This document shows positions 1 through 64,000 of a stretch of 64,000 nucleotides of DNA, one piece after another. Positions within the stretch are counted from its first letter, which is position 1. Each line of letters begins with the position of its first letter. This DNA is from Escherichia coli (GTDB taxonomy: Bacteria > Pseudomonadota > Gammaproteobacteria > Enterobacterales > Enterobacteriaceae). The notes under the pieces were generated by a model. It searched no databases and had not been told where the DNA came from. It saw only the letters and a list, made by a program, of their open reading frames with translations. The stretch lies in assembly GCF_048403405.1 (NCBI RefSeq), contig NZ_CP183129.1, one strand, 5' to 3'. A program made the position numbers and the translations under genes.

Positions 1-1862
1 TGAATGGTGTCACGCCGCCAGCGGTGCAGCACCTGACCGCCGAAGTCACCGCAGACAGCGGGGAATATCAGGTGCTGGCGCGCTGGGACACGCCGAAGGT
101 GGTGAAGGGCGTGAGCTTCCTGCTCCGTCTGACCGTAACAGCGGATGACGGCAGTGAGCGGCTGGTCAGCACGGCCCGGACGGCGGAAACCACTTACCGC
201 TTCAGGCAGCTGGCGCTGGGGCGTTACACGCTGACGGTCCGGGCGGTAAATGCCCGGGGACAGCAGGGCGATCCGGCGTCGGTATCGTTCCGGATTAACG
301 CACCTGCAAAACCCGCCACCATTGAGCTGACGCCGGGGTATTTTCAGATAACGGCGGTCCCGCGTCTTGCGGTGTATGACCCGACGGTACAGTTTGAATT
401 CTGGTTCTCAGAAAAACGCATCACGAACACAGCACAGGTGGAAAAATCTGCCCGTTATCTGGGGACCGGCAGTCAGTGGACTGTCCAGGGGAGCCGGATT
501 AAGCCGGGGACGGATTTCTGGTTTTACGTGCGAAGCGTCAACCTGGTGGGAAAATCTGCTTTTGTGGAAGCCAGCGGGCAGCCCAGCAATGATGGTGAAG
601 GGTATCTGGAAATTTTCCGGGGGCTGATAGATGAGACGCTTCTGGGCCAGGCACTGAAAGAGCGCATTGATGCTTCAGCGCTGCGTACGGAGGTCACGCA
701 ACTGGAAGAAGACATCCGTCAGCGGATGGACACGGATATCGCAGAAGTGACCCGGAAAATCGGGAAGGCGGAAAACAGCCTCACGCAGCTGGTTGCGAAA
801 AAGAATGAGGACCAGACACTGGCCATCGCGCAGGTGAGCCAGAAAGTGGACCGGGTGAGCAGTGAAATCTCACAGACTGTCAGCCAGGGGCAGTCAGAAA
901 ACGCCCGACAGATAGCACAGGTCCGCCAGTACGTGGATAAAAAAGGGAGTGAAATTACCTCGACCACGGATAAAAAGCTGGGTGACCAGGCCGTGACCAT
1001 ACAGCAAATCCAGCGGGTTCAGTCAGACACGCGCAATGAGCTGAATGCCATGTATATGCTGAAGGTGCAGAAAACAAAAAACGGTATTCCCTATGTGGCC
1101 GGGATTGGCGCGGGGATTGAGGATGTTGATGGTCAGACCCTGAGTAACATTCTGCTGCAGGCCGATCGCATTGCGATGATTACCCCGGAGAACGGCAACA
1201 CCACGCCGCTGTTTGTGGCGCAGGGGAATCAGCTGTTCATGAACGACGTGTTCCTGAAGCGACTGTTTGCGGTGAGCATCACGTCATCCGGCAATCCTCC
1301 GACGTTTTCCCTGACGCCGGATGGCAGGCTGACAGCCCGCAATGCGGATATCAGTGGAGCCATCATGGCGAATACCGGCACGCTCAATAATGTCACCATT
1401 AACAAGAACTGTGTCATCAGAGGGAAACTGTCTGCAAACCAGATTGAAGGCGATCTCGTTAAAACAGTGGGTAAGGCTTTCCCTCGTGACTCCCGTGCAC
1501 CGAAGCGTTGGCCATCAGGAACCATTACCGTCAGGGTTTATGACGATCAGCCGTTTAACCGGCAGATTGTTATTCCGGCGGTGGCTTTCAGCGGTGCCAG
1601 ACATGAGCGGGAGAACAGCGATACTTATTCGTCATGCCGCCTGATAGTGAAGAAAAACGGTGCTGAAATTTATAACCGTACCGCGATGGATAATACGCTG
1701 GTTTACAGTGGTGTTATTGATATGCCTGCTGGTCGCGGCGACATGACGCTGGAGTTTTCTGTATCAGCATGGTGGGTAAATGGCTGGTATCCCACAGCAA
1801 GTATCAGCGATTTGCTGGTTGTTGTGATGAAGAAAGCCACTGCAGGCATCACGATTAGCTGA
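1..1862 (+). CDS. J: Tail tip/host-specificity protein J, C-terminal part (5' end upstream of window)
   Basis: Open frame runs in from the window edge (track ORF 24..1862); translation resembles lambda gpJ-family; followed by lom. Confidence 0.85.
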
Positions 1863-1881
1863 ATTTTATAACCCATATACG

Positions 1882-1906
1882 GGCGCCAGAAATGGCGCCT
1901 TTTTTA
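1882..1906 (+). terminator. Intrinsic terminator after J
   Basis: GC hairpin GGCGCC-N6-GGCGCC followed by a T-run. Confidence 0.6.
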
Positions 1907-1929
1907 TTGCAGAAAAGCGAGAGGTAATT

Positions 1930-2529
1930 ATGCGTAAATTATGTGCAGCCATTTTGTCCGCAGCCATCTGTCTGTCCGTATCCGGTGCGCCTGCATGGGC
2001 GTCTGAACATCAGTCCACACTGAGCGCGGGGTATCTTCATGCCCGTACGAACGCTCCCGGCAGCGATAATCTGAACGGGATTAACGTGAAATACCGTTAT
2101 GAGTTTACGGACGCGCTGGGGCTGATTACGTCCTTCAGTTATGCCAATGCTGAGGATGAGCAAAAAACGCACTACAGCGATACCCGCTGGCATGAAGATT
2201 CCGTGCGTAACCGCTGGTTCAGCGTGATGGCGGGGCCGTCTGTACGCGTGAATGAATGGTTCAGCGCGTATGCGATGGTGGGTGTGGCTTACAGCCGTGT
2301 GTCGACTTTCTCCGGGGATTATCTCCGCGTAACTGACAACAAGGGGAAAACGCACGATGTGCTGACCGGAAGTGATGACGGTCGCCACAGCAACACGTCT
2401 CTGGCGTGGGGGGCTGGCGTGCAGTTTAACCCGACCGAATCCGTAACCATTGACCTTGCTTATGAAGGTTCCGGTAGTGGCGACTGGCGAACGGATGCAT
2501 TTATTGTTGGTATCGGATACCGTTTCTGA
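1930..2529 (+). CDS. lom: Lom/Ail/PagC-family outer-membrane protein (phage moron)
   Basis: 199 aa with N-terminal signal peptide; INVKYRYE and C-terminal YEGSGSGDWRTD..GYRF motifs as in lambda Lom. Confidence 0.9.
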   Translation: MRKLCAAILSAAICLSVSGAPAWASEHQSTLSAGYLHARTNAPGSDNLNGINVKYRYEFTDALGLITSFSYANAEDEQKTHYSDTRWHEDSVRNRWFSVMAGPSVRVNEWFSAYAMVGVAYSRVSTFSGDYLRVTDNKGKTHDVLTGSDDGRHSNTSLAWGAGVQFNPTESVTIDLAYEGSGSGDWRTDAFIVGIGYRF

Positions 2530-2635
2530 CAACAGACGCCGATTTATCTTCTGTAAATATTGTTATGATACGCAGGTTCATCCACCTTATGGGGTGAACT
2601 GCGTTTGAGGAAACGTAAAGTTACACTGTCCTGAA

Positions 2636-2667
2636 GCCCGTGGCGTCACTGCTGCGGGCTTTTTTTA
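2636..2667 (+). terminator. Intrinsic terminator after lom
   Basis: Hairpin AAGCCCG..CGGGCTT followed by TTTTTTT. Confidence 0.6.
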
Positions 2668-2680
2668 TTGGTGGAAAAGT

Positions 2681-5600
2681 ATGACAGTAAAAATTTCTGG
2701 CGTGCTTAAAGATGGCACAGGAAAACCAGTACAGAACTGCACCATTGTGCTGAAGGCCAGACGAACCAGCAGCACGGTGGTGGTGAACACGGTGGCCTCT
2801 GAAAATCCGGATGAAGCCGGACGTTACAGCATGGATGTTGAGCATGGCCAGTACAGCGTCACCCTGCTGGTTGAAGGTTTTCCGCCTTCACATGCCGGGA
2901 CCATTACCGTCTATGAAGGTTCCAGACCAGGTACGCTGAATGATTTTCTCGGTGCCATGACGGAGGATGATGTCCGACCGGAGGCACTGCGCCGCTTTGA
3001 GCAGATGGTGGAAGAGGTGTCACGTAACGCCTCCGCGGTTGCACAGAATACGGCAGCCGCGAAAAAATCAGCCAGCGATGCCAGTGCATCAGCCAGCGAG
3101 GCGGCAACTCATGCAACCGATGCTGCAGCCTCAGCACGTGCCGCCAGCACGTCAGCCGGACAGGCCGCGTCGTCGGCTCAGTCAGCGTCTTCCAGCGCAG
3201 GAACGGCATCGACAAAGGCCCGTGAAGCAGCAAAAAGTGCTGCTGCTGCAGAGTCATCAAAAAGCGCGGCAGCTACCAGCGCCAGTGCCGCGAAAACGTC
3301 AGAAACGAATGCCGCAGCATCACAAAAATCGGCAGCCACTTCTGCATCCACAGCGACCATGAAGGCGTCAGAAGCTGCCACCTCGGCACGGGGTGCGGCG
3401 GCCTCAAAAGAGGCAGCGAAATCTTCAGAAACGAATGCATCATCAAGTGCCAGTAGTGCAGCTTCCTCGGCAACGGCGGCAGGAAATTCCGCGAAGGCGG
3501 CAAAAACGTCCGAGACGAACGCTAAGTCTTCTGAAACAGCAGCGGGACAGAGCGCCTCAGCTGCGGCAGGTTCAAAAACAGCGGCTGCATTATCTGCCAG
3601 TGCCGCGTCAACAAGTGCCGGGCAGGCCTCAGCCAGTGCCACCGCCGCCGGAAAATCGGCAGAAAGCGCCGCATCATCCGCTTCAACAGCCACAACGAAG
3701 GCTGGCAAAGCCACTGAGCAAGCCACTGCAGCAGCGAGGTCTGCTTCTGCAGCAAAAACCTCTGAAACAAATGCAAAGACTTCAGCAGACAATGCTGCTT
3801 CCTCTAAGGCGGCAGCCGCATCGTCAGCCAGTTCAGCGGCGTCATCGGCATCATCTGCGTCTGCTTCAAAAGATGAGGCGACCAGACAAGCGTCAGCAGC
3901 GAAAGGTAGTGCCACGACAGCAACAACGAAAGCATCAGAGGCGGCAGGCAGTGCGACGGCTGCATCTCAGAGCAAAGTTGCTGCTGAATCCGCGGCAACG
4001 CGCGCCGAGACAGCAGCAAAACGGGCAGAGGATATTGCATCCGCCGTGGCGCTGGAGGATGCGAGCACGACGAAAAAGGGGATAGTACAGCTCAGCAGTG
4101 CAACAAACAGCACCAGTGAAAAGCTGGCGGCAACGCCAAAGGCAGTTAAAACTGTTAAAGATAGTTCAGTTCAAAAAACTGGCGACACAATGGGAGGGCA
4201 GTTAAAAATCAGCACGATAAATGCTCTTCGAATATTCAACCAAGCCTTTGGCCTTATTTTTAGGCGTTCCGAAGATCATCTTCATCTTATTCCGACTAAT
4301 GAAGGGGAGGGGGAAAATGGAGACATCGGTTCATTAAGACCATTCTCTATAAACTTAAGATCAGGGTTGGTGTCCATCGGTAATGGACTAAAAGTTGGTG
4401 GTAGTGTTACTGGTAATTTGACCGGAAACGCAGATACTGCGACCAAGATCAAGACAGCACGTAAGATTGGGGGCGTGGCATTTGATGGATCGGCAGATAT
4501 CAACTTGCCTGGAGTCAACGCTACCGGTAATCAAAACACTACAGGTAATGCTGCGACCGCCACGAAACTTCAGGCAGCCAGAACGATTAACGGTGTGTCA
4601 TTTGATGGTAGTGCAAATATCACATTGACCCCTTCAAATATTGGGGCATTGGCATTAACTGGAGGGACTCTTTCAGGTGGTTTAACTGCTGCTGGTGAGG
4701 TTATTTCAAGGTCAGCAAATGGTCTGCGTATTGCCTATGGCAACTATGGATTCTTTATCCGAAATGATGGATCAAACACATATTTTATGTTGACAGATTC
4801 GGGTAACAGTCTTGGTACGCACAATAGCTTAAGGCCGTTTATAATTAGTAACCATACTGGCAATGTTACAATTGCAACTAAATTAAACGCGAGTGGTGGT
4901 ATCACTGGATCTTTATCGGGTAATGCAAGCACAGCAACCAAATTGCAAACTGCAAGGACAATTAACGGCGTAAAATTTGACGGCTCGGCAAATATTGAAG
5001 CGTTTCCGCCAGGTGTTCCGCTGCCGTGGCCATCAGATACACCACCTGCAGGTTATGCGATCATGCAGGGGCAGACGTTTGATAAGGCAGCATATCCGAA
5101 ACTGGCTATTGCCTATCCTTCAGGTGTTATTCCAGATATGCGCGGCTGGACAATCAAGGGCAAACCCGCCAGTGGCCGGGCCGTATTGTCTCAGGAACAG
5201 GACGGCATAAAATCGCACACCCACAGCGCCAGCGCATCCAGTACGGATTTGGGGACGAAAACCACATCGTCGTTTGATTACGGCACTAAATCCACGAATA
5301 ACACCGGGGCGCATACGCACAGTCTGAGTGGCTCTACGGGGTCTGCCGGTGTTCATACTCATGGTAATGGTATTCGTTGGCCAGGAGGCGGCGGTTCTGC
5401 GTTAGCATTTTATGATGGCGGTGGGTTCACTTATGTCCAGAATTCACAGTATCAAGTAAGCCCGGAGACTTCTTCCTATAGATCGTATTATCAACGTATT
5501 CAGACACAGTCAGCAGGTGCTCATACCCACTCGCTGTCTGGTACTGCAGCAAGTTCTGGCGCACATGCACATACTGTAGGTATTGGTGCGCATACGCACT

Positions 5601-5707
5601 CCGTTGCGATTGGTTCACATGGACACACCATCACCGTTAACGCTGCGGGTAACGCGGAAAACACCGTCAAAAACATCGCATTTAACTATATTGTGAGGCT
5701 TGCATAA
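2681..5707 (+). CDS. stf: Side tail fibre protein
   Basis: 1008 aa; N-terminus [22 protein letters not shown] and C-terminus ..[11 protein letters not shown] match lambda Stf as recalled; stop overlaps tfa start (TAATG). Confidence 0.9.
3040..4060. repeat. GC-rich Ala/Ser-rich repetitive coding region inside stf with recurring AAKTSETNA units
   Basis: Near-identical DNA blocks (..aaaacgtcagaaacgaatgc..) recur at ~3293, 3418, 3498, 3751. Confidence 0.7.
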
Positions 5708-6291
5708 TGGCATTCAGAATGAGTGAACAAGCACGGACCATAAAAATTTATAATCTGCTGGCCGGAACTAATGAATTTATTGGTGAAGGTGACGCATATA
5801 TTCCGCCTCATACAGGTCTGCCAGCAAACAGTACCGATATTGCACCACCAGATATTCCTGCTGGCTTTGTGGCTGTTTTCAACAGTGATGAGGCATCGTG
5901 GCATCTCGTTGAAGACCATCGGGGGAAAACGGTTTATGACGTAGCGTCAGGGGACGAGTTATTTATTTCTGAACTCGGTCCGTTACCGGAAAATGTTACC
6001 TGGTTATCGCCGGAAGGGGAGTTTCAGAAGTGGAACGGCACAGCCTGGGTGAAGGATACGGAAGCAGAAAAACTGTTCCGGATCCGGGAGGCGGAAGAAA
6101 CAAAAAACAACCTGATGCAGGTAGCCAGTGAGCATATTGCGCCGCTTCAGGATGCTGCAGATCTGGAAATTGCAACGGAGGAAGAAACCTCATTGCTGGA
6201 AGCCTGGAAAAAGTATCGGGTGTTGCTGAACCGTGTTGATACATCAACTGCACCTGATATTGAGTGGCCTACGAACCCTGTCAGGGAGTAA
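5707..6291 (+). CDS. tfa: Tail fibre assembly protein
   Basis: 194 aa; [38 protein letters not shown] matches lambda Tfa as recalled. Confidence 0.9.
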
Positions 6292-6342
6292 TCATTGGGA
6301 TTATGCCGCAGCACGTCTTAAGCAAGAACGTGCTGCGGTTGG
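6131..6342 (+). repeat. Direct repeat copy 1: tfa 3' end plus downstream 11-bp-stem palindrome
   Basis: About 210 bp repeated at 7182..7391; last ~95 bp nearly identical by eye. Confidence 0.85.
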
Positions 6343-6345
6343 ATG

Positions 6346-7014
6346 CTATTTTTTCCCTGAAGCGGAAAACATTACTACAGTACCTTGAACCTTGGTTTTA
6401 ACATTCTCGAAATGCTCTGAGAGTATATGTGTTAAGCCTTCTTCGGAATCTTTTGTGTTTGAAAAGATGCCTTTCTGATTGTAAATGCGCATCAGTTTTT
6501 GACCGAAGCTATTGTGCACAACTCCATCGCCAAGAATTGTGGCTCCGTATAGAGTTCCATCGTCAGTTAAGGCCTGCGCCGCATTGCGTATTACACAGCT
6601 TTTTGTAGATATATTTCCAGGCAGGCAGTGAAGAAGGTAAAACATGGAAATGGAATCAAATTGACCATGTAACGCCGCGGGATAAGGTTCAAAAACATCA
6701 TGGCTAATTTTATGTTTAATTTTTGATTCCCCAGCCCTTGTAGATGCCGCGTTCAGGCTAGCTTCGTTCAAATCCATTAAAGATATCAGACTACTCTCAG
6801 GTACGTGAGTAAGGTAAAACCCAGTTCCAACACCAATATCCAGATGGTTGTTACCTACATGTTCCAGAAAGTGTGGAAGAAGGTGTTCCTTTGTAGGACA
6901 TCCCCATGCAAGCCGATTTGATACTCCCAAAACCCACCAGTCATAAAGCTTTAGGGTAAGTGGTGTGTAAATTTTAGCCCCATCATCTGTGTTTTTTTTC
7001 ATTGATTTCACCAT
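6346..7014 (-). CDS. Class I SAM-dependent methyltransferase, substrate unknown (prophage cargo gene)
   Basis: Rossmann motif I LDIGVGTG and downstream acidic residue (LMDLNE); AT-rich by eye; a second ATG 4 codons in (MKKNT, end 7002) has the better SD (GGTGA). Confidence 0.7.
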   Translation of the reverse strand: MVKSMKKNTDDGAKIYTPLTLKLYDWWVLGVSNRLAWGCPTKEHLLPHFLEHVGNNHLDIGVGTGFYLTHVPESSLISLMDLNEASLNAASTRAGESKIKHKISHDVFEPYPAALHGQFDSISMFYLLHCLPGNISTKSCVIRNAAQALTDDGTLYGATILGDGVVHNSFGQKLMRIYNQKGIFSNTKDSEEGLTHILSEHFENVKTKVQGTVVMFSASGKK

Positions 7015-7070
7015 GTTATAGTTTTATTTGTGAATTAAATCAATTATGGCGATGAATTACAAGGGGTTAA

Positions 7071-7340
7071 ATGCTGCCGCAGCATAGCGATATTGAAATA
7101 GCCTGGTATGCTTCGATACAGCAGGAGCCGAATGGCTGGAAGACCGTCACCACACAGTTCTACATCCAGGAATTCAGTGAGTATATTGCGCCACTGCAGG
7201 ATGCTGTAGATCTGGAAATCGCAACGGAGGAAGAAAGATCGTTGCTGGAGGCATGGAATAAATATCGGGTATTGTTGAATCGTGTTGATACATCAACTGC
7301 ACCTGATATTGAGTGGCCTGCAAATCCTGTCAGGGAGTAA
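7071..7340 (+). pseudogene. tfa remnant: C-terminal ~55 codons of a tail fibre assembly gene fused to an unrelated N-terminus
   Basis: C-terminal translation ..[51 protein letters not shown] parallels the Tfa C-terminus. Confidence 0.55.
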
Positions 7341-7391
7341 TCATTGGGATTATGCCGCAGCACGTCTTAAGCAAGAACGTGCTGCGGTTGG
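7182..7391 (+). repeat. Direct repeat copy 2 (see 6131..6342)
   Basis: Same sequence block including the palindrome CCGCAGCACGT-N11-ACGTGCTGCGG. Confidence 0.85.
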
Positions 7392-7455
7392 CTGGTGAAC
7401 TTTCGATAGTGCGAGTATTGAATGATTTCCAGCCGTTACCGATTTTACGTGTTAA

Positions 7456-7704
7456 TTAGTGAACAAACCACTCGTCAGCAGACTCCCAGGTATCTTTCAG
7501 AGTTTCCTGAACAAAAGTTTTAGCTGAATCTTTATCGGCGGTGCGCGTAACAGAAAGGCCATCGTTGCTGGTAGCTTTTACGATCACCTCTACATCGTCA
7601 TAACGTTTACTGATGCGTCGGGTTAATTCTTCCTTTAACGCATCCACAGCACCGGTTGGCATTTTAGTCATTTTTTCTTTGGCTATGCAGATTTCAATAC
7701 GCAT
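7456..7704 (-). CDS. DinI-like protein (SOS-inducible, prophage-encoded)
   Basis: 82 aa; MRIE..IAK...GA(V/I)DAL..EL.RRI and C-terminal [13 protein letters not shown] match the DinI family. Confidence 0.85.
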
Positions 7705-7719
7705 AAAAGTCCCTCTACA

Positions 7720-7735
7720 CTGTGTTTGTATACAG
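7720..7735 (-). promoter_or_regulatory. LexA box (SOS operator) ahead of the dinI-like gene
   Basis: CTGT-N8-ACAG (cactgtgtttgtatacagta) 16 bp upstream of the start codon. Confidence 0.75.
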
Positions 7736-7747
7736 TATCATTTTTAA

Positions 7748-7763
7748 CTGTATGGATAAACAG
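7748..7763 (-). promoter_or_regulatory. Second LexA box in tandem
   Basis: CTGT-atggataa-ACAG. Confidence 0.65.
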
Positions 7764-7790
7764 TGTCAAGGGTGAAGGAAAGTGATTTTT

Positions 7791-7849
7791 TGGGGCATGC
7801 ATGGGGCAAAAATATTTGTTGTGGGGCATTTTGGGGCATGATTGGGACA
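7791..7849. repeat. Array of four perfect and one degenerate TGGGGCA direct repeats near the prophage-host junction
   Basis: TGGGGCA at 7791, 7802, 7822, 7832; TTGGGACA at 7842. Confidence 0.8.
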
Positions 7850-7951
7850 CTTTGTTACATATGAACTTTGCCGATTTTTATATGACATGGAAATACAACG
7901 CTTTGATTCTTCTAAATAAAAAACATGCTCTTGGGCGTTCTTTAGTGATTT

Positions 7952-8062
7952 TTAAAAATTCCGTATCACGCAGTTAAAGTGGCGGGCATACTCTTCAAGG
8001 CTGGTGATCCCCAACCGCACCCATTTAGGATGCGACCATTGCGGCAGACCGATGTAAATCAT
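7952..8062 (-). pseudogene. yecE: Truncated yecE (first ~32 codons retained, then disrupted by the prophage)
   Basis: Minus-strand translation [32 protein letters not shown] then diverges and stops; ATG overlaps yecD stop (ATGA). Confidence 0.6.
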
Positions 8063-8640
8063 AATGCGTTGAGGATCTCTTCCACACTGCGCACACGGGC
8101 GATGCGTGGGTAGATATGGTTGATGCTGTTATTGTGCTGCTCGGCGCTGGCGGCGCTGCAGGCGTCTTCGGCAATCACCAGATTAAAACCGAGTTCCCAG
8201 GCATTGCGGGCGGTGGATTCAACACCGATATTGGTCGAGATCCCACATAATACTATTGTATCGATACCCCGGCGGCGTAATTGCAACTCCAGATCCGTAC
8301 CGTAAAACGCACCCCATTGATGTTTGATGATTTCGATATCGCTGTCGGTTGCACCTAATGCAGCAGGATGTTGCCACCAGTTTTCGGGTAACACTTTAGC
8401 AGGGGAGGGGACATCAACCGGCTGTTTTAATGCTTCGGCATAATCGGCAGACCAGCCAACGCGCACCAGAAACACGGGCTGACCGCTCGCGCGAAATTTC
8501 GCCGCCAGCTTCCCGGCGCGATTAACCACCTCATCGGCAGTATGTGGACCTCCGGCAAAAGGTAAGATGCCTTCTTGTAAATCAATCACCACCAGCGCAG
8601 TGGTTTTAGCATTAAGTTCAAGCATGATGACTCCTGACAA
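8059..8640 (-). CDS. yecD: Isochorismatase-family hydrolase YecD
   Basis: 193-aa ORF (K-12 form starts at MLELNAK, 8625); position next to aspS. Confidence 0.85.
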
Positions 8641-8934
8641 AACAAAATCGTGCCTCTCACCTTAATGCGATTAGCCGATGGCGGAACGACAAATTTTGTT
8701 AATTTTTATGAGTTCGGGCAACACCTTTATAGCAAACTGGCGTAGAGTCTGATTTCAGGCCCGATATAAAGTGGTAACGAGGTGTTCCAGCGCGGGCCAG
8801 GCTCTTACGGTGCGGCAGAATTTCCAGTATAATAGCCGCCTTTTTTCATTCAGTTGTGACATACAGCTAACGCTGCGACTTGGTCACCTGCGCAGCAGGG
8901 GGCATCCGCCGGCAGCTAAGTTAAGGGATATCTC

Positions 8935-21079: not shown

Positions 21080-22522
21080 TTACTCTACCGTTAAAATACG
21101 CGTGGTATTAGTAGAACCCACGGTACTCATCACGTCGCCCTGGGTGACAATCACCAGGTCACCAGACATCAAGTAACCTTTATCGCGCAGCAGATTAACC
21201 GCTTCGCTGGCAGCTGCTACGCCGTCATTAGCGCTATCGAAGTGCACCGGCGTAACGCCGCGATAGAGAGCAGTCAGGTTCAGCGTACGTTCATGGCGTG
21301 ACATGGCGAAAATCGGCAGACCAGAGCTGATACGGGAGGTCATCAGCGCGGTACGACCCGATTCGGTCATGGTAATGATCGCCGTAACGCCTTTCAGGTG
21401 GTTAGCTGCGTACATTGCTGACATGGCAATAGCTTCTTCCACATTGTCGAACTGAACGTCCAGACGGTGTTTAGAAACGTTGATGCTCGGGATTTTTTCC
21501 GCACCCAGGCAAACGCGCGCCATGGCTGCAACAGTTTCTGAAGGATACTGACCAGCAGCAGTTTCTGCAGACAGCATCACAGCGTCAGTACCATCCAGAA
21601 CGGCGTTTGCTACGTCCATGACTTCTGCACGCGTCGGCATCGGGTTAGTAATCATTGACTCCATCATCTGGGTCGCAGTGATTACCGCGCGGTTTAGCTG
21701 ACGTGCACGACGGATCAACGCTTTCTGAATGCCGACCAGTTCCGGATCGCCAATTTCCACACCGAGGTCGCCGCGAGCAACCATTACCACGTCAGAGGCG
21801 AGGATGATGTCATCCATTGCATCCTGGCTGCAAACGGCTTCCGCACGTTCAACCTTGGCAACAATTTTCGCATCACATCCTGCATCGCGTGCCAGGCGAC
21901 GGGCATAGTTCAGATCTTCGCCGCAGCGTGGGAAGGATACAGCCAGGTAATCTACGCCAATTAACGCTGCAGTCTTAATGTCTGCTTTGTCTTTTTCGGT
22001 CAGCGCTTCAGCCGACAAACCGCCGCCAAGTTTGTTGATACCTTTATTGTTGGAGAGGGGACCACCGACGGTGACTTCGGTGAACACTTTCATGCCCTGA
22101 ACTTCCAGTACTTTTAACTGGACGCGACCATCGTCCAGCAGCAGGATGTCACCAGGCACGACGTCAGCAGGCAGGCCTTTGTAGTCGATACCGACTTTTT
22201 CTTTGTCGCCTTCACCTTTACCCAGGTTGGCGTCGAGCAGGAATTTATCCCCAATATTGAGGAAAACTTTGCCTTCTTTAAAGGTGGATACACGAATTTT
22301 GGGCCCCTGGAGGTCACCCAGAATAGCCACATGACGCCCCAGTTTTGCGGCAATTTCACGAACTTTATCCGCGCGCATTTTGTGATCTTCAGGCGAGCCG
22401 TGAGAAAAGTTCATACGTACAACGTTGGCACCCGCTGCGATAACTTTTTCAAGATTATTATCGCGATCTGTTGCTGGGCCTAACGTGGTAACGATTTTTG
22501 TTCTGCGAAGCCTTCTGGACAT
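21080..22522 (-). CDS. pykA: Pyruvate kinase II
   Basis: 480 aa from [19 protein letters not shown] (track ORF extends upstream to 22663). Confidence 0.9.
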
Positions 22523-22649
22523 GTAATACTCCGTTGACTGAAACAACCAGGTGTTGCTTGAACATGAAATCCGAATGAAATAACGCCGCGATGGCGATAA
22601 ATTAATCTCATTCGGATGTCGTATAAGATTAGGACAGTGACAGTCGTTT

Positions 22650-23519
22650 TTAGCGATCGTCACTTAAATTAAGTAACTGCTTATCAAAACGCGATTCCTT
22701 CAGCGCTTCCTTGACCCGCTTCAAGTTATCTCTGAATTTTGCACCGCGTCGCAAAGTAAATCCTGTCGCCAGCACATCTATCACGGTCAGCTGCGCAAGT
22801 CGAGAAACCATGGGCATATAAATGTCAGTATCTTCCGGTACGTCGAGGGTAATTGCCAGCGTTGCTTCCCGGGCGAGCGGGGTACCTGCAGAGGTGAGGG
22901 CAATCACCATGGCGTCGTTTTCGCGTGCCAGCTGCGCCAGCTCGACCAGATTTTTTGTTCTTCCAGTGTGAGATATCAGCACCACCACGTCTCCGTCGCT
23001 ACAATTCATACAACTCATGCGTTGCAGCACAATATCATCGGAGTACACCACCGGAACATTAAAACGAAAGAACTTATTCATCGCATCGTGGGCAACGGCG
23101 GCTGAAGAGCCTAATCCGAAAAAGGCGATTTTTTTTGCCTGAGTGAGTAAGTCGACGGCGCGGTTGATGGCAGATTTATCCAATGAATGACGGACATGAT
23201 CGAGCGTTGCCATTGCGGACTCAAATATTTTCCCCGTGTATGATTCAACGCTGTCATCTTCATTGACGTTGCGATTAACATAGGGAGTGCCATTCGCCAG
23301 ACTTTGTGCCAGATGAAGTTTAAAATCAGGAAAACCGCGCGTGTCCATGCTGCGACAGAAACGATTCACCGTCGGTTCGCTAACATTGGCTTCCAGCGCC
23401 AGAGCAGCAATACTCGAATGGATCGCGTTATCGGGCGAAGCCAGAATGACCTCGGCAACTTTGCGCTCTGATTTGCTCAAATGTTCCAGCTGAGACTGGA
23501 TTTTTTCCAGCATATTCAT
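22650..23519 (-). CDS. hexR: RpiR/HexR-family regulator (HTH + SIS domain)
   Basis: 289 aa; divergent from zwf. Confidence 0.9.
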
Positions 23520-23856
23520 GATGTAAAGAGACTCACGGGTAATGACGATTTCCGCACTGAAAGAAATCGAAATGCAGTTTTGTCAGATATTACGCCTGTG
23601 TGCTGTGTTAATGACAAAAGCAGATAAAAAAGTTGTTATTTTTTTTCATAACATGATCAGTGTCAGATTTTTACCCAATGGAAAACGATGATTTTTTTAT
23701 CAGTTTTGCCGCACTTTGCGCGCTTTTACCGTAATCGCACGGGTGGATAAGCGTTTACAGTTTTCGCAAGCTCGTAAAAGCAGTACAGTGCACCGTAAGA
23801 AAATTACAAGTATACCCTGGCTTAAGTACCGGGATAGTTAACTTAAGGAGAATGAC

Positions 23857-25332
23857 ATGGCGGTAACGCAAACAGCCCAGGCCTGTGACCTGGTCATTTT
23901 CGGCGCGAAAGGCGACCTTGCGCGTCGTAAATTGCTGCCTTCCCTGTATCAACTGGAAAAAGCCGGTCAGCTCAACCCGGACACCCGGATTATCGGCGTA
24001 GGGCGTGCTGACTGGGATAAAGCGGCTTATACCAAAGTTGTCCGCGAGGCGCTCGAAACTTTCATGAAAGAAACCATTGATGAAGGTTTATGGGACACCC
24101 TGAGTGCACGTCTGGATTTTTGTAATCTCGATGTCAATGACACTGCTGCATTCAGCCGTCTCGGCGCGATGCTGGATCAAAAAAATCGTATCACCATTAA
24201 CTACTTTGCCATGCCGCCCAGCACTTTTGGCGCAATTTGCAAAGGGCTTGGCGAGGCAAAACTGAATGCTAAACCGGCACGCGTAGTCATGGAGAAACCG
24301 CTGGGGACGTCGCTGGCGACCTCGCAGGAAATCAATGATCAGGTTGGCGAATACTTCGAGGAGTGCCAGGTTTACCGTATCGACCACTATCTTGGTAAAG
24401 AAACGGTGCTGAACCTGTTGGCGCTGCGTTTTGCTAACTCCCTGTTTGTGAATAACTGGGACAATCGCACCATTGATCATGTTGAGATTACCGTGGCAGA
24501 AGAAGTGGGGATCGAAGGGCGCTGGGGCTATTTTGATAAAGCCGGTCAGATGCGCGACATGATCCAGAACCACCTGCTGCAAATTCTTTGCATGATTGCG
24601 ATGTCTCCGCCGTCTGACCTGAGTGCAGACAGCATCCGCGATGAAAAAGTGAAAGTACTGAAGTCTCTGCGCCGCATTGACCGCTCCAACGTGCGCGAAA
24701 AAACCGTACGCGGGCAATATACTGCGGGCTTCGCCCAGGGCAAAAAAGTGCCGGGATATCTGGAAGAAGAGGGCGCGAACAAGAGCAGCAATACAGAAAC
24801 CTTCGTGGCGATCCGCGTCGACATTGATAACTGGCGCTGGGCCGGTGTGCCATTCTACCTGCGTACTGGTAAACGTCTGCCGACCAAATGTTCTGAAGTC
24901 GTGGTCTATTTCAAAACACCTGAACTGAATCTGTTTAAAGAGTCGTGGCAGGATCTGCCGCAGAATAAACTGACTATCCGTCTGCAACCTGATGAAGGCG
25001 TGGATATCCAGGTACTGAATAAAGTTCCTGGCCTTGACCATAAACATAACCTGCAAATCACCAAGCTGGATCTGAGCTATTCAGAAACCTTTAATCAAAC
25101 GCATCTGGCAGATGCCTATGAACGTCTGCTGCTGGAAACCATGCGTGGTATTCAGGCACTGTTCGTACGTCGCGATGAAGTGGAAGAAGCCTGGAAATGG
25201 GTAGACTCCATTACTGAGGCGTGGGCGATGGACAATGATGCGCCGAAACCGTATCAGGCCGGAACCTGGGGACCTGTTGCCTCAGTGGCGATGATTACCC
25301 GTGATGGTCGTTCCTGGAATGAGTTTGAGTAA
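23857..25332 (+). CDS. zwf: Glucose-6-phosphate 1-dehydrogenase
   Basis: 491 aa; [16 protein letters not shown] and RIDHYLGKE motifs. Confidence 0.95.
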
Positions 25333-25411
25333 TATCTGCGCTCATCCTTTATGGTTATTTTACCGGTAACATGATCTTGCACAGATTGTAGAACAATTTT
25401 TACACTTTCAG

Positions 25412-25446
25412 GCCTCGTGCGGATTCACCCACGAGGCTTTTTTTAT
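25412..25446 (+). terminator. Intrinsic terminator downstream of zwf
   Basis: GCCTCGTG-N11-CACGAGGC followed by a T-run. Confidence 0.6.
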
Positions 25447-25566
25447 TACACTGACTGAAACGTTTTTGCCCTATGAGCTCCGGTTACAGGCGTTTCAGTC
25501 ATAAATCCTCTGAATGAAACGCGTTGTGAATCATCCTGCTCTGACAACTCAATTTCAGGAGCCTTT

Positions 25567-27378
25567 ATGAACCCACAATTGTTACGCGTAACAAATCGAA
25601 TCATTGAACGTTCGCGCGAGACTCGCTCTGCTTATCTCGCCCGGATAGAACAAGCGAAAACTTCGACCGTTCATCGTTCGCAGTTGGCATGCGGTAACCT
25701 GGCACACGGTTTCGCTGCCTGCCAGCCAGAAGACAAAGCCTCATTGAAAAGCATGTTGCGTAACAATATCGCCATCATCACCTCCTATAACGACATGCTC
25801 TCCGCTCACCAGCCTTATGAACACTATCCAGAAATCATTCGTAAAGCCCTGCATGAAGCAAATGCGGTTGGTCAGGTTGCAGGCGGTGTTCCGGCGATGT
25901 GTGATGGTGTCACCCAGGGGCAGGATGGAATGGAATTGTCGCTGTTAAGCCGCGAAGTGATTGCGATGTCTGCGGCGGTGGGGCTGTCCCATAACATGTT
26001 TGATGGTGCTCTGTTCCTCGGTGTGTGCGACAAGATTGTCCCGGGTCTGACGATGGCAGCCCTGTCGTTTGGGCATTTGCCTGCGGTGTTTGTGCCGTCT
26101 GGACCGATGGCAAGCGGTTTGCCAAATAAAGAAAAAGTGCGTATTCGCCAGCTTTATGCCGAAGGTAAAGTGGACCGCATGGCATTACTGGAGTCAGAAG
26201 CCGCGTCTTATCATGCGCCGGGAACATGTACTTTCTACGGTACTGCCAACACCAACCAGATGGTGGTGGAGTTTATGGGGATGCAGTTGCCAGGCTCTTC
26301 TTTTGTTCATCCGGATTCTCCACTGCGCGATGCTTTGACCGCAGCCGCTGCGCGCCAGGTTACACGCATGACCGGTAATGGTAATGAATGGATGCCGATC
26401 GGTAAGATGATCGATGAGAAAGTGGTGGTGAACGGTATCGTTGCACTGCTGGCGACCGGTGGTTCCACTAACCACACCATGCACCTGGTGGCGATGGCTC
26501 GCGCGGCCGGTATTCAGATTAACTGGGATGACTTCTCTGACCTTTCTGATGTTGTACCGCTGATGGCACGTCTCTACCCGAACGGTCCGGCCGATATTAA
26601 CCACTTCCAGGCGGCAGGTGGCGTACCGGTTCTGGTGCGTGAACTGCTCAAAGCAGGCCTGCTGCATGAAGATGTCAATACGGTGGCTGGTTTTGGTCTG
26701 TCTCGTTATACCCTTGAACCATGGCTGAATAATGGTGAACTGGACTGGCGGGAAGGGGCGGAAAAATCACTCGACAGCAATGTGATCGCTTCCTTCGAAC
26801 AACCTTTCTCTCATCATGGTGGGACAAAAGTGTTAAGCGGTAACCTGGGCCGTGCGGTTATGAAAACCTCTGCCGTGCCGGTTGAGAACCAGGTGATTGA
26901 AGCGCCTGCGGTTGTTTTTGAAAGCCAGCATGACGTTATGCCGGCCTTTGAAGCGGGTTTGCTGGACCGCGATTGTGTCGTTGTTGTCCGTCATCAGGGG
27001 CCAAAAGCGAACGGAATGCCAGAATTACATAAACTCATGCCGCCACTTGGTGTATTATTGGACCGGTGTTTCAAAATTGCGTTAGTTACTGATGGACGAC
27101 TCTCCGGCGCTTCAGGTAAAGTGCCGTCAGCTATCCACGTAACACCAGAAGCCTACGATGGCGGGCTGCTGGCAAAAGTGCGCGACGGGGACATCATTCG
27201 TGTGAATGGACAGACAGGCGAACTGACGCTGCTGGTAGACGAAGCGGAACTGGCTGCTCGCGAACCGCACATTCCTGACCTGAGCGCGTCACGCGTGGGA
27301 ACAGGACGTGAATTATTCAGCGCCTTGCGTGAAAAACTGTCCGGTGCCGAACAGGGCGCAACCTGTATCACTTTTTAA
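25567..27378 (+). CDS. edd: Phosphogluconate dehydratase
   Basis: 603 aa; IlvD/Edd family. Confidence 0.95.
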
Positions 27379-27414
27379 GACGACAAATTTGTAATCAGGC
27401 GAGAGAAAACTCTG

Positions 27415-28056
27415 ATGAAAAACTGGAAAACAAGTGCAGAATCAATCCTGACCACCGGCCCGGTTGTACCGGTTATCGTGGTAAAAAAACTGGAACACGC
27501 GGTGCCGATGGCAAAAGCGTTGGTTGCTGGTGGGGTGCGCGTTCTGGAAGTGACTCTGCGTACCGAGTGTGCAGTTGACGCTATCCGTGCTATCGCCAAA
27601 GAAGTGCCTGAAGCGATTGTGGGTGCCGGTACGGTGCTGAATCCACAGCAGCTGGCAGAAGTCACCGAAGCGGGTGCACAGTTCGCAATTAGCCCGGGGC
27701 TGACCGAGCCGCTGCTGAAGGCTGCTACCGAAGGGACTATTCCTCTGATTCCGGGGATCAGCACTGTTTCCGAACTGATGCTGGGTATGGACTACGGTTT
27801 GAAAGAGTTCAAATTCTTCCCGGCTGAAGCTAACGGCGGCGTGAAAGCCCTGCAGGCGATCGCGGGTCCGTTCTCCCAGGTCCGTTTCTGCCCGACGGGT
27901 GGTATTTCTCCGGCTAACTACCGTGACTACCTGGCGCTGAAAAGCGTGCTGTGCATCGGTGGCTCCTGGCTGGTTCCGGCAGATGCGCTGGAAGCGGGCG
28001 ATTACGACCGCATTACTAAGCTGGCGCGTGAAGCTGTAGAAGGCGCTAAGCTGTAA
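27415..28056 (+). CDS. eda: KDPG/KHG aldolase
   Basis: 213 aa; [23 protein letters not shown]. Confidence 0.95.
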
Positions 28057-28060
28057 AAGT

Positions 28061-28090
28061 CAAAATGCCCGATCCTCGATCGGGCATTTT
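28061..28090. terminator. Bidirectional terminator between convergent eda and purT
   Basis: ATGCCCGATC-N3-GATCGGGCAT flanked by A-run and T-run. Confidence 0.65.
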
Positions 28091-28110
28091 GGTAGCGTTT
28101 TTCGCCGGGG

Positions 28111-29289
28111 TTAAGCTTGTACTTTTATCTGTGCTGCGGCGTGCTTTGCGCGATCAATCGCTTCATCAACACTCTCTGCAGTAGCCAGTGCCACCCCCAG
28201 ACGACGGCTGCCATCAATTTCCGGCTTACCAAATAAACGAATCTGCAAACCTGCGCCTACGGCATTCTGCACATTATCAAACGTGACATTCTCACTGGTC
28301 AGTTGTGGCAGGATAACGGCAGAAGCTGCAGGACCATACTGACGGATCCCGCCAACCGGAAGTCCGAGAAAGGCTCGCACATGCAGGGCAAACTCCGAGA
28401 GATCCTGAGAAATTAACGTCACCATCCCGGTATCATGTGGGCGAGGGGAGACCTCACTGAAAATCACCTCATCACCACAGACAAACAGCTCGACACCAAA
28501 CAGACCATAACCGCCCAGTGCCAGCACCACTTTACGGGCAATCTCCTGCGCACGTTCAAGGGCAAGCGGGCTCATTTGTTGTGGTTGCCAGGATTCACGA
28601 TAGTCGCCATTTTCCTGGCGATGACCTACCGGTGCACAGAAATGGACTCCATCCACCGCGCTGACGGTTAGCAGGGTAATTTCGAAGTCAAACTTAACGA
28701 CGCCTTCAACAATTACGCGGCCCGCTCCGGCGCGACCGCCTTGCTGAGCGTACTCCCATGCTTGAGCAAGTTGCTCTGCAGAACGAATAAACGTCTGCCC
28801 TTTACCGGAAGAGCTCATCACCGGTTTAACAATGCAGGGATAGCCGATGTCAGCAACCGCCTCGCGGAAAAGGCTTTCGCTATCGGCAAAACGATAAGTG
28901 GAAGTGGGCAGCTGCAGCTCTTCTGCCGCCAGGCGACGGATACCCTCGCGATTCATCGTTAATTTCGTTGCGCGAGCGCAGGGGACAACATTCAGCCCTT
29001 CCTCTTCAAGTTGGATCAGCATATCGGTGGCAATAGCTTCGATCTCCGGCACGATATAATGTGGTTTTTCCAGTTCAACCACACGGCGTAATGCATCACC
29101 ATCAAGCATATTAATGACATGGGAGCGATGCGCGACATGCATGGCTGGCGCGTCGGCATAGCGATCGACGGCAATCACCTCTACGCCGAGACGCTGACAC
29201 TCGATTGCCACTTCTTTACCCAGTTCACCGGAGCCTAATAACATCACGCGAGTTGCTGCCGGACGCAGCGCAGTGCCTAATAACGTCAT
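28111..29289 (-). CDS. purT: Formate-dependent GAR transformylase
   Basis: 392 aa; ATP-grasp. Confidence 0.95.
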
Positions 29290-29326
29290 AACGAATATCC
29301 CCTGATTAATTCCGCGCGCAGTATAA

Positions 29327-29342
29327 ACGAAAACGTTTGCGT
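29327..29342. promoter_or_regulatory. PurR box ahead of purT
   Basis: Near-palindrome ACGAAAACGTTTGCGT. Confidence 0.55.
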
Positions 29343-29387
29343 GTGTCTTTATTGTTGATGTTGATTTCCCAACCGAGAAGAAATATA

Positions 29388-29403
29388 CTGTATAAAATCA
29401 CAG
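29388..29403 (+). promoter_or_regulatory. LexA box of yebG
   Basis: CTGT-ataaaatc-ACAG ~20 bp upstream of yebG. Confidence 0.75.
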
Positions 29404-29422
29404 TTATTATGAGAGGCTGCAA

Positions 29423-29713
29423 ATGGCGGTTGAAGTTAAATACGTAGTCATTCGTGAGGGCGAAGAGAAAATGTCGTTTACCAGCAAAAAGGAAGCCGAT
29501 GCTTATGACAAAATGCTTGATACGGCGGATCTGCTTGACACCTGGCTGACAAATTCTCCAGTGCAAATGGAAGACGAGCAACGTGAAGCCCTTTCGCTAT
29601 GGCTGGCAGAACAAAAAGATGTGCTGAGCACCATTCTGAAAACCGGCAAATTACCGTCCCCACAGGTCGTCGGTGCTGAATCCGAAGAGGAAGATGCCTC
29701 ACACGCGGCCTGA
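29423..29713 (+). CDS. yebG: DNA-damage-inducible protein YebG
   Basis: 96 aa; MAVEVKYVVIREGEEKMSFTSKKEADAYDKMLD. Confidence 0.9.
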   Translation: MAVEVKYVVIREGEEKMSFTSKKEADAYDKMLDTADLLDTWLTNSPVQMEDEQREALSLWLAEQKDVLSTILKTGKLPSPQVVGAESEEEDASHAA

Positions 29714-29731
29714 AGCAACTTGCGCTCCTGA

Positions 29732-30136
<405 letters not shown>

Positions 30137-30462
30137 TGGCCTCTGATAATTCGATTGACCGTCGGCGGATGCGGCGCGAATGCCTTGTCCGCCCCACAAC
30201 GCACCACAATCGTAGGCCTGAGAAGACGCAACAGCGTCGCATCGGGCAATCAGCGTCAAACAGTGCCACTCAAAACGTCAAACTACTTTCACCTAAAATA
30301 CCCTTATCACCTGATATACAGTAAACACCTTACCTGGCGCGAATTTCTTTGAATAACGGTCTACCGCCCCGCTTATTTTCGCATCTTTTGTCTCGATATA
30401 CATTTTCTGACATCCTCATCCGCTATGCTACAGGCACTAAAAATGGTTATTGAGGAGCAAAT

Positions 30463-31122
30463 ATGGCTAACTGGTTAAATCAACTGCAATCCCTGCTTGG
30501 GCAAAGCAGTTCTTCTGCCTCCTCGTCTGCGGATCAGGGATTGGGCAAACTTTTAGTGCCAGGCGCATTAGGCGGACTGGCTGGGCTGCTGGTCGCAAAT
30601 AAATCAGCACGTAAACTTCTTACGAAATATGGCACCAACGCGTTACTGGTTGGCGGCGGAGCGGTAGCGGGTACGGTGCTGTGGAATAAATACAAAGATA
30701 AAATTCGCGCGGCGCATCAGGACGAACCGCAGTTTGGCGCGCAAAGTACGCCGCTGGATGAGCGTACGGAACGTTTGATCCTTGCGCTGGTCTTTGCCGC
30801 TAAAAGTGATGGTCATATTGATGCCAAAGAACGTGCGGCAATCGATCAGCAATTGCGTGAAGCCGGTGTGGAAGAACAGGGGCGTGTACTCATTGAGCAG
30901 GCAATCGAACAACCGCTGGATCCACAACGCCTGGCTACCGGGATCCGCAATGAAGAAGAGGCGCTGGAAATCTATTTCCTGAGCTGCGCGGCTATTGATA
31001 TTGACCATTTTATGGAACGCAGTTACCTGAATGCACTGGGTGACGCGCTGAAAATCCCCCAGGATGTTCGTGACGGCATTGAACGCGATCTCGAACAGCA
31101 AAAACGTACTTTGGCGGAATAA
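30463..31122 (+). CDS. yebE: Inner-membrane protein YebE (DUF533)
   Basis: 219 aa; position and K-12 synteny. Confidence 0.85.
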
Positions 31123-31214
31123 TTCCGCTCTCAGGATAGCCTGAAGTTGACTATTTCGGGCTATCCAGAACCGCACAGCCATTTGAACAGGCTGATTTTC
31201 TCTGTCTGCATAAC

Positions 31215-31400
31215 ATTCGATATCCGCGCCATTACCTGTCATCATGTGACTGCTCCCCGCCCTGTCGGGCGAGGCTTCCCACTTCTTAAGCCGCAACCGT
31301 CTGTGTGACGGATTTACGCTGGCCTCCATGGGCAGAAACGACGAGTCCCGCCGCTTGTAATTCCAGTATGCCCTTGCGTTTGATGTTGAGCGCCGCGTTG
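31215..31400 (-). ncRNA. Candidate TnpB-associated omega/right-end RNA (inferred, boundaries unknown)
   Basis: By analogy with characterised TnpB systems the guide RNA overlaps the tnpB 3' end and the right-end hairpin; not directly recognisable from sequence. Confidence 0.3.
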
Positions 31401-32455
31401 ATATCGCGGTCATGTTCAACTCCACACTCTGGACACTGCCAGATGCGCTTATGTAATGGCATCTCCGACATTTTGTGACCGCAGCAGTGGCAGGTCTTCG
31501 AACTGGCGAACCATTGATCCAGTTTCACCAGATGCACACCTTTCTCTGTTGCTTTGTATTCCAGTTTTGTGATGAATCCAGACCATCCAGCATCGCCTAT
31601 CGCACGAGCCAGATGGTGATTTTTCATCATATTTGCCGTTTTCAATGTCTCGACAATTACCGCTTGGTTTTCGTCAACAATTGCGCGAGATAACTTGTGC
31701 TGGAAATCGGCACGGGCACTGGCTACCCGTTCGTGAACGGCTGCAAGTTGTATTCTGGCTTTGCGCCTGTTTGCGCTCCCTTTTTTCTTACGGGACAGTG
31801 CTTTCTGCTTCCGGCGCAGGTTGCGACTTGCATTGATTAGGTGGCGGGGACTGGCAATTTTATTGCCGTCCGATTTGATGACAAAATGCGCCAGCCCCAT
31901 ATCCAGCCCTGTCACATTTGATATCAGTGCGGGCTTTGCCGGCGCTTCCATCCCGTCGTCACAGAGTAACGACGCGTAGTATTTCCCGGTTGCGCTGCGG
32001 CTCAACGTGATACTTTTCAGCATTCCCGTAATTTCACGATGTAAACGCGCTTCAATCGGCAAGATTTTCGGTATTTTTATCGCACCATCAAGGACTTTTA
32101 TGCCAACACAATGATAGCTCGATTGTCTGCCGTGTTTACTTTTAAAGGTTGGTTTACCTGCTTTCAGTTTCGGATTGAAAAAGTTAGAAAAAGCCACGTC
32201 GAGGTTAATTACCGCCTGCTGCAACGCAATAGAATCATATTCTTTAAGCCATCCATACCGGCGGGATTTCTTCGCCACTGCAAGCAGTGGTTTGAGGTCT
32301 TTACGCGGGTTTAAATTTACGCGGTGCCGCTGGTAAGAATGTTTCTTGATATGCAGAGCTTTGTTGTACGCAAAACGCACTGCACCGAACTGGGCGTTGA
32401 TAAATTCAGCCTGTTCTGGTGTCGGGTAGATGCGTACTTTTGTTGCTCTTAACAT
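31286..32455 (-). CDS. tnpB: TnpB (OrfB) RNA-guided endonuclease-family protein
   Basis: 389 aa; MLRATKVRIYPTPEQAEFIN N-terminus; C-terminal zinc ribbon CHCCGH...CPECG and RuvC-III-like DRDINAALNI. Confidence 0.9.
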   Translation of the reverse strand: MLRATKVRIYPTPEQAEFINAQFGAVRFAYNKALHIKKHSYQRHRVNLNPRKDLKPLLAVAKKSRRYGWLKEYDSIALQQAVINLDVAFSNFFNPKLKAGKPTFKSKHGRQSSYHCVGIKVLDGAIKIPKILPIEARLHREITGMLKSITLSRSATGKYYASLLCDDGMEAPAKPALISNVTGLDMGLAHFVIKSDGNKIASPRHLINASRNLRRKQKALSRKKKGSANRRKARIQLAAVHERVASARADFQHKLSRAIVDENQAVIVETLKTANMMKNHHLARAIGDAGWSGFITKLEYKATEKGVHLVKLDQWFASSKTCHCCGHKMSEMPLHKRIWQCPECGVEHDRDINAALNIKRKGILELQAAGLVVSAHGGQRKSVTQTVAA

Positions 32456-32511
32456 AATCAGCGCTCATTGATATAATGCTTTTATTTTAACACTTTAGGT
32501 AAATATATCAA

Positions 32512-32937
32512 TTGAGTAATCATGATGATTTACTGGCGGGATTCCTCCGCAAACGACACAGTGTCAGTAAGCTGGTTGTGCACCTTATTTTTACGACAAA
32601 GTATCGACGTAAACTATTCGACAGTCAGATGATCGCTCAGTTGCGTGAGGCTTTTGGCTCCGCTGCGGCAAAGCTTGAATGCGAAATTATTGAGATGGAC
32701 GGGGAGCCAGACCATGTACACCTGCTGGTTGCCTACCCGCCAAAACTGGCGGTCAGTGTGATGGTCAATAATTTAAAATCGGTATCATCACGTTTGCTAC
32801 GCCAGCAGAACGCGCATTTACGTATGCAGAGTAAAACGGGGCTTTTGTGGTCGAGATCGTACTTTGTCTGTAGCACCGGAGAGGCAACGATTGAAACGCT
32901 CAGAGCCTACGTTCAGAGTCAGTCAACACCTGATTGA
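32512..32937 (+). CDS. tnpA: IS200/IS605-family transposase TnpA (HUH/Y1)
   Basis: HUH motif HVHLLVAYPPK and conserved TKYRR; first in-frame start is TTG at 32512, so the start is uncertain. Confidence 0.8.
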   Translation: MSNHDDLLAGFLRKRHSVSKLVVHLIFTTKYRRKLFDSQMIAQLREAFGSAAAKLECEIIEMDGEPDHVHLLVAYPPKLAVSVMVNNLKSVSSRLLRQQNAHLRMQSKTGLLWSRSYFVCSTGEATIETLRAYVQSQSTPD

Positions 32938-33066
32938 TCTTTAAAGCCCTGCGGGCTTTTCGCCTTATATCCCCGCCCGCATTGGGCGAGGGTTTACGGC
33001 GTTTTTCGCTAAGCAATGACTACCCTGTTTCGCTTGCATCTCCGGTGAGTTTTGCCACCCTTATAA

Positions 33067-35813
<2,747 letters not shown>

Positions 35814-35836
35814 GGCATGCTCCAGGCCGAAAAAGC

Positions 35837-36493
35837 CTAGCGTAATGGAATGATATCGCCTTGCCAACCCTGTGATGAACGCTGACCGACTAACAATAAT
35901 GAACCACGATCGGCGCGAACGATGAGACGACCATGTTCATCCCATAGTGCACTGTTACCACGGGCATTTGCCATCAGCACGGCAATTGAGTACTGATGTG
36001 AAAAAAATTGTAAGCGGCGGGTAGATGCCAGTAGGTCGGGTTCCCCCAGACATTGCCCTGTCGTAAACAGTGAACAGGTCGGATCCATATCCATACCTTC
36101 CGGTTGTTCATCGACCACCGTGATGGTTCTGGAACGACGGCCCAGACATGCACCATGACTCTGATGGTAGATCCCTGGTGTTTTTCGCCACGGTGCGAAC
36201 ACCGCAATTCCACGAATAAAGCGATCGTTATATTCAACGGGAAGGCCGGCAATGATGGTCATTCGCCAGGTCGTTGCAGCATAACAAAGCGGGTCTAACA
36301 GCGAGAGATCGGGTGGGGCAGGAAGGGCACGTCGCGAATAATCACACCCCAGTAAAGAAAGCGATGGAAAAACTAACAGCTGACATTGTTGCCTGGCGGC
36401 GGCCCTCACAAACTCCAGATGATGAGCTACCTGTTCGGTCAGTGAGGTTTTACGAGGCTCATATTGCGCTGCTGCAACTTTCCAGAACGACAT
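35837..36493 (-). CDS. yobB: C-N hydrolase (nitrilase superfamily) YobB
   Basis: 218 aa; K-12 synteny. Confidence 0.8.
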   Translation of the reverse strand: MSFWKVAAAQYEPRKTSLTEQVAHHLEFVRAAARQQCQLLVFPSLSLLGCDYSRRALPAPPDLSLLDPLCYAATTWRMTIIAGLPVEYNDRFIRGIAVFAPWRKTPGIYHQSHGACLGRRSRTITVVDEQPEGMDMDPTCSLFTTGQCLGEPDLLASTRRLQFFSHQYSIAVLMANARGNSALWDEHGRLIVRADRGSLLLVGQRSSQGWQGDIIPLR

Positions 36494-36594
36494 AATGACT
36501 TCCTTTTCAAAATGACTGCAAATTATGGGTGCGGTTTAGAAAATACTCATAATTTAGCAGGCGTTATGTAAGAAAGTGTAACTCTGTATAAGTT

Positions 36595-36825
36595 TTATTT
36601 AAGTTTGGGCTCGTAAGGTAAACGTGACAGATTGACCGAAGCCAAACGGTGGGCGATAAGCCGCTCGCGAAACCAGCTGCGCAAATGTTCAGGCTGTTCA
36701 CGTTCAACCGCTTCAGCGATCACCGGCATATTGTAGCGTTCTTTAAATGCCACCCCGGCCGCCGCCAAATCGACATTCACTTTATCCATTTCTGTTTGAT
36801 CCAGTTTAGCCAGATTCTTCAGCAT
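36595..36825 (-). CDS. holE: DNA polymerase III theta subunit
   Basis: 76 aa from [31 protein letters not shown] (track ORF extends upstream). Confidence 0.9.
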
Positions 36826-36963
36826 TCTTAATCTCCTCATCATTCGCGGGCAAAAGTTACTAAGAGTGAGCCTGGATGGCAAGCCGGAATTGATGATCCT
36901 CGACTCAGACATTAGACAAGGTTATGCTCTGTAAAAAAGTTATTACAAAAAGGAATAGATAAT

Positions 36964-37338
36964 ATGGCTTCAACTGCACGCTCCCTTCGCTACGCGCTGG
37001 CAATCCTGACCACTTCGTTGGTGACACCTTCCGTCTGGGCACATGCGCATTTAACGCATCAGTATCCTGCGGCAAATGCGCAAGTGACAGCTGCCCCGCA
37101 GGCAATCACTTTAAACTTCTCGGAAGGCGTTGAAACAGGATTCAGTGGTGCAAAAATCACGGGGCCAAAAAACGAAAATATTAAAACATTACCGGCGAAG
37201 CGGAATGAGCAGGACCAAAAGCAACTGATTGTTCCACTGGCCGATTCGCTGAAACCCGGAACCTACACCGTTGACTGGTATGTTGTTTCGGTGGACGGGC
37301 ATAAAACGAAAGGACACTACACCTTTAGCGTGAAATAA
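36964..37338 (+). CDS. yobA: CopC-family periplasmic copper-binding protein
   Basis: 124 aa; signal peptide then HAHL copper-binding start. Confidence 0.85.
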   Translation: MASTARSLRYALAILTTSLVTPSVWAHAHLTHQYPAANAQVTAAPQAITLNFSEGVETGFSGAKITGPKNENIKTLPAKRNEQDQKQLIVPLADSLKPGTYTVDWYVVSVDGHKTKGHYTFSVK

Positions 37339-37341
37339 ATC

Positions 37342-38214
37342 ATGCTGGCGTTTACCTGGATCGCGCTGCGATTTATCCATTTCACCTCGCTGATGCTGGT
37401 TTTTGGCTTCGCAATGTACGGTGCCTGGCTGGCCCCCTTAACGATTCGTCGCTTGCTGACGAAGCGTTTTCTGCGTTTACAACAGCACGCTGCCGTCTGG
37501 AGTTTGATCAGTGCCACTGCAATGCTCGCCGTTCAGGGCGGGTTGATGGGAACGGGATGGACAGATGTATTTTCGCCAAACATTTGGCAGGCTGTTTTGC
37601 AAACGCAGTTTGGTGGCGTCTGGTTATGGCAAATTGTTCTCGCCCTCGTAACGTTGATCGTCGCCCTTATGCAACCGCGGAATATGCCACGTTTGCTGTT
37701 TATGCTCACTACCGCGCAATTTATTCTGCTGGCGGGAGTCGGGCATGCGACGCTGAATGAAGGGGTAACGGCGAAAATCCATCAGACTAATCACGCGATT
37801 CACCTGATCTGTGCGGCGGCGTGGTTTGGGGGATTACTGCCGGTGCTCTGGTGTATGCAACTCATTAAAGGTCGTTGGCGACACCAGGCTATTCAGGCAC
37901 TGATGCGTTTTTCCTGGTGCGGGCATTTTGCGGTGATCGGCGTACTGGCAAGCGGCGTGCTTAATGCATTGTTGATTACCGGATTTCCCCCCACGCTTAC
38001 GACTTACTGGGGCCAACTCTTATTGCTCAAAGCCATCCTGGTGATGATTATGGTGGCCATCGCGCTGGCTAATCGTTATGTTCTTGTACCGCGCATGAGG
38101 CAGGATAAAGATCGTGCGGCTCCCTGGTTTGTGTGGATGACTAAACTCGAATGGGCGATAGGTGCGGTAGTGCTGGTGATCATCAGCCTGCTTGCGACTC
38201 TCGAACCTTTTTGA
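37342..38214 (+). CDS. yebZ: CopD-family inner-membrane protein
   Basis: 290 aa polytopic membrane protein immediately after yobA. Confidence 0.85.
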   Translation: MLAFTWIALRFIHFTSLMLVFGFAMYGAWLAPLTIRRLLTKRFLRLQQHAAVWSLISATAMLAVQGGLMGTGWTDVFSPNIWQAVLQTQFGGVWLWQIVLALVTLIVALMQPRNMPRLLFMLTTAQFILLAGVGHATLNEGVTAKIHQTNHAIHLICAAAWFGGLLPVLWCMQLIKGRWRHQAIQALMRFSWCGHFAVIGVLASGVLNALLITGFPPTLTTYWGQLLLLKAILVMIMVAIALANRYVLVPRMRQDKDRAAPWFVWMTKLEWAIGAVVLVIISLLATLEPF

Positions 38215-38226
38215 TGGATTACGAAA

Positions 38227-38568
38227 ATGATGAAAAAAAGTATTCTGGCGATTCTGTTACTCACCAGTTCTGCAGCGGCGCTGGCGGCACCGCAGGTGAT
38301 TACCGTCAGCCGTTTTGAAGTGGGTAAAGACAAATGGGCGTTTAATCGCGAAGAGGTGATGCTGACTTGCCGACCGGGTAATGCTTTGTATGTCATCAAC
38401 CCAAGTACCCTCGTGCAGTATCCTTTAAACGATATCGCACAAAAGGAAGTTACCAGTGGGAAGACTAAAGCCCAGCCCATTTCGGTGATTCAGATTGATG
38501 ATCCTAACAATCGCGGCGAAAAAATGAGTCTGGCACCGTTTATAGAACGAGCTGAAAAACTCTGTTAA
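38227..38568 (+). CDS. yebY: Periplasmic protein YebY (DUF2511)
   Basis: 113 aa with signal peptide. Confidence 0.8.
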
Positions 38569-38599
38569 TTACCTAAAATAGCCTTTTGATTTCCAATAA

Positions 38600-38900
38600 A
38601 AAAACCGCCTCAGTTCTTTCACCAGAACGGGCGGTTTTTAACATTTAAGCTGATGACCACCGCGCTTTTTATTGACCATTTTGCACGCAAACTGGAAAAC
38701 CTGGCGTCGTCATCTATTCTTAAAGGGCAAGGCATCTAAGCCTGCATTAATGCCAACTTTTAGCGCACGGCTCTCTCCCAAGAGCCATTTCCCTGGACCG
38801 AATACAGGAATCGTGTTCGGTCTCTTTTTATCTGTTAAAAGCCAGAAGCATTCCCTTCGCTGACTTTATAGTCAACCATAACACACACTCTACTGTCTGA
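38600..38900 (-). ncRNA. ryeA: RyeA (SraC) antisense sRNA overlapping SdsR (boundaries approximate)
   Basis: K-12 yebY-pphA intergenic locus encodes this overlapping sRNA pair; strong bidirectional terminator at ~38605..38640. Confidence 0.4.
38727..38829 (+). ncRNA. sdsR: SdsR (RyeB) sigma-S-dependent sRNA
   Basis: Sequence gcaaggc..gcctgcattaatgccaacttttagcgcacggctctctcccaagagccatttccctggaccgaatacaggaatcg.gttcggtctcttttt matches the remembered SdsR sequence; ends in hairpin + T-run. Confidence 0.7.
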
Positions 38901-38963
38901 GTCCAGCGTTTTTTAACATTCTTGTTAAGATTATGTGATCTTTAGCGCGGGAGGAAAATATTG

Positions 38964-39620
38964 ATGAAACAGCCTGCGCCCGTTTATCAGAGAATTGCGG
39001 GTCATCAATGGCGACATATCTGGCTTTCAGGCGATATACACGGTTGTCTTGAGCAGTTGCGCCGCAAATTATGGCATTGTGGTTTTGATCCGTGGCGAGA
39101 TTTACTTATCTCAGTGGGAGACGTTATCGATCGTGGGCCGCAAAGTTTACGTTGCCTGCAGTTACTGGAACAACATTGGGTTCGTGCGGTAAGAGGCAAT
39201 CATGAACAGATGGCGATGGATGCGCTGGCATCCCAGCAGATGTCTTTATGGTTGATGAATGGCGGCGACTGGTTTATTGCGCTGGCAGATAATCAACAGA
39301 AACAAGCGAAAACGGCGCTGGAAAAATGTCAGCATTTGCCCTTTATTCTTGAAGTACACAGTCGCACCGGCAAGCATGTTATTGCTCATGCCGATTATCC
39401 GGATGATGTTTATGAATGGCAAAAGGACGTCGATTTGCATCAGGTCTTGTGGAGCCGCTCGCGATTAAGTGAACGCCAAAAAGGGCAGGGAATTACAGGT
39501 GCTGATCATTTCTGGTTTGGTCATACACCGTTGCGCCATCGCGTGGATATTGGCAACCTGCATTATATTGATACAGGTGCTGTCTTTGGGGGCGAACTGA
39601 CTGTTGTGCAATTGCAATAA
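38964..39620 (+). CDS. pphA: Serine/threonine protein phosphatase 1 (PPP family)
   Basis: 218 aa; GDIHGC and GNHE metallophosphatase motifs. Confidence 0.9.
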   Translation: MKQPAPVYQRIAGHQWRHIWLSGDIHGCLEQLRRKLWHCGFDPWRDLLISVGDVIDRGPQSLRCLQLLEQHWVRAVRGNHEQMAMDALASQQMSLWLMNGGDWFIALADNQQKQAKTALEKCQHLPFILEVHSRTGKHVIAHADYPDDVYEWQKDVDLHQVLWSRSRLSERQKGQGITGADHFWFGHTPLRHRVDIGNLHYIDTGAVFGGELTVVQLQ

Positions 39621-39812
39621 TTAAAAATCACCGTACTCCTGTGCAGGTCGCCAGAAACCATCTATAAAATCCTCAATCGGAAAACAACCGCCATGGCGGA
39701 TCCGTTGATCGCTCATAGAATAAAGACACTGCTGTTCCGTGTTGTAGACATCCACAACAATATCTTCACAACCGCCATCCAGGTAGCAAACAAAAAGTAC
39801 CAGCGCGAACAT
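39621..39812 (-). CDS. yebW: YebW (DUF1482)
   Basis: 63 aa from MFALVLFVCYLDGG (track ORF extends upstream). Confidence 0.75.
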   Translation of the reverse strand: MFALVLFVCYLDGGCEDIVVDVYNTEQQCLYSMSDQRIRHGGCFPIEDFIDGFWRPAQEYGDF

Positions 39813-39916
39813 TTCATCCCCGAAGTGTGGTGCCGTACCGTTAAGTTTAGGAGAGATTTTACAACGGGGGAATAACCAGGACAAATAACCCGCCATGCCG
39901 ACGGGTTCTTTTTGGA

Positions 39917-40153
39917 TCAGGCAAGACGCATAATCCAGGCATCAGATTGTTGATCGTAACGGGTACGGTAAAGGACAGAGTGTTCGCCATTTAGCAGGGC
40001 AGGAATACTGGTTTCAGCATCCCAGGCATCCAGTTGCATACATAAATCGGGGTCAGATTTACAAGGAATGGTTAACGTTCGATCACCCGGCGATTCGCCG
40101 TGTAATTCGCCGTCGTCGATTTCAAAAGCGCCTATGCGCACACTGGTTTTCAT
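39917..40153 (-). CDS. yebV: YebV (uncharacterised)
   Basis: 78 aa from MKTSVRIGAFEIDDGELHGE. Confidence 0.8.
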   Translation of the reverse strand: MKTSVRIGAFEIDDGELHGESPGDRTLTIPCKSDPDLCMQLDAWDAETSIPALLNGEHSVLYRTRYDQQSDAWIMRLA

Positions 40154-40270
40154 CTTCGTGCTCTCCATTTAGCTGCCGGTTGTGGTACGACCAGTCCGAT
40201 CGCACCATTTTTCAGCGTAGTCAAGGCAGTGAGATTCGCCAGTCAAAACGTGCGCTTTTTTTGTGCTCTT

Positions 40271-41710
40271 TCAGGCGTTACCGGTAAAAAGTTTCCCGTC
40301 GCGCACCAGTTCACGCGGGTAGCTGTTTTTCAGTCGCGAACCAATTCGTTTGGCTAAACCAATCGGCTGATGCTGGAAAGTAACCAATACATCATCCGCC
40401 ACTGGCGCGGCTTGCGGGTAAACATCGCGCCCGCGATACCACTCTTCCGCTTCCTGCGGTGTCAGTTCAAAAGCGTTCACATTGTCGGGGGAGGCAAGGG
40501 CAATAACCGCTTCATGCTGCCAGCGATAACCTTTGTTATGCGTTTCGGCAAGTTTAATCCCCAACCGAGAAAATCGGACTTTACCGATCATGGCTTCAAT
40601 GCCCACCGGGAACAACCACAGTTCTTTGTCGCGTTGCCAGAGTCGCAGGTTTCCATCCCAGTTTAAGCCAACACTTGCAGCCGCCTGACGAATTTGTCCG
40701 GCTTCGCGATCTTTCACCGGGCTAAACGGAAAATTACTGACTTTGTATTTTGGGGCGGGTAACGCAGGAATCGCCTTGGTTTTACGCAGACGAGCAACGA
40801 AGAAGCCTTCGCAGTCGTAAATTTGTGGGAAAACATGCAAAAAGCCTTCTTCGGTCAGTGCCTTGTCCGCACCAGGGAAGAGATTGCCAAGCGGTAAAAA
40901 CTCTACTGCGTCGGGGTAAGTCTCTTTCAGCCACCGGCAGACGGCTTCATTTTCTTCCTGGTTTAAGGTACAGGTCGAGTAAACCAGCGTACCGCCAGGG
41001 CGTAATGCATGAAAGGCGCTGTCGATCAGTTCCCGTTGGGTAGCTGCGATTTCCTGATTGCTTTCTGGTGACCAGTTTTTTAGCGCATCGGGATCTTTAC
41101 GCACCACGCCTTCGCCGGAGCAGGGAGCGTCCAGCAAAATGGCATCGAACATTTCTGGCAACGCCGCACCAAACACGCGGCCATCAAAATGTGTGAGCGC
41201 AACATTACTGATACCACAGCGGCTGATATTGGCATGTAACACTTTTACCCGACTGGCGGAAAACTCATTGGCAAGGATTGCCCCTTCGTTATTCATCCGC
41301 GCAGCAATTTGTGTCGTTTTGGAACCTGGTGCAGCAGCGACATCCATCACCCGCTGTGGTGCATTACCGTCAGCAAACAAGGCGGCAACAGGCAACATTG
41401 AACTGGCTTCCTGAATATAAAACAGGCCGCTTAAATGCTCGGCGGTACTACCCAACGGCAATGCATCTTCATTGTCGCGTTCAATCCAGAAACCTTCTTC
41501 ACACCACGGAATTGGCGTAAGCGTCCAGCCATAAGGGGCGGTTAATTGCAGGAAATCAGCAACGGAGATTTTCAGCGTATTAACGCGAATACTGCGGCGC
41601 AACGGGCGCTGACAGGCGGCAAGAAAATCATCAAATGAGAGCGTCGAAGGCATTGCTTCGCGCATTTGTGTCAGAAAGGCGTCCGGGAAATAAACGGTGT
41701 GTTGGGCCAC
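40271..41710 (-). CDS. rsmF: 16S rRNA m5C1407 methyltransferase
   Basis: 479 aa from GTG ([21 protein letters not shown]); SAM motif [11 protein letters not shown]. Confidence 0.9.
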
Positions 41711-41789
41711 GAGCATGTACCACTGGCAAAAAAACAGGCGCGCAGTTTAGCATAAACGCTCCGGCGCAGGCACGCCGGAGCAGTGGGCA

Positions 41790-44423
41790 TTATTTGGGCA
41801 GCGCAGTTCCCCATTCACGCCACTCTTTCGGTTCACTTTCCTGCAACAGGAAGTGCTTGCCTTCCTGGGCTTTCGGTGCCAGTGGCGTACCCGGAGGCGT
41901 GGCGAAGGCGATGCCGCCACGGATAAACTGGTTAAAGGTGCCGGTTTTCACTACGCCGCCCGTCAGACCAAAGTCCAGACTATAACCCGATGCCAACCAG
42001 AAGACGGAATTGTTACGCACCAGGTGTTGATAGCGTTTACTGATGCGCATCGCAATCATCACGCGATCTGACAATGTCCCCAGCGTCATACCTGTAACCG
42101 TACCGACTTCCAGACCACGGAACAGCACAGGTGTACCGATGCCTAACGAACCGGCTTCCGGCGCTTCAACAATAATGCTCAAGCCATCCAGGTAACGCGA
42201 ATCAGTAATGGTAGCCTCTTGTAATTCAAAGTCGCGCCGAGGATTGCCCCGGCCTGGTTCGACGTTGATATACGGCTGGAGGATAGTATCAAGATGCTCA
42301 ACGCCAGCTGCCGAAATTTGCGGTGTGACCACTGAGAAGCGCGTACCACCGCGAGCAAAGGTCTGGACATATTCCGGATAGAGCACCGCCTTTGCCTGTA
42401 CTTCATTGCGCGCGGTAATCAGATCCAGCGTCTGGATTTGCCCGATATCAATACCGAGATAGCGAATTGGCATCCCGACCGCCAGTTTTCCGGCATCGAA
42501 AGCGTGAAGCGTAATCTGCCCGCCAACCGCACGGGCTGCTGTTTCGGAAGCATACAGAATACGCTTGTCGCCTTTACGCTGACTGGCGCTGGCACCGCTG
42601 AGGTTATCGAAGCTAATAGCCCCCTTTAATGCTCTGGAGAGCGGGGATGCCTGTACAGTCAGACCACTACCATTCAGCTGAACTTTCGCCCCACCTTCTG
42701 CCCAGAACACGCTGTTGCTGGTCAGAAGGTTGCGATACTCCGGCTTAATATGCAGATCGATATCAAACGCGTTAGCTCGCGGACGCACGGTAATAACTTC
42801 ACCAACTTCAAATTTACGGTACAGCACTACCGATCCTGCCTGCACATCCGGCAGCGTCTCTGCACTCAAACTCACGGTTGTGGTGGGTAAATCGCTAAGG
42901 CTGTTCTCCAGCGCTTTTTCCAGATTGGCATACAGTGGATAGCTGGCTTTCATCTCGCCTTTATCGCCTGGCAGAATACGTATCCCGCCGTTAATCCATT
43001 CTGAGGCGCTGGCACCAAGAAACTCAACGCCATCCAGCCCCACCTTCACGTCGACACGGCTGTTGACGACAAATTTGCTATCGCCTTTTACCAGTTCGCG
43101 ATGCTGAGGCTCGATGGCGACGGTAAAGGTAACGCCTTTGCTGGTGAGTTTACGATCAATAACCTGGCCTACCTGCACGCCGTGAAGAATGAGCGGCTGA
43201 CCAGCATCAATGCCGTAACTTTCTGGTGCTGTCAGGGTCAGTGTCAGAACATCCGGCTCTTGTAGCAGGGCTTTTTCACCTGGCACAACAACGAACTCTT
43301 TGCGTGGCTCGCCATCGCCGGGCACCAACTCAAAGGTTTTTCCGGTCAGCAGGGCGCTGAGATTGGCATCGCTAAGGGATAATTTCGGGTTGCGTAATTC
43401 GATGCGGGTATTTTCACGAAGCAGGGTGACGACGCTGGGATCAACGGTCATTTCCCCAGTGACTTTACCACCAGGATTTAAATCCAGTTTAGTCAGCTGT
43501 CCGACTTCCAGCCCCTGATACATTAACGGCGTCGAGTCGGCGGTTAATCCGGCCCCACTCGGCAGTTCCAGTTTGATTATTACGCCACGCTGGCTATGGG
43601 CCAGGTCTTCATACAGACCAAAGGTATCTTCCGCCTCGGCAGGTTTCGACTCTTCTGGTGAATCGAAGGCAATCGCACCGTTAACCAGTGCCGCCAGACT
43701 TTCCAGTTTCACCTTCGCGCCACTGATACTGACGTTGGCATCAACGCCGGAAACGTTCCAGAAACGGCTACCTTTTTTCACCAGGTCGGTAAAACGCCGC
43801 TCGATCAGGACATCAATCACCACGCCTTGCTTGTTGGGATTGATGGCATAGTCGTAGACTTTTCCCACCGGGATCTTACGGAAATAGACCAATGAACCGC
43901 TGTTCAGTGAACCGAGATCGGGGGCTTGCAGGTGGATCATCAGATCGCCATTGTCCAGCCGATATTTCGGTTGGGTATCGAGTGCGACAAAGTGATCCTG
44001 CTCTTTACCTTTACCTGGCATCATGCCGATATAGTTACCACCGACGAGGGCATCCAGCCCGGAGACACCTGCCAGCGAGGCCTTTGGCGTCACCAGCCAG
44101 AACTGTGTCTCTTCGCGCAGCGCATCTTTCATATCGGACTTGATGCTGACCTTGACTTCAATCTTACGAAGATCGTCGCTCAGGCTGATATCCTGCACAG
44201 TTCCGACTTCAACGCCCTGATAACGAACAGGCGTACGGCCTGGAACAATACCATCCGCCGACATAAAGTCGATGGTGACGGTATTACCCCGGTCCTGATA
44301 ACTATCCCAAATCAGCCAACCGGCAATCATTAGCGCGATGAATGGCAGCAGCCAGAAAGGTGAGATACGGCGTTTATTTTTAATCTGCGCTTCAGTCGTC
44401 GAAGCGGGCGTTTCCTGACTCAT
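41790..44423 (-). CDS. letB: Multi-MCE-domain lipid transport protein LetB (YebT)
   Basis: 877 aa from MSQETPAST; N-terminal TM helix then repeated MCE domains. Confidence 0.9.
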
Positions 44424-45675
44424 GTGCATCCCAAAGTAAGCGGCTGTCCAGCCATTCCACAGCAAGAATAGTCAAAATTACCGCTGCGCCGAAATAAAAC
44501 GCAGCCGGTCCCATAGTAAAAGCGAGGATCTGATCGCGATTAATCAGCGACATGGTTAAAGATATGACAAACAGGTCGAGCATCGACCAGCGACCAATCC
44601 AGGTCACCATCCGCAGTAACAGAATGCGTGTGCGTAAACCTTGCTGGCATTTAAAATGAATACTCAACAGTAAAGTGAACATGACGATCACTTTAGTAAA
44701 CGGTACCAGAATACTGGCGATAAACACGATTCCGGCGACCGCAATGTTGCTACTTGCCAGCGACATAATCCCGGAAAGAATTGTATCTTCCTGCCGGCCA
44801 CCATTCAGATAAATGATAGAAATAGGCAACAGGTTGGCAGGTAACAATAAAACGATTGACGCTAACAGCGCCGCCCAGCATTTTTGCAGACTATGACGGC
44901 GACGCAGGCGTAGCGGGATATGGCAACGCGGGCAGCGACCACGCTGATCAGGATAGCCGGTAAAATGGCACCCAAGACAGACACGGAGTTTCTCGTCTCT
45001 ACAGGTAGCGGGGCGCTGTGGATAAAATCGCTCCCACAGTTCTTCGACATTGAGATGTGACAACGTCACCGTCGTTAAAATCACTAACGCCACAAAAGAG
45101 AACAAGCCGACACCCGCCTGGATATGGGCATAATCCTGTACCTTTATAGAAGCAACGCCAATGCCGACCAGGTAGATATCGAGCATTACCCACTCTTTCA
45201 GTCGCTCAAGCATCAGCAGTACCGGACGTAGATTCATTCCCAGTCGGTTACCAAACCATAAATAAGCTATGGAGGTCACCAGAATGAGGGGGGCACCAAT
45301 AACGCAGAAAAAGACCATTGATCCCGTTATCGCATCGCCCTGTTTGGTCATTTGCCAGATGCCTTGCATAACGTTGGCGTCAATACGAATGCCTAACAGC
45401 CAGATATGCAACAGCGGTTCGCCCCAGGCAAACGGCATAAGCAACAGCATAGTGAAGGCCATTGCCGCCAGGCGCGTTAGCGACCAGTCGCGCCCGTCAC
45501 GAATTTTTGCCTGACAGCGCGGACAATAGGCACTTTGATGAGAATTTATCTCGGGCAGGCTAAACAGCATGTCACATTGCGGGCAACGTTGGTAATCACC
45601 ACGCGGCAGTTCCTCACCGATAGCCCTCACTGTTATCTTTTTTGTCGGCGTAATTTGTGGTGTGTTAAGAGCCAT
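44392..45675 (-). CDS. letA: Inner-membrane protein LetA (YebS, PqiA family)
   Basis: 427 aa; zinc-ribbon CxxC pairs and TM segments; 3' end overlaps letB start by 32 nt. Confidence 0.9.
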
Positions 45676-45804
45676 GACGTGCCAAATGTAATAAGAATTA
45701 ACATTAATCTTAACCCATGATGGGAATGATCTTGAGCATTAACGCATTTAATGCTTATTTTAATAGGCTGGCAGTTCCAGGTAAGACAACCAAGTGATTA
45801 TATA

Positions 45805-46302
45805 ATGAACAAAACAGAATTTTACGCGGATTTAAATCGCGACTTTAACGCGCTGATGGCAGGAGAAACCAGTTTTCTGGCAACGCTTGCGAACACCAGT
45901 GCGTTGTTATATGAGCGTCTCACTGACGTAAACTGGGCAGGTTTTTATTTGCTTGAGGACGATACACTGGTGCTCGGACCATTTCAGGGCAAAATTGCCT
46001 GTGTCCGGATACCCGTCGGGCGCGGCGTGTGCGGCACTGCGGTTGCCCGCAATCAAGTGCAGCGTATCGAGGATGTTCATGCGTTTGACGGGCATATTGC
46101 CTGTGATGCGACGAGTAATTCTGAAATTGTTCTGCCGCTGGTGGTGAAAAATCAGATTATTGGTGTTCTCGACATCGATAGTACCGTCTTCGGTCGCTTT
46201 ACAGACGAGGACGAGCAAGGCTTACGTCAGCTTGTGGCACAGCTTGAAAAGGTGCTTGCAACGACGGATTACAAAAAATTCTTTGCGAGCGTCGCAGGAT
46301 AA
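45805..46302 (+). CDS. msrC: Free methionine-(R)-sulfoxide reductase (GAF domain)
   Basis: 165 aa from MNKTEFYADLNRDFNALMAGE. Confidence 0.85.
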   Translation: MNKTEFYADLNRDFNALMAGETSFLATLANTSALLYERLTDVNWAGFYLLEDDTLVLGPFQGKIACVRIPVGRGVCGTAVARNQVQRIEDVHAFDGHIACDATSNSEIVLPLVVKNQIIGVLDIDSTVFGRFTDEDEQGLRQLVAQLEKVLATTDYKKFFASVAG

Positions 46303-46398
46303 TCAACGGATAACGTAGCATTTACTGATAGCGTCATTATAATGACGCCTGTTCATGCCTGCGCTTGTTGGCTACGTCCGTTGTAATCAGGAAATTTC

Positions 46399-47097
46399 AT
46401 GGAAAATCAACCTAAGTTGAATAGCAGTAAAGAAGTAATCGCGTTTCTGGCCGAACGTTTTCCCCACTGTTTCAGTGCGGAAGGTGAAGCGCGTCCGCTG
46501 AAAATCGGTATTTTTCAGGATTTGGTCGATCGTGTTGCCGGGGAAATGAACCTGAGCAAAACGCAATTACGATCCGCTTTACGTCTCTACACTTCGAGCT
46601 GGCGTTATCTTTACGGTGTTAAACCCGGCGCAACGCGTGTCGATCTTGACGGCAACCCATGCGGTGAGCTGGACGAGCAACATGTAGAGCATGCTCGCAA
46701 GCAGCTTGAAGAAGCGAAAGCGCGTGTTCAGGCACAGCGTGCTGAACAGCAAGCGAAAAAACGCGAAGCTGCCGCAGCTGCTGGTGAGAAAGAAGACGCA
46801 CCGCGACGCGAACGCAAGCCACGTCCGACCACGCCACGCCGCAAAGAAGGCGCTGAACGTAAACCTCGTGCGCAAAAGCCGGTAGAGAAAGCGCCAAAAA
46901 CAGTAAAAGCACCTCGCGAAGAACAGCACACCCCGGTTTCTGACATTTCAGCTCTGACTGTCGGACAAGCCCTGAAGGTGAAAGCGGGTCAAAACGCGAT
47001 GGATGCCACCGTATTAGAAATCACCAAAGACGGCGTCCGCGTCCAGCTGAATTCGGGTATGTCTTTGATTGTGCGCGCAGAACACCTGGTGTTCTGA
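46399..47097 (+). CDS. proQ: RNA chaperone ProQ
   Basis: 232 aa; [25 protein letters not shown]; basic linker. Confidence 0.9.
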
Positions 47098-47116
47098 AAC
47101 GGAGGCCGGGCCAGGC

Positions 47117-49165
47117 ATGAACATGTTTTTTAGGCTTACCGCGTTAGCTGGCCTGCTTGCAATAGCAGGCCAGACCTTCGCTGTAGAAGATATCACGCGT
47201 GCTGATCAAATTCCGGTATTAAAGGAAGAGACGCAGCATGCGACGGTGAGTGAGCGCGTAACGTCGCGCTTCACCCGTTCTCATTATCGCCAGTTCGACC
47301 TCGATCAGGCATTTTCGGCCAAAATCTTTGACCGCTACCTGAATCTGCTCGATTACAGCCACAACGTGCTGCTGGCAAGTGATGTTGAACAGTTCGCGAA
47401 AAAGAAAACCGAGTTAGGCGATGAACTGCGTTCAGGAAAACTCGACGTTTTCTACGATCTCTACAATCTGGCGCAAAAGCGTCGTTTTGAACGTTACCAG
47501 TACGCTTTGTCGGTACTGGAAAAGCCGATGGATTTCACCGGCAACGACACTTATAACCTTGACCGCAGCAAAGCGCCCTGGCCGAAAAACGAGGCTGAGT
47601 TGAACGCGCTGTGGGACAGTAAAGTCAAATTCGACGAGTTAAGCCTGAAGCTGGCAGGAAAAACGGATAAAGAAATTCGTGAAACCCTGACTCGCCGCTA
47701 CAAATTTGCCATTCGTCGTCTGGCGCAAACCAACAGCGAAGATGTTTTCTCGCTGGCAATGACGGCGTTTGCGCGTGAAATCGACCCGCATACCAACTAT
47801 CTTTCCCCGCGTAATACCGAACAGTTCAACACTGAAATGAGTTTGTCGCTGGAAGGTATTGGCGCAGTGCTGCAAATGGATGATGACTACACCGTTATCA
47901 ATTCGATGGTGGCAGGTGGTCCGGCAGCGAAGAGTAAAGCTATCAGCGTTGGTGACAAAATTGTCGGTGTTGGTCAAACAGGCAAGCCGATGGTTGACGT
48001 GATTGGCTGGCGTCTTGATGATGTGGTTGCCTTAATTAAAGGGCCGAAGGGCAGTAAAGTTCGTCTGGAAATTTTACCTGCTGGTAAAGGGACCAAGACC
48101 CGTACTGTAACGTTGACCCGTGAACGTATTCGCCTCGAAGACCGTGCGGTTAAAATGTCGGTGAAGACCGTCGGTAAAGAGAAAGTCGGCGTGCTGGATA
48201 TTCCAGGTTTCTATGTGGGTTTGACAGACGATGTCAAAGTGCAGTTGCAGAAACTGGAAAAACAGAATGTCAGCAGTGTCATCATCGACCTGCGTAGCAA
48301 TGGCGGTGGGGCGTTGACCGAAGCGGTATCGCTCTCCGGTCTGTTCATTCCATCCGGTCCGATTGTTCAGGTCCGTGATAACAACGGTAAAGTTCGTGAA
48401 GACAGCGATACTGATGGGCAGGTTTTCTATAAAGGCCCGCTGGTGGTGCTGGTTGACCGCTTCAGTGCTTCGGCTTCAGAAATCTTTGCCGCGGCAATGC
48501 AGGATTACGGTCGTGCGCTGGTTGTGGGTGAACCGACGTTTGGTAAAGGCACCGTTCAGCAATACCGTTCATTGAACCGTATTTACGATCAGATGTTACG
48601 TCCTGAATGGCCAGCGCTGGGTTCTGTGCAGTACACGATCCAGAAATTCTATCGCGTTAACGGCGGCAGTACGCAACGTAAAGGCGTAACGCCAGACATC
48701 ATCATGCCGACGGGTAATGAAGAAACGGAAACGGGTGAGAAATTCGAAGATAACGCGCTGCCGTGGGATAGCATCGATGCCGCGACCTATGTGAAATCGG
48801 GAGATTTGACGGCCTTTGGACCGGAGCTGCTGAAGGAACATAATGCGCGTATCGCGAAAGATCCAGAGTTTCAGAACATCATGAAGGATATCGCGCGCTT
48901 CAACGCTATGAAGGACAAGCGCAATATCGTTTCTCTGAATTACGCTGTGCGTGAGAAAGAGAATAATGAAGATGATGCGACGCGTCTGGCGCGTTTGAAC
49001 GAACGCTTTAAGCGCGAAGGTAAACCAGAGTTGAAGAAACTGGATGATCTACCGAAAGATTACCAGGAGCCGGATCCTTATCTGGATGAGACGGTGAATA
49101 TCGCACTCGATCTGGCAAAGCTTGAAAAAGCCAGACCCGCGGAACAACCCGCTCCCGTCAAGTAA
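47117..49165 (+). CDS. prc: Tail-specific (C-terminal processing) protease
   Basis: 682 aa from MNMFFRLTALAGLLAIAGQTFA (signal peptide); overlaps proQ end. Confidence 0.9.
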   Translation: MNMFFRLTALAGLLAIAGQTFAVEDITRADQIPVLKEETQHATVSERVTSRFTRSHYRQFDLDQAFSAKIFDRYLNLLDYSHNVLLASDVEQFAKKKTELGDELRSGKLDVFYDLYNLAQKRRFERYQYALSVLEKPMDFTGNDTYNLDRSKAPWPKNEAELNALWDSKVKFDELSLKLAGKTDKEIRETLTRRYKFAIRRLAQTNSEDVFSLAMTAFAREIDPHTNYLSPRNTEQFNTEMSLSLEGIGAVLQMDDDYTVINSMVAGGPAAKSKAISVGDKIVGVGQTGKPMVDVIGWRLDDVVALIKGPKGSKVRLEILPAGKGTKTRTVTLTRERIRLEDRAVKMSVKTVGKEKVGVLDIPGFYVGLTDDVKVQLQKLEKQNVSSVIIDLRSNGGGALTEAVSLSGLFIPSGPIVQVRDNNGKVREDSDTDGQVFYKGPLVVLVDRFSASASEIFAAAMQDYGRALVVGEPTFGKGTVQQYRSLNRIYDQMLRPEWPALGSVQYTIQKFYRVNGGSTQRKGVTPDIIMPTGNEETETGEKFEDNALPWDSIDAATYVKSGDLTAFGPELLKEHNARIAKDPEFQNIMKDIARFNAMKDKRNIVSLNYAVREKENNEDDATRLARLNERFKREGKPELKKLDDLPKDYQEPDPYLDETVNIALDLAKLEKARPAEQPAPVK

Positions 49166-49169
49166 TATC

Positions 49170-49201
49170 AATCAGGCACAAGAAATTGTGCCTGATTTTT
49201 T
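49170..49201 (+). terminator. Intrinsic terminator after prc
   Basis: AATCAGGCACA-N6-TGTGCCTGATT followed by TTTTTT. Confidence 0.65.
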
Positions 49202-49356
49202 AACAGCGGCAAGATGCCGTAAATCAGATGCTACAAAATGTAAAGTTGTGTCTTTCTGGTGACTTACGCACTATCCAGACTTGAAAATAGTCGCGTAACC
49301 CATACGATGTGGGTATCGCATATTGCGTTTTGTTAAACTGAGGTAAAAAGAAAATT

Positions 49357-50238
49357 ATGATGCGAATCGCGCTCTTCCTGCTAACGAACCTGGCCGTAAT
49401 GGTCGTTTTCGGGCTGGTACTGAGCCTGACAGGGATACAGTCGAGCAGCGTTCAGGGGCTGATGATCATGGCCTTGCTGTTCGGTTTTGGTGGTTCCTTC
49501 GTTTCGCTTCTGATGTCCAAATGGATGGCATTACGATCTGTTGGCGGGGAAGTGATCGAGCAACCGCGTAACGAAAGGGAACGTTGGCTGGTCAATATTG
49601 TAGCAACCCAGGCTCGTCAGGCGGGGATCGCTATGCCGCAAGTGGCTATCTACCATGCGCCGGACATCAACGCTTTTGCAACCGGTGCGCGCCGTGATGC
49701 CTCTCTGGTTGCTGTCAGCACCGGTTTGCTGCAGAACATGAGCCCGGATGAAGCCGAGGCGGTAATTGCTCATGAAATCAGCCACATCGCCAATGGTGAT
49801 ATGGTCACCATGACGCTGATTCAGGGCGTGGTGAACACCTTCGTTATCTTTATTTCCCGTATTCTGGCGCAGCTTGCCGCGGGTTTTATGGGCGGAAATC
49901 GTGATGAAGGTGAAGAGAGCAACGGCAACCCGCTGATCTACTTTGCGGTTGCAACGGTTCTGGAACTGGTGTTTGGTATTTTGGCGAGCATTATCACCAT
50001 GTGGTTCTCGCGTCATCGTGAATTCCACGCTGATGCCGGTTCGGCAAAACTGGTTGGTCGCGAGAAAATGATTGCCGCGCTGCAGCGCCTGAAAACCAGC
50101 TATGAACCGCAAGAAGCAACCAGCATGATGGCTTTCTGTATTAACGGTAAGTCGAAATCGCTCAGTGAGTTGTTCATGACTCACCCGCCGCTGGATAAAC
50201 GTATTGAAGCTCTGCGTACGGGTGAATACCTGAAGTAA
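49357..50238 (+). CDS. htpX: Membrane zinc metalloprotease HtpX (M48)
   Basis: 293 aa; HEISH zinc motif. Confidence 0.95.
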
Positions 50239-50251
50239 TATGAAGTAAATA

Positions 50252-50286
50252 CTAAAAAGCGCGTCCTGAACGACGCGCTTTTTTTA
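50252..50286. terminator. Bidirectional terminator between htpX and yebQ
   Basis: AAGCGCGTC-N5-GACGCGCTT flanked by A-run and T-run; T-run overlaps yebQ stop. Confidence 0.6.
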
Positions 50287-51657
50287 TGCCCTGGCTCGTG
50301 GCTGAGTGATACGTAAACCACTGACACAGGCAGCAATTACTGCCAGAATAGCCGCAGCCATCAGCGAGACGTGCGTACCATTATCACCAAACTGATTTAG
50401 CATCAGCGCCACCAGCGCCGCGCCACTACTCTGACCCAATAGACGAGCCGTCCCTAACATGCCACTGGCCCCACCGCTACGTTCGCGCGGAGCGGAGGTT
50501 ATAATGGTGTGGTTATTGGGTGACTGGAATAAGCCAAATCCAGCGCCACATAAGATCATCGGCCAGATAATATTGATATCCGCAGGTGACGCGGGCAGCA
50601 GAACCAGGGAAAAAAGCCCCGCAGCCATGATGAACAACCCTAAAGCCCCCAGCAATCCTGCATGTACGCGTTCAATCAAATAGCCTGCCAGCGGAGCCAT
50701 CACCATCGTTGCTAACGGCCACGGTGTCAGAAGTAAACCTGTTTCGACTTCACTACGCCCGAGCACGGTTTGCAGGTAAAAGGGCAGGGAAACCATTGCC
50801 AGCATTTGTGCGCAGAAAGAGCAAACAGATGTGCAAATAGAAAGTGAAAACAGCGGGATACGCAGTAAATCCACCGGTAGCAGCGATACGGGAAGAGAAA
50901 GCTGGCGGCGAATAAAGAAAATACCAACGACAACCATTACCACCAGTTCCGCACCAATCAATGTCAGCGATTGCCCCTGAGCGAAACCACTCAACGCAGT
51001 GATAAGCAGGCCGAAGGTTAACGCGTTCATCACGGCGCTGGGCAGGTCGAAACGGGGTTTACTGGCGCGAGAACCATTGGGTGGCAGAAAACGCATTGCC
51101 AGAAGCAGGGCGATAATACCCAACGGTACGTTGATTAAAAATAACCATTTCCAGGATGCGATGGAGAGGATTGCTGCAGCAATTGTCGGCCCGGCAGCAG
51201 AAGAAACGGCAACAATAAACGAGTTTATGCCCATCCCTCTACCCAGAAAACGTTGTGGATAGATCAGGCGGATAAGTGCGGTATTAACGCTCATCAACGC
51301 TGCACCGCCGAAACCTTGTATGACACGCGCAAGGGTGAGCATTTGCAGCGAATCAGAAAGGGCGCAGAACAGTGAAGACAACAGAAAAACGACCAGACCG
51401 CATTTATAAATACGTCGATAGCCAAACATATCGCCCAGAAACGAAAATGAGAGCAGGGAGATGACAATGGCGATTTGATAGGCGTTCACTACCCAGATGG
51501 AACTGGCTGGCGTGGCATGAAGGTCCGTGGCGATTGTTGGCAGGGCGACGTTGGCGATTGCGCCGTCAAGGACAGCCATCGAAATACCAATCACAATGGT
51601 TAATATCGCACCGTATCGCTGGGGCAATGGCAGGCCGTCGGCCTGAACTTTTGGCAT
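50284..51657 (-). CDS. yebQ: MFS transporter YebQ
   Basis: 457 aa from MPKVQADGLPLPQRYGAILTIV; 14-TM MFS-like (track ORF extends to 51768). Confidence 0.85.
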   Translation of the reverse strand: MPKVQADGLPLPQRYGAILTIVIGISMAVLDGAIANVALPTIATDLHATPASSIWVVNAYQIAIVISLLSFSFLGDMFGYRRIYKCGLVVFLLSSLFCALSDSLQMLTLARVIQGFGGAALMSVNTALIRLIYPQRFLGRGMGINSFIVAVSSAAGPTIAAAILSIASWKWLFLINVPLGIIALLLAMRFLPPNGSRASKPRFDLPSAVMNALTFGLLITALSGFAQGQSLTLIGAELVVMVVVGIFFIRRQLSLPVSLLPVDLLRIPLFSLSICTSVCSFCAQMLAMVSLPFYLQTVLGRSEVETGLLLTPWPLATMVMAPLAGYLIERVHAGLLGALGLFIMAAGLFSLVLLPASPADINIIWPMILCGAGFGLFQSPNNHTIITSAPRERSGGASGMLGTARLLGQSSGAALVALMLNQFGDNGTHVSLMAAAILAVIAACVSGLRITQPRARA

Positions 51658-51833
51658 AGGAATTTTATATCTTTGGTGAATAATCAACAGGGGTATGATT
51701 CTAGCACTGATATTCACGGTGGATGTCGCAGAATTGTAACTAACCGGCAAAAGATGGATTGCGACCACCCTGGTGCGAAATTATAATAAAAAACAGTTCT
51801 GATTTTTATAAAACACTCGCAATGAGGTGATAA

Positions 51834-52625
51834 ATGGCTAACGCAGATCTGGATAAACAGCCTGATTCTGTATCTTCCGTGCTGAAAGTTTTTGGCATTT
51901 TGCAGGCGCTGGGTGAAGAGCGCGAAATAGGGATAACCGAGCTGTCGCAGCGCGTCATGATGTCAAAAAGCACCGTTTATCGCTTTTTACAGACCATGAA
52001 AACCTTAGGTTATGTGGCGCAGGAAGGGGAGTCGGAGAAATATTCCCTGACCCTGAAATTGTTTGAACTGGGCGCTCGCGCGTTACAAAACGTCGATTTA
52101 ATTCGTAGCGCAGATATCCAGATGCGTGAGATTTCCCGCCTGACCAAAGAAACTATCCACCTCGGCGCACTGGACGAAGACAGTATTGTTTACATTCACA
52201 AAATTGACTCTATGTACAATTTGCGCATGTATTCACGGATTGGGCGTCGTAATCCGCTGTACAGCACCGCAATTGGTAAGGTACTGCTGGCATGGCGCGA
52301 TCGCGATGAAGTGAAGCAAATTCTTGAGGGCGTGGAGTATAAACGCAGTACCGAACGGACCATCACCAGTACAGAATCGTTATTACCCGTTCTGGACCAG
52401 GTGCGCGAGCAGGGGTATGGCGAAGATAACGAAGAGCAGGAAGAAGGACTGCGTTGCATTGCGGTTCCGGTATTTGATCGTTTTGGCGTGGTCATTGCCG
52501 GTCTGAGCATCTCCTTCCCGACGTTGCGTTTCTCCGAAGAGCGTTTACAGGAATATGTCGCAATGTTGCATACCGCGGCGCGCAAAATTTCTGCCCAAAT
52601 GGGTTATCACGACTATCCATTCTGA
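51834..52625 (+). CDS. kdgR: IclR-family regulator KdgR
   Basis: 263 aa; HTH then IclR effector domain. Confidence 0.9.
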   Translation: MANADLDKQPDSVSSVLKVFGILQALGEEREIGITELSQRVMMSKSTVYRFLQTMKTLGYVAQEGESEKYSLTLKLFELGARALQNVDLIRSADIQMREISRLTKETIHLGALDEDSIVYIHKIDSMYNLRMYSRIGRRNPLYSTAIGKVLLAWRDRDEVKQILEGVEYKRSTERTITSTESLLPVLDQVREQGYGEDNEEQEEGLRCIAVPVFDRFGVVIAGLSISFPTLRFSEERLQEYVAMLHTAARKISAQMGYHDYPF

Positions 52626-52633
52626 TGAGAGTA

Positions 52634-52673
52634 AGAACCTGTCTGAATATCAAACAGACAGGTTCTTTATTTA
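52634..52673 (+). terminator. Intrinsic terminator after kdgR
   Basis: AGAACCTGTCTG-N9-CAGACAGGTTCT followed by a T-run. Confidence 0.65.
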
Positions 52674-52768
52674 GCATGAGAAAAATAAAGTTGAAGGTGG
52701 CGTTATATTAAACGCACTTGCGATAAGAATATTTTACTCATGAGTGAGAATCTGGTTATTTATTACCC

Positions 52769-53008
52769 TTAACCATTATCGACCACAATATTGCTTTTAC
52801 GTAACAACGGGCAATCTGTTATCCCCAGAAAACCACTTTTAGTGTGCAGGTATTGTACCGTGCTGGTGCCTCTGGCGGTCAGATAGGTACATTGCAAACC
52901 TAATCCCGCGGCATTCTCTTTGCTTCCAATCAAAACGCCATATCCGCTGAGTAATAATCCTATCCATACCAGTGCTATCAGCATAACTGTGCGAATGATG
53001 AATCGCAT
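52769..53008 (-). CDS. yobH: Small membrane protein YobH
   Basis: 79 aa with N-terminal TM helix. Confidence 0.75.
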   Translation of the reverse strand: MRFIIRTVMLIALVWIGLLLSGYGVLIGSKENAAGLGLQCTYLTARGTSTVQYLHTKSGFLGITDCPLLRKSNIVVDNG

Positions 53009-53166
53009 TACAACCTCTTCTCTTTTTATGTTCGCTTAATCGTAGCGGCAATATGCGCTGAAGCAAGCGACTCATTCTGAAAAAGCACGAATATCGACAT
53101 AGTTAGGCGCTGTTTAACTAACGCATGCTAGTTTAATGACATAAGGTAGGTGAAACGGAGATTGGA

Positions 53167-53310
53167 GTGAAAAAGTTTCGATGGGTCGTTCTGGTTGTCG
53201 TGGTGTTGGCTTGCTTGCTGCTTTGGGCGCAGGTATTCAACATGATGTGCGATCAGGATGTACAATTTTTCAGCGGAATTTGTGCCATTAACCAGTTTAT
53301 CCCGTGGTGA
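53167..53310 (+). CDS. mgrB: PhoQ-inhibiting small membrane protein MgrB
   Basis: 47 codons from GTG ([47 protein letters not shown]); below the ORF-track length threshold. Confidence 0.85.
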
Positions 53311-53384
53311 TATCATTTTTTCAGCACTAGATTTTCTTCCTCTCCAGCAGTGGTAGAATAGCGCCTCTACTCAGAGGTGGTGAA

Positions 53385-53672
53385 ATGAACGAAGTTGTAA
53401 ATTCAGGCGTGATGAACATTGCGTCTTTGGTTGTATCGGTGGTGGTTCTTCTTATCGGGCTCATCTTGTGGTTTTTTATCAATCGTGCCAGTTCACGGAC
53501 TAACGAACAGATTGAACTGCTTGAGGCGTTGCTGGATCAGCAAAAACGTCAAAATGCTCTGTTACGTCGTTTGTGCGAAGCAAACGAACCTGAGAAAGCA
53601 GATAAAAAGACCGTTGAGAGTCAAAAATCGGTTGAAGACGAAGATATTATTCGTCTGGTCGCCGAACGATAA
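53385..53672 (+). CDS. yebO: Small membrane protein YebO
   Basis: 95 aa; N-terminal TM helix. Confidence 0.8.
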   Translation: MNEVVNSGVMNIASLVVSVVVLLIGLILWFFINRASSRTNEQIELLEALLDQQKRQNALLRRLCEANEPEKADKKTVESQKSVEDEDIIRLVAER

Positions 53673-54341
53673 TCCTTCCTCAATCTTGAGTAACCCCGTC
53701 GTTGAAGGGTTACTCAATTCATCCTGATTATACGCACTGCCATGGTGCAACTGCTTCAAATTAAAACTCTGGTCTGACTTCAAATAATTATCATATTATT
53801 TATTTGCGTAACGGGATATCAGAAAAAGATATTTAGCCCATTAATTTATTAGGATGTTTACATCGGATTTGTGATTAAGTGTGGTATTATTTATTAGCGA
53901 AACGTTTCTCTCTTGATTTTTTTGCGCATTCATCAATTTTTCTTATTTTAAATTTACAATACCTTTGGCGATTGACTTCTCTTTGGGGTGATCGATAGCC
54001 GTTAACTGACTGTTTTATGAGAAAAAGTGATATAACTTTTTATTCATTGCATAGCAGAAAATGTGATATTGCACGCACTATGTAATAACTTCTCCCACTG
54101 GCCTGGAACAACTGAACTTATTGAACTATGTTAGAAAATACGTCAGTTTAAGTATCTGCCTGAACTGGCAAGGTTAAGCACAATGATATATCGGCGCGTA
54201 TTCCGTTGCATAAGTGTGCAAAAAAAGTGGAAGACGTATCGAGATTTGTGCGTCTGATCGAGACATGTTTAAAAATGGCTTGCCATAATTAACGTTGTAT
54301 GTGATAACAGATTTCGGGTTAAACGAGGTACAGTTCTGTTT

Positions 54342-54485
54342 ATGTGTGGCATTTTCAGTAAAGAAGTCCTGAGTAAACACGTTGACGTTGAATACCGCTT
54401 CTCTGCCGAGCCTTATATTGGTGCCTCATGCAGTAATGTGTCAGTTTTATCTATGTTATGCCTGCGGGCGAAGAAAACAATCTAA
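54342..54485 (+). CDS. yobF: Small protein YobF (upstream of cspC)
   Basis: 47 codons ([33 protein letters not shown]...); read manually, not in ORF track. Confidence 0.75.
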
Positions 54486-54497
54486 GGAATTTTTCAA

Positions 54498-54707
54498 ATG
54501 GCAAAGATTAAAGGTCAGGTTAAGTGGTTCAACGAGTCTAAAGGTTTTGGCTTCATTACTCCGGCTGATGGCAGCAAAGACGTGTTCGTACACTTCTCTG
54601 CTATCCAGGGTAATGGTTTCAAAACTCTGGCTGAAGGTCAGAACGTTGAGTTCGAAATTCAGGACGGTCAGAAAGGTCCGGCAGCTGTTAACGTAACAGC
54701 TATCTGA
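54498..54707 (+). CDS. cspC: Cold-shock-domain protein CspC
   Basis: 69 aa; RNP1-like KGFGFI and VFVHF. Confidence 0.95.
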
Positions 54708-54753
54708 TCGAATCCACTGATCTGAAGTGTGAATACGCTTCAATCTCGCTATA

Positions 54754-54780
54754 AAGCCTCGTCGAATGCGAGGCTTTTTA
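54754..54780 (+). terminator. Intrinsic terminator after cspC
   Basis: GCCTCG-N6-GCGAGGC followed by TTTTT. Confidence 0.65.
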
Positions 54781-54872
54781 CTTTGCTTTATCTTCGCTCC
54801 AGTCGTTCGGATATTTGCCCGCCGCGTGATTCGCGTTACACTTGCGGCCTTTAGTATCCTGCCGGAGTTGTC

Positions 54873-55682
54873 ATGTCGTTTTCCTGTCCACTTTGCCATC
54901 AGCCTCTTTCGCGTGAAAAAAACAGCTATATCTGTCCCCAGCGACATCAGTTTGATATGGCGAAAGAAGGGTATGTCAATCTGCTGCCCGTTCAGCATAA
55001 ACGGTCTCGTGATCCGGGCGACAGCGCGGAAATGATGCAAGCACGCCGCGCATTCTTAGATGCCGGACATTATCAGCCGCTGCGTGATGCAATTGTCGCC
55101 CAACTGCGGGAACGGCTTGATGAAAAGGCCACAGCGGTGCTGGATATTGGCTGTGGTGAAGGGTATTACACACACGCATTTGCCGATGCGCTGCCCGAAA
55201 TCACCACGTTTGGCCTGGATGTCTCGAAGGTAGCGATAAAAGCGGCGGCGAAACGCTATCCGCAGGTCACTTTTTGTGTTGCTTCCAGCCACCGTTTGCC
55301 GTTTTCCGATACCAGTATGGACGCCATAATACGTATTTACGCGCCGTGTAAAGCAGAAGAATTAGCGCGAGTAGTGAAGCCTGGCGGTTGGGTCATTACT
55401 GCCACGCCGGGACCGCGACATTTGATGGAGCTGAAGGGGCTGATTTACAATGAAGTACATCTTCATGCACCTCATGCAGAACAACTGGAAGGTTTTACAT
55501 TACAGCAGAGTGCTGAGTTGTGTTATCCGATGCGTCTTCGCAGTGACGAAGCCGTCGCATTATTGCAGATGACGCCGTTTGCCTGGCGTGCGAAGTCAGA
55601 AGTCTGGCAAACACTGGCAGCAAAAGAAGTGTTCGACTGCCAGACGGACTTTAATATTCACCTCTGGCAGCGTTCTTATTAA
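54873..55682 (+). CDS. rlmA: 23S rRNA m1G745 methyltransferase
   Basis: 269 aa; N-terminal Cys4 zinc motif (CPLC..CPQRH), SAM motif [10 protein letters not shown]. Confidence 0.9.
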
Positions 55683-56245
55683 CCGTGGAAGTGCGTCCAG
55701 AGGATCTGGACGCCGATGCCGATCAGCACCAGCCCGCCGAGAATTTCCGCTTTTTTCCCAATAATTGAGCCGATAAAGCGACCAACCATCATCCCTAATG
55801 TCGACATAATCAAGGTTGCACAACCAATGGCCAATGCGGTCGCGATAATGTTGACCTGCAGGAAAGCAAGACCAACACCCACAGCCATGGCATCCAGGCT
55901 GGTGGCAATCGCGGTGGTTACCAGTAGCCAGAAACCGTGTCGACGGCGCGGCTCTTCATCTTCATCATCTGCGCCACGAAAACCCTCAATAATCATTCGC
56001 CCGCCGAGGAATATCAGCAGCACAAACGCAATCCAGTGGTTCCATTCAAGGACAAACCGGCTGGCTAACATGCCCATTCCCCAGCCGATCAGCGGCGTCA
56101 GGGTTTCGACAGCACCAAAAATAAGGCCGGTTCGCAACGCTTCAGAAAATTTCGGTTTATGGAGGGTGGCACCTTTACCGATTGATGCAGCAAATGCATC
56201 CATCGACATACCAAACGCAAGAAGAACAGTAGCAGTGATATTCAT
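55679..56245 (-). CDS. mntP: Manganese efflux pump MntP
   Basis: 188 aa from [25 protein letters not shown] (track ORF extends to 56299). Confidence 0.9.
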
Positions 56246-56470
56246 GACAACGTCCTGACCGGGGTATCCATAAAACACATCATCGCCCCCAGCAAACATG
56301 CATACATGAACGACAAACCGCGATGGTTTTCGCGTTCATGCAGGCATAGCGATTGATGTGCATATGGTCTCGCCTGACTGAAAGTGTTCAGTCCGTACGT
56401 GCCACGTTTTGCAACGAGTATGTTGACACGTACATTTCCGGAATCTGGAAATCGGCTACTCCCCAAATGA
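56246..56470 (-). promoter_or_regulatory. Probable yybP-ykoY (Mn2+) riboswitch in the mntP leader (boundaries approximate)
   Basis: Long leader on the mntP strand containing GGGGAGUAG and ..CAUACUCGUUGCAAAACGUGGCACGUACGGACUGA..; the E. coli mntP leader is an established Mn riboswitch. Confidence 0.5.
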
Positions 56471-56673
56471 GGGCGCAACCTTAACATATTTTGAGAATAT
56501 AAAACAACTGTTGGAATATATTATTTCATTGCTTTATTGATAACGATTTTCATTTAGATTTATATATCAATAAAACGTTAAAATAAATAACAAATAAGGG
56601 AAGGGGTAATATAGCCTAAGCTATGTCTGATTATTAAAAATACACTAAACATAGCTTTGGCTAAATTGATAAC

Positions 56674-57132
56674 TTATTGAGTTGAAACGAGAAGCTTATA
56701 AATTTTTTCCAGATCGTCGATATTTCGAACGCGGATTAACAGCCGACGCTGTTCTAATTGCATCACCAACACGCCATCTTCCGACAAGTTCATCGCTTTG
56801 ATTCGGCTATATTCAATCCAGACATTGGCGAAGAAAAAACCTTTTTGTTTAAAGATGATCTTCGGAACGCGGATCCAGAATATATAAAAACCCATCAGAG
56901 CCAGTGCACTTAATAACCATGTTGTTATTAGCGCGCCATGATTCGTGACGTTGTTATAGATAAGAATGACAATCAATCCGACGAAGATAACGCTATCGAT
57001 GCGACCACGCCGGAGCAAAGGAATTGCCAGCAGGGTGGGGCCGTTACGGCGGGGCATGATGAACTGATCGTAGATCGCGAAGGCCAGGAGTGCGGCGATG
57101 AAAAGAATCAGTACCAGGTCCGTGATTGTCAT
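56674..57132 (-). CDS. yobD: Inner-membrane protein YobD (DUF986)
   Basis: 152 aa; K-12 synteny. Confidence 0.85.
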
Positions 57133-57186
57133 TAATCCTCCAGATAAAAAAACGGGGCCAAAAGGCCCCGGTAGTGTACAACAGTC

Positions 57187-58047
57187 TTACAGTCCCAGCA
57201 GGCCGCAAGCGTAACCAGCGATACCGATGACGAAGAAGCCAACGATGATCCACAGCGGGTTAACTTTTTTGCGCAGTAGCCACATACAAGCAAAGGTCAG
57301 CAGCAGTGGTACCAGGCCTGGCATTAACTGGTCCAGAATAGTCTGGACAGTGGTAACGTGTTCTTTGCCCGTCTGGTCAGTAATGCGAGAGACAACCAGC
57401 GGGATGTTGACATGCGTCCACTTGTTAACTAATGCCCCCATGACAAACAGGCCGAGGATAGACGCCCCTTCCGTCAGTTTTTGCAGGAAACCACCACCCA
57501 TATCTTTAACGATATCGATACCTTTGGAGTAACCATACGCTACGCCGTAGTAACGGGTTGCCAGACGCACCAGGTTAAACAAGATGAAGAACAGCAGCGG
57601 ACCTAACAGGCTGCCGCTCATTGCGATACCGGCACCCAGCGCTGCAAATACCGGTCGTACGGTTCCCCAGAAGATCGGGTCGCCTACACCAGCCAGCGGC
57701 CCCATCAAACCGACTTTGATACCGTTGATAGCACCGTCATCGATCTCTGCGCCATTAGCACGCTGTTCTTCCAGCGCCAGGGTTACGCCGAGAATCGGCG
57801 CAGCCACGAACGGCTGGGTGTTAAAGAACTCCAGGTGACGGCGAATAGCTTGTTTACGAGCTTCGTTGTTCTCAGGGTAGAGGCGACGAATTGCCGGTAC
57901 CATAGAGAAGCAGAAACCCAGTGCCTGCATACGTTCGAAGTTCCATGAACCCTGGAAGAGGTTAGAACGCAGGAAGACGCCACGAATATCACTTTGAGTG
58001 AGTTTTTTCTCGGTGGTAGTTTGAGTTGTATCAACCATTTCGCTCAC
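57187..58047 (-). CDS. manZ: PTS mannose transporter subunit IID
   Basis: 286 aa. Confidence 0.9.
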   Translation of the reverse strand: MSEMVDTTQTTTEKKLTQSDIRGVFLRSNLFQGSWNFERMQALGFCFSMVPAIRRLYPENNEARKQAIRRHLEFFNTQPFVAAPILGVTLALEEQRANGAEIDDGAINGIKVGLMGPLAGVGDPIFWGTVRPVFAALGAGIAMSGSLLGPLLFFILFNLVRLATRYYGVAYGYSKGIDIVKDMGGGFLQKLTEGASILGLFVMGALVNKWTHVNIPLVVSRITDQTGKEHVTTVQTILDQLMPGLVPLLLTFACMWLLRKKVNPLWIIVGFFVIGIAGYACGLLGL

Positions 58048-58050
58048 CTG

Positions 58051-58851
58051 TTAGTCCAGTTCGTTATCGAGATCGTTGTTACCAGCTGCCTGAGCAGGCG
58101 CACCGGCTACGCGGTTGTATTTCGGGCTAAGTTGGATGTAGAGCACTGCCATAACAGTACCAATCACACCCAGAGCAACCAGGTTAAAGTTGGTGAATGC
58201 TGCGGTTACGAAGCCGAGGTAGAAGAACGGCATCAGGTAGCCAGCACGCATCATGTTGATAACCATCGCATAACCAACCACCACGATCATGCCACCGGCG
58301 ATATTCAGACCATTGGTCACCACTTCCGGAATCGCGTTCAGCATGTTCTGTACTTCGCTGGTACCAACAGACAGCGCAACGATGACGGCCGGAATAGCCA
58401 CACGCATTGCTTGCAGGAACAGAGAAGAAACGTGGATCCAGGAAATCGCTGTCAGGTTGCCGTTATCAGCAGCCTTATCCGCAGCGTGCTGGAAAGCAAC
58501 GGTAATAGTACGAACGATGATGGTCAGTACCTGGCCCGCAGCGGCCAGAGGGATTGCCAGTGCAATACCTGCACCAATGCTCTGATGACCTGCGATAACC
58601 AGAATGGTAGAAATGATGGAAGCCAGAGCGGCGTCAGGCGCAACTGCAGCACCGATGTTCATCCAGCCCAGCGCGATCATTTCCAGCGTACCACCGATAA
58701 TAATACCGGTTTTCATATCGCCAAGAACGATACCCACCAAGGTACACGCGATTAGCGGACGGTGAAACTGAAATTCATCGAGGATTGATCCCATACCTGC
58801 GATACAGGCTACGATAAATACCAGCACAATTTGAAGAGTGGTAATCTCCAT
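58051..58851 (-). CDS. manY: PTS mannose transporter subunit IIC
   Basis: 266 aa. Confidence 0.9.
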   Translation of the reverse strand: MEITTLQIVLVFIVACIAGMGSILDEFQFHRPLIACTLVGIVLGDMKTGIIIGGTLEMIALGWMNIGAAVAPDAALASIISTILVIAGHQSIGAGIALAIPLAAAGQVLTIIVRTITVAFQHAADKAADNGNLTAISWIHVSSLFLQAMRVAIPAVIVALSVGTSEVQNMLNAIPEVVTNGLNIAGGMIVVVGYAMVINMMRAGYLMPFFYLGFVTAAFTNFNLVALGVIGTVMAVLYIQLSPKYNRVAGAPAQAAGNNDLDNELD

Positions 58852-58913
58852 TGTACTTCTCCTGTTTACGTAAGACTAAAGTGTGAAAACTGAGTGATAA
58901 TCAACACAATACG

Positions 58914-59885
58914 TTACTTATCGATTTTGCTGATCAGATCCATCATTTTCAGTTTCGGATCGGTGGAAACCTTACGGACTTCCAGCTCAATACCGCGCGC
59001 ATTCAGTTTCTTGAACGCCTCGATATCTTTTTCATCAACCGAAACCGCGTTATTCACCTGGGTTTTACCCTGACGGAATGCCATACCACCGACGTTAACA
59101 GAGGTGATTTTCACGCCGCCTTCAACGAGACGCTCTACATCTGTTGGGTTGGTAAATAACAGCATTACGCGTTCGCCAGCATATTTCGGGTTGTTGTAGA
59201 CGCGAATCATTTTGGCAACATCAACTACGTGTGCTGTTACGCCCGGAGGTGCAACCTGGGTGAGCAGTGTCTTACGAACGGTATCCGCAGCCACTTCATC
59301 ACTAACAACAATAATACGGGAGACATTGGTTTCTTTGGTCCAGCGGGTGGCGACCTGACCGTGAATCAGACGGTCGTCGATACGCGCAAGGCCAATAACC
59401 ATGTAGTCGTTTGGTCCCATTGGTTTTGCCGGAGTTGGAGCCGCTTTTGGTGCTGCGGCAGCGGGTGCTGGCGCGGCTTTTTCAACCGGTTTGGCTTTCA
59501 GAGCTTTCACGCCTTCACGGCCTGTTTCTACTGCCAGCGCAACCAGTTCATCAAAGCTTGGGTCATCATCACGGGCCATTAACGTTTCCACGAGCATTGG
59601 AATGTTAACGCCTGCAATGACTTCATAATGCTCTTTGTCGACGACAATGCGGCTGGCAGCATTGAACGGGCTGCCTCCCCATGTATCAACGAGAAACAGC
59701 ACGCCTTTAGTGGTGTCGAGTTTTGCCAACTGAGCGTTGTACTTTTCAATCAGCGTTTCGGCATTTTCACCTGGAACGAAATCGATCCAGCCGACGTTTT
59801 CCTGCTCGCCTAACAGCATTTCTGCGGTTTTAAGCAACTGCTCTGCAGCCCAACCATGTGTGCCTATAACAATAGCAATGGTCAC
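58914..59885 (-). CDS. manX: PTS mannose transporter subunit IIAB
   Basis: 323 aa; Ala/Pro-rich linker AAPAPAAAAPKAAPTPAKP between IIA and IIB domains. Confidence 0.9.
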   Translation of the reverse strand: MTIAIVIGTHGWAAEQLLKTAEMLLGEQENVGWIDFVPGENAETLIEKYNAQLAKLDTTKGVLFLVDTWGGSPFNAASRIVVDKEHYEVIAGVNIPMLVETLMARDDDPSFDELVALAVETGREGVKALKAKPVEKAAPAPAAAAPKAAPTPAKPMGPNDYMVIGLARIDDRLIHGQVATRWTKETNVSRIIVVSDEVAADTVRKTLLTQVAPPGVTAHVVDVAKMIRVYNNPKYAGERVMLLFTNPTDVERLVEGGVKITSVNVGGMAFRQGKTQVNNAVSVDEKDIEAFKKLNARGIELEVRKVSTDPKLKMMDLISKIDK

Positions 59886-60347
59886 TTGCTACCTCCTTTA
59901 TTATCGTTAACACCTCAACGTGCCAGATGTATTTTTGAATCGTCGTCCACAATCGAATCGATTCAGATAAGGGCTACAACCAAAAACCCCTGCGTTTCGC
60001 GATTTATTTTAGATATCGAAAAAATTATTTTATGTGATGAAGATCCGTAATTTAACTTTCGATTAGCAGAAATTTCGAAAGGTAAAATATCCTTGTCACA
60101 TTCGTTTGCAAAGGAAGGTAAATCTTTGCCAAATCAGAGGCGTCTCTGATATGTTTAACTCCCGTTTAACAACCATGGAGTATAGGGCAGTAGCCCGCAG
60201 TATGGATCGTCACCGACGTCATTTCAGCATCAGGCCTTTTAACGCCTGCCTTTCTGGCACTCTATGCCGCACCTTTCGTTTGCATTTTGTCGTTACGCCT
60301 GCATTATTTCTGGCGTCGAATAGCTATTCCTTAAGCAGGAGCTTGTC

Positions 60348-61904
60348 ATGGAATTCTTAATGGACCCCTCAATTTGGGCGGGGCTACTCACGCTTGTTGT
60401 TCTCGAAATTGTGCTGGGTATCGATAACCTGGTCTTCATCGCCATTCTTGCTGACAAACTGCCGCCAAAACAACGCGATAAAGCGCGTTTGCTGGGATTA
60501 TCACTGGCGCTGATTATGCGTCTGGGGCTGCTGTCGCTGATTTCATGGATGGTCACGCTGACCAAACCGCTATTTACCGTCATGGATTTCTCCTTCTCCG
60601 GACGCGACCTGATTATGTTGTTCGGGGGGATATTCTTGCTGTTCAAAGCAACAACCGAACTGCATGAACGGCTGGAAAACCGCGATCATGATTCCGGCCA
60701 CGGTAAAGGCTACGCCAGTTTCTGGGTGGTCGTCACACAGATTGTCATCCTTGACGCCGTCTTCTCATTGGATGCGGTAATTACGGCAGTAGGGATGGTT
60801 AACCATCTGCCGGTGATGATGGCGGCGGTAGTGATTGCGATGGCGGTTATGCTGCTGGCATCGAAACCGCTGACGCGATTTGTTAACCAGCATCCAACGG
60901 TGGTGGTGCTCTGTCTGAGCTTCCTGTTAATGATAGGTCTGAGTCTGGTGGCAGAAGGTTTCGGTTTCCACATTCCGAAAGGTTACCTGTATGCCGCGAT
61001 TGGCTTCTCGATCATCATCGAAGTGTTTAACCAGATTGCGCGTCGCAACTTTATTCGTCACCAGTCGACTTTGCCGCTGCGAGCGCGTACTGCCGATGCC
61101 ATCCTGCGTTTGATGGGCGGGAAACGTCAGGCCAATGTTCAGCACGATGCCGATAACCCGATGCCGATGCCGATCCCGGAAGGTGCGTTTGCCGAAGAAG
61201 AACGTTACATGATTAACGGCGTACTCACGCTGGCGTCGCGTTCTCTGCGCGGGATCATGACGCCGCGCGGTGAAATAAGCTGGGTTGACGCTAATCTCGG
61301 GGTCGATGAAATCCGCGAGCAGCTGCTCTCCTCACCGCACAGCCTGTTCCCGGTATGTCGCGGTGAACTGGATGAAATCATCGGAATCGTACGTGCTAAA
61401 GAACTGCTGGTGGCGCTGGAAGAGGGCGTTGATGTGGCGGCGATTGCTTCGGCGTCTCCGGCGATTATCGTTCCGGAAACCCTTGATCCGATCAACCTGC
61501 TGGGCGTGCTGCGTCGTGCTCGCGGGAGCTTTGTTATCGTGACCAACGAGTTTGGTGTGGTACAAGGTCTGGTCACGCCGCTGGATGTGCTGGAAGCCAT
61601 TGCGGGTGAATTCCCGGACGCTGACGAAACGCCGGAAATCATTACCGATGGTGACGGCTGGCTGGTAAAAGGCGGTACAGATTTGCATGCCTTGCAGCAG
61701 GCGCTTGATGTTGAGCACCTTGCCGATGACGATGATATCGCGACGGTCGCGGGCCTCGTGATCTCGGCAAATGGTCACATTCCCCGTGTGGGCGATGTGA
61801 TTGATGTAGGGCCACTGCATATCACCATCATTGAAGCCAATGATTATCGTGTTGATCTGGTTCGCATTGTTAAAGAGCAACCGGCGCACGATGAAGATGA
61901 GTAA
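60348..61904 (+). CDS. yoaE: TerC-family membrane protein with CBS/CorC domains
   Basis: 518 aa. Confidence 0.9.
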
Positions 61905-61907
61905 GCG

Positions 61908-63506
61908 TTAACGTAACGGCATAATGGGCGTGATATGTCCATTATGCCGGGCGGGCGGCGGTTGGCTGCCCGCCAGCCATTTGGGAAAATCACGTAGCGG
62001 CATCGGCTGTGCGTACAAATACCCTTGCAAAATATGCACGCCATGACGGCGCAAATACTTCGCCTGTTCTTGCGTTTCCACGCCCTCCGCCACCAGTTCA
62101 ATATTCAGTCTTTGCCCCAGTGCGATGATGATATCGGTCACCGTCGAGTTAACCGCGTCAGAACCTATAGCTGCGGTAAATGACTTATCAATTTTCAGCA
62201 CGTCAGGACGTAATGTTTCAAGCCAGGAAAATGAACTGTTGCCGGTGCCGAAGTCATCAATCGCCAGTTTGACGTTTTTACGATGCAGCTCGCGGGCAAT
62301 CCGATAATCAACATCCAGTAAGGCATCGCGTTCGGTGATTTCGAGGATCAGTTGCTGAATCGGGTGAGCGCTAAACCAGTACTGGTTGAGATCTTTTATC
62401 AGCACACCACGGCGAAAATGGCTGGGTGCGACGTTAATGCCAACATGAAACTGACTACTCATTGGGAAAACATGCCGCTGACGGATGGTTTCTGCCATCA
62501 CATAGCGGGTCAGTGGCACAATTAAATGATGTTCTTCCGCGATAGGAATAAACACATCCGGTGAAATCCAGCCCTGACGTGGATTGTTCCAGCGCAGCAA
62601 AATCTCTACACCAATACATTGCTGGCTGCGCGCATTAAGCAAAGGCTGGCAGAACAATTCGAACTCATGTTGCGCCAGGCCCAGATTGATTTCACGGGAA
62701 AAACTCATTCGGTAAGCGGTCGCCAGCCAGGCGATATAGCCCACAAGTAAACTTAGCAGCACCGCCAGCGGTAATTGTGTTGGAAGATAGTGCCATGCCA
62801 GCGCCGTAGCCCCCGGACCATTAACGTTAATGGTAAAAGGAAAGCGTTGCGAAGAAACCTGATAGTTTTCATTGTCTTCAGGTTGCGGAAGGGAATCTAC
62901 CAGCCCATTACCATAGAGCAAATGCCGATTGTCCACCGTCAGGCTGGCGCTACTGATTTGCGGCAGTTGTGGCTCAAGCAGCATTGCCGCCAGTAAGTCG
63001 ATGTTAATCATCTCCATGACCCCAGCATTGCTACTGCCCGCTGCTGGCGTCCATTGAATCAAAACCGGACTGCCTTTAATCAGGGCATGGTCGGTCGTCA
63101 GGCGTAAAAGTGGTTGCGGTGCAGGAAGTTCAGCCAGAATGTCCACGACGGGCACATTGCGATAACCAAAAATGCTGGAGCAATAAAGTGTGCCGTCTTG
63201 CACCAGGCCAATGGATCGCACAGTTTGGAGTTTTGCCGCCTGTTTACGTAATGGCAAATGGGCGACAGAGCAGGGCAGACCAATTAGCGGAAGTAAGACT
63301 TCGCTACCTGCCTGTAGGGGAAGCAGTACTTTATCTAATTCCTCTACAGCGTGATTGGCGAATTGTACTACCCGTTGTTGATTTAAGTTACGCTGTGAAA
63401 TAAATCGCACGCTCAGGGTCGAAGCGAGCGTAACGAGTGCGCAAATCGTACAAACAATCATTCGATTACGGCGATAGGTTTTAATGATCCGTTGTGCTTT
63501 TTGCAT
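61908..63506 (-). CDS. pdeD: c-di-GMP phosphodiesterase (CSS + EAL domains)
   Basis: 532 aa from MQKAQRIIKTYRRNRMIVCT; EAL-domain motifs (track ORF extends to 63536). Confidence 0.85.
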   Translation of the reverse strand: MQKAQRIIKTYRRNRMIVCTICALVTLASTLSVRFISQRNLNQQRVVQFANHAVEELDKVLLPLQAGSEVLLPLIGLPCSVAHLPLRKQAAKLQTVRSIGLVQDGTLYCSSIFGYRNVPVVDILAELPAPQPLLRLTTDHALIKGSPVLIQWTPAAGSSNAGVMEMINIDLLAAMLLEPQLPQISSASLTVDNRHLLYGNGLVDSLPQPEDNENYQVSSQRFPFTINVNGPGATALAWHYLPTQLPLAVLLSLLVGYIAWLATAYRMSFSREINLGLAQHEFELFCQPLLNARSQQCIGVEILLRWNNPRQGWISPDVFIPIAEEHHLIVPLTRYVMAETIRQRHVFPMSSQFHVGINVAPSHFRRGVLIKDLNQYWFSAHPIQQLILEITERDALLDVDYRIARELHRKNVKLAIDDFGTGNSSFSWLETLRPDVLKIDKSFTAAIGSDAVNSTVTDIIIALGQRLNIELVAEGVETQEQAKYLRRHGVHILQGYLYAQPMPLRDFPKWLAGSQPPPARHNGHITPIMPLR

Positions 63507-63636
63507 GCGGGCCACCCTGTAAGCGTATGGCGACAAACGCCTGACGCAACAGTGGAAGTGTAGTGGGGAAAATTACAGCAGACGAGAAAGCGGGGATAAA
63601 TTCGCCCATCCGTTGCAGATGGGCGAGTAAGAAGTA

Positions 63637-64000
63637 TTAGTCACACTGGACTTTGATTGCCAGACCACCGCGTGAGGTTTCGCGGTATTTAGCGTTCATG
63701 TCCTTACCGGTTTCATACATCGTTTCGATGACCTTATCCAGCGAGACGCGCGGTGCACTGGTGCGACGCAGGGCCATCCGCGCGGCGTTAATCGCCTTGA
63801 CTGACGCAATGGCATTACGCTCAATGCACGGCACCTGAACTTGCCCTGCAACAGGGTCACAGGTCAAACCGAGGTTGTGCTCCATGCCAATTTCCGCCGC
63901 CACACAAACCTGTTCCGGGCTACCGCCCAACAGCTCGGCAAGGCCCGCAGCAGCCATTGAACAGGCAACACCCACTTCGCCCTGGCAACCGACTTCCGCA
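63637..64000 (-). CDS. sdaA: L-serine dehydratase 1, C-terminal part (5' end beyond window)
   Basis: Open frame to the window edge; C-terminus ..[17 protein letters not shown]. Confidence 0.85.

Follow-up and report, generated by a model that had tools for sequence, protein, structure and literature searches.

A probable ISDra2-type omega-RNA gene overlapping the 3' end of tnpB in the insertion sequence ISEc46 of Escherichia coli

The analysis indicated that the minus strand at positions 31246-31356 of the window, the 64,000-nucleotide stretch of DNA studied here, is very probably the scaffold of an ISDra2-type omega-RNA (reRNA) of the ISEc46 TnpB protein, and that the next 16-20 bases of the flank would serve as its guide. 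An earlier note on this DNA had proposed a tnpB-sense RNA that overlaps the 3' end of tnpB, crosses the right-end hairpin and derives its guide from the yebE side, and every available sequence-level test supported that proposal. The support comes from the exact boundary of the transposon, the homology and architecture shared with ISDra2, covarying stems, suppressed synonymous change and the intact residues of TnpB. The putative RNA is encoded on the sense strand of tnpB, covers the last part of the gene and stops at the right end of the transposon; its four covarying stems map onto those described in PMC10097598, and the triad and zinc finger of the partner TnpB are intact.

The window belongs to an Escherichia coli chromosome and has the gene order purT-yebG-yebF-yebE, the insertion, then ptrB; K-12 MG1655 has the same gene neighbourhood without the insertion. 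Alignment of the K-12 empty site (...cattacctgtcatcat|ctaagcaatgact...) to the window placed the insertion exactly at 31246..33008, without a target duplication. In RefSeq, an identical locus is labelled "RNA-guided endonuclease InsQ/TnpB family protein" (minus) and "IS200/IS605-like element ISEc46 family transposase" (plus). The features of the element are the following:

31246..33008, minus strand: ISEc46 (IS200/IS605 family), 1,763 bp, delimited by the K-12 empty-site comparison and named from the RefSeq label on the identical locus
32512..32937, plus strand: tnpA, a 141-aa Y1/HUH transposase, divergent from tnpB
31286..32455, minus strand: tnpB, a 389-aa RNA-guided endonuclease, stop codon at 31286-31288
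32484..32511, minus strand: sigma-70-like promoter predicted for tnpB and the omega-RNA precursor from 10/12 consensus matches, TTGATA-16-TAAAAT
33009..33012, minus strand: target site and putative TAM, TTAG (CTTAG here), abutting the left end
32971..33008, minus strand: left end, with 17 nt CGAAAAACGCCGTAAAC ending in the DNA guide AAAC (32992-32995)
32971-32991, minus strand: left-end hairpin (IPL), after the 17-nt left-end segment
31275-31278, minus strand: presumed DNA guide GAAG for the right cleavage site, by the IS608 rule
31255..31274, minus strand: right-end subterminal hairpin (IPR), CCUCGCCC-GACA-GGGCGGGG, G+C-rich, which is also stem 4 of the putative RNA
31246..31249, minus strand: right cleavage site TCAC, where homology stops in 24 relatives, read by the IS608 rule

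The 24 independent relatives are located on plasmids and in genomes of Serratia, Photorhabdus, Xenorhabdus, Klebsiella, Kluyvera, Pluralibacter, Arsenophonus and Salmonella. In all of them, homology ended exactly after ...GAGCAGTCAC / ...GCAGTCAC|flank, and the flanks beyond were unrelated. The right end, which the earlier note had put downstream of tnpB, was kept there, at 31246, by both the K-12 alignment and the 24 relatives, and neither mapped it elsewhere. Kluyvera and Pluralibacter (L020, L023) contain near-identical copies of the element at other sites, which indicates recent mobility. The same yebE-ptrB insertion with the same flanks was also observed in a 1,960-bp contig labelled Collinsella sp. 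MAG (L010), which is probably a binning contaminant in a metagenome-assembled genome.

The element has the characteristics of the IS200/IS605 family, namely a Y1 HUH transposase, hairpins on one strand, a specific motif 5' of the insertion and no target duplication. The tetranucleotide AAAC located 5' of the left hairpin foot is complementary, position by position, to TTAG, as AAAG is to TTAC in IS608. At the right end TCAC would pair in the same manner with GAAG, by comparison with the right-end guide of IS608. The same imperfect hairpin is present at both ends; its plus-strand sequence is CCCCGCCC-loop-GGGCGAGG (31255-31274 and 32971-32991), and its mismatch becomes a G.T wobble when read on the minus strand. 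As DNA, the right-end hairpin is the predicted binding site of TnpA.

On the minus strand, 17 nt separate the foot of the left hairpin from the cleavage point on its 5' side, and the right cleavage point follows its hairpin foot after 9 nt. The cleavage of Helicobacter pylori IS608 is similarly asymmetric, with 19 nt on the left and 10 nt on the right (PMC3201880), and this resemblance identifies the minus strand of ISEc46 as the "top" strand, with the left end at 33008 and the right end at 31246. The two elements also share the Y1 enzyme, the absence of a target duplication, both subterminal hairpins on one strand and a four-base DNA guide 5' of each hairpin. They differ in the target tetranucleotide and in the divergent genes of ISEc46; in addition, the TnpB of IS608 has been reported as inactive in interference assays (PMC10055086).

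The protein products of both genes were assigned to known families. The tnpA product scored 141.8 bits against NCBIfam transpos_IS200 (cut-off 55) and TnpB scored 342 bits against guided_TnpB (cut-off 100), with a Pfam assignment that was likewise to standard TnpB. Comparison of TnpB with ISDra2 TnpB (PDB 8H1J/8EXA) gave E = 3.6e-74 at 40% identity; D185, E269 and D351 aligned with the catalytic D191, E278 and D361 of ISDra2, and the CxxC...CxxC zinc finger was kept (C322/C325/C341/C344), as in ISDra2. By this alignment, both the RuvC D-E-D triad and the zinc finger of ISEc46 TnpB are intact.

The region between tnpA and tnpB (32449-32511) contains interleaved divergent sigma-70-like promoters. 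The plus-strand promoter is TTAACA-17-TATAAT and the minus-strand one TTGATA-16-TAAAAT, and in both cases the -35 box falls within the beginning of the opposite gene. This arrangement suggests mutually exclusive binding of RNA polymerase. A terminator scan downstream of the guide found no intrinsic terminator; thus, formation of the 3' end of the RNA would have to depend on trimming. An inverted repeat (TCAGGATAGCCTGAA / TTCGGGCTATCCAGA) at 31131-31169, directly past the yebE stop codon, looks like a yebE terminator stem, and the scan did not call it on either strand. Omega-RNA precursors that read through would cross this repeat in antisense.

The secondary structure of the putative RNA was derived with RNAalifold and explicit pair counting on an alignment of 23 enterobacterial relatives. 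The elements of the predicted RNA are listed below:

31246..31356, minus strand: omega-RNA scaffold, positions -111 to -1, 111 nt, with stems 1-4 and a candidate pseudoknot
31336..31356, minus strand: stem 1, AAGCGGCG / CGUCGUUU, with two invariant G.U pairs and the loop GGACU
31344..31347, minus strand: 5' strand of the candidate pseudoknot, GACU (-102..-99), inside the stem-1 loop and able to pair with 31248-31251
31278..31332, minus strand: stem 2, CCCAU (31328-31332) with GUGGG (31278-31282), enclosing stem 3
31288..31325, minus strand: stem 3a, 31317-31325 with 31288-31295
31307-31311 with 31297-31301, minus strand: apical stem 3b, CCGUC with GACGG
31255..31274, minus strand: stem 4, the right-end hairpin given above
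31248..31251, minus strand: 3' strand of the candidate pseudoknot, AGUC (-6..-3), directly upstream of the guide
31230..31245, minus strand: putative guide segment, 16 nt, ATGATGACAGGTAATG, the first flank bases past the right end (to 31226 if 20 nt)

The helix cells of this model were paired in 98.3% of cases among the 23 enterobacterial relatives, compared with 36-50% when the partners were slid by 1-3 columns. Six pairs carried compensatory changes, and the one-sided changes were C-to-U substitutions leading to U.G pairs. In stem 3, which reads AGGCC.GCG...CCGUC-ACACA-GACGG...UGC.GGCUU, a G-C pair was replaced by A-U in four sequences (3a) and a C-G pair by U-A in five (3b); the tnpB stop codon UAA is located at the base of stem 3a, with its U paired. 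In stem 4, a C-G pair was replaced by G-C in 10 sequences. Its loop, GACA at -21..-18, is UUUA in the Photorhabdus-type relatives, which is the ISDra2 tetraloop. Stem 2 was 100% paired in the 23 relatives, with C-to-U changes giving U.G.

A wider alignment of 41 distinct sequences, which included other phyla, showed double changes in 26 of the 34 pairs and 95.4% of cells paired, figures that favour the structure because the alignment was fitted to a covariance model. In this alignment, compensatory changes were present in 6/8 pairs of stem 1 and 4/5 pairs of stem 2. The minimum-energy fold of the 112-nt minus-strand RNA of the window coincided with the consensus structure (z = -2.69), whereas the plus strand gave z = -0.19. 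The invariant G.U pairs are specific to the tnpB-sense strand and become C.A mismatches on the other; the plus strand was rejected as the structured one on both grounds.

A pseudoknot between GACU and AGUC is likely. In the 23 relatives, 92% of its cells were paired; two pairs were invariant, and each of the other two was present in 19-20 of the 23 sequences. The middle A-U pair was broken (U.U) in 3/23 relatives, namely L017, L019 and L007. Across clades, GGACU occurs with GUC (ISEc46-type and several others) and GGAAU with UUC (ISDra2-type), and this alternation of GAC:GUC with GAA:UUC, seen by inspection and not in aligned columns, is consistent with covariation of the pseudoknot. The pseudoknot is rated as likely and not as established because of the broken middle pair and because the clade alternation was noted by inspection only. 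RNAalifold also proposed a long-range helix in which the tail GCAGUCA pairs with UGGC..UGU at about -195. This helix was rejected: the codons under its 5' strand, for Trp (TGG) and Cys (TGY), are themselves strongly constrained, no compensatory change was seen in it, it competes with the pseudoknot and it is outside the 116-nt functional scaffold of ISDra2.

The constraint on the overlapping tnpB codons was in line with an RNA function. The last ~115 nt before the right end were almost invariant in the 23 enterobacterial relatives, whereas the coding sequence upstream showed third-position drift. In 11 full-length relatives with TnpB identities of 68-89%, synonymous codon diversity was 0.14 under the scaffold (18 scoreable codons) versus 0.39 upstream (272 codons; Mann-Whitney p = 7e-6). 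By these measures, purifying selection acts on the scaffold in genera ranging from Escherichia to Photorhabdus.

A covariance model (R1) built from the enterobacterial alignment matched the window once, on the minus strand at 31246-31365 (E about 1e-34). Full-length matches to R1 abutted the 3' ends of tnpB in distant relatives with TnpB identities of only 28-50%, including five Deinococcus loci (L037, L039, L041, L044, L066), Chloroflexi, Geobacteraceae, Aquificota and cyanobacteria. Under the same numbering, Deinococcus L037 and L066 have 26/29 and 27/29, respectively, of the omega-RNA nucleotides that the ISDra2 cryo-EM study names, which identifies both as ISDra2-type omega-RNAs. Inspection against the published numbering placed GGAAU of these two loci in the stem-1 loop, like GGACU in ISEc46. 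The automatic R1 alignment of the Deinococcus sequences, in which stem 1 was deleted and GGAAU fell in unpaired 5' columns, was not used for the covariation of the pseudoknot.

The earlier note had also called for a search with TnpB omega-RNA families, which came back empty: Rfam 15 gave no omega-RNA family match either in the whole window at the gathering threshold or in 31000-33200 at E <= 10. By the gathering threshold, the ISEc46 RNA is not a member of the TnpB-linked families RF03065, RF02998 or the sotRNAs. We did not take this as refuting the omega-RNA because the Rfam TnpB models are narrow and reportedly cover only a small subset of omega-RNAs (PMC10055086). The Halobacterium sotRNAs (Rfam RF02656 and relatives) overlap tnpB 3' ends in sense and resemble the ISEc46 RNA in position and strand relative to tnpB; they differ in that the match was at chance level (sot0042, 11.7 bits, E = 5.6, threshold 88) and covered the right-end hairpin alone (31255-31274, minus strand). 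Other Rfam matches in the window at the gathering threshold were unrelated, namely IS009, STnc490, RyeA/SdsR and the cspA thermoregulator (6050-6248, 20813-20936, 38689-38833 and 54322-54782).

The guide is predicted to begin with the first base past the right end. The 24 relatives share ...GCAGTCAC and then diverge completely, and the guide sequence differs at each insertion site. The earlier note had placed the guide at 31215..31234, about 11 nt off; since the right end is 31246, the span runs from 31245 to 31230 for a length of 16 nt, which was borrowed from ISDra2 (PMC8612924). Its range for the 3' end of the transcript, near 31215..31235, includes 31230.

The left-end flanks of independent insertions terminated in TTTAG in five cases and otherwise in ATTAG or CTTAG. 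The TnpA target doubles as the TAM of TnpB in ISDra2 and the Geobacillus elements (PMC8612924, PMC10055086), and on this basis we infer TTAG as the TAM of ISEc46 TnpB. The empty site CTTAG|ATGATGACAGGTAATGGCGCG, i.e., CTTAG followed by 21 matching bases, is present in K-12, O157:H7 and O25:H1. The target suggested in the earlier note was a sequence resembling the flank of the element itself; its origin from the flank was borne out, while mere resemblance understates the match, which is to the exact un-inserted allele in these three strains. The presumed target of the TnpB complex is thus the un-inserted yebE-ptrB allele, i.e., the donor joint, with the TAM (C)TTAG followed by ATGATGACAGGTAATG (CTTAG-ATGATGACAGGTAATGGCGC). 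The occupied locus would be protected because GTCAC, and not TTAG, precedes the flank. No other TAM-flanked match to the guide was found within the window; the best off-target there (44009-44024, two mismatches) was discarded, being preceded by TCGGC and not TTAG. An 80-nt probe over the empty joint was contiguous in 5,025 of 5,426 complete E. coli genomes (about 93%); about 398 lacked the contiguous joint, and 448 hold a copy of ISEc46.

Relatives of the element were also observed on plasmids. An ISEc46-like tnpB without tnpA but with its own left and right ends and omega-RNA scaffold is present in Klebsiella pneumoniae pKPNH54.2 (L004, 518-1853) and in L003 and L005; in all three, it is flanked by psiA and ardA in the leading region of conjugative plasmids of the IncI/IncK type. 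The left end of this relative adjoins TCAG, and its DNA guide is GAAC; in ISEc46 these are TTAG and AAAC. The reconstructed empty joint of this relative was contiguous in none of the PLSDB plasmids, while 1,891 matched one or both halves of the joint, and most of those sampled carried both halves apart. The absence of a contiguous empty joint from PLSDB suggests that the plasmid insertion is fixed and that its guide is without a target in the database. The idea that these relatives serve as weapons against competitor plasmids lacking the insertion was dropped for the same reason.

Three further plasmid arrangements were noted. Plasmid pRK1 of E. coli W (L008, 1501-1666) contains an orphan right-end/omega-RNA fragment of 166 nt, without tnpB, adjoining the pilV shufflon. 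An E. albertii plasmid (L009, 1501-1538) contains an orphan hairpin and tail of 38 nt, 100% identical to the window and also without tnpB; this piece lies about 300 nt upstream of hokD and was present on at least four plasmids among the sampled matches. In K. pneumoniae pKp_Goe_579-1 (L007, 786-1989 and 2321-3489), two convergent tnpB genes are arranged tail to tail about 330 nt apart, each with its own match to the omega-RNA model.

Among the alternatives to a working guide RNA, the one that survives best is a module that is present and apparently intact and yet not expressed, or without catalytic activity, in its host, i.e., a passenger without a present effect on retention. We consider this improbable. 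The promoter evidence is a consensus match only, and the TnpB of H. pylori IS608 was inactive in assays where other orthologues worked (PMC10055086), so an intact-looking protein is not necessarily an active one. In addition, the alleles bearing the insertion are all at least 99% identical, and simple vertical descent could account for the occupancy of the site. On the other hand, three observations argue against an inert passenger: the scaffold is kept by purifying selection in different genera (98% of cells paired, synonymous change suppressed), all catalytic and zinc-binding residues are retained, and near-identical copies are located elsewhere in Kluyvera and Pluralibacter.

It is less probable still that the conserved 3' region is a right end at the DNA level only, a cis site for TnpA that does not give rise to a functional guide RNA. 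A Y1 transposase requires exactly these DNA elements, a hairpin (31255-31274), a cleavage site (TCAC) and a guide (GAAG), and the covariation of stem 4 suits a DNA hairpin equally well. However, conservation and covariation reach 111 nt into tnpB, over three further stems, whereas the right-end substrates of IS608 shown to be functional were only 45-56 nt long (PMC3201880). An RNA helix accommodates the invariant or tolerated G.U pairs of stems 1-3 stably, and on the opposite strand they would turn into C.A mismatches. The architecture, moreover, is that of the ISDra2 omega-RNA bound to TnpB, and synonymous sites are suppressed over the whole scaffold. A domesticated, nuclease-dead RNA-guided regulator (TldR-like), or a read-through RNA acting as an antisense regulator of yebE, can be discounted almost entirely: the guide and any read-through RNA would be antisense to the yebE 3' untranslated region, and the domestication of TnpB into transcription factors is documented (PMC10705468), but tnpA and both transposon ends are present, the guide changes with every insertion site as in a mobile element and not a fixed regulator, and the intact catalytic triad together with this complete transposon context excludes ISEc46 TnpB as a TldR.

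The omega-RNA of ISEc46 would be closest in design to that of Deinococcus radiodurans ISDra2 (PMC8612924; cryo-EM, PMC10097598), which likewise overlaps the 3' end of tnpB on the same strand and stops at the right end. The ISDra2 RNA has a 116-nt scaffold with stems 1-4, a pseudoknot between -105..-103 and -5..-3 and a UUUA tetraloop at -20..-17 (PMC10097598). The predicted ISEc46 RNA has the same order of stems, a candidate pseudoknot strand in the stem-1 loop, the right-end hairpin as stem 4, a tetraloop at about -20..-17 and a scaffold of comparable length (111 nt), and its guide also begins right past the right end. The differences are the TAM/target (TTGAT in ISDra2, putatively TTAG in ISEc46), the pseudoknot (GAA:UUC versus GACU:AGUC), the stem-1 loop, which is about 9 nt in L037 and 11 nt in L066 of the ISDra2 type versus 5 nt in ISEc46, and the orientation of the genes. 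The genes tnpA and tnpB are co-directional and overlapping in ISDra2, whereas they are divergent in ISEc46.

In the proposed mechanism, for which we infer the transcript, its ends, TTAG as the TAM and the cleavage, transcription would start at the tnpB promoter (about 32484-32511) or within the gene and proceed through the 3' end of tnpB and the right end into the yebE-side flank. TnpB would bind the scaffold through stems 1-4 and the pseudoknot of the stem-1 loop with -6..-3, and the RNA would be trimmed to about 130 nt. The complex would then recognise TTAG followed by ATGATGACAGGTAATG, a target that is absent from the occupied locus, would be recreated as the donor joint by TnpA excision and is naturally present in un-inserted chromosomes. 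A cut at the empty site would force repair from a copy bearing the element, and the insertion would be retained or copied back. The predicted function is thus that of ISDra2 and ISGst, to cut the donor joint or a naive allele and to restore or spread the element by recombination, for which there is mechanistic precedent (PMC8612924, PMC10055086). As in the TnpB/IscB of Geobacillus stearothermophilus ISGst (PMC10055086), the guide is predicted to be the right-end flank and the TAM the TnpA target at the left end, and cutting of the scarless donor joint would keep the transposon. ISGst TnpB belongs to another clade and host, and the donor joint of ISEc46 was recognised in natural empty-site genomes and not in excision assays.

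A role of the TnpB-omegaRNA complex as an allele-specific drive or barrier within E. coli, beyond sister-chromatid repair, is conceivable because a fixed guide and TAM match a site that about 93% of complete E. coli genomes carry uninterrupted; we regard it as a speculative and rather unlikely extension. If it held, incoming empty yebE-ptrB alleles would be cut and the insertion shielded from being recombined away, and an element arriving by conjugation or transduction could cut the empty site of its recipient and home in.

The literature found on ISEc46 consisted only of resistance or mobile-element listings and chance string matches, and none of it dealt with its TnpB or RNA. The present analysis provides an exact map, including the ends, scaffold, guide, putative TAM and natural target, for an element that has been annotated only as a transposase and a TnpB. 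The omega-RNA gene of ISEc46 was uncharted until now; the type of system is well known, and the current understanding of TnpB systems is unchanged by it. ISEc46 would add a TnpB with a short putative TAM, TTAG. An ISDra2-type guide RNA gene is probably carried by about 7% of complete E. coli genomes and aimed at a site that most of the others carry. With such a gene resident in E. coli and its target in most other strains, ISEc46 would be a convenient native system for tests of TnpB-dependent retention and homing.

Follow-up and report, generated by a model that had tools for sequence, protein, structure and literature searches.

A structurally intact IS200/IS605-family element, very probably ISEc46, between yebE and ptrB in Escherichia coli

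Between yebE (30463-31122) and ptrB (33094-35154), the window, that is the whole stretch of 64,000 nucleotides analysed here, carries two divergent genes, tnpA and tnpB, which are separated by a 56-bp spacer and bounded by a pair of subterminal hairpins (Table 1). The original prediction had read this segment as an IS605-family element with divergently transcribed, intact tnpB and tnpA genes lying between yebE and ptrB. The protein family scores, all above their cut-offs, and the RefSeq annotation agree with this reading, and neither gene showed a frameshift or an internal stop codon on re-reading. We assign the segment, with high confidence, to ISEc46, as a structurally intact copy of this catalogued IS200/IS605-family element, in which tnpA and tnpB are divergent, a layout of the IS605 type. 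ISEc46 is a named E. coli insertion sequence and a routine entry in E. coli mobilome inventories; the element is thus already known, and is found here in a common location. The name rests on RefSeq/PGAP annotation, isoforms usually being defined by a high identity, at the nucleotide level, to the reference entry in ISfinder. Over 1,971 nt that include its flanks, the window element shares 99.9% identity with RefSeq loci annotated with ISEc46 tnpA and TnpB; at the yebE-ptrB site, these genes carry the labels 'IS200/IS605-like element ISEc46 family transposase' and 'RNA-guided endonuclease InsQ/TnpB family protein'. Both window proteins are identical to the corresponding ISEc46 RefSeq proteins, transposase WP_000064873.1 and TnpB WP_000942662.1, as well as to those of another copy, L002.

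Table 1. Features of the element between yebE and ptrB, in window coordinates.
Feature	Position	Strand	Description and basis
Complete ISEc46	31246..33008	-	1,763 bp; K-12 empty site, yfaX empty site, RefSeq ISEc46 copies
tnpB, RuvC-type RNA-guided endonuclease	31286..32455	-	389 aa; NF040570; Pfam PF12323, PF01385, PF07282
tnpA, Y1 HUH transposase	32512..32937	+	141 aa, TTG start; NF033573, Pfam PF01797
Target and left cleavage motif 5'-TTAG	33009..33012	-	CTAA on plus strand; directly outside the left end
Left guide tetranucleotide AAAC	32992..32995	-	Putative guide, the 4 nt lying 5' of the IPL foot; read from sequence
Left-end subterminal imperfect hairpin (IPL)	32971..32991	-	CCTCGCCC-AATGC-GGGCGGGG; T.G pair on top strand
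Second stem-loop in the left end	32943..32959	+	AAAGCCC-TGC-GGGCTTT; terminator-like, just after tnpA; read from sequence
Divergent promoter-like region	32449..32511	both	Consensus scan; pattern matches only
Right guide tetranucleotide GAAG	31275..31278	-	5' of the IPR foot; assigned by IS608 analogy
Right-end subterminal imperfect hairpin (IPR)	31255..31274	-	CCTCGCCC-GACA-GGGCGGGG
Right cleavage site TCAC	31246..31249	-	Final 4 nt of the element; empty-site alignment
Predicted omega/reRNA	31230..31400	-	Inferred; the tnpB 3' end and the right end, the final ~110-150 nt of the element, would form the scaffold

The product of tnpB scores 342 bits against the NCBIfam model of the RNA-guided TnpB family (NF040570, cut-off 100) and aligns over residues 4-380 with the structure of ISDra2 TnpB, 8bf8 (E 3.6e-74). 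Its RuvC residues D185, E269 and D351 align to D191, E278 and D361 of ISDra2 TnpB, with which the zinc ribbon, formed by the two CxxC pairs C322/C325 and C341/C344, is also conserved. In ISDra2 TnpB, the substitutions D191A and E278A abolish activity (PMC8612924). TnpA reaches 141.8 bits against the NCBIfam IS200/IS605 transposase model NF033573 (cut-off 55) and aligns end to end with the TnpA structures of IS608 and ISDra2, including the HUH motif at H68-V-H70 and the catalytic tyrosine, Y133, in helix D. The RuvC-like motif, the zinc ribbon and the Y1 type of the transposase, all of which had been predicted, are therefore found in the expected alignment positions. No in-frame start other than the TTG codon at 32512 leaves the Y1 domain complete, and this TTG is also the start chosen in RefSeq; the codon and its weak ribosome-binding context suggest that TnpA is expressed at a low level. 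The same family searches bear on a different reading, in which the locus would be a domesticated TnpB/tyrosine-recombinase system, either a REP-associated RAYT or a Cas12f-like defence module, instead of a transposon. Matches to both were detected, yet they fell far below the cut-offs passed by the IS200/IS605 models (REP_Tyr_transpos, NF047646, 39 bits for a cut-off of 80; Cas12f2 and C2c8, 53-89 bits for cut-offs of 350-450), and the RAYT and Cas12f assignments were rejected on these sub-threshold scores.

The boundaries of the element were defined by comparison with empty sites, a check that the original prediction had itself proposed. When aligned to the window, the yebE-ptrB spacer of K-12 MG1655 reads ...CATCAT/CTAAGC... 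without break, the slash marking the point at which 1,763 bp are inserted in the window. Because the empty site is continuous across this point, with zero bases shared or duplicated, the ends are unambiguous and no target duplication accompanied the insertion. The extent first proposed, 31230-33010, hence captured the element, with ends that are now corrected to those of Table 1. A second empty site gave the same picture: the joined flanks of the copy in yfaX (L014) match intact yfaX in one piece, at 100% identity over 240 nt. Target-site duplication is thus absent, the flanks joining exactly at two independent empty sites, and the termini of the element, GTGAC... and ...TTTTCG, are not inverted repeats. 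Such precise mobile boundaries, the occurrence at several unrelated sites and a presence/absence polymorphism with exact ends effectively refute domestication, which we regard as extremely improbable.

Six independent insertion sites were compared to orient the element: the yebE-ptrB site, a 5.8-kb retron plasmid, yfaX, an IncHI1B plasmid, and the sites of two plasmid relatives, from Enterobacter cancerogenus (88% identical) and Serratia proteamaculans (83.5% identical). The flank on the tnpA side is CTAA on the plus strand, or 5'-TTAG on the minus strand, at all six sites, and the six flanks on the tnpB 3' side have nothing in common. In the IS200/IS605 family, insertion occurs 3' of a fixed motif, which on the active, top strand abuts the left end (PMC3201880, PMC8612924). 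The constant TTAG on the tnpA side, combined with this family rule, therefore identifies the minus strand of the window as the top strand, with the left end at 33008, on the tnpA side, and the right end on the yebE side, an orientation drawn from the sequence comparison. The opposite orientation, with the plus strand active and the left end at 31246, was rejected, the flank being variable there and always CTAA at the other end. A target motif at the left end had been anticipated, and there is one, TTAG, but it sits on the right side of the window, at the tnpA end, and not near 31246. On its strand, the right end reads ...GCAGTCAC and terminates with ...GTCAC beside yebE, at 31246. TTAG is also the predicted target-adjacent motif (TAM) of ISEc46 TnpB.

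Both ends carry the hairpin motif CCCCGCCC-N4/5-GGGCGAGG (plus strand; CCTCGCCC-N4/5-GGGCGGGG on the minus strand), with a spacer of four nucleotides at the right end and of five at the left. The motif occurs exactly twice in the 64-kb window, on the same strand and in direct orientation, for zero occurrences expected from 100 shuffles. The direct subterminal hairpins of the original prediction are thus real, although the one near yebE had been placed at 31243-31266, about 10 nt too far left. Their restriction to the two ends of the element leaves no REP or CRISPR-like array in the 64 kb, a further argument against domestication. Both hairpins fold as DNA on either strand, the minus strand being slightly more stable, and their irregular pair is T.G on the minus strand versus C.A on the plus strand. 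In relatives, the IPL is conserved with changes in its loop, and the IPR is invariant except for one stem base and one loop base. The second stem-loop of the left end is kept even in relatives that possess only tnpB, with changes in its loop, and was not flagged by a terminator scan.

The arrangement of short motifs around these hairpins recalls that of IS608, in which recognition of the cleavage sites falls to the four bases located 5' of each hairpin foot, guide AAAG recognising target TTAC; the distances in IS608 are 19 nt from TTAC, on the 5' side, to the left hairpin, and 10 nt from the right hairpin to TCAA, on its 3' side (PMC3201880). The left end of ISEc46 is ordered as TTAG, 17 nt ending in AAAC, and hairpin; the right end as GAAG, hairpin, and 9 nt ending in TCAC, which places the predicted right cleavage 9 nt from the IPR foot, on its 3' side. 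Every copy and relative has the identical terminus on the TCAC side. By the IS608 guide rule, AAAC is predicted to pair with TTAG, and GAAG and TCAC would match at the right end by the same analogy. Relative to IS608, the C to G change in the last base of the target is mirrored by a G to C change in the guide.

The right end is also where a guide RNA for TnpB would be expected. ISDra2 TnpB binds an RNA of ~150 nt made of the 3' end of tnpB and the right end, the last ~16 nt of which derive from the flank, and cuts TAM-flanked donor joints (PMC8612924). The tnpB stop codon lies just 40 nt from the end of the element, and the predicted RNA would therefore overlap the tnpB coding sequence at its 3' end. 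It would end with ...GUCAC-AUGAUGACAGGUAAUG, within the yebE-side flank, from which the predicted ~16-nt guide, ATGATGACAGGTAATG, would be read, from 31245 down to 31230. The empty site, TTAG/ATGATGACAGG..., would then constitute the expected TnpB target. In relatives, the last ~115 nt of the element are 88-98% identical, and the tnpB coding sequence upstream is 70-83% identical; the Citrobacter copy L025, whose right end is rearranged, was left out of these alignments. The consensus fold of the right end contains stem-loops, and the few differences between relatives map mostly to predicted loops. Covariation is almost absent, with 3 of 59 predicted pairs doubly changed and a covariation term of -0.87 kcal/mol, and is uninformative because the region is too conserved in the nine relatives aligned. 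The fold of the single right-end sequence is not significant (z = -1.5), an Rfam scan of 30900-33300 at E<=1 returned no curated RNA family over the right end or anywhere else in that interval, and a literature search for a TnpB with a TTAG TAM found nothing relevant.

By homology with IS608 and ISDra2, transposition of the element would follow the single-strand 'peel and paste' route, in which the Y1 TnpA would bind both subterminal hairpins on the top strand, the minus strand of the window, and cut the left end 3' of TTAG and the right end 3' of TCAC. Recognition of the two sites would rely on the AAAC and GAAG tetranucleotides just 5' of each hairpin. A single-stranded circle would be excised and reinserted 3' of another TTAG, without duplication. 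TnpB, loaded with the RNA derived from the tnpB 3' end, the right end and the flank, would cleave the empty donor joint flanked by TTAG, and recombination following this cut would restore the element. The transposition chemistry and the guide RNA in this scheme are what we infer, as is any activity of the window copy.

Compared with known systems, ISEc46 resembles IS608 of Helicobacter pylori in its Y1 HUH TnpA (E 5e-19), its subterminal imperfect hairpins, the absence of duplication, and, by prediction, a target read by the 4 nt located 5' of the hairpin. The geometry of the ends is similar (17 nt left and 9 nt right in ISEc46, 19 and 10 in IS608), whereas the target/guide pair (TTAG/AAAC versus TTAC/AAAG) and the right cleavage site (TCAC versus TCAA) differ. 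The two elements also differ in layout, tnpA and tnpB being co-oriented in IS608 and divergent in ISEc46. The layout of ISEc46 is that of IS605 and IS606 of H. pylori, which have divergent tnpA and tnpB genes and a left end on the tnpA side, but differ from it in host, sequence and target motif. With ISDra2 of Deinococcus radiodurans, ISEc46 shares all the RuvC and zinc residues of TnpB; by contrast, the TAM is TTGAT in ISDra2 and, by prediction, TTAG in ISEc46, and the tnpA and tnpB genes of ISDra2 partly overlap (PMC8612924) instead of diverging.

The region between the divergent genes contains two promoter-like sites, both carrying an extended -10 TG. The site facing tnpA (TTAACA-17-TATAAT, 32449-32477, plus strand) has 11 of 12 consensus matches, and the one facing tnpB (TTGATA-16-TAAAAT, 32511-32484, minus strand) has 10 of 12. 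On the other side of tnpA, just 85 nt (33009-33093) lie between the insertion and the start codon of ptrB, with which tnpA is co-oriented, and the element may have displaced or replaced upstream promoter sequence of ptrB.

Full-length ISEc46 is present in 455 of 5,426 complete E. coli genomes, with a median of one copy per genome, and most of the 455 carriers have it between yebE and ptrB. The exact yebE-side junction is found in about 400 of the 5,426 genomes (~7%), and a context look-up with the exact TnpA protein returned the yebE-ptrB site in ten places out of ten; the independent insertion sites described above were taken from BLAST hits rather than from this look-up. Because the junction is shared by 400 genomes with a median of one copy, the yebE-ptrB insertion is mainly vertically inherited, the window copy itself having the appearance of a long-standing resident passed on by descent. 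With one copy at one shared site, transposition of the window copy may be rare or may not occur at all. Its position in the chromosome is of note in this respect. The plus strand of the window has a net positive GC skew and, relative to K-12, the window runs in reverse, which together place the active strand of the element on the leading-strand template, the disfavoured side for single-strand transposition (PMC8612924); this position might contribute to the stability of the window copy. Sister copies at the yebE-ptrB site have decayed: L008 and L011 bear frameshifts in tnpB, of +1 T and +7 nt, and L005 has lost 1 nt from a T-run at the tip of the left end (equivalent to ~31540, ~31798 and ~33002 in the window, respectively).

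The widely shared junction with its single place per genome, the preponderance of this site among carriers and in the TnpA look-up, the decay of sister copies and the leading-strand-template position would all suit a relic, that is a copy confined to one E. coli lineage by vertical inheritance, which looks intact but no longer transposes. We nonetheless consider this unlikely for the window copy, in which both open reading frames, the hairpins, the cleavage and guide tetranucleotides and the promoter-like sites are intact, and whose TnpB is identical to that of recently moved copies, in yfaX and on the retron plasmid. Copies at three other sites, yfaX and two plasmids, are 99.4-99.7% identical to that of the window, with 6-10 mismatches in 1,763 nt. 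The yfaX and 5.8-kb retron plasmid copies share the same six single-nucleotide differences, and the further near-identical copy is on an IncHI1B plasmid. These near-identical copies at other sites show that the ISEc46 lineage has been recently mobile. The original proposal that the window element may be active is accordingly a reasonable one, all catalytic residues being present and near-identical copies occupying other sites.

Two synonymous bases of tnpA distinguish copies within this set: a C at 32544 is found in the window only, all other copies checked having a T, and a T at 32610 is common to the window and just one other copy examined, L002. On plasmid pJNE070796_3 (5,831 bp), the full ISEc46 (L013:901-2663) adjoins genes for a retron reverse transcriptase and a retron Se72-family effector. 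Beyond correct annotation, the finding matters little. The yebE-ptrB insertion, found in ~7% of complete E. coli genomes, can be used as a lineage marker, and the exact ends, the strand, the TTAG target and predicted TAM, and the predicted 16-nt guide provide a basis for testing an E. coli-native TnpB.

Relatives that possess only tnpB (IS1341-like) are common on plasmids of E. coli and Salmonella (L019, L020-L023 and L026, each matching at ~1201-2450). They are found on P1-like IncY phage-plasmids beside hokD, and on IncI1/IncF plasmids beside ardA, psiA/psiB or parB. These elements have the same right end and hairpins as ISEc46 and a tnpB that is 78-99% identical, but they are devoid of tnpA and differ at the left end, where the putative guide is GAAC and the flank TCAG. 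The TCAG flank was found in all five tnpB-only copies with a detected left-end hairpin. On the sequence evidence, the co-variation between AAAC/TTAG and GAAC/TCAG fits the IS608 rule. It is conceivable, though on balance we doubt it, that ISEc46 and the tnpB-only elements form a natural retargeting pair (AAAC to GAAC, TTAG to TCAG) with different insertion motifs and TAMs and a shared right end and omega scaffold, and that the single, clade-wide yebE-ptrB copy has been kept intact by TnpB homing despite its leading-strand-template position.

A 38-nt solo remnant of the right end is also present on plasmids, beside hokD (L027:2001-2038 and the similar H123-H130, eight remnants from a spread sample of hits). 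Its sequence matches 31246-31283 at 100% identity and is bordered on the outside by the flank found at the tnpB-only copy L019; it probably arose by deletion from that insertion. Finally, the tnpB of L020 (1201-2448) is a mosaic, its 3' ~400 nt being 98-100% identical to ISEc46 and its 5' ~800 nt 70-87% identical, suggesting recombination between relatives.

Follow-up and report, generated by a model that had tools for sequence, protein, structure and literature searches.

The window (the whole 64-kb stretch of Escherichia coli DNA that was analyzed) contains two overlapping small RNA genes, sdsR and ryeA, in the gap between the yebY and pphA genes, and their arrangement is the same as in strain K-12. 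The features of the locus, with positions in the window, are as follows.

38227–38568, plus strand: yebY (DUF2511), an ORF with a Pfam DUF2511 match (E = 6.5e-44), annotated as yebY in K-12 and RefSeq; the upstream neighbour of sdsR
38569–38960: yebY–pphA gap, 392 bp, between two plus-strand genes
38600–38640, both strands: two-way intrinsic terminator of yebY (plus) and RyeA (minus), recognized by its fold and U runs
38867–38596, minus strand: ryeA (sraC), antisense RNA gene, 272 nt; Rfam match at 38833–38689; 268 of 272 positions identical to K-12 b4432
38693–38723, plus strand: sdsR promoter of the sigma-S type, read from the sequence and identical to that of K-12
38726–38829, plus strand: sdsR (ryeB), small RNA gene, 104 nt; Rfam match; 103 of 104 positions identical to K-12 b4433
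38740–38758, plus strand: target-pairing region of SdsR (nt 14–32), mapped for Salmonella ompD and followed by the core UUUAGCGCACGG
38795–38829, plus strand: Rho-independent terminator of SdsR, an 11-bp stem (38795–38805 with 38813–38823) followed by CUUUUU
38807–38829, no strand assigned: phage attachment core, the last 23 bp of sdsR, present as a single copy in the window
38880–38875, minus strand: -10 element of the sigma-70 promoter of ryeA (38875–38883 with the preceding bases), TATGGT after TGT, i.e., an extended -10
38964–39620, plus strand: pphA (PrpA phosphatase, calcineurin-like phosphoesterase), an ORF with a Pfam Metallophos match, annotated in K-12 and RefSeq

The whole window was scanned against Rfam 15 at the curated gathering thresholds, and two of the five matches obtained were located in the yebY–pphA gap. 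The SdsR_RyeB model (RF00111) was matched over its full length (1–100) at 38730–38829 on the plus strand with a score of 113.1 bits, the threshold being 38 (E = 3.6e-21). The SraC_RyeA model (RF00101) was also matched in full (1–145), at 38833–38689 on the minus strand, with a score of 172.8 bits (E = 1.2e-39; threshold, 37 bits). Alignment to these two models had been proposed together with the original prediction, in which a near-exact match to SdsR was placed at 38727–38829 on the plus strand of the yebY–pphA region, with a terminator and an overlapping antisense RyeA. Both models gave significant matches; the location was borne out by the ORFs, Pfam matches and annotation of the two flanking genes, the terminator is present (stem within 38795–38823, then CUUUUU), and RyeA covers all of sdsR. 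Note that 100 of the 145 positions of RF00101 are the reverse complement of SdsR; since the RyeA model is thus mostly antisense to SdsR, the two Rfam matches are not independent. As judged by alignment, separate evidence for RyeA is provided by its own promoter, 5' part and terminator, which are near-identical to those of K-12.

The curated MG1655 record, in which ryeA (b4432, 272 nt) and sdsR (b4433, 104 nt) lie between pphA and yebY, served as the K-12 reference. Alignment of the K-12 gap to the window revealed identity at 388 of 392 positions. The four differences are at 38647, 38662, 38735 and 38853; sdsR contains only the one at 38735, and none of the four touches any promoter or terminator. 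The sdsR gene (38726–38829) is situated wholly inside ryeA (38867–38596), with full complementarity and convergent promoters. All but one of 5426 complete E. coli genomes contain the yebY–pphA gap with an identity of at least 95%. No sequence evidence contradicting an intact sdsR/ryeA locus was found. We consider it almost certain from these comparisons that the locus is an intact orthologue of K-12 b4433/b4432, that is, the E. coli sdsR/ryeA pair; the remaining doubt is mostly about how much the RyeA RNA itself matters as compared with its transcription. The RNA pair is therefore an already known one, in its known place.

The original prediction described the pair as unannotated by the ORF track, which is true, trivially so for non-coding RNAs. 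For a genome whose gap is 100% identical, the RefSeq automatic annotation contains no feature over sdsR or ryeA, and none of the 60 RefSeq records among the matches listed has an annotated feature under the match. PGAP leaves sdsR/ryeA unlabelled in nearly all E. coli genomes, and the curated K-12 record labels both, so the unannotated status is an annotation gap and not biology. As a consequence, ORF-based tracks always show a seemingly empty 392-bp gap between yebY and pphA.

The promoter upstream of sdsR consists of a -35-like TGGAAA (38693–38698), a 16-bp spacer, a C at -13 (38714), the -10 hexamer TATTCT (38715–38720) and TAA (38721–38723). The -13C, a short (16-bp) spacer and an A/T discriminator have been listed as features of sigma-S selectivity (Frohlich 2012, PMC3333887). 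The sequence of the sdsR promoter carries all of these together with TATTCT and can be regarded as near-consensus for sigma-S. In K-12, replacement of TATTCT with CTCGAG (primers PM_SdsRF/R) abolishes SdsR (Choi 2019, PMC6610125), and this hexamer is unchanged in the window. The K-12 SdsR start was re-mapped by primer extension and 5' RACE to 1 nt downstream of the old annotation, i.e., to window position 38727, and the 3' ends were located at +100 to +102, which corresponds to 38826–38828 (Choi 2019, PMC6610125). The originally predicted start at 38727 coincides with this mapped start; the K-12 annotation begins at 38726.

The predicted fold of SdsR contains three hairpins (-35.2 kcal/mol, z -3.9). 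The terminator segment has a folding energy of -15.8 kcal/mol on the plus strand and -11.1 kcal/mol on the minus strand, where two G-U pairs turn into A-C, and there is no U tract behind the hairpin on the minus strand. Owing to this weaker hairpin and the missing U tract, the polymerase transcribing ryeA is not expected to stop at the SdsR terminator. The region of nt 14–32, mapped as the pairing region for Salmonella ompD (Frohlich 2012, PMC3333887), is identical to that of K-12 and near-invariant across the alignment of relatives; the core that follows it is invariant, although 38759–38774 served as the search pattern and is so by construction.

On the opposite strand, the -10 hexamer TATGGT of ryeA is likewise unchanged relative to K-12, in which its replacement with CTCGAG (primer PM_RyeAF) abolishes RyeA (Choi 2019, PMC6610125). 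Three adjacent RyeA starts were mapped in K-12, the most downstream of which is the annotated 5' end and corresponds to 38867 (Choi 2019, PMC6610125); in window coordinates, the starts occupy 38869–38867, and ryeA begins 38 nt past the 3' end of sdsR. No convincing -35 element could be assigned; the best TTGACA-like hexamer upstream, TGGACT (38905–38900), has a 19-bp spacer, and with its TGn extended -10 the promoter may not need one. The two-way terminator at the other end of ryeA has a folding energy of -19.8 kcal/mol on the plus strand (z -6.1), with a U run after it, and -20.0 kcal/mol on the minus strand (z -5.3), followed by U7. The RyeA 3' ends found in K-12 at +261 to +270 correspond to 38607–38598 (Choi 2019, PMC6610125). 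The z-score of the RyeA fold is -3.0.

A generic promoter scan based on TTGACA/TATAAT sigma-70 criteria picked up neither the sdsR nor the ryeA promoter, since both deviate from these consensus hexamers; the two promoters were located instead via the mutagenesis primers of Choi 2019. The same scan revealed no sigma-70-like promoter from the end of sdsR to pphA (38830–38963). The sole sigma-70-like match in the region, CTGAAA-16-TAAAAT at 38552–38579 on the plus strand, is inside the 3' end of yebY, and 0.8 such matches are expected by chance. Its position is approximately that assigned in earlier work to a heat-shock promoter of pphA, which was found to be inactive by Choi 2019 (PMC6610125).

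Rfam matches were also observed elsewhere in the window. The STnc490 match (20936–20813, minus strand, 146 bits) is directly upstream of a 152-aa IS200 transposase gene (20803–20345; NCBIfam transpos_IS200) and can thus be attributed to the IS200 leader; this IS200 copy is flanked by pykA and lpxM, an arrangement shared with strain TUM14771. The IS009 match (6050–6248, plus strand, 225 bits) is inside a 194-aa ORF (5707–6291, plus strand). In other E. coli, identical DNA from this region (5600–7100) is annotated as a tail fibre assembly protein and a prophage tail fibre N-terminal domain protein, and it is found at a median of three places per genome; this tail-fibre DNA near 6 kb indicates that the left end of the window is prophage DNA, which neither K-12 nor TUM14771 has at this position. 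The "cspA thermoregulator" match (54322–54782, plus strand, 139.7 bits) covers the yobF-cspC transcript (the cold-shock gene is named cspE by PGAP) and is driven mainly by the similarity of the cold-shock protein coding sequence, its 5' part being poorly aligned. Colinearity with TUM14771, which was used to name distant features, held at 20 kb and 54 kb and failed at 6 kb, where the window has the prophage tail-fibre genes.

To find homologues, the 16-nt SdsR core (38759–38774) was searched against contigs representing one genome per species, and chance matches were set aside. A total of 104 genuine sdsR loci were retrieved from Enterobacterales, including Escherichia, Citrobacter, Enterobacter, Serratia, Yersinia, Pectobacterium, Dickeya, Erwinia, Pantoea, Photorhabdus, Providencia, Arsenophonus and Edwardsiella. 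The yebY gene is directly upstream of sdsR in 95 of them, and the upstream motifs CTGGAAAA and CTAnnCTTAA are kept across genera; this cross-genus sigma-S promoter motif agrees with Frohlich 2012 (PMC3333887). The pphA gene is found within about 200 nt downstream of sdsR in only five of the 104 loci sampled, namely in E. coli K-12, TUM14771 and the divergent locus L069, in Citrobacter werkmanii (L007) and in locus L110. The start and promoter of ryeA lie in the sequence that follows sdsR; this sequence is conserved in E. coli only and is unrelated in every other genus and even in E. albertii. In an earlier report, the conserved product of this locus was identified as SdsR and not SraC/RyeA, and the poor conservation of the latter was used to argue that it is dispensable for SdsR control (Frohlich 2012, PMC3333887). 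Our downstream comparison, made at the level of sequence, reproduces the view of SdsR as the conserved product.

Covariation was evaluated in a MAFFT alignment of 94 distinct Enterobacterales sequences, in which 21 base pairs were assessed. The SdsR structure was paired in 94.9% of the cells versus 23–46% in slid controls, and the terminator stem in 98%. Double-sided changes were found in 10 of the 21 pairs, and the terminator stem, with its 11 pairs, accounts for seven of these; the 5' half of hairpin 2 sat in the search pattern (38759–38774) and is invariant by construction, and hairpin 1 (78% paired) is weakly informative, as MAFFT shifts the register of its variable stem. The observed covariation score was reached by none of 500 shuffles. 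The helices contained 182 G-U cells versus 17 A-C cells, and the same helices were paired in 94.9% of the cells on the plus strand versus 86.4% on the minus strand. The excess of G-U over A-C indicates that the structure is maintained for the plus-strand RNA, SdsR. Among relatives, loops within the sdsR region vary in length by 1, 2 and 4 nt.

The last 23 bp of ryeB/sdsR have been described as a phage attachment site, with the 5' part of ryeA being replaced upon integration (Balbontin 2008, as cited in PMC7380047). No second copy of this 23-bp core, which would point to an integrated element, was found in the window at up to three mismatches; the site is empty, and pphA starts after 134 nt. 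Elements with lambda-type integrases occupy the site in E. coli PV0838 and in many other Enterobacterales. Two or three nnCGAAAW direct repeats with a 10–11-bp period are present at fixed positions within the approximately 70 nt past the sdsR terminator in at least 21 of 101 loci (for example, about 35–80 nt past the sdsR 3' end in loci L111, L090, L085, L097, L056 and L011). After the repeats, the sdsR 3' core occurs a second time, and next, on the opposite strand, there is an intact or truncated ORF of about 360 aa; two of these ORFs match the Phage_integrase, phage integrase central and lambda-integrase arm-DNA-binding domains (Pfam). Within a species, all repeats share the two bases that precede CGAAA, and these bases differ between species. 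This pattern is as would be expected for arm-type sites matched to each integrase. PV0838 (L123, 6262–7468) has the same layout, with genes for integrase, excisionase, RalR, RecT and RecE after sdsR.

The repeat and integrase layout fits the published role of the last 23 bp of ryeB, and the position of this known attachment site at the sdsR 3' end explains why the downstream side of sdsR is variable across species and often carries a lambda-type integrase. Another kind of insertion was observed in E. coli 2017-03-3CC (L124, 2777–3985), in which a transposase of the IS4-family ISVsa5 (IS10-like) is located inside the first hairpin of sdsR, at the equivalent of window position 38736. Judging by its position, this is a natural disruption of sdsR in which the promoter and 5' end are split from the rest. 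In 237 of the 5425 genomes with the gap, no single match covers at least 80% of it; this group is a mixture of IS and prophage insertions.

The function of the locus can be proposed by analogy with K-12 and Salmonella. In vitro, E-sigma-70 transcribes ryeA and E-sigma-S transcribes sdsR, and in K-12 an RyeA of ~270 nt is present in the exponential phase and is degraded together with SdsR via RNase III (Choi 2019, PMC6610125). In growing cells of the strain studied here, sigma-70 polymerase would thus make RyeA, and this transcription would collide with and dampen that of sdsR, as ryeA transcription in K-12 lowers sdsR and pphA transcription through interference (Choi 2019, PMC6610125). RyeA is predicted to run through sdsR to the yebY terminator, and SdsR mostly to stop before the ryeA promoter. 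At the entry into stationary phase or under stress, RpoS would fire the sdsR promoter and SdsR would outrun RyeA. Associated with Hfq, SdsR would then repress mRNAs by short pairing via its single-stranded 5'/central region. Its reported E. coli targets are tolC, yhcB and mutS, although mutS as a primary target has been questioned (Choi 2019, PMC6610125); Salmonella targets include ompD, for which Hfq-dependent pairing was demonstrated (Frohlich 2012, PMC3333887). Polymerases that pass the SdsR terminator would supply most of the pphA mRNA, which in K-12 comes mainly from read-through of this terminator from the sdsR promoter and is repressed by the act of ryeA transcription and not by the RyeA RNA (Choi 2019, PMC6610125). 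Over-produced SdsR would be toxic through the repression of yhcB and neutralized by RyeA, as reported for K-12 (PMC8610362). SdsR/RyeA is the founding "type VIII" toxin-antitoxin pair (Choi 2018/2019; PMC6610125, PMC8610362), and the remark in the original prediction on toxin/antitoxin-like behaviour agrees with this overexpression-based literature; applied here by analogy, the label rests on ectopic overexpression.

A reading in which only SdsR is functional, the RyeA match is its mirror image and the antisense transcription is interference or noise with no RNA role of its own is unlikely, in our opinion. The large antisense share of RF00101 (100 of 145 positions), the unrelated 5' part and promoter of ryeA outside E. 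coli and the G-U bias, which points to structure selected on the SdsR strand only, are all in line with it; Frohlich 2012 (PMC3333887) holds the same view, and the control of pphA by ryeA transcription in K-12 does not involve the RyeA RNA (Choi 2019, PMC6610125). However, the -10 hexamer, start sites and terminator of K-12 ryeA are all unchanged here, the ryeA promoter in K-12 yields an abundant RNA of ~270 nt (PMC6610125), either RNA accelerates the degradation of its partner, and SdsR toxicity is relieved by RyeA (PMC6610125, PMC8610362). Much less probable still is a reading of the SdsR element as chiefly a leader or attenuator that acts in cis on pphA and not as a trans-acting RNA. The distance of 134 nt to pphA, with no predicted promoter in between, and the read-through that supplies pphA mRNA in K-12 (PMC6610125) would suit such a leader, whereas sdsR is kept across the order downstream of yebY with pphA adjacent in only five of 104 loci, and its conserved part is a single-stranded seed typical of trans-acting sRNAs. 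The two roles are compatible and can coexist; a leader role does not account for the conservation of SdsR in loci that lack pphA.

The difference at 38735 is a rare allele. The T at this position (U in SdsR instead of the A of K-12, at nt 9–10 in the loop of hairpin 1) was found with a 41-nt probe centred on it in six of 5426 complete E. coli genomes, versus 5413 for the K-12 version. Five of the six carriers are listed (TUM14771, GN02461, 4621, MS 69-1 and TUM1226), and all five belong to the six genomes that are 100% identical over the whole gap. The position is outside the nt 14–32 seed mapped for Salmonella ompD, and its loop varies freely between species; it is probably a neutral lineage marker. 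On the minus strand, the T turns the TTG of K-12 into an ATG, with AGG 5 nt upstream, which heads a 38-codon frame. We give hardly any credence to a non-neutral allele, which would either shift the pairing or stability of the SdsR 5' end or make RyeA a dual-function RNA with an ATG-started 38-codon frame open only in this lineage. Equally implausible is the idea that the gap encodes small proteins, either from a 63-codon ORF on the plus strand (38672–38863) or from this 38-codon ORF on the minus strand (38735–38619). Both are present in the mechanical ORF list, and the minus-strand ORF has its ATG start only in this allele. In Citrobacter, Enterobacter, Lelliottia, Kluyvera, Yersinia and Serratia, however, the plus-strand ORF lacks a start codon and is broken by in-frame stops. 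The minus-strand ORF is interrupted in frame at codon 30 even in K-12, and its start codon is missing outside Escherichia. In addition, the loop-length changes of 1, 2 and 4 nt fall inside the region, and the curated K-12 record contains no CDS in the gap. Small proteins were rejected because of the missing starts and the in-frame stops in relatives and K-12.

SdsR is a core small RNA of the RpoS regulon. It affects efflux through tolC and the cell envelope through yhcB, possibly also mismatch repair through mutS, and together with RyeA it controls pphA. By analogy with K-12, the strain with this intact locus should have a normal stationary-phase circuit; beyond annotation hygiene, the importance of the locus is small.

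The closest known systems were compared with the locus. K-12 SdsR (b4433, RF00111) has the same place downstream of yebY, the same strand logic, sigma-S promoter, three hairpins and terminator, with 103 of 104 nt identical; only one base differs, U for A at 38735. K-12 SraC/RyeA (b4432, RF00101) has the same 272-nt span, TATGGT hexamer, starts and terminator shared with yebY, with 268 of 272 nt identical; it differs by four SNPs, and outside E. coli the 5' part of ryeA is non-homologous. The prophage attachment site at ryeA/ryeB of Salmonella has the same 23-bp core as the locus described here, in which, however, it is empty. Finally, as far as the sequence indicates, the locus is the same as that of the type VIII pair sdsR-ryeA (Choi 2018/2019), with an identical architecture of RNA toxin and RNA antitoxin and with convergent sigma-S and sigma-70 promoters.

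Follow-up and report, generated by a model that had tools for sequence, protein, structure and literature searches.

The analysed stretch of the Escherichia coli chromosome, a window of 64,000 nt, carries the genes letA (yebS) and letB (yebT) on its minus strand, the end of the former being at the same time the beginning of the latter (Table 1). LetA belongs to the PqiA/YebS family by both profile collections: it matches TIGR00155 of NCBIfam with E = 4e-211 and 701 bits, against a cut-off of 260, and PF04403 of Pfam with E = 1e-81 in two PqiA modules. In LetB, the MlaD profile PF02470 (Pfam) matches in seven stretches with E = 1.6e-84, and the protein is of the LetB type, with an N-terminal membrane helix, seven MCE (MlaD) domains and a gene directly after letA. 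letB is read in the +1 frame relative to letA, whereby the second codon position of letA is the first of letB, and its reading frame is open from position 44465 according to the list of open reading frames and its translation. Within the overlap, the letA frame encodes a part of His418, LetA residues 419-427 and the stop codon, and the +1 frame encodes LetB residues 1-10 and two bases of codon 11.

Table 1. Features of the letA-letB junction and of a mobile element elsewhere in the window (positions count from the first letter of the window)
Feature	Position	Strand	Remarks
letA (yebS) CDS	44392..45675	minus	ATG start at 45675, TGA stop 44394-44392, 427 aa
letB (yebT) CDS	41790..44423	minus	ATG 44423-44421, 877 aa, seven MCE domains
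Dual-coding overlap	44392..44423	minus	32 nt, end of letA and beginning of letB
letB start codon AUG	44421..44423	minus	Last two bases of His418 (CAU) and first base of Glu419 (GAG)
Weak Shine-Dalgarno-like GGGA	44429..44432	minus	5 nt before the letB AUG; from the Trp415-Asp416 codons (UGG GAU)
Alternative in-frame ATG	44427..44429	minus	6 nt upstream of the letB AUG; would give MHMSQ... and a 38-nt overlap
Small hairpin CGCUUCG-ACGAC-UGAAGCG	44388..44406	minus	letA UGA stop within the 3' arm
TnpB-like gene	31286-32455	minus	Annotation of a RefSeq strain; both gene ends map to the window
tnpA	32512-32937	plus	Annotation of a RefSeq strain; both gene ends map to the window

The out-of-frame overlap of 32 nt had been reported in the initial annotation, and the open reading frames, the RefSeq annotation and the K-12 coordinates all place it at the same positions. 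A query of 1,001 nt around the junction was 100% identical to several RefSeq strains, one of which is annotated with the same CDS coordinates, and this query was found in 5424 of 5426 complete E. coli genomes. In K-12, yebS starts at 1916258 and, with its 1,284 nt, ends at 1917541, and yebT starts at 1917510, which again gives 32 nt (INRI-seq Table S2). The same length of overlap between letA and letB is stated by Santarossa et al. (Nature 2026); the overlap as such is thus ordinary and already known. Its length is not remarkable either, since ten stop-free codons past an internal AUG are expected with a probability of about (61/64)^10 = 0.6. Six co-directional overlaps occur in the window, four of 4 nt, one of 13 nt and the letA-letB overlap of 32 nt, which is the longest. 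The 13-nt case, the only other one above 4 nt, lies on the plus strand at 60348-60360, where the small ORF yoaL (60202-60360) overlaps the start of yoaE.

Apart from the overlaps, the annotation of the matching RefSeq strain contains an IS200/IS605-type element between yebE and ptrB (31286-32937 of the window; Table 1). Sequence NZ_CP062824.1, a perfect match at letAB, is offset by about 710 nt from the window over 9-20 kb, and in the first 9 kb of the window no probed 40-mer matches it exactly, so that annotation coordinates cannot be transferred there.

Placement of the letB start was examined by comparison with relatives. Eighty loci with LetA/PqiA relatives were gathered from contigs representing one genome per species, and the junction was analysed in 75 of them. 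The same 32-nt overlap, with the ATG at the same place, is present in 31 other species among the 75 loci compared. These include Escherichia, Citrobacter, Enterobacter, Kluyvera, Cedecea, Pluralibacter and Siccibacter, as well as Pantoea, Erwinia, Yersinia, Rahnella, Serratia, Hafnia and Rosenbergiella. In all 32 sequences of this group the His418 codon is CAU and never CAC, which preserves the letB AUG, and the UGGGA preceding it is likewise invariant throughout the 32 sequences. The position of the letB start is thus clearly under selection.

Could the overlap nevertheless be an artefact of annotation, with the true letB start lying downstream of the letA stop or at the ATG at 44429? Gene callers often misplace starts, E. 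coli does carry the second in-frame ATG, and the cell-free start mapping of INRI-seq scores a start over a window of 12-18 nt, which only marginally separates starts 6 nt apart. However, the ATG at 44423 is invariant, whereas the one at 44429 is lost in 10 of the 32 species, among them Enterobacter cloacae, Kluyvera, Cedecea and Pluralibacter, in which Asp416 is encoded by GAC instead of GAU. As a start codon it was rejected, being a triplet that comes and goes with this synonymous exchange and that has the GGG directly against it, which leaves no Shine-Dalgarno (SD) spacing; on this comparison we judge it incidental. A TTG at 44465 was likewise ruled out as the letB start by conservation and spacing. 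In Yersinia and Serratia, a stop codon just upstream closes the letB frame, so that the open frame begins with FGMHM and starts further 5' are excluded. In the downstream direction, the first in-frame start is M32 (44330), which lies within the transmembrane helix and after the conserved segment. The INRI-seq tables give no other start for yebT than the annotated one, which was detected in 5 of 5 replicates. Since the ATG at 44423 is conserved in every relative with this architecture, the alternatives are lost, closed off or situated in the helix, and the cell-free mapping detects it, the letB start at this ATG is secure and the artefact explanation can practically be dismissed. The placement given in the initial annotation was therefore right, and a letB start beyond the letA stop, which would have undone the overlap, is not what the alignment indicates.

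Double use of the sequence is clearly visible in its variability. Among the 32 sequences, third-position entropy in the flanks amounted to 0.92-1.07 bits where only letA is encoded and 1.29-1.34 bits where only letB is encoded, and within the overlap it fell about three-fold, to 0.30-0.39 bits at all three phases, as expected where no base is synonymous in both frames at once. With both frames open in the relatives and synonymous variation suppressed inside, the junction is a conserved dual-coding overlap. Within E. coli, 5161 of 5424 genomes have exactly the same 76-nt sequence at the junction, and in only 201 is the surrounding 1 kb at least 99% identical. LetA residues 419-427 and LetB residues 1-13 are not resolved in the cryo-EM structure.

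Across the relatives, the letB AUG keeps its distance from one conserved residue of LetA. Counted from the first base of the Trp codon (Trp415 in E. coli) in the terminal LetA motif RLxW(D/K/E)x(H/Y), it follows at a distance of 10 nt in 45 of the 75 loci, all of them from Enterobacterales or Pasteurellaceae, within which the spacing is constant, as illustrated by UGGGAUGCACAUG of E. coli and UGGAAAAUUUAUG of Haemophilus. W415 itself is invariant in the LetA family alignment. These loci differ only in how far LetA extends beyond the AUG, and the resulting overlaps measure 17, 20, 23, 26, 29, 32, 35, 41 and 50 nt. In Vibrio, the start is shifted downstream and an overlap of 8 nt is left. PqiAB-type loci overlap mostly by 8 or 4 nt and have a stronger SD, with a median of -5.9 kcal/mol vs. 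-4.0 kcal/mol for letB. Two loci of the set had irregular reading frames. In Mixta sp. (L019), the MCE ORF following letA ends at about 534 codons vs. about 867, which suggests a truncation or a frameshift, and in Yersinia aldovae (L036) the letA match has a length that is not a multiple of three and contains no intact letA ORF; it may be a pseudogene or reflect a sequencing error.

The most informative junctions are those of Pectobacterium zantedeschiae (L029:5203-5234) and P. betavasculorum (L034:5221-5252). Both carry a 16-nt tandem duplication (ACTGATGTGGGATAAC/ACTGATGTGGAATAAC) that covers the region of letA RLMWDN and of the letB start and shifts the LetA frame into an early stop with the tail NTDVE. 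The letB AUG now follows 2 nt after the letA stop; the overlap is gone, the LetB N-terminus is kept and the LetA tail is discarded. In Brenneria, the closest relative of Pectobacterium in the set, the overlap is 50 nt. The Pectobacterium junction is a natural de-overlap. Since Pectobacterium kept the LetB peptide and replaced the LetA tail, the constraint on the overlap would be driven by the LetB N-terminus and the letB start site and not by the LetA tail, which past the AUG is apparently disordered and dispensable.

The strength of the letB start was assessed in silico against 37 neighbouring genes with valid start codons, taken from the part of the window, only about 21 to 56 kb, that is collinear with the annotation strain. 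The duplex of the letB SD with the anti-SD has an energy of -4.0 kcal/mol, and 70% of these genes have a stronger one; letA is nearly devoid of an SD (-1.5 kcal/mol). The predicted opening energy from -20 to +15 around the letB AUG was 12.6 kcal/mol vs. a local median of 10.4 kcal/mol, corresponding to the 76th percentile of the 37 genes. A stem lies just upstream of the letB site (44441-44454 and neighbouring bases). The fold of the whole junction was no better than that of shuffled sequence (z = -0.22), and its centroid leaves both SD and AUG unpaired. Moreover, RNAalifold applied to 27 species found no consensus structure at the letA-letB junction, Rfam gave no match there, and consensus matches for a promoter or a terminator between letA and letB were at or below chance.

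A small hairpin encloses the letA stop codon (7 bp, CGCUUCG/UGAAGCG), with energies from -7.8 to -9.5 kcal/mol in Enterobacteriaceae. It is missing from Erwinia, Pantoea, Yersinia, Serratia and Hafnia, and was rejected as a conserved feature, being limited to Enterobacteriaceae; it is probably incidental. In one MAG (L015), a double change at a base pair of this hairpin (AGCUUC...GAAGCU) keeps the pairing, a single case being too few to speak of covariation.

The published start-mapping data provide an experimental comparison of the two sites. In INRI-seq, the native sequence that precedes the letB start on the synthetic mRNA is only 30 nt long, which precludes any translation of letA on this fragment. 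The start peaks in this cell-free assay were 30-69 CPM for letB vs. about 7 CPM for letA, and in the RNA pool the letA fragment was about 9 times commoner than that of letB (541 vs. 59 CPM). The letB start site thus works in vitro independently of letA translation, although relative strengths obtained with 183-nt fragments in a purified cell-free system may not carry over to the situation in vivo. In vivo Ribo-RET showed no peak at either the letA or the letB start, presumably owing to low expression. A search by gene name found no entries for yebS or yebT in the supplements of Mori 2021, Burkhardt 2017 and TRAINSPOTTER, and in those of Mori 2021 both are also missing under their b-numbers and UniProt ids.

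We consider it the most probable reading, at roughly 60%, that letB is translated mainly by de novo initiation at a site inside the last conserved codons of LetA, the overlap being an inherited dual-coding junction. The two genes form one operon, in which a weak, SD-like GGGA comes from the Trp-Asp codons UGG GAU and the AUG from the His and Glu codons (caU-Gag). The letA frame continues for ten codons past this AUG as a disordered tail, and the 32-nt overlap is the result. Ribosomes would bind the letB site directly from the cytoplasm and would not be handed over from letA. The need for about six LetB per LetA may be met by a letB site whose intrinsic strength exceeds that of the very weak letA site; indeed, a letA site of -1.5 kcal/mol next to a moderate letB site fits an excess of LetB. 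Any coupling to letA translation would be secondary, for example through elongating ribosomes that melt modest local structure or through retention of the mRNA at the membrane. The predominance of de novo initiation in vivo and the control of the protein ratio by unequal start strengths are our inference. The de-overlapped plasmid of Santarossa et al. is consistent with it: in their deep mutational scan, which reads LetA function, a plasmid with the two ORFs refactored as non-overlapping served as the wild-type backbone, which implies that a de-overlapped letAB construct works, albeit from a plasmid and not at the native expression level. Two observations count in the other direction. The weak letB SD and the above-median opening energy leave room for help from ribosomes translating letA, and selection on coupling, and not the inertia of a dual-coding sequence alone, may be the reason why so many genera have kept the overlap.

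The initial annotation had taken the overlap for translational coupling that fixes the LetA:LetB stoichiometry. Its anatomical part holds. The functional part is not supported, in view of the composition of the complex, the distance between stop and start, the independence of the letB site in vitro, the de-overlapped plasmid and the Pectobacterium junction. The LetAB complex seen by cryo-EM contains six LetB and one LetA, a ratio incompatible with a one-for-one hand-over, because re-initiation of this kind would yield no more than one of every six LetB required. The form of coupling closest to the original claim is termination-reinitiation, whereby ribosomes ending at the UGA (44394-44392) would move back 29 nt to the AUG at 44423, restart there and so fix the LetA:LetB ratio. 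It is favored by the overlap of the genes within one operon, by the conservation of the overlap and by the weak letB SD; moreover, post-termination ribosomes can scan a few tens of nucleotides either way. Quantitative data point against it. In the work of Tian & Salis, the only systematic measurement of re-initiation vs. distance that was found, the re-initiation coefficient is flat (0.0072) for d = 0 to 25 and peaks at d = -4. Beyond d = -10 it drops by 0.0004 per nt; the measurements reached d = -25, and extrapolation brings the coefficient to about zero at an overlap of some 25-28 nt. The authors recommend that genes overlap by 25 nt or more if re-initiation is to be avoided. By their definition the letA-letB junction has d = -32, which is outside the range of about -10 to +25 where re-initiation is measurable and past the point near d = -28 where the coefficient would vanish. 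The 6:1 complex, initiation at letB in vitro in the absence of letA translation and even more strongly than at letA, and the overlaps of 17 to 50 nt or none in the relatives, among which no distance is preserved, argue in the same direction. Genome-wide, the translation-efficiency ratios of overlapping ORF pairs vary as much as those of non-overlapping pairs and are not tighter. Overall, termination-reinitiation as the main route at this junction is unlikely.

A looser form of coupling deserves more weight. Local mRNA structure may partly restrain initiation at letB and be opened by ribosomes that elongate through the end of letA, in which case LetB output would increase with letA translation, though not one for one. 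Such unmasking is a recognized mechanism, and both the opening energy of 12.6 kcal/mol, in the 76th percentile of the 37 neighboring genes, and the stem just upstream of the site are compatible with it. On the other hand, the junction folds no better than chance with SD and AUG unpaired in the centroid, no structure is conserved across the 27 species, and a bare fragment is enough for the letB site to be used in vitro; we give a modest, secondary unmasking effect a low but appreciable probability. A more speculative view treats the fixed 10-nt placement of the AUG relative to the Trp codon, together with the run-on of LetA, as a functional device rather than as inertia. The ribosomes that complete letA would shield the letB site for a short time before letting go of a membrane-tethered mRNA; if this were true, letB would initiate mainly beside freshly inserted LetA, and six LetB would assemble around one LetA in cis. 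We hold this to be unlikely. De novo initiation within the dual-coding junction, with at most secondary help from letA ribosomes, would therefore remain the preferred explanation.

For annotation and engineering, the consequences are limited. The overlap has little significance beyond good annotation, and an overlap alone is no proof of stoichiometric coupling, least of all in a 1:6 complex. Anyone engineering letAB should note that changes in LetA codons 418-427 alter LetB residues 1-11 as well; the published mutational scan de-overlapped the genes for this reason. The comparison of letAB loci also illustrates how long overlaps arise, persist and are undone: the start is fixed, the LetA tail varies, and a duplication as in Pectobacterium separates the two frames.

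Among known systems, the letAB operon of E. coli K-12 (yebST; Isom et al. 2017/2020, Santarossa et al. 2026) is the same locus and has no structural difference from the one described here. Santarossa et al. 2026 removed the overlap for library construction, and the literature on letAB that was examined is silent on the role of the overlap. The classical translationally coupled junctions of the trpB-trpA and galT-galK type (ATGA/TAATG) resemble letA-letB in being co-directional and within one operon, and in having the ribosome-binding site of the second gene located in the first. As opposed to letA-letB, their stop and start codons lie within a few bases of each other, at the re-initiation peak (d = -4), whereas the letA stop lies 29 nt past the letB start, a distance beyond the range where re-initiation is measurable. 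The closest comparison is the paralogous pqiA-pqiB-pqiC operon of E. coli, in which, as in letAB, the gene of a PqiA-family membrane protein precedes that of a multi-MCE protein and the junctions are tight, pqiB and pqiC overlapping by 4 nt. In cell-free mapping, the isolated K-12 pqiB start is weak, at 0-14 CPM, and a further in-frame start, ATC at +27, is called (INRI-seq Tables S2, S3, S6), so that the in vitro pattern of pqiA/pqiB is opposite to that of letA/letB. The anatomy of the pqiA-pqiB junction is also unlike that of letA-letB: there is no overlap, the tail of pqiA contains a strong GAGGAG SD, and the ATG follows the stop codon after a gap of 4 nt.

Follow-up and report, generated by a model that had tools for sequence, protein, structure and literature searches.

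Several mRNAs of enterobacteria carry a translated leader ORF, and mgtL (in the mgtA leader), tnaC and pheL are examples. Another described leader is the 5′UTR of cspA, about 160 nt in length. The related gene cspC is not known to be cold-induced. CspC is a global RNA chaperone with ties to RpoS, to PhoP activation and to adaptive evolution in ageing colonies. Loss of mgrB leads to colistin resistance in Klebsiella and to trimethoprim tolerance in E. coli.

The locus studied here extends over positions 53167-54485, i.e. from where mgrB starts to where the yobF stop codon ends, in a window of 64,000 nucleotides of E. coli chromosomal DNA. Both genes are 100% identical to their K-12 counterparts, b1826 and b1824, at the DNA and protein levels, the GTG start of mgrB included. 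MgrB (YobG in K-12) shows no detectable difference, with the same yobH-mgrB-yebO position and a putative promoter architecture of the PhoP type; for YobF, the sequence, the spacing to cspC and the operon organisation are all the same, the stop codon being found 12 nt before the cspC ATG (54498), directly upstream of that gene as the initial annotation had it. The differences between the window strain and K-12 are confined to flanking intergenic DNA and to synonymous sites of yebO. Taken as a whole, we are confident that the best explanation is the following: two known genes, mgrB and yobF, were left out of an ORF list by its cut-off, mgrB is conserved in the manner of a protein, and the conservation of yobF would stem from a cis-acting constraint on the cspC leader.

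Identity of the two ORFs and their omission from the ORF list

By sequence comparison the two ORFs were confirmed to be the E. coli small-protein genes mgrB and yobF. Both were already known, and the RefSeq (PGAP) annotation of a strain identical to the window has both of them. The Pfam profile of MgrB (PF13998) gave 66.3 bits for a cut-off of 27, and the NCBIfam MgrB equivalog NF007635 gave 89.9 bits for a cut-off of 40, with residues 1-47 of 47 covered. The YobF profile (PF10736, DUF2527/DUF2627) gave 105 bits for a cut-off of 25, with residues 1-38 aligned on positions 1-38 of the 38 of the model, and all of the YobF homologues (74/74) carry PF10736. Re-translation revealed neither a frameshift nor a premature stop in either gene, and both mgrB, with its GTG start and 47 codons, and yobF, with its ATG start and 47 codons, were recovered when the ORFs were listed again with a minimum of 20 aa instead of the default 60 aa.

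The absence of the two genes from the ORF track was reproduced at 60 aa, and this length cut-off alone is the reason why they were missed: neither is listed, and longer, spurious ORFs overlapping them are listed instead. With a minimum of 20 aa, as many as 69 ORFs overlap the 3.8-kb region around the two genes, so that an open frame of 47 codons is by itself no evidence and the identification rests on homology. As first formulated, the finding is a matter of annotation hygiene only, in which a 60-aa cut-off hides two real, medically relevant small genes and lists spurious overlapping frames. The initial annotation had described both as known small proteins raising an issue of annotation completeness; this holds for both genes, but the label hides that yobF is conserved at the nucleotide and not at the protein level.

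Table 1. Features of the mgrB-yobF-cspC locus, in window coordinates
Feature	Position	Strand	Description
PhoP-box-like direct repeat	53100..53116	+	TAGTTA-GGCGC-TGTTTA; upstream of mgrB; candidate
Putative extended -10 of the mgrB promoter	53126..53134	+	TGcTAGTTT; 12 nt after the PhoP-box-like repeat
mgrB Shine-Dalgarno	53157..53160	+	GGAG; 6 nt before the GTG; read in the sequence
mgrB	53167..53310	+	GTG start, 47 codons + stop; PhoQ kinase inhibitor
yebO (95 aa)	53385..53672	+	Pfam YebO, 124.5 bits; annotated; between mgrB and yobF, outside the claim
Alternative E. coli -10 candidate	ends 54289	+	TGcCATAAT; promoter scan: GAGACA-18-CATAAT, 54260-54289
Core of the constrained block	54267..54430	+	promoter, 5′UTR and yobF codons 1 to ~29; nucleotide-level
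Putative yobF-cspC promoter	54280..54308	+	-35 TTGCCA (54280-54285), 17-nt spacer, TGn + -10 GATAAC (54300-54308)
OxyS pairing site	54316..54329	+	GGGUUAAACGAGGU; covers the yobF Shine-Dalgarno GAGG (54325-54328)
yobF	54342..54485	+	ATG start, 47 codons + stop; first cistron / upstream ORF of the yobF-cspC mRNA
Small hairpin	54460..54469	+	GCC-UGCG-GGC; yobF 3′ end, ~30 nt before the cspC ATG
cspC (69 aa)	54498..54707	+	NCBIfam CspC subfamily, 170.2 bits; downstream cistron, internal coding control
Intrinsic terminator of the yobF-cspC operon	54753..54786	+	10-pair stem then T run; matched also by the 3′ end of Rfam cspA

mgrB is conserved as a protein

The substitution pattern of mgrB is that of a normal coding sequence, and the gene is under purifying selection as a protein. 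Minor-allele frequencies at the first, second and third codon positions are 0.168, 0.066 and 0.329 among 50 distinct coding sequences; across three genera, the variable columns number 14, 2 and 31 out of 47, and the GTG start is kept in 51 of 57 sequences (E. coli and 56 other species). The protein has N-terminal lysines, a single transmembrane helix with W20 (peak 15-residue Kyte-Doolittle mean of 3.29) and the periplasmic residues C28, D31, F34, G37, C39 and W47. Residues of MgrB important for PhoQ inhibition have been defined by mutagenesis (10.1101/438515), and K2, K3, W20, Q22, F24, C28, D31, F34, G37, C39 and W47 (11/11) are present here. Binding to and inhibition of PhoQ were demonstrated with the identical K-12 protein (PMC2789325), which supports the role of PhoQ feedback inhibitor first assigned to it. 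The gene encodes a 47-aa single-pass inner-membrane protein. Its transcription would be activated by PhoP, and by binding and inhibiting the sensor kinase PhoQ, this protein would close a negative feedback loop.

The dependence of mgrB on PhoP is known from previous work (PMC2789325). The PhoP-box-like repeat shows two mismatches to (T/G)GTTTA-N5-(T/G)GTTTA, a stringency at which the window contains 23 matches for 15.3 ± 4.0 expected; this is near chance, and a PhoP box called from the consensus scan alone was rejected as non-significant. The candidate was retained for one reason only, its conservation across species: upstream of mgrB, 50 distinct sequences from other species keep the half-sites GTTA and GGTTTA at 90% or more. 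The pattern TG.TA...T of the putative extended -10 is also conserved in the multi-species alignment of mgrB upstream regions and has the expected spacing of 12 nt, from which we infer both its position and its role. The Shine-Dalgarno sequence, as cGGAGa, shows a conservation of 90% or more among species.

Nucleotide-level constraint from the promoter into yobF

In all the species considered (111/111), yobF adjoins a co-oriented gene of the cspC type, the csp ATG being located 155-162 nt past the yobF ATG. Three promoters have been named, yobFp1, yobFp2 and the intragenic cspCp8, which lies inside yobF (PMC13162491). Both hexamers of the putative promoter in Table 1 sit in blocks conserved across 9 genera and across 107 species, and transcription would start at about 54315. 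Repression by OxyS at yobF was established experimentally (PMC10965054). Duplex prediction between full-length OxyS and the leader (RNAduplex) did no better than with shuffled sequences; an ungapped search for complementarity took its place and showed that 13 of the 14 positions of the site are Watson-Crick complementary to OxyS nt 14-27, a score equalled by 3 out of 300 shuffles. The OxyS pairing accounts for ~14 nt of the roughly 150 that are constrained. yobF is a translated first cistron of 47 codons, with its ribosome-binding site targeted by the small RNA OxyS, and repression of yobF through this site should lower CspC too. Although carried by one mRNA, yobF and cspC have translation efficiencies more than 100-fold apart (10.1101/109264), and in Salmonella the phenotype of a yobF deletion is polar on cspC (PMC8599858).

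The promoter, the 5′UTR and the first ~26 codons of yobF are under nucleotide-level constraint of the non-coding type. Calculated for 107 species in bins of 15 nt, the mean identity to E. coli rises sharply at 54267 and remains at 0.76-0.99 in the core, with the highest values (0.96-0.99) in the transcribed 5′UTR and the first yobF codons; the constraint extends without a gap from the promoter (~54267) through yobF and into cspC. Species entered the set either through an exact match to a 21-mer within yobF or through protein homology, which biases it to conserved copies; cspC of the same genomes served as a control for divergence. When 98 species were compared outside the motif by which they had been found, the variable columns at the three codon positions were 8/9/5 of 19 in yobF and 5/3/52 of 69 in cspC. 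The variant codons in these 98 species divide into 4 synonymous and 26 non-synonymous for yobF, as compared to 74 and 10 for cspC (Fisher p=1e-13), and the synonymous fraction in yobF equals the neutral expectation, 0.19. In a comparison across 9 genera, the third position varied in 3 of the 26 codons 1-26 of yobF, as compared to 45 of the 69 codons of cspC (p=2e-6). First and second positions together varied at 14 of 52 sites in yobF and at 4 of 138 in cspC (p=4e-6). None of the frames of yobF shows a 3-base periodicity. We also considered whether the frozen synonymous sites could be due to an overlapping gene, read in a different frame or from the opposite strand, and rejected this: no phase shows periodicity (8/9/5), frames 1 and 2 meet a stop within 5-10 codons, and ORFs on the antisense strand either are short or extend into DNA that is not conserved.

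The reading frame itself is disrupted in some of the lineages. In 11 of 109 species the frame, the start or the length of yobF is altered while the nucleotides are still conserved: stops occur at codon 15-16 in three species and at codon 24 in three, one species has an ATT start, and in four a block of 10 residues, otherwise invariant in YobF, is read in another frame as SLNTASLPNL. Identical indels are shared by sister species (Kosakonia, Superficieibacter), and the C-terminal tail varies in frame and in length (38, 43, 47 or 56 codons). Yet 108 of 109 species retain the ATG, and 98 of 109 have 37 or more codons open; within the variable 3′ part, an open frame 0 is slightly more frequent (82 of 85) than an open frame 1 (71 of 85). 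The codon-position, synonymous/non-synonymous and ORF-disruption data together reveal no purifying selection on the amino acids of YobF.

What the yobF constraint may mean

To the known picture we add the observation that the YobF family (PF10736) is conserved without a protein-coding signature. We propose that the constraint is due to a role of the cspC leader in cis, at the RNA or possibly the DNA level, that translation of yobF may act mainly in cis, as an upstream ORF, and that any function of the YobF peptide would be lineage-specific and not the reason why the family is conserved. A stronger statement would be that what Enterobacterales conserve in DUF2527 is mainly a non-coding, promoter-proximal cspC leader of ~230 nt, its frame being a translated upstream ORF with a peptide that is evolutionarily free and that several lineages can do without (Kosakonia, Superficieibacter, Trabulsiella, Klebsiella indica, Intestinirhabdus and Tenebrionibacter); on this one our opinion is evenly balanced. 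A literature search, which did not reach the original small-protein papers, revealed no description of the yobF stretch as a cis-element of cspC.

One alternative is that YobF is a conventional small (membrane) protein, and that the frozen synonymous sites are a side effect of short overlapping signals, namely the OxyS site, the internal promoter cspCp8 and the cspC ribosome-binding region. The protein was detected by epitope tagging, ribosome profiling and western blot of a His-tagged form, the latter being membrane-associated (PMC11429745), and the same paper gives it as induced post-transcriptionally by low Mg2+ and, from work that it cites, by heat. Moreover, a yobF::sfgfp fusion is active (PMC10965054), and the low-Mg2+ growth defect of a yobF deletion is rescued in trans by wild-type yobF and not by an ATG-to-TAA mutant (PMC11429745). 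In E. coli, such start-codon-dependent rescue speaks for a diffusible product, and, given these reports of translation and trans-complementation, a protein role for YobF is possible there; the existence of a Pfam family and the widely retained ATG and open frame point in the same direction. However, the ratio of 4 synonymous to 26 non-synonymous variants is neutral and 3-base periodicity is lacking; frame shifts, early stops and an ATT start are found among the species, and the tail changes in frame and length. In addition, no conserved hydrophobic stretch of transmembrane grade was found in E. coli YobF or in the 38-aa forms, for which the peak 15-residue Kyte-Doolittle means are 1.47 and 0.57, respectively, as compared to 3.29 for MgrB, and the ~150 constrained nucleotides far exceed what the known short signals cover. 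We therefore regard a conventional protein as a rather unlikely explanation of the conservation. Another possibility is a constraint on the DNA, exerted by densely packed promoter and transcription-factor sites (yobFp1, yobFp2, cspCp8, nucleoid proteins) that reach into yobF. The conserved block does start exactly at the promoter, three promoters are described, one of them within yobF (PMC13162491), and a long, AT-rich intergenic region lies upstream. But near-invariance continues for more than 100 nt past the presumed transcription start, much farther than a promoter would, and conservation peaks (0.96-0.99) in the transcribed 5′UTR and the first codons, so that we find this explanation quite improbable.

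The stretch could also be a thermoregulatory 5′UTR of the cspA type (RF01766), with an open frame that is incidental and a temperature-switched structure that controls translation. RF01766 matches positions 54322-54782 with 139.7 bits for a gathering score of 78 (model positions 1-428), and the length of the cspC leader, ~183 nt, is similar to that of cspA. A GCC...GGC hairpin precedes the Shine-Dalgarno sequence in both, the Rfam model aligning the hairpin at the 3′ end of yobF with the GCCgaaaGGC hairpin of cspA, and post-transcriptional heat induction of YobF, as cited within PMC11429745, would also fit. However, the score is driven by the cspC coding sequence and the terminator, with posterior probabilities of only ~0.3-0.6 in the 5′ part. 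Alignments of the cspC leader with those of cspA, B, G, I and E (Smith-Waterman, compared with shuffled sequences) score no better than chance (z from -0.7 to +0.6), which led us to reject a homology with cspA-type 5′UTRs; the weak matches to the cspH and cspF leaders consist of SD-like AAGGAATTTTT strings only, and the cold-box leader and structure of RF01766 have no recognisable homologue at cspC. Folding of the E. coli leader is no better than that of shuffled sequences (MFE z-scores of +1.15, +0.12, -0.21, -0.34 and +0.07). An RNAalifold model pairs the Shine-Dalgarno region (GAGGUAC, 54325-54331) with GUGCCUC (54421-54427) inside yobF, but the RNAalifold models contain 0 (9 genera) or 1 (94 sequences) compensatory pairs, as many as slid-partner controls. 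Neither the z-scores nor these counts support a stable conserved structure in the leader; one could still exist, because invariance leaves no variation to covary. As for the hairpin at the 3′ end of yobF, 93-94 of 94 sequences keep its three stem pairs, with a variable loop; since no stem pair shows a compensatory change and its fold has a z-score of -0.34, it is only suggestive. All this makes a cspA-type thermoregulator highly improbable.

If the cis-acting cspC leader is the right reading, it would be an undescribed cis-regulatory element, RNA or DNA, for a global RNA chaperone, and the yobF result points to an uncharacterised region of CspC control. It is of wider interest that a textbook 'validated small protein' has the conservation signature of a non-coding element, and this calls for caution, since the amino-acid conservation of very short leader ORFs is poor evidence of protein function.

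Like the cspA thermoregulator, cspC has a long leader before a gene of the CspA family and a small GC hairpin upstream of the Shine-Dalgarno sequence; unlike it, the cspC leader holds a translated ORF of 47 codons and no stable or alternative fold is evident. With respect to mgtL, tnaC and pheL, yobF differs in that no attenuator or alternative hairpins were found and in that it ends 12 nt before cspC and not within a terminator. The trans-complementation by yobF (PMC11429745) would also be unexpected for a leader peptide acting purely in cis. As a short leader ORF that is conserved at the nucleotide level and translated (PMC11429745), yobF has the properties of a translated upstream ORF. The likeness to mgtL, tnaC and pheL lies in a short translated 5′ ORF followed by the gene with the main known function, in conservation at the nucleotide level, and in regulation at the ribosome-binding site of the upstream ORF, which for yobF is the site of OxyS action.

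Two short genes below the length threshold

The initial annotation placed two 47-codon genes, mgrB and yobF, between 53167 and 54485 and stated that the ORF track lacks them. With the default 60-aa threshold neither is listed, and when the ORF listing was run down to 20 aa both appeared at exactly these coordinates (see the table); their absence is thus due to the length threshold. A track based on length only is misleading at this locus, in that it hides the real genes and displays longer spurious frames. The 3.8 kb around mgrB-yobF are overlapped by 69 ORFs of 20 aa or more; open 47-codon frames are thus frequent by chance, and homology has to establish identity. The MgrB match to Pfam PF13998 reaches 66.3 bits and that to the NCBIfam equivalog NF007635 89.9 bits, and YobF scores 105 bits against PF10736, the Pfam YobF family. 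Both are identical in protein and DNA, GTG start included, to K-12 b1826 and b1824, respectively, both are annotated by PGAP in a strain identical to the window, and no frameshift or premature stop was found in either frame. The interpretation as two already-known small genes is supported, and the finding as written is therefore ordinary; the sole element that might surprise a specialist is a non-coding-type constraint on yobF.

Features of the mgrB-yobF locus (window coordinates)
Feature	Position	Strand	Remarks
kdgR	51834-52625	+	first in gene order
yobH	52769-53008	-	between kdgR and mgrB
PhoP-box-like repeat TAGTTA-N5-TGTTTA	53100-53116		upstream of mgrB; half-sites at least 90% conserved across species
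spurious ORF, 62 aa	53128-53316	-	overlaps real gene; listed at default cut-off
mgrB	53167-53310	+	GTG, 47 aa
yebO	53385-53672	+	after mgrB
AT-rich intergenic spacer, 669 bp	53673-54341		between yebO and yobF
spurious ORF, 68 aa	54174-54380	-	overlaps real gene; listed at default cut-off
candidate yobF-cspC promoter, -35 TTGCCA	54280-54285		inferred
candidate yobF-cspC promoter, TGn + GATAAC	54300-54308		inferred
yobF	54342-54485	+	ATG, 47 aa
spurious ORF, 104 aa	54382-54696	+	overlaps real gene; listed at default cut-off
cspC	54498-54707	+	after yobF
rlmA	54873-55682	+	after cspC
mntP	55679-56245	-	after rlmA

The 2.5 kb around mgrB-yobF are matched in 5,425 of 5,426 complete E. coli genomes, with 100% identity to several human isolates and ∼99% to K-12, whose minus strand corresponds to the plus strand of the window. 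Enterobacteriaceae widely share the mgrB-yebO-yobF-cspC neighbourhood, given that mgrB lies within a few kb of yobF-cspC in at least 56 species (DNA stretches L016-L134); the place upstream of yobF is instead taken by a metallo-beta-lactamase-fold gene in Serratia, Rouxiella, Cronobacter and Atlantibacter. The yebO-yobF spacer is of comparable length (610-635 bp) in Klebsiella and Citrobacter (L008, L009), and only its final ∼75 bp, starting near 54267, show strong cross-species conservation; weaker islands occupy 54102-54146 and 54207-54266. Immediately 3′ of the yebO stop lies a perfect 11-bp inverted repeat, TTGAGTAACCC...GGGTTACTCAA (53684-53714, +), which has no T run and was not called by the terminator scan. 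The cspC gene is named cspE by PGAP in RefSeq E. coli genomes and cspC in the K-12 annotation; its best NCBIfam match is the CspC subfamily (170.2 bits versus 145 for CspE), and the clash is an inconsistency of automated annotation. Further downstream, the convergent rlmA and mntP share 4 nt at their 3′ ends (55679-55682), as in K-12, and the mntP leader matches the yybP-ykoY aptamer (RF00080; 56376-56472, -; E=6e-9) at 41.9 bits, slightly under the gathering score of 45. This is the Mn2+ riboswitch aptamer, which is known for E. coli mntP.

mgrB, a typical coding sequence

The 47-aa inner-membrane protein MgrB is PhoP-regulated, and it binds and represses PhoQ, thereby closing a negative feedback loop (PMC2789325). 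Its designation in the initial annotation as the PhoQ feedback inhibitor matches this published work, the protein being identical to that of K-12, and a PhoP-induced, membrane-inserted, PhoQ-inhibiting MgrB is established. All 11 residues found important by alanine scanning (K2, K3, W20, Q22, F24, C28, D31, F34, G37, C39 and W47; 10.1101/438515) are present in the window. For comparison we used 56 other species whose yobF-targeted DNA happened to include mgrB. Counting E. coli, 51 of 57 sequences keep the GTG start; the remainder are one codon longer. Across 50 distinct coding sequences the three codon positions show minor-allele frequencies of 0.168/0.066/0.329, and three genera alone already give 14/2/31 variable columns of 47: this is the classic coding pattern. 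Upstream, a TGnTAnnnT extended -10 that follows the PhoP-box-like repeat by 12 nt and the Shine-Dalgarno GGAG are each at least 90% conserved across species. The predicted PhoP box and this extended -10 would constitute the mgrB promoter, although a PhoP-box consensus scan is by itself non-significant (23 matches versus 15.3 +/- 4.0 expected in shuffles).

Nucleotide-level constraint on yobF

A protein search with YobF gave 74 relatives across Enterobacterales, all PF10736 and 38 to 56 aa long. The first ∼26 residues are near-invariant; the tails resemble frame-shifted readings of one DNA (‘...CLRAKKTI’ versus ‘...MPAGE...NGKD’), and the 56-aa forms run on through the cspC start codon. When the window was aligned with orthologous DNA from eight other genera, cspC, our internal coding control, varied at each third base, while yobF codons 1-26 and ∼60 nt upstream were almost invariant at every position. 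By codon position, 8/6/3 of 26 columns vary in yobF and 3/1/45 of 69 in cspC; yobF thus varies less at third positions (3/26 versus 45/69; Fisher p=2.2e-6) and more at first and second positions (14/52 versus 4/138; p=3.9e-6).

A larger sample, obtained with the most conserved 21-mer as a probe against a single genome of each species, gave at least 120 loci, among them Escherichia, Salmonella, Citrobacter, Klebsiella, Enterobacter, Kosakonia, Cedecea, Kluyvera, Buttiauxella, Yersinia, Serratia, Rahnella, Rouxiella, Brenneria and Hafnia. Among the matches listed, a csp start lies 155-162 nt past the yobF ATG in all 111 usable loci, and ATG, frame and 37 or more codons are retained in 98 of 109 anchorable loci; codon counts are 38 in 46 species, 47 in 30, 43 in 13 and 56 in 7. 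For the 98 canonical loci among these matches, with the ascertainment codons omitted, yobF has 8/9/5 variable columns of 19 by codon position and cspC 5/3/52 of 69, and distinct variant codons (synonymous/non-synonymous) are 4/26 versus 74/10 (Fisher p=1.3e-13). At 0.13, the synonymous fraction in yobF cannot be told apart from the 0.19 expected under neutrality, and the gene's four-fold degenerate sites, e.g. GGC (Gly3), show no variation across these loci. The conservation profile rises steeply at about 54267 and then stays at 0.76-0.99 across promoter, 5′UTR, yobF and cspC, the 5′ half of yobF (0.90-0.99) being at least as conserved as the cspC coding sequence. From codon positions, variant codons and profile together, it follows that the deep conservation defining the YobF ‘protein family’ is nucleotide-level and of non-coding type. 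We found no description of such a constraint in the searchable literature, a search outside which the founding small-protein papers fall.

The reading frame is disrupted in the remaining 11 of the 109 anchored loci among the matches listed, and in all 11 species the surrounding nucleotides stay conserved. One-nucleotide deletions occur in Kosakonia oryziphila and Enterobacter sp. Bisph1 (the ‘invariant’ block reads SLNTASLPNL in a 55-aa frame) and in two Superficieibacter species (32 aa); Kosakonia cowanii and K. arachidis lack 2 nt (15 aa), and strain LSJC7 has a 1-nt insertion (16 aa); Trabulsiella, Klebsiella indica and Intestinirhabdus have a stop at codon 25, and Tenebrionibacter starts with ATT instead of ATG. 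The same indels recur in sister species, which argues against assembly error. Separately, the cspC orthologue of Apirhabdus apintestini (CP138906.1; L010, about 1360-1570) carries a 1-nt deletion within its coding sequence, and no cold-shock gene is called at that place; this copy is a pseudogene, or else the assembly is in error.

Possible leader and peptide functions

What, then, could constrain these ∼150 nt? An overlapping coding frame is excluded, there being no periodicity in any phase and the other frames being closed within 5-10 codons. The cspA thermoregulator 5′UTR model (RF01766) matches 54322-54782 (+) at 139.7 bits, spanning yobF, cspC and the terminator. However, this score stems from the cspC coding sequence and the terminator, the 5′ part is aligned at low posterior probability, and leader-to-leader alignment of cspC with cspA, B, G, I and E gives similarity at chance, so that homology of the yobF stretch to this element is unsupported. 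RNAalifold predicts a long imperfect hairpin, around which the yobF Shine-Dalgarno would pair with a GUGCCUC within the gene. Covariation is seen at 0 of 38 pairs in nine genera and at one pair in 94 sequences, equal to slid-partner controls, although an invariant leader leaves little to covary; folding energies equal those of shuffles, and a stable fold is unproven. OxyS, a small RNA, is complementary at 13 of 14 positions (nt 14-27) to 54316-54329, including GAGG at 54325-54328, a score equalled in 3 of 300 shuffles. This site, the candidate promoter and the cspC ribosome-binding region account for only part of the constrained stretch. On balance, we lean slightly towards a cis-regulatory role of the cspC leader, exerted as RNA.

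Selection on translation has also to be considered. Among the matches listed, 108 of 109 species retain the ATG, and of the 85 distinct sequences of the variable region 82 are open in frame 0 and 71 in frame 1. Tagging has revealed the YobF protein, with post-transcriptional induction by heat and low Mg2+; the His-tagged protein is in the membrane fraction, and deletion lowers growth yield in low Mg2+, a defect rescued in trans by wild-type yobF and not by an ATG-to-TAA mutant (PMC11429745). ATG retention, frame-0 openness and this trans-complementation favour some selection on translation. By Kyte-Doolittle analysis the peptide has no conserved stretch of transmembrane-grade hydrophobicity (peak 15-residue mean 1.47 for E. 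coli YobF and 0.57 for the 38-aa forms, versus 3.29 for MgrB), and the phenotype of a Salmonella yobF deletion is a polar effect on cspC (PMC8599858).

We propose that yobF is a translated upstream ORF within a strongly constrained, cis-acting cspC leader; order-wide selection would have preserved something other than the peptide, which E. coli may have co-opted. Published work treats yobF-cspC as an operon (PMC8599858, PMC13162491), in which translation efficiency differs more than 100-fold between the two genes on one shared mRNA (10.1101/109264). In E. coli FDAARGOS_1279 (NZ_CP069957.1; L136, 2112-2809), otherwise identical to the window, an IS1 between the two genes cuts the yobF coding sequence to 141 nt and splits cspC from its leader, in agreement with the IS hotspot reported at yobF-cspC in ageing colonies (PMC13162491). 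Low Mg2+ induces both mgrB and yobF, and PhoP activation in Salmonella needs CspC (PMC11429745, PMC8599858), which may or may not be related to the linkage of mgrB with yobF-cspC. A yobF::sfgfp translational fusion is active, and OxyS represses yobF-cspC via pairing near the yobF Shine-Dalgarno (PMC10965054); regulation at this ribosome-binding site by OxyS, and probably by heat and Mg2+, would pass to the whole operon.

Follow-up and report, generated by a model that had tools for sequence, protein, structure and literature searches.

The mntP gene of Escherichia coli is preceded by a long leader, which raises the question of whether its mRNA starts with a manganese-sensing riboswitch of the yybP-ykoY family and, if so, how the state of the aptamer would reach the Shine-Dalgarno (SD) sequence. 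We analysed the leader in a 64-kb stretch of an E. coli chromosome (the window). The mRNA very probably (about 0.95) starts with a yybP-ykoY Mn2+ riboswitch that acts by the mechanism proposed below. The riboswitch is already known, being the well-studied E. coli mntP manganese riboswitch, and the variant in the window leaves every functional strand intact. The K-12 mntP (yebN) riboswitch is reportedly treated in Dambach 2015 and Price 2015 (PDB 4Y1M).

At this locus manY, manZ, yobD and mntP are encoded on the minus strand and rlmA and cspC on the plus strand, with the mntP AUG at 56245..56243 (Table 1). A preliminary description of the sequence had noticed a leader of about 220 nt on the mntP strand with the motif GGGGAGUAG; the leader is 225 nt long and the motif lies at 56464..56456. 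Placing +1 at 56470 makes the L1 adenosine A11 and the L3 adenosine A48, as numbered in PMC12153347, and because this numbering is reproduced the interval 56246..56470 is the exact published 225-nt 5' UTR; 56470 is thus probably the +1 of the mntP transcript. On folding, the whole leader is more stable than its shuffles (z = -4.2). The surrounding 601-nt stretch was found in 5422 of 5426 complete E. coli genomes, several strains being 100% identical. The matches to the leader region fall at 5425 places, one of them on a plasmid, with at least one genome carrying two places and four of the 5426 genomes carrying no match.

Three other readings of the region were discarded. Two promoter-like matches (56637..56608 and 56543..56515) do not fit a +1 at 56470, and their number is that of shuffled sequences (2 versus 2.3). 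An 81-aa frame across the leader (56242..56487) is a mechanical artefact whose start lies upstream of the transcription start site, and a 206-aa, N-terminally extended mntP frame from an AUG at 56299 (minus strand) is likewise an artefact and is not conserved in other enterics. This AUG is in frame, 18 codons upstream of the annotated mntP start and inside the anti-SD segment; it is missing from most other enteric leaders and is probably not used.

Table 1. Positions of mntP and of the parts of its leader in the window (nt, leader numbering from +1)
Feature	Position	Strand	Basis or remark
mntP coding sequence, 188 aa, regulated gene	55679..56245	minus	Pfam PF02659, 187.4 bits; RefSeq annotation mntP
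Complete mntP 5' leader, nt +1 to +225, aptamer and expression platform	56246..56470	minus	+1 from the A11/A48 numbering of PMC12153347
yybP-ykoY Mn2+ aptamer, nt 1-110, four-way junction	56361..56470	minus	model R1, RF00080, covariation
P1.1 5' strand CAUUUGG, nt 2-8, half of the switch helix	56463..56469	minus	pairs with 56367..56361
L1 motif GGGGAGUAG, nt 7-15, with conserved A11	56456..56464	minus	exact match; roles in PMC12153347
P2 hairpin AUUUCC / GGAAAU, nt 19-37	56434..56452	minus	all 6 pairs changed on both sides
Left leg: P3.1 (nt 38-44 with 70-76), L3, P3.2 hairpin (nt 55-66)	56395..56433	minus	covariation
L3 UCAACAUACU, nt 45-54, with A48	within left leg 56395..56433	minus	
P4 hairpin GACUGAA-CACU-UUCAGUC, nt 78-95	56376..56393	minus	loop base 56386: C here, U in K-12
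P1.2 3' GGC, L1 3' GAGA, P1.1 3' CCAUAUG, nt 97-110	56361..56374	minus	AGAC[CT] block in relatives
HA5 CACAUCAAUCGC, nt 111-122, 5' strand of helix HA, contiguous with the P1.1 3' strand	56349..56360	minus	pairs with 56286..56275
Variable insert hairpin in the HA loop, nt 130-167	56304..56341	minus	3/5 of the K-12 differences
U-rich anti-SD and G-rich motif AUGUUUGCUGGGG, nt 172-184	56287..56299	minus	complementary to 56264..56250
HA3 GCGAUGAUGUGU and S2' UUUAUGG, nt 185-203	56268..56286	minus	pairs with HA5, predicted to be able to invade P1.1
C-rich block CCCCGG (nt 207-212), SD AGGA (nt 215-218), mntP AUG (nt 226-228)	56243..56264	minus	

The conserved L1 and L3 loops are both present. GGGGAGUAG, the 5' strand of L1 with its extruded adenosine, occurs once in the 64-kb window (0.10 expected from shuffles), and the composite pattern GGGGAGTAG-N20-40-GTCAACATAC also occurs once in the window and in none of 100 shuffles. 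The conserved-looking block that the preliminary description had placed further downstream proved to be the L3 loop, GUCAACAUAC at 56427..56418, which has the right spacing from L1 and agrees with the upper-case positions of the RF00080 consensus. The strand that closes the junction, the L1/P1.1 3' strand (GAGACC and, after it, a sequence complementary to the 5' end), is GGCGAGACCAUAUG at 56374..56361. The aptamer takes up 110 nt of the leader and leaves 115 nt for the expression platform.

The search with the Rfam yybP-ykoY model that had been proposed as a check gave a divided result. At gathering scores, Rfam 15 reported five RNAs in the whole 64-kb window and no Manganese riboswitch; with permissive filters on 56150..56650, RF00080 (Manganese) gave a minus-strand match at 56376..56472 whose score, 41.9 bits (E = 5e-10), falls short of the cut-off of 45. 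The same gathering score applied to 18 related loci as a control also rejects the K-12 leader, though this has been crystallised and is Mn-responsive, as well as the leaders of E. albertii, of two Enterobacter (L026 and L045) and of one alphaproteobacterium. Other enteric mntP leaders pass at only 45.8-52.4 bits, and distant relatives at 50-83. In the RF00080 alignment, the Rfam 15 consensus lacks the P1.1 3' strand and has a long P4 insert and a longer P2; E. coli scores low because the deletions relative to this P4 insert and longer P2 cost score and because the consensus is without the P1.1 3' strand. Since the validated K-12 leader fails the same cut-off, the shortfall is one of model sensitivity for this clade and not counter-evidence. 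The preliminary description had held that the absence of a match to the model would speak against the riboswitch, a rule that at the default setting would wrongly reject the mntP riboswitch. We found no riboswitch annotation over the mntP leader in the RefSeq E. coli records inspected, which PGAP leaves without it because the Rfam model and its cut-off miss the aptamer. The RF00080 cut-off is thus too strict for this clade, so that Rfam 15 misses an experimentally validated aptamer, and an automated 'no hit' for the yybP-ykoY family in Enterobacteriaceae should not be taken as absence.

Other Rfam matches at gathering score in the window are IS009 (6050-6248, plus strand, 225 bits), the Hfq-binding sRNA STnc490 (20813-20936, minus strand, 146 bits) and the overlapping antisense pair SraC/RyeA and SdsR/RyeB (38689-38833, both strands). 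A match to the cspA thermoregulator model (54322-54782, plus strand, 139.7 bits) covers cspC together with its leader; the gene at the cspC position is named cspE by PGAP in strain TUM14771 and cspC in K-12.

Relatives of the aptamer were collected from one genome per species with the pattern GGGGAGTAGC-N15-45-GTCAACATAC, which selects on L1 and L3 only; this gave at least 120 loci, drawn from Proteobacteria, Firmicutes, Cyanobacteria and other groups. The AGAC[CT] 3' strand, which lies outside the selection pattern, is present in 117 of 117 non-truncated relatives among the matches listed. The window sequence was aligned with 111 relatives using MAFFT (alignment A2, 112 aptamers), and GGGGAGUAG falls on invariant columns of these relatives. 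Without an input structure, RNAalifold recovered P1.1, P1.2, part of P2, P3.1 and P3.2 from this alignment, and 14 of the 22 pairs show compensatory changes. When the four-way junction was imposed on the 112 aptamers, with the structure taken from the E. coli row and the sequences chosen on L1 and L3, 83.3% of the cells were paired, compared with 62.1% after column shuffling (0/500) and 30-43% when the pairing partners were slid by 1-3 columns. Changes on both sides of a pair were found in 877 cells and at 27 of the 32 pairs, with every helix represented, and the covariation score of the junction was 0.575 versus 0.05-0.18 for the slid versions. The P1.1 columns are 77% paired, with five of the seven pairs changed on both sides, and P3.1 and P3.2 are 92% and 97.5% paired with abundant compensatory changes. 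The values for P4 (67%) and P2 (74%) are underestimates, as MAFFT aligned P4 and the outer part of P2, both variable in length, poorly.

A covariance model that includes the closing P1.1 (R1, alignment A3) was built from 90 aptamers, none of them from Enterobacterales; no non-canonical P1.1 pair was flagged in its alignment. On the 64-kb window it gave one match only, the full-length match at the mntP leader (56358..56472, minus strand, 85.3 bits, E = 3.6e-21), without non-canonical pairs. In 43 of the 120 matches listed, the aptamer is directly followed by an MntP homologue encoded on its own strand. For the 77 others with exact L1 and L3 (among L003-L122), no MntP homologue was found within 1.5 kb downstream; the genes there are presumably transporters of the TerC/Alx type, P-type ATPases or UPF0016 proteins. 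Every structural hallmark of the yybP-ykoY family that we looked for was found in the leader sequence, and the operational Rfam cut-off alone was missed. The assignment of the mntP leader to this Mn2+ riboswitch family in the preliminary description was therefore borne out by the covariation, by the clade-blind model, by near-identity with K-12 and by the adjoining MntP, and we regard the identity and fold of the aptamer as established by sequence comparison and covariation.

In K-12 MG1655, mntP has the same locus (yobD-mntP-rlmA) and the same 225-nt leader, and the aptamer there differs by one base in the P4 loop. Five of the 225 leader positions differ: 56386 in the P4 loop, 56321, 56317 and 56312 in the insert hairpin, and 56251 between the SD and the AUG. 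None lies in L1, L3 or any aptamer helix, and both HA strands, the anti-SD, the C-rich block, the SD and the AUG are also shared exactly. The substitutions make the insert hairpin 4.4 kcal/mol more stable here (-17.9 versus -13.5 kcal/mol in K-12). Of 5422 E. coli genomes, 4601 carry the aptamer at 99% identity or more but only 470 the platform, which marks the aptamer as the constrained part of the leader by sequence and the window as a carrier of a minority platform allele of the riboswitch studied in K-12. Because L1, L3 and every aptamer helix are identical, the K-12 experiments apply here, and the allele in the window would be expected to behave like that of K-12.

The expression platform was compared with the leaders of 16 other Enterobacterales, and helices were counted on 18 enteric leaders (alignment A4). 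All share one order of elements: the P1.1 3' strand, HA5, a variable insert, the U-rich anti-SD with the G-rich motif, HA3 with the UAUGG that invades P1.1, the C-rich block and the SD. In the 18 leaders, helix HA is 91.1% paired with seven pairs changed on both sides, and the helix between the anti-SD and the SD is 91.4% paired with four such pairs (in Providencia, Mixta and Arsenophonus), compared with 39-47% in slid controls. By their positions in the sequence, the two helices cross and are hence either pseudoknotted or mutually exclusive. The insert ranges from about 7 nt to about 60 nt across enterics, E. coli having the hairpin-containing form of about 60 nt; in Enterobacter, Lelliottia, Providencia and others the hairpin is absent or replaced (about 7-12 nt), a distribution that suggests that this lineage-specific hairpin is dispensable for switching. 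In E. coli this hairpin is the first of the platform to fold, and PMC12153347 probably refers to it with the 'single helix' formed at about 175 nt. A terminator-like hairpin (CGCGAAAACCAUCGCG followed by GUUUGUCGUU, 56334..56319) was considered and rejected, as it is part of the insert hairpin, its U-tract is poor and the published mechanism is Rho-dependent.

The K-12 mntP aptamer has been described as a four-way junction of two coaxial legs that holds Mn2+ between L1 and L3 and has P1.1 as its switch helix, with 4Y1M as its apo crystal structure (PMC12153347). Mn activates a K-12 translational fusion, and the activation is lost when the leader is transcribed by T7 RNAP, pointing to kinetic control; without Mn, L1 and P1.1 are disrupted or strand-invaded at a transcript length of about 205 nt (PMC12153347). 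Rho-dependent termination takes place in the leader and early ORF, where most transcripts end even with Mn, and Mn relieves it in part; bicyclomycin raised mntP expression 20-28-fold, Mn gave 9-16-fold induction from the constitutive T7A1 promoter, and deletion of nt 1-19 abolished the Mn response while the Rho effect was kept (PMC11647493). In later papers (PMC11647493 among them), the OFF state has the RBS and SD sequestered in a stem-loop; in vitro, a 2025 probing study detected no change at the RBS in response to Mn.

Combining these data with the leader in the window, we propose that nt 1-110 would fold into the coaxial legs P1.1-P1.2-P2 and P3.1-P3.2-P4. At raised cytoplasmic Mn2+, an ion would be bound between L1 (GGGGAGUAG/GAGA) and L3 (UCAACAUACU), so that the legs dock and the weak P1.1 is held shut. 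Without Mn2+, the platform strand nt 185-203 would pair just 3' of the aptamer and then invade the P1.1 3' strand; with P1.1 invaded, the right leg would open, the SD would be masked and translation would be off. Because the leader is then untranslated, most transcripts would be cut short by Rho, in the leader or early in the ORF. With Mn2+, P1.1 would resist invasion, the SD would be exposed and mntP translated, and coupled ribosomes may partly shield the transcript from Rho. This control would come on top of transcriptional activation by MntR. The calculated energetics agree with such a default-OFF switch: P1.1 alone has -3.5 kcal/mol, HA -14.0 and HA extended over the P1.1 3' strand -20.7, and in the unconstrained ensembles of all 18 enteric leaders P(P1.1) is 0.00, P1.1 being disfavoured by 5-14 kcal/mol. 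Since P1.1 is disfavoured thermodynamically, it should survive only if held by Mn-driven docking.

It may be asked whether the leader senses a ligand at all. It could instead be a long, structured, untranslated attenuator that loads Rho, with the whole Mn response exerted by MntR at the promoter; the efficient Rho termination in the leader, which ends most transcripts even with Mn (PMC11647493), and the MntR-like operators upstream of mntP would fit. Such a leader would hardly have L1 and L3 conserved to the nucleotide and a four-way junction that covaries across phyla, and it is contradicted by the 9-16-fold Mn induction of reporters driven by constitutive T7A1 and by the loss of the response on deletion of nt 1-19 (PMC11647493), so we give it almost no credence. 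Given a riboswitch, the strand that masks the SD has two candidates, which we hold at roughly equal and individually modest odds. One is the right leg of the aptamer itself (nt 1-37: P1.1 5', L1, P1.2 and P2), freed without Mn2+ as has been proposed for alx, whose RBS is described as pairing with the disrupted P1.1/L1 (PMC12153347). The full-length MFE structure pairs nt 7-33 with nt 209-247, including UCC (nt 22-24) with the GGA of the SD and CCGG (nt 30-33) with the C-rich block, and HA extended without Mn leaves 3 nt before the C-rich block and should sterically exclude an internal anti-SD helix. Against the right leg, its duplex with the RBS is no better in energy than shuffles (mean z = -0.7), and in Providencia the P1.1 5' strand makes a poor duplex with the RBS region (-5.9 kcal/mol), whereas the internal helix there carries compensatory changes. 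That internal helix is the other candidate: the anti-SD/G-rich strand nt 174-184 would mask the SD by pairing with nt 207-219 unless Mn2+ binding prevents it. The 91.4% pairing with four pairs changed on both sides (slid 39-47%) speaks for it, as does the finding that in every species the RBS region forms its best duplex with the anti-SD strand, and an RBS-sequestering stem-loop is the accepted model of later papers (including PMC11647493). Its 5' strand, however, lies inside the HA loop, and HA has -14.0 to -20.7 kcal/mol versus -14.4 for the internal helix before any loop penalty; HA should be longest without Mn, so that the sign of the regulation would be reversed; G.U pairs predominate at the SD; and outside Providencia and Arsenophonus the duplex z-scores are weak. 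The duplex energies of both candidates were indistinguishable from those of shuffles (mean z -0.7 and -1.2), a cross-species duplex matrix did not discriminate between them, and folds of the 18 leaders constrained to P1.1 or left free showed no consistent ON/OFF difference in SD exposure.

The conservation of both crossing helices could also be accommodated by a switch in tether length, built as a pseudoknot in Enterobacterales, a reading we consider doubtful. Here HA (nt 104-122 with 185-203, the outer part competing with P1.1) would cross the helix of nt 174-184 with 207-219. With P1.1 locked by Mn2+, the 7-nt invading strand would stay single-stranded and provide a linker of 10-11 nt for loop-to-tail pairing; without Mn2+ it would be absorbed into HA, which leaves a linker of 3 nt, and another partner would take over the C-rich block and SD, the G-rich CUGGGG mimicking the P1.1 5' strand UUGGGG. 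If true, this would account for the lack of a simple Mn-dependent opening of the RBS in vitro. Far less probable is control by an upstream ORF, in which the AUG at nt 200, within the strand that invades P1.1, is exposed only when Mn2+ locks P1.1. Its ribosomes would melt the RBS structure and either start again at the mntP AUG, which overlaps the stop (AUGA), or in other species continue directly into mntP. The E. coli frame from nt 200 does have nine codons (MDTPVRTLS; 56271-56242, minus strand) with a UGA that overlaps the mntP AUG, and in the 18 enteric leaders the frame is the overlapping one in ten (without a stop in L068), the mntP frame in seven and the third frame in one. This bias (17/18 versus 12 expected) comes, however, from few independent lineages; no SD precedes the AUG at nt 200, which is forced by complementarity to the CCAUA of P1.1 and needs no coding explanation, and no such ORF is annotated in K-12 or mentioned in the mntP papers examined. 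For the riboswitch as proposed, the two conserved crossing helices and the variable insert offer concrete targets for mutagenesis of the step from P1.1 to the RBS.

Upstream of the leader, two 19-nt arms (56608-56626 and 56649-56667), 89% complementary to each other and each with a palindrome of the type ATAGC-N4-GCTAT (AATATAGCCTAAGCTATGT and ACATAGCTTTGGCTAAATT), lie about 140-200 nt upstream of the mntP +1; they look like the MntR operators that activate mntP. An AT-rich inverted repeat with 22-nt arms (56521-56542 and 56565-56586) contains TTGATAACGATTTTCATT, which resembles a Fur box. Fur has also been reported to regulate mntP.

Several members of the family have been described elsewhere. 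The Xanthomonas oryzae yebN/mntP aptamer (PDB 6N2V) is a four-way junction upstream of an MntP homologue, as here, and the Xanthomonas relative in our alignment (L035) passes Rfam at 51.7 bits; its platform is unrelated in sequence, the HA/anti-SD layout having been compared within Enterobacterales. The second E. coli system, alx (PRE/SraF), resembles mntP in family, ligand, translational control and the use of P1.1 as switch helix (PMC12153347). It differs in having no P2 and thus a three-way junction, another L3, an intrinsic terminator in the platform and a response to alkaline pH through Mn, whereas mntP has a four-way junction and no pH response. The alx riboswitch is absent from the 64-kb window, where model R1 has its single match at mntP. 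In B. subtilis yybP and ykoY and in L. lactis yoaB, the aptamer architecture is the same and P1.1 stabilised by Mn2+ keeps its 3' strand from an OFF helix. That competing helix is an intrinsic terminator in the B. subtilis and L. lactis members, whereas in E. coli mntP the competing HA is non-terminating and would be coupled to masking of the SD and to Rho-dependent termination.
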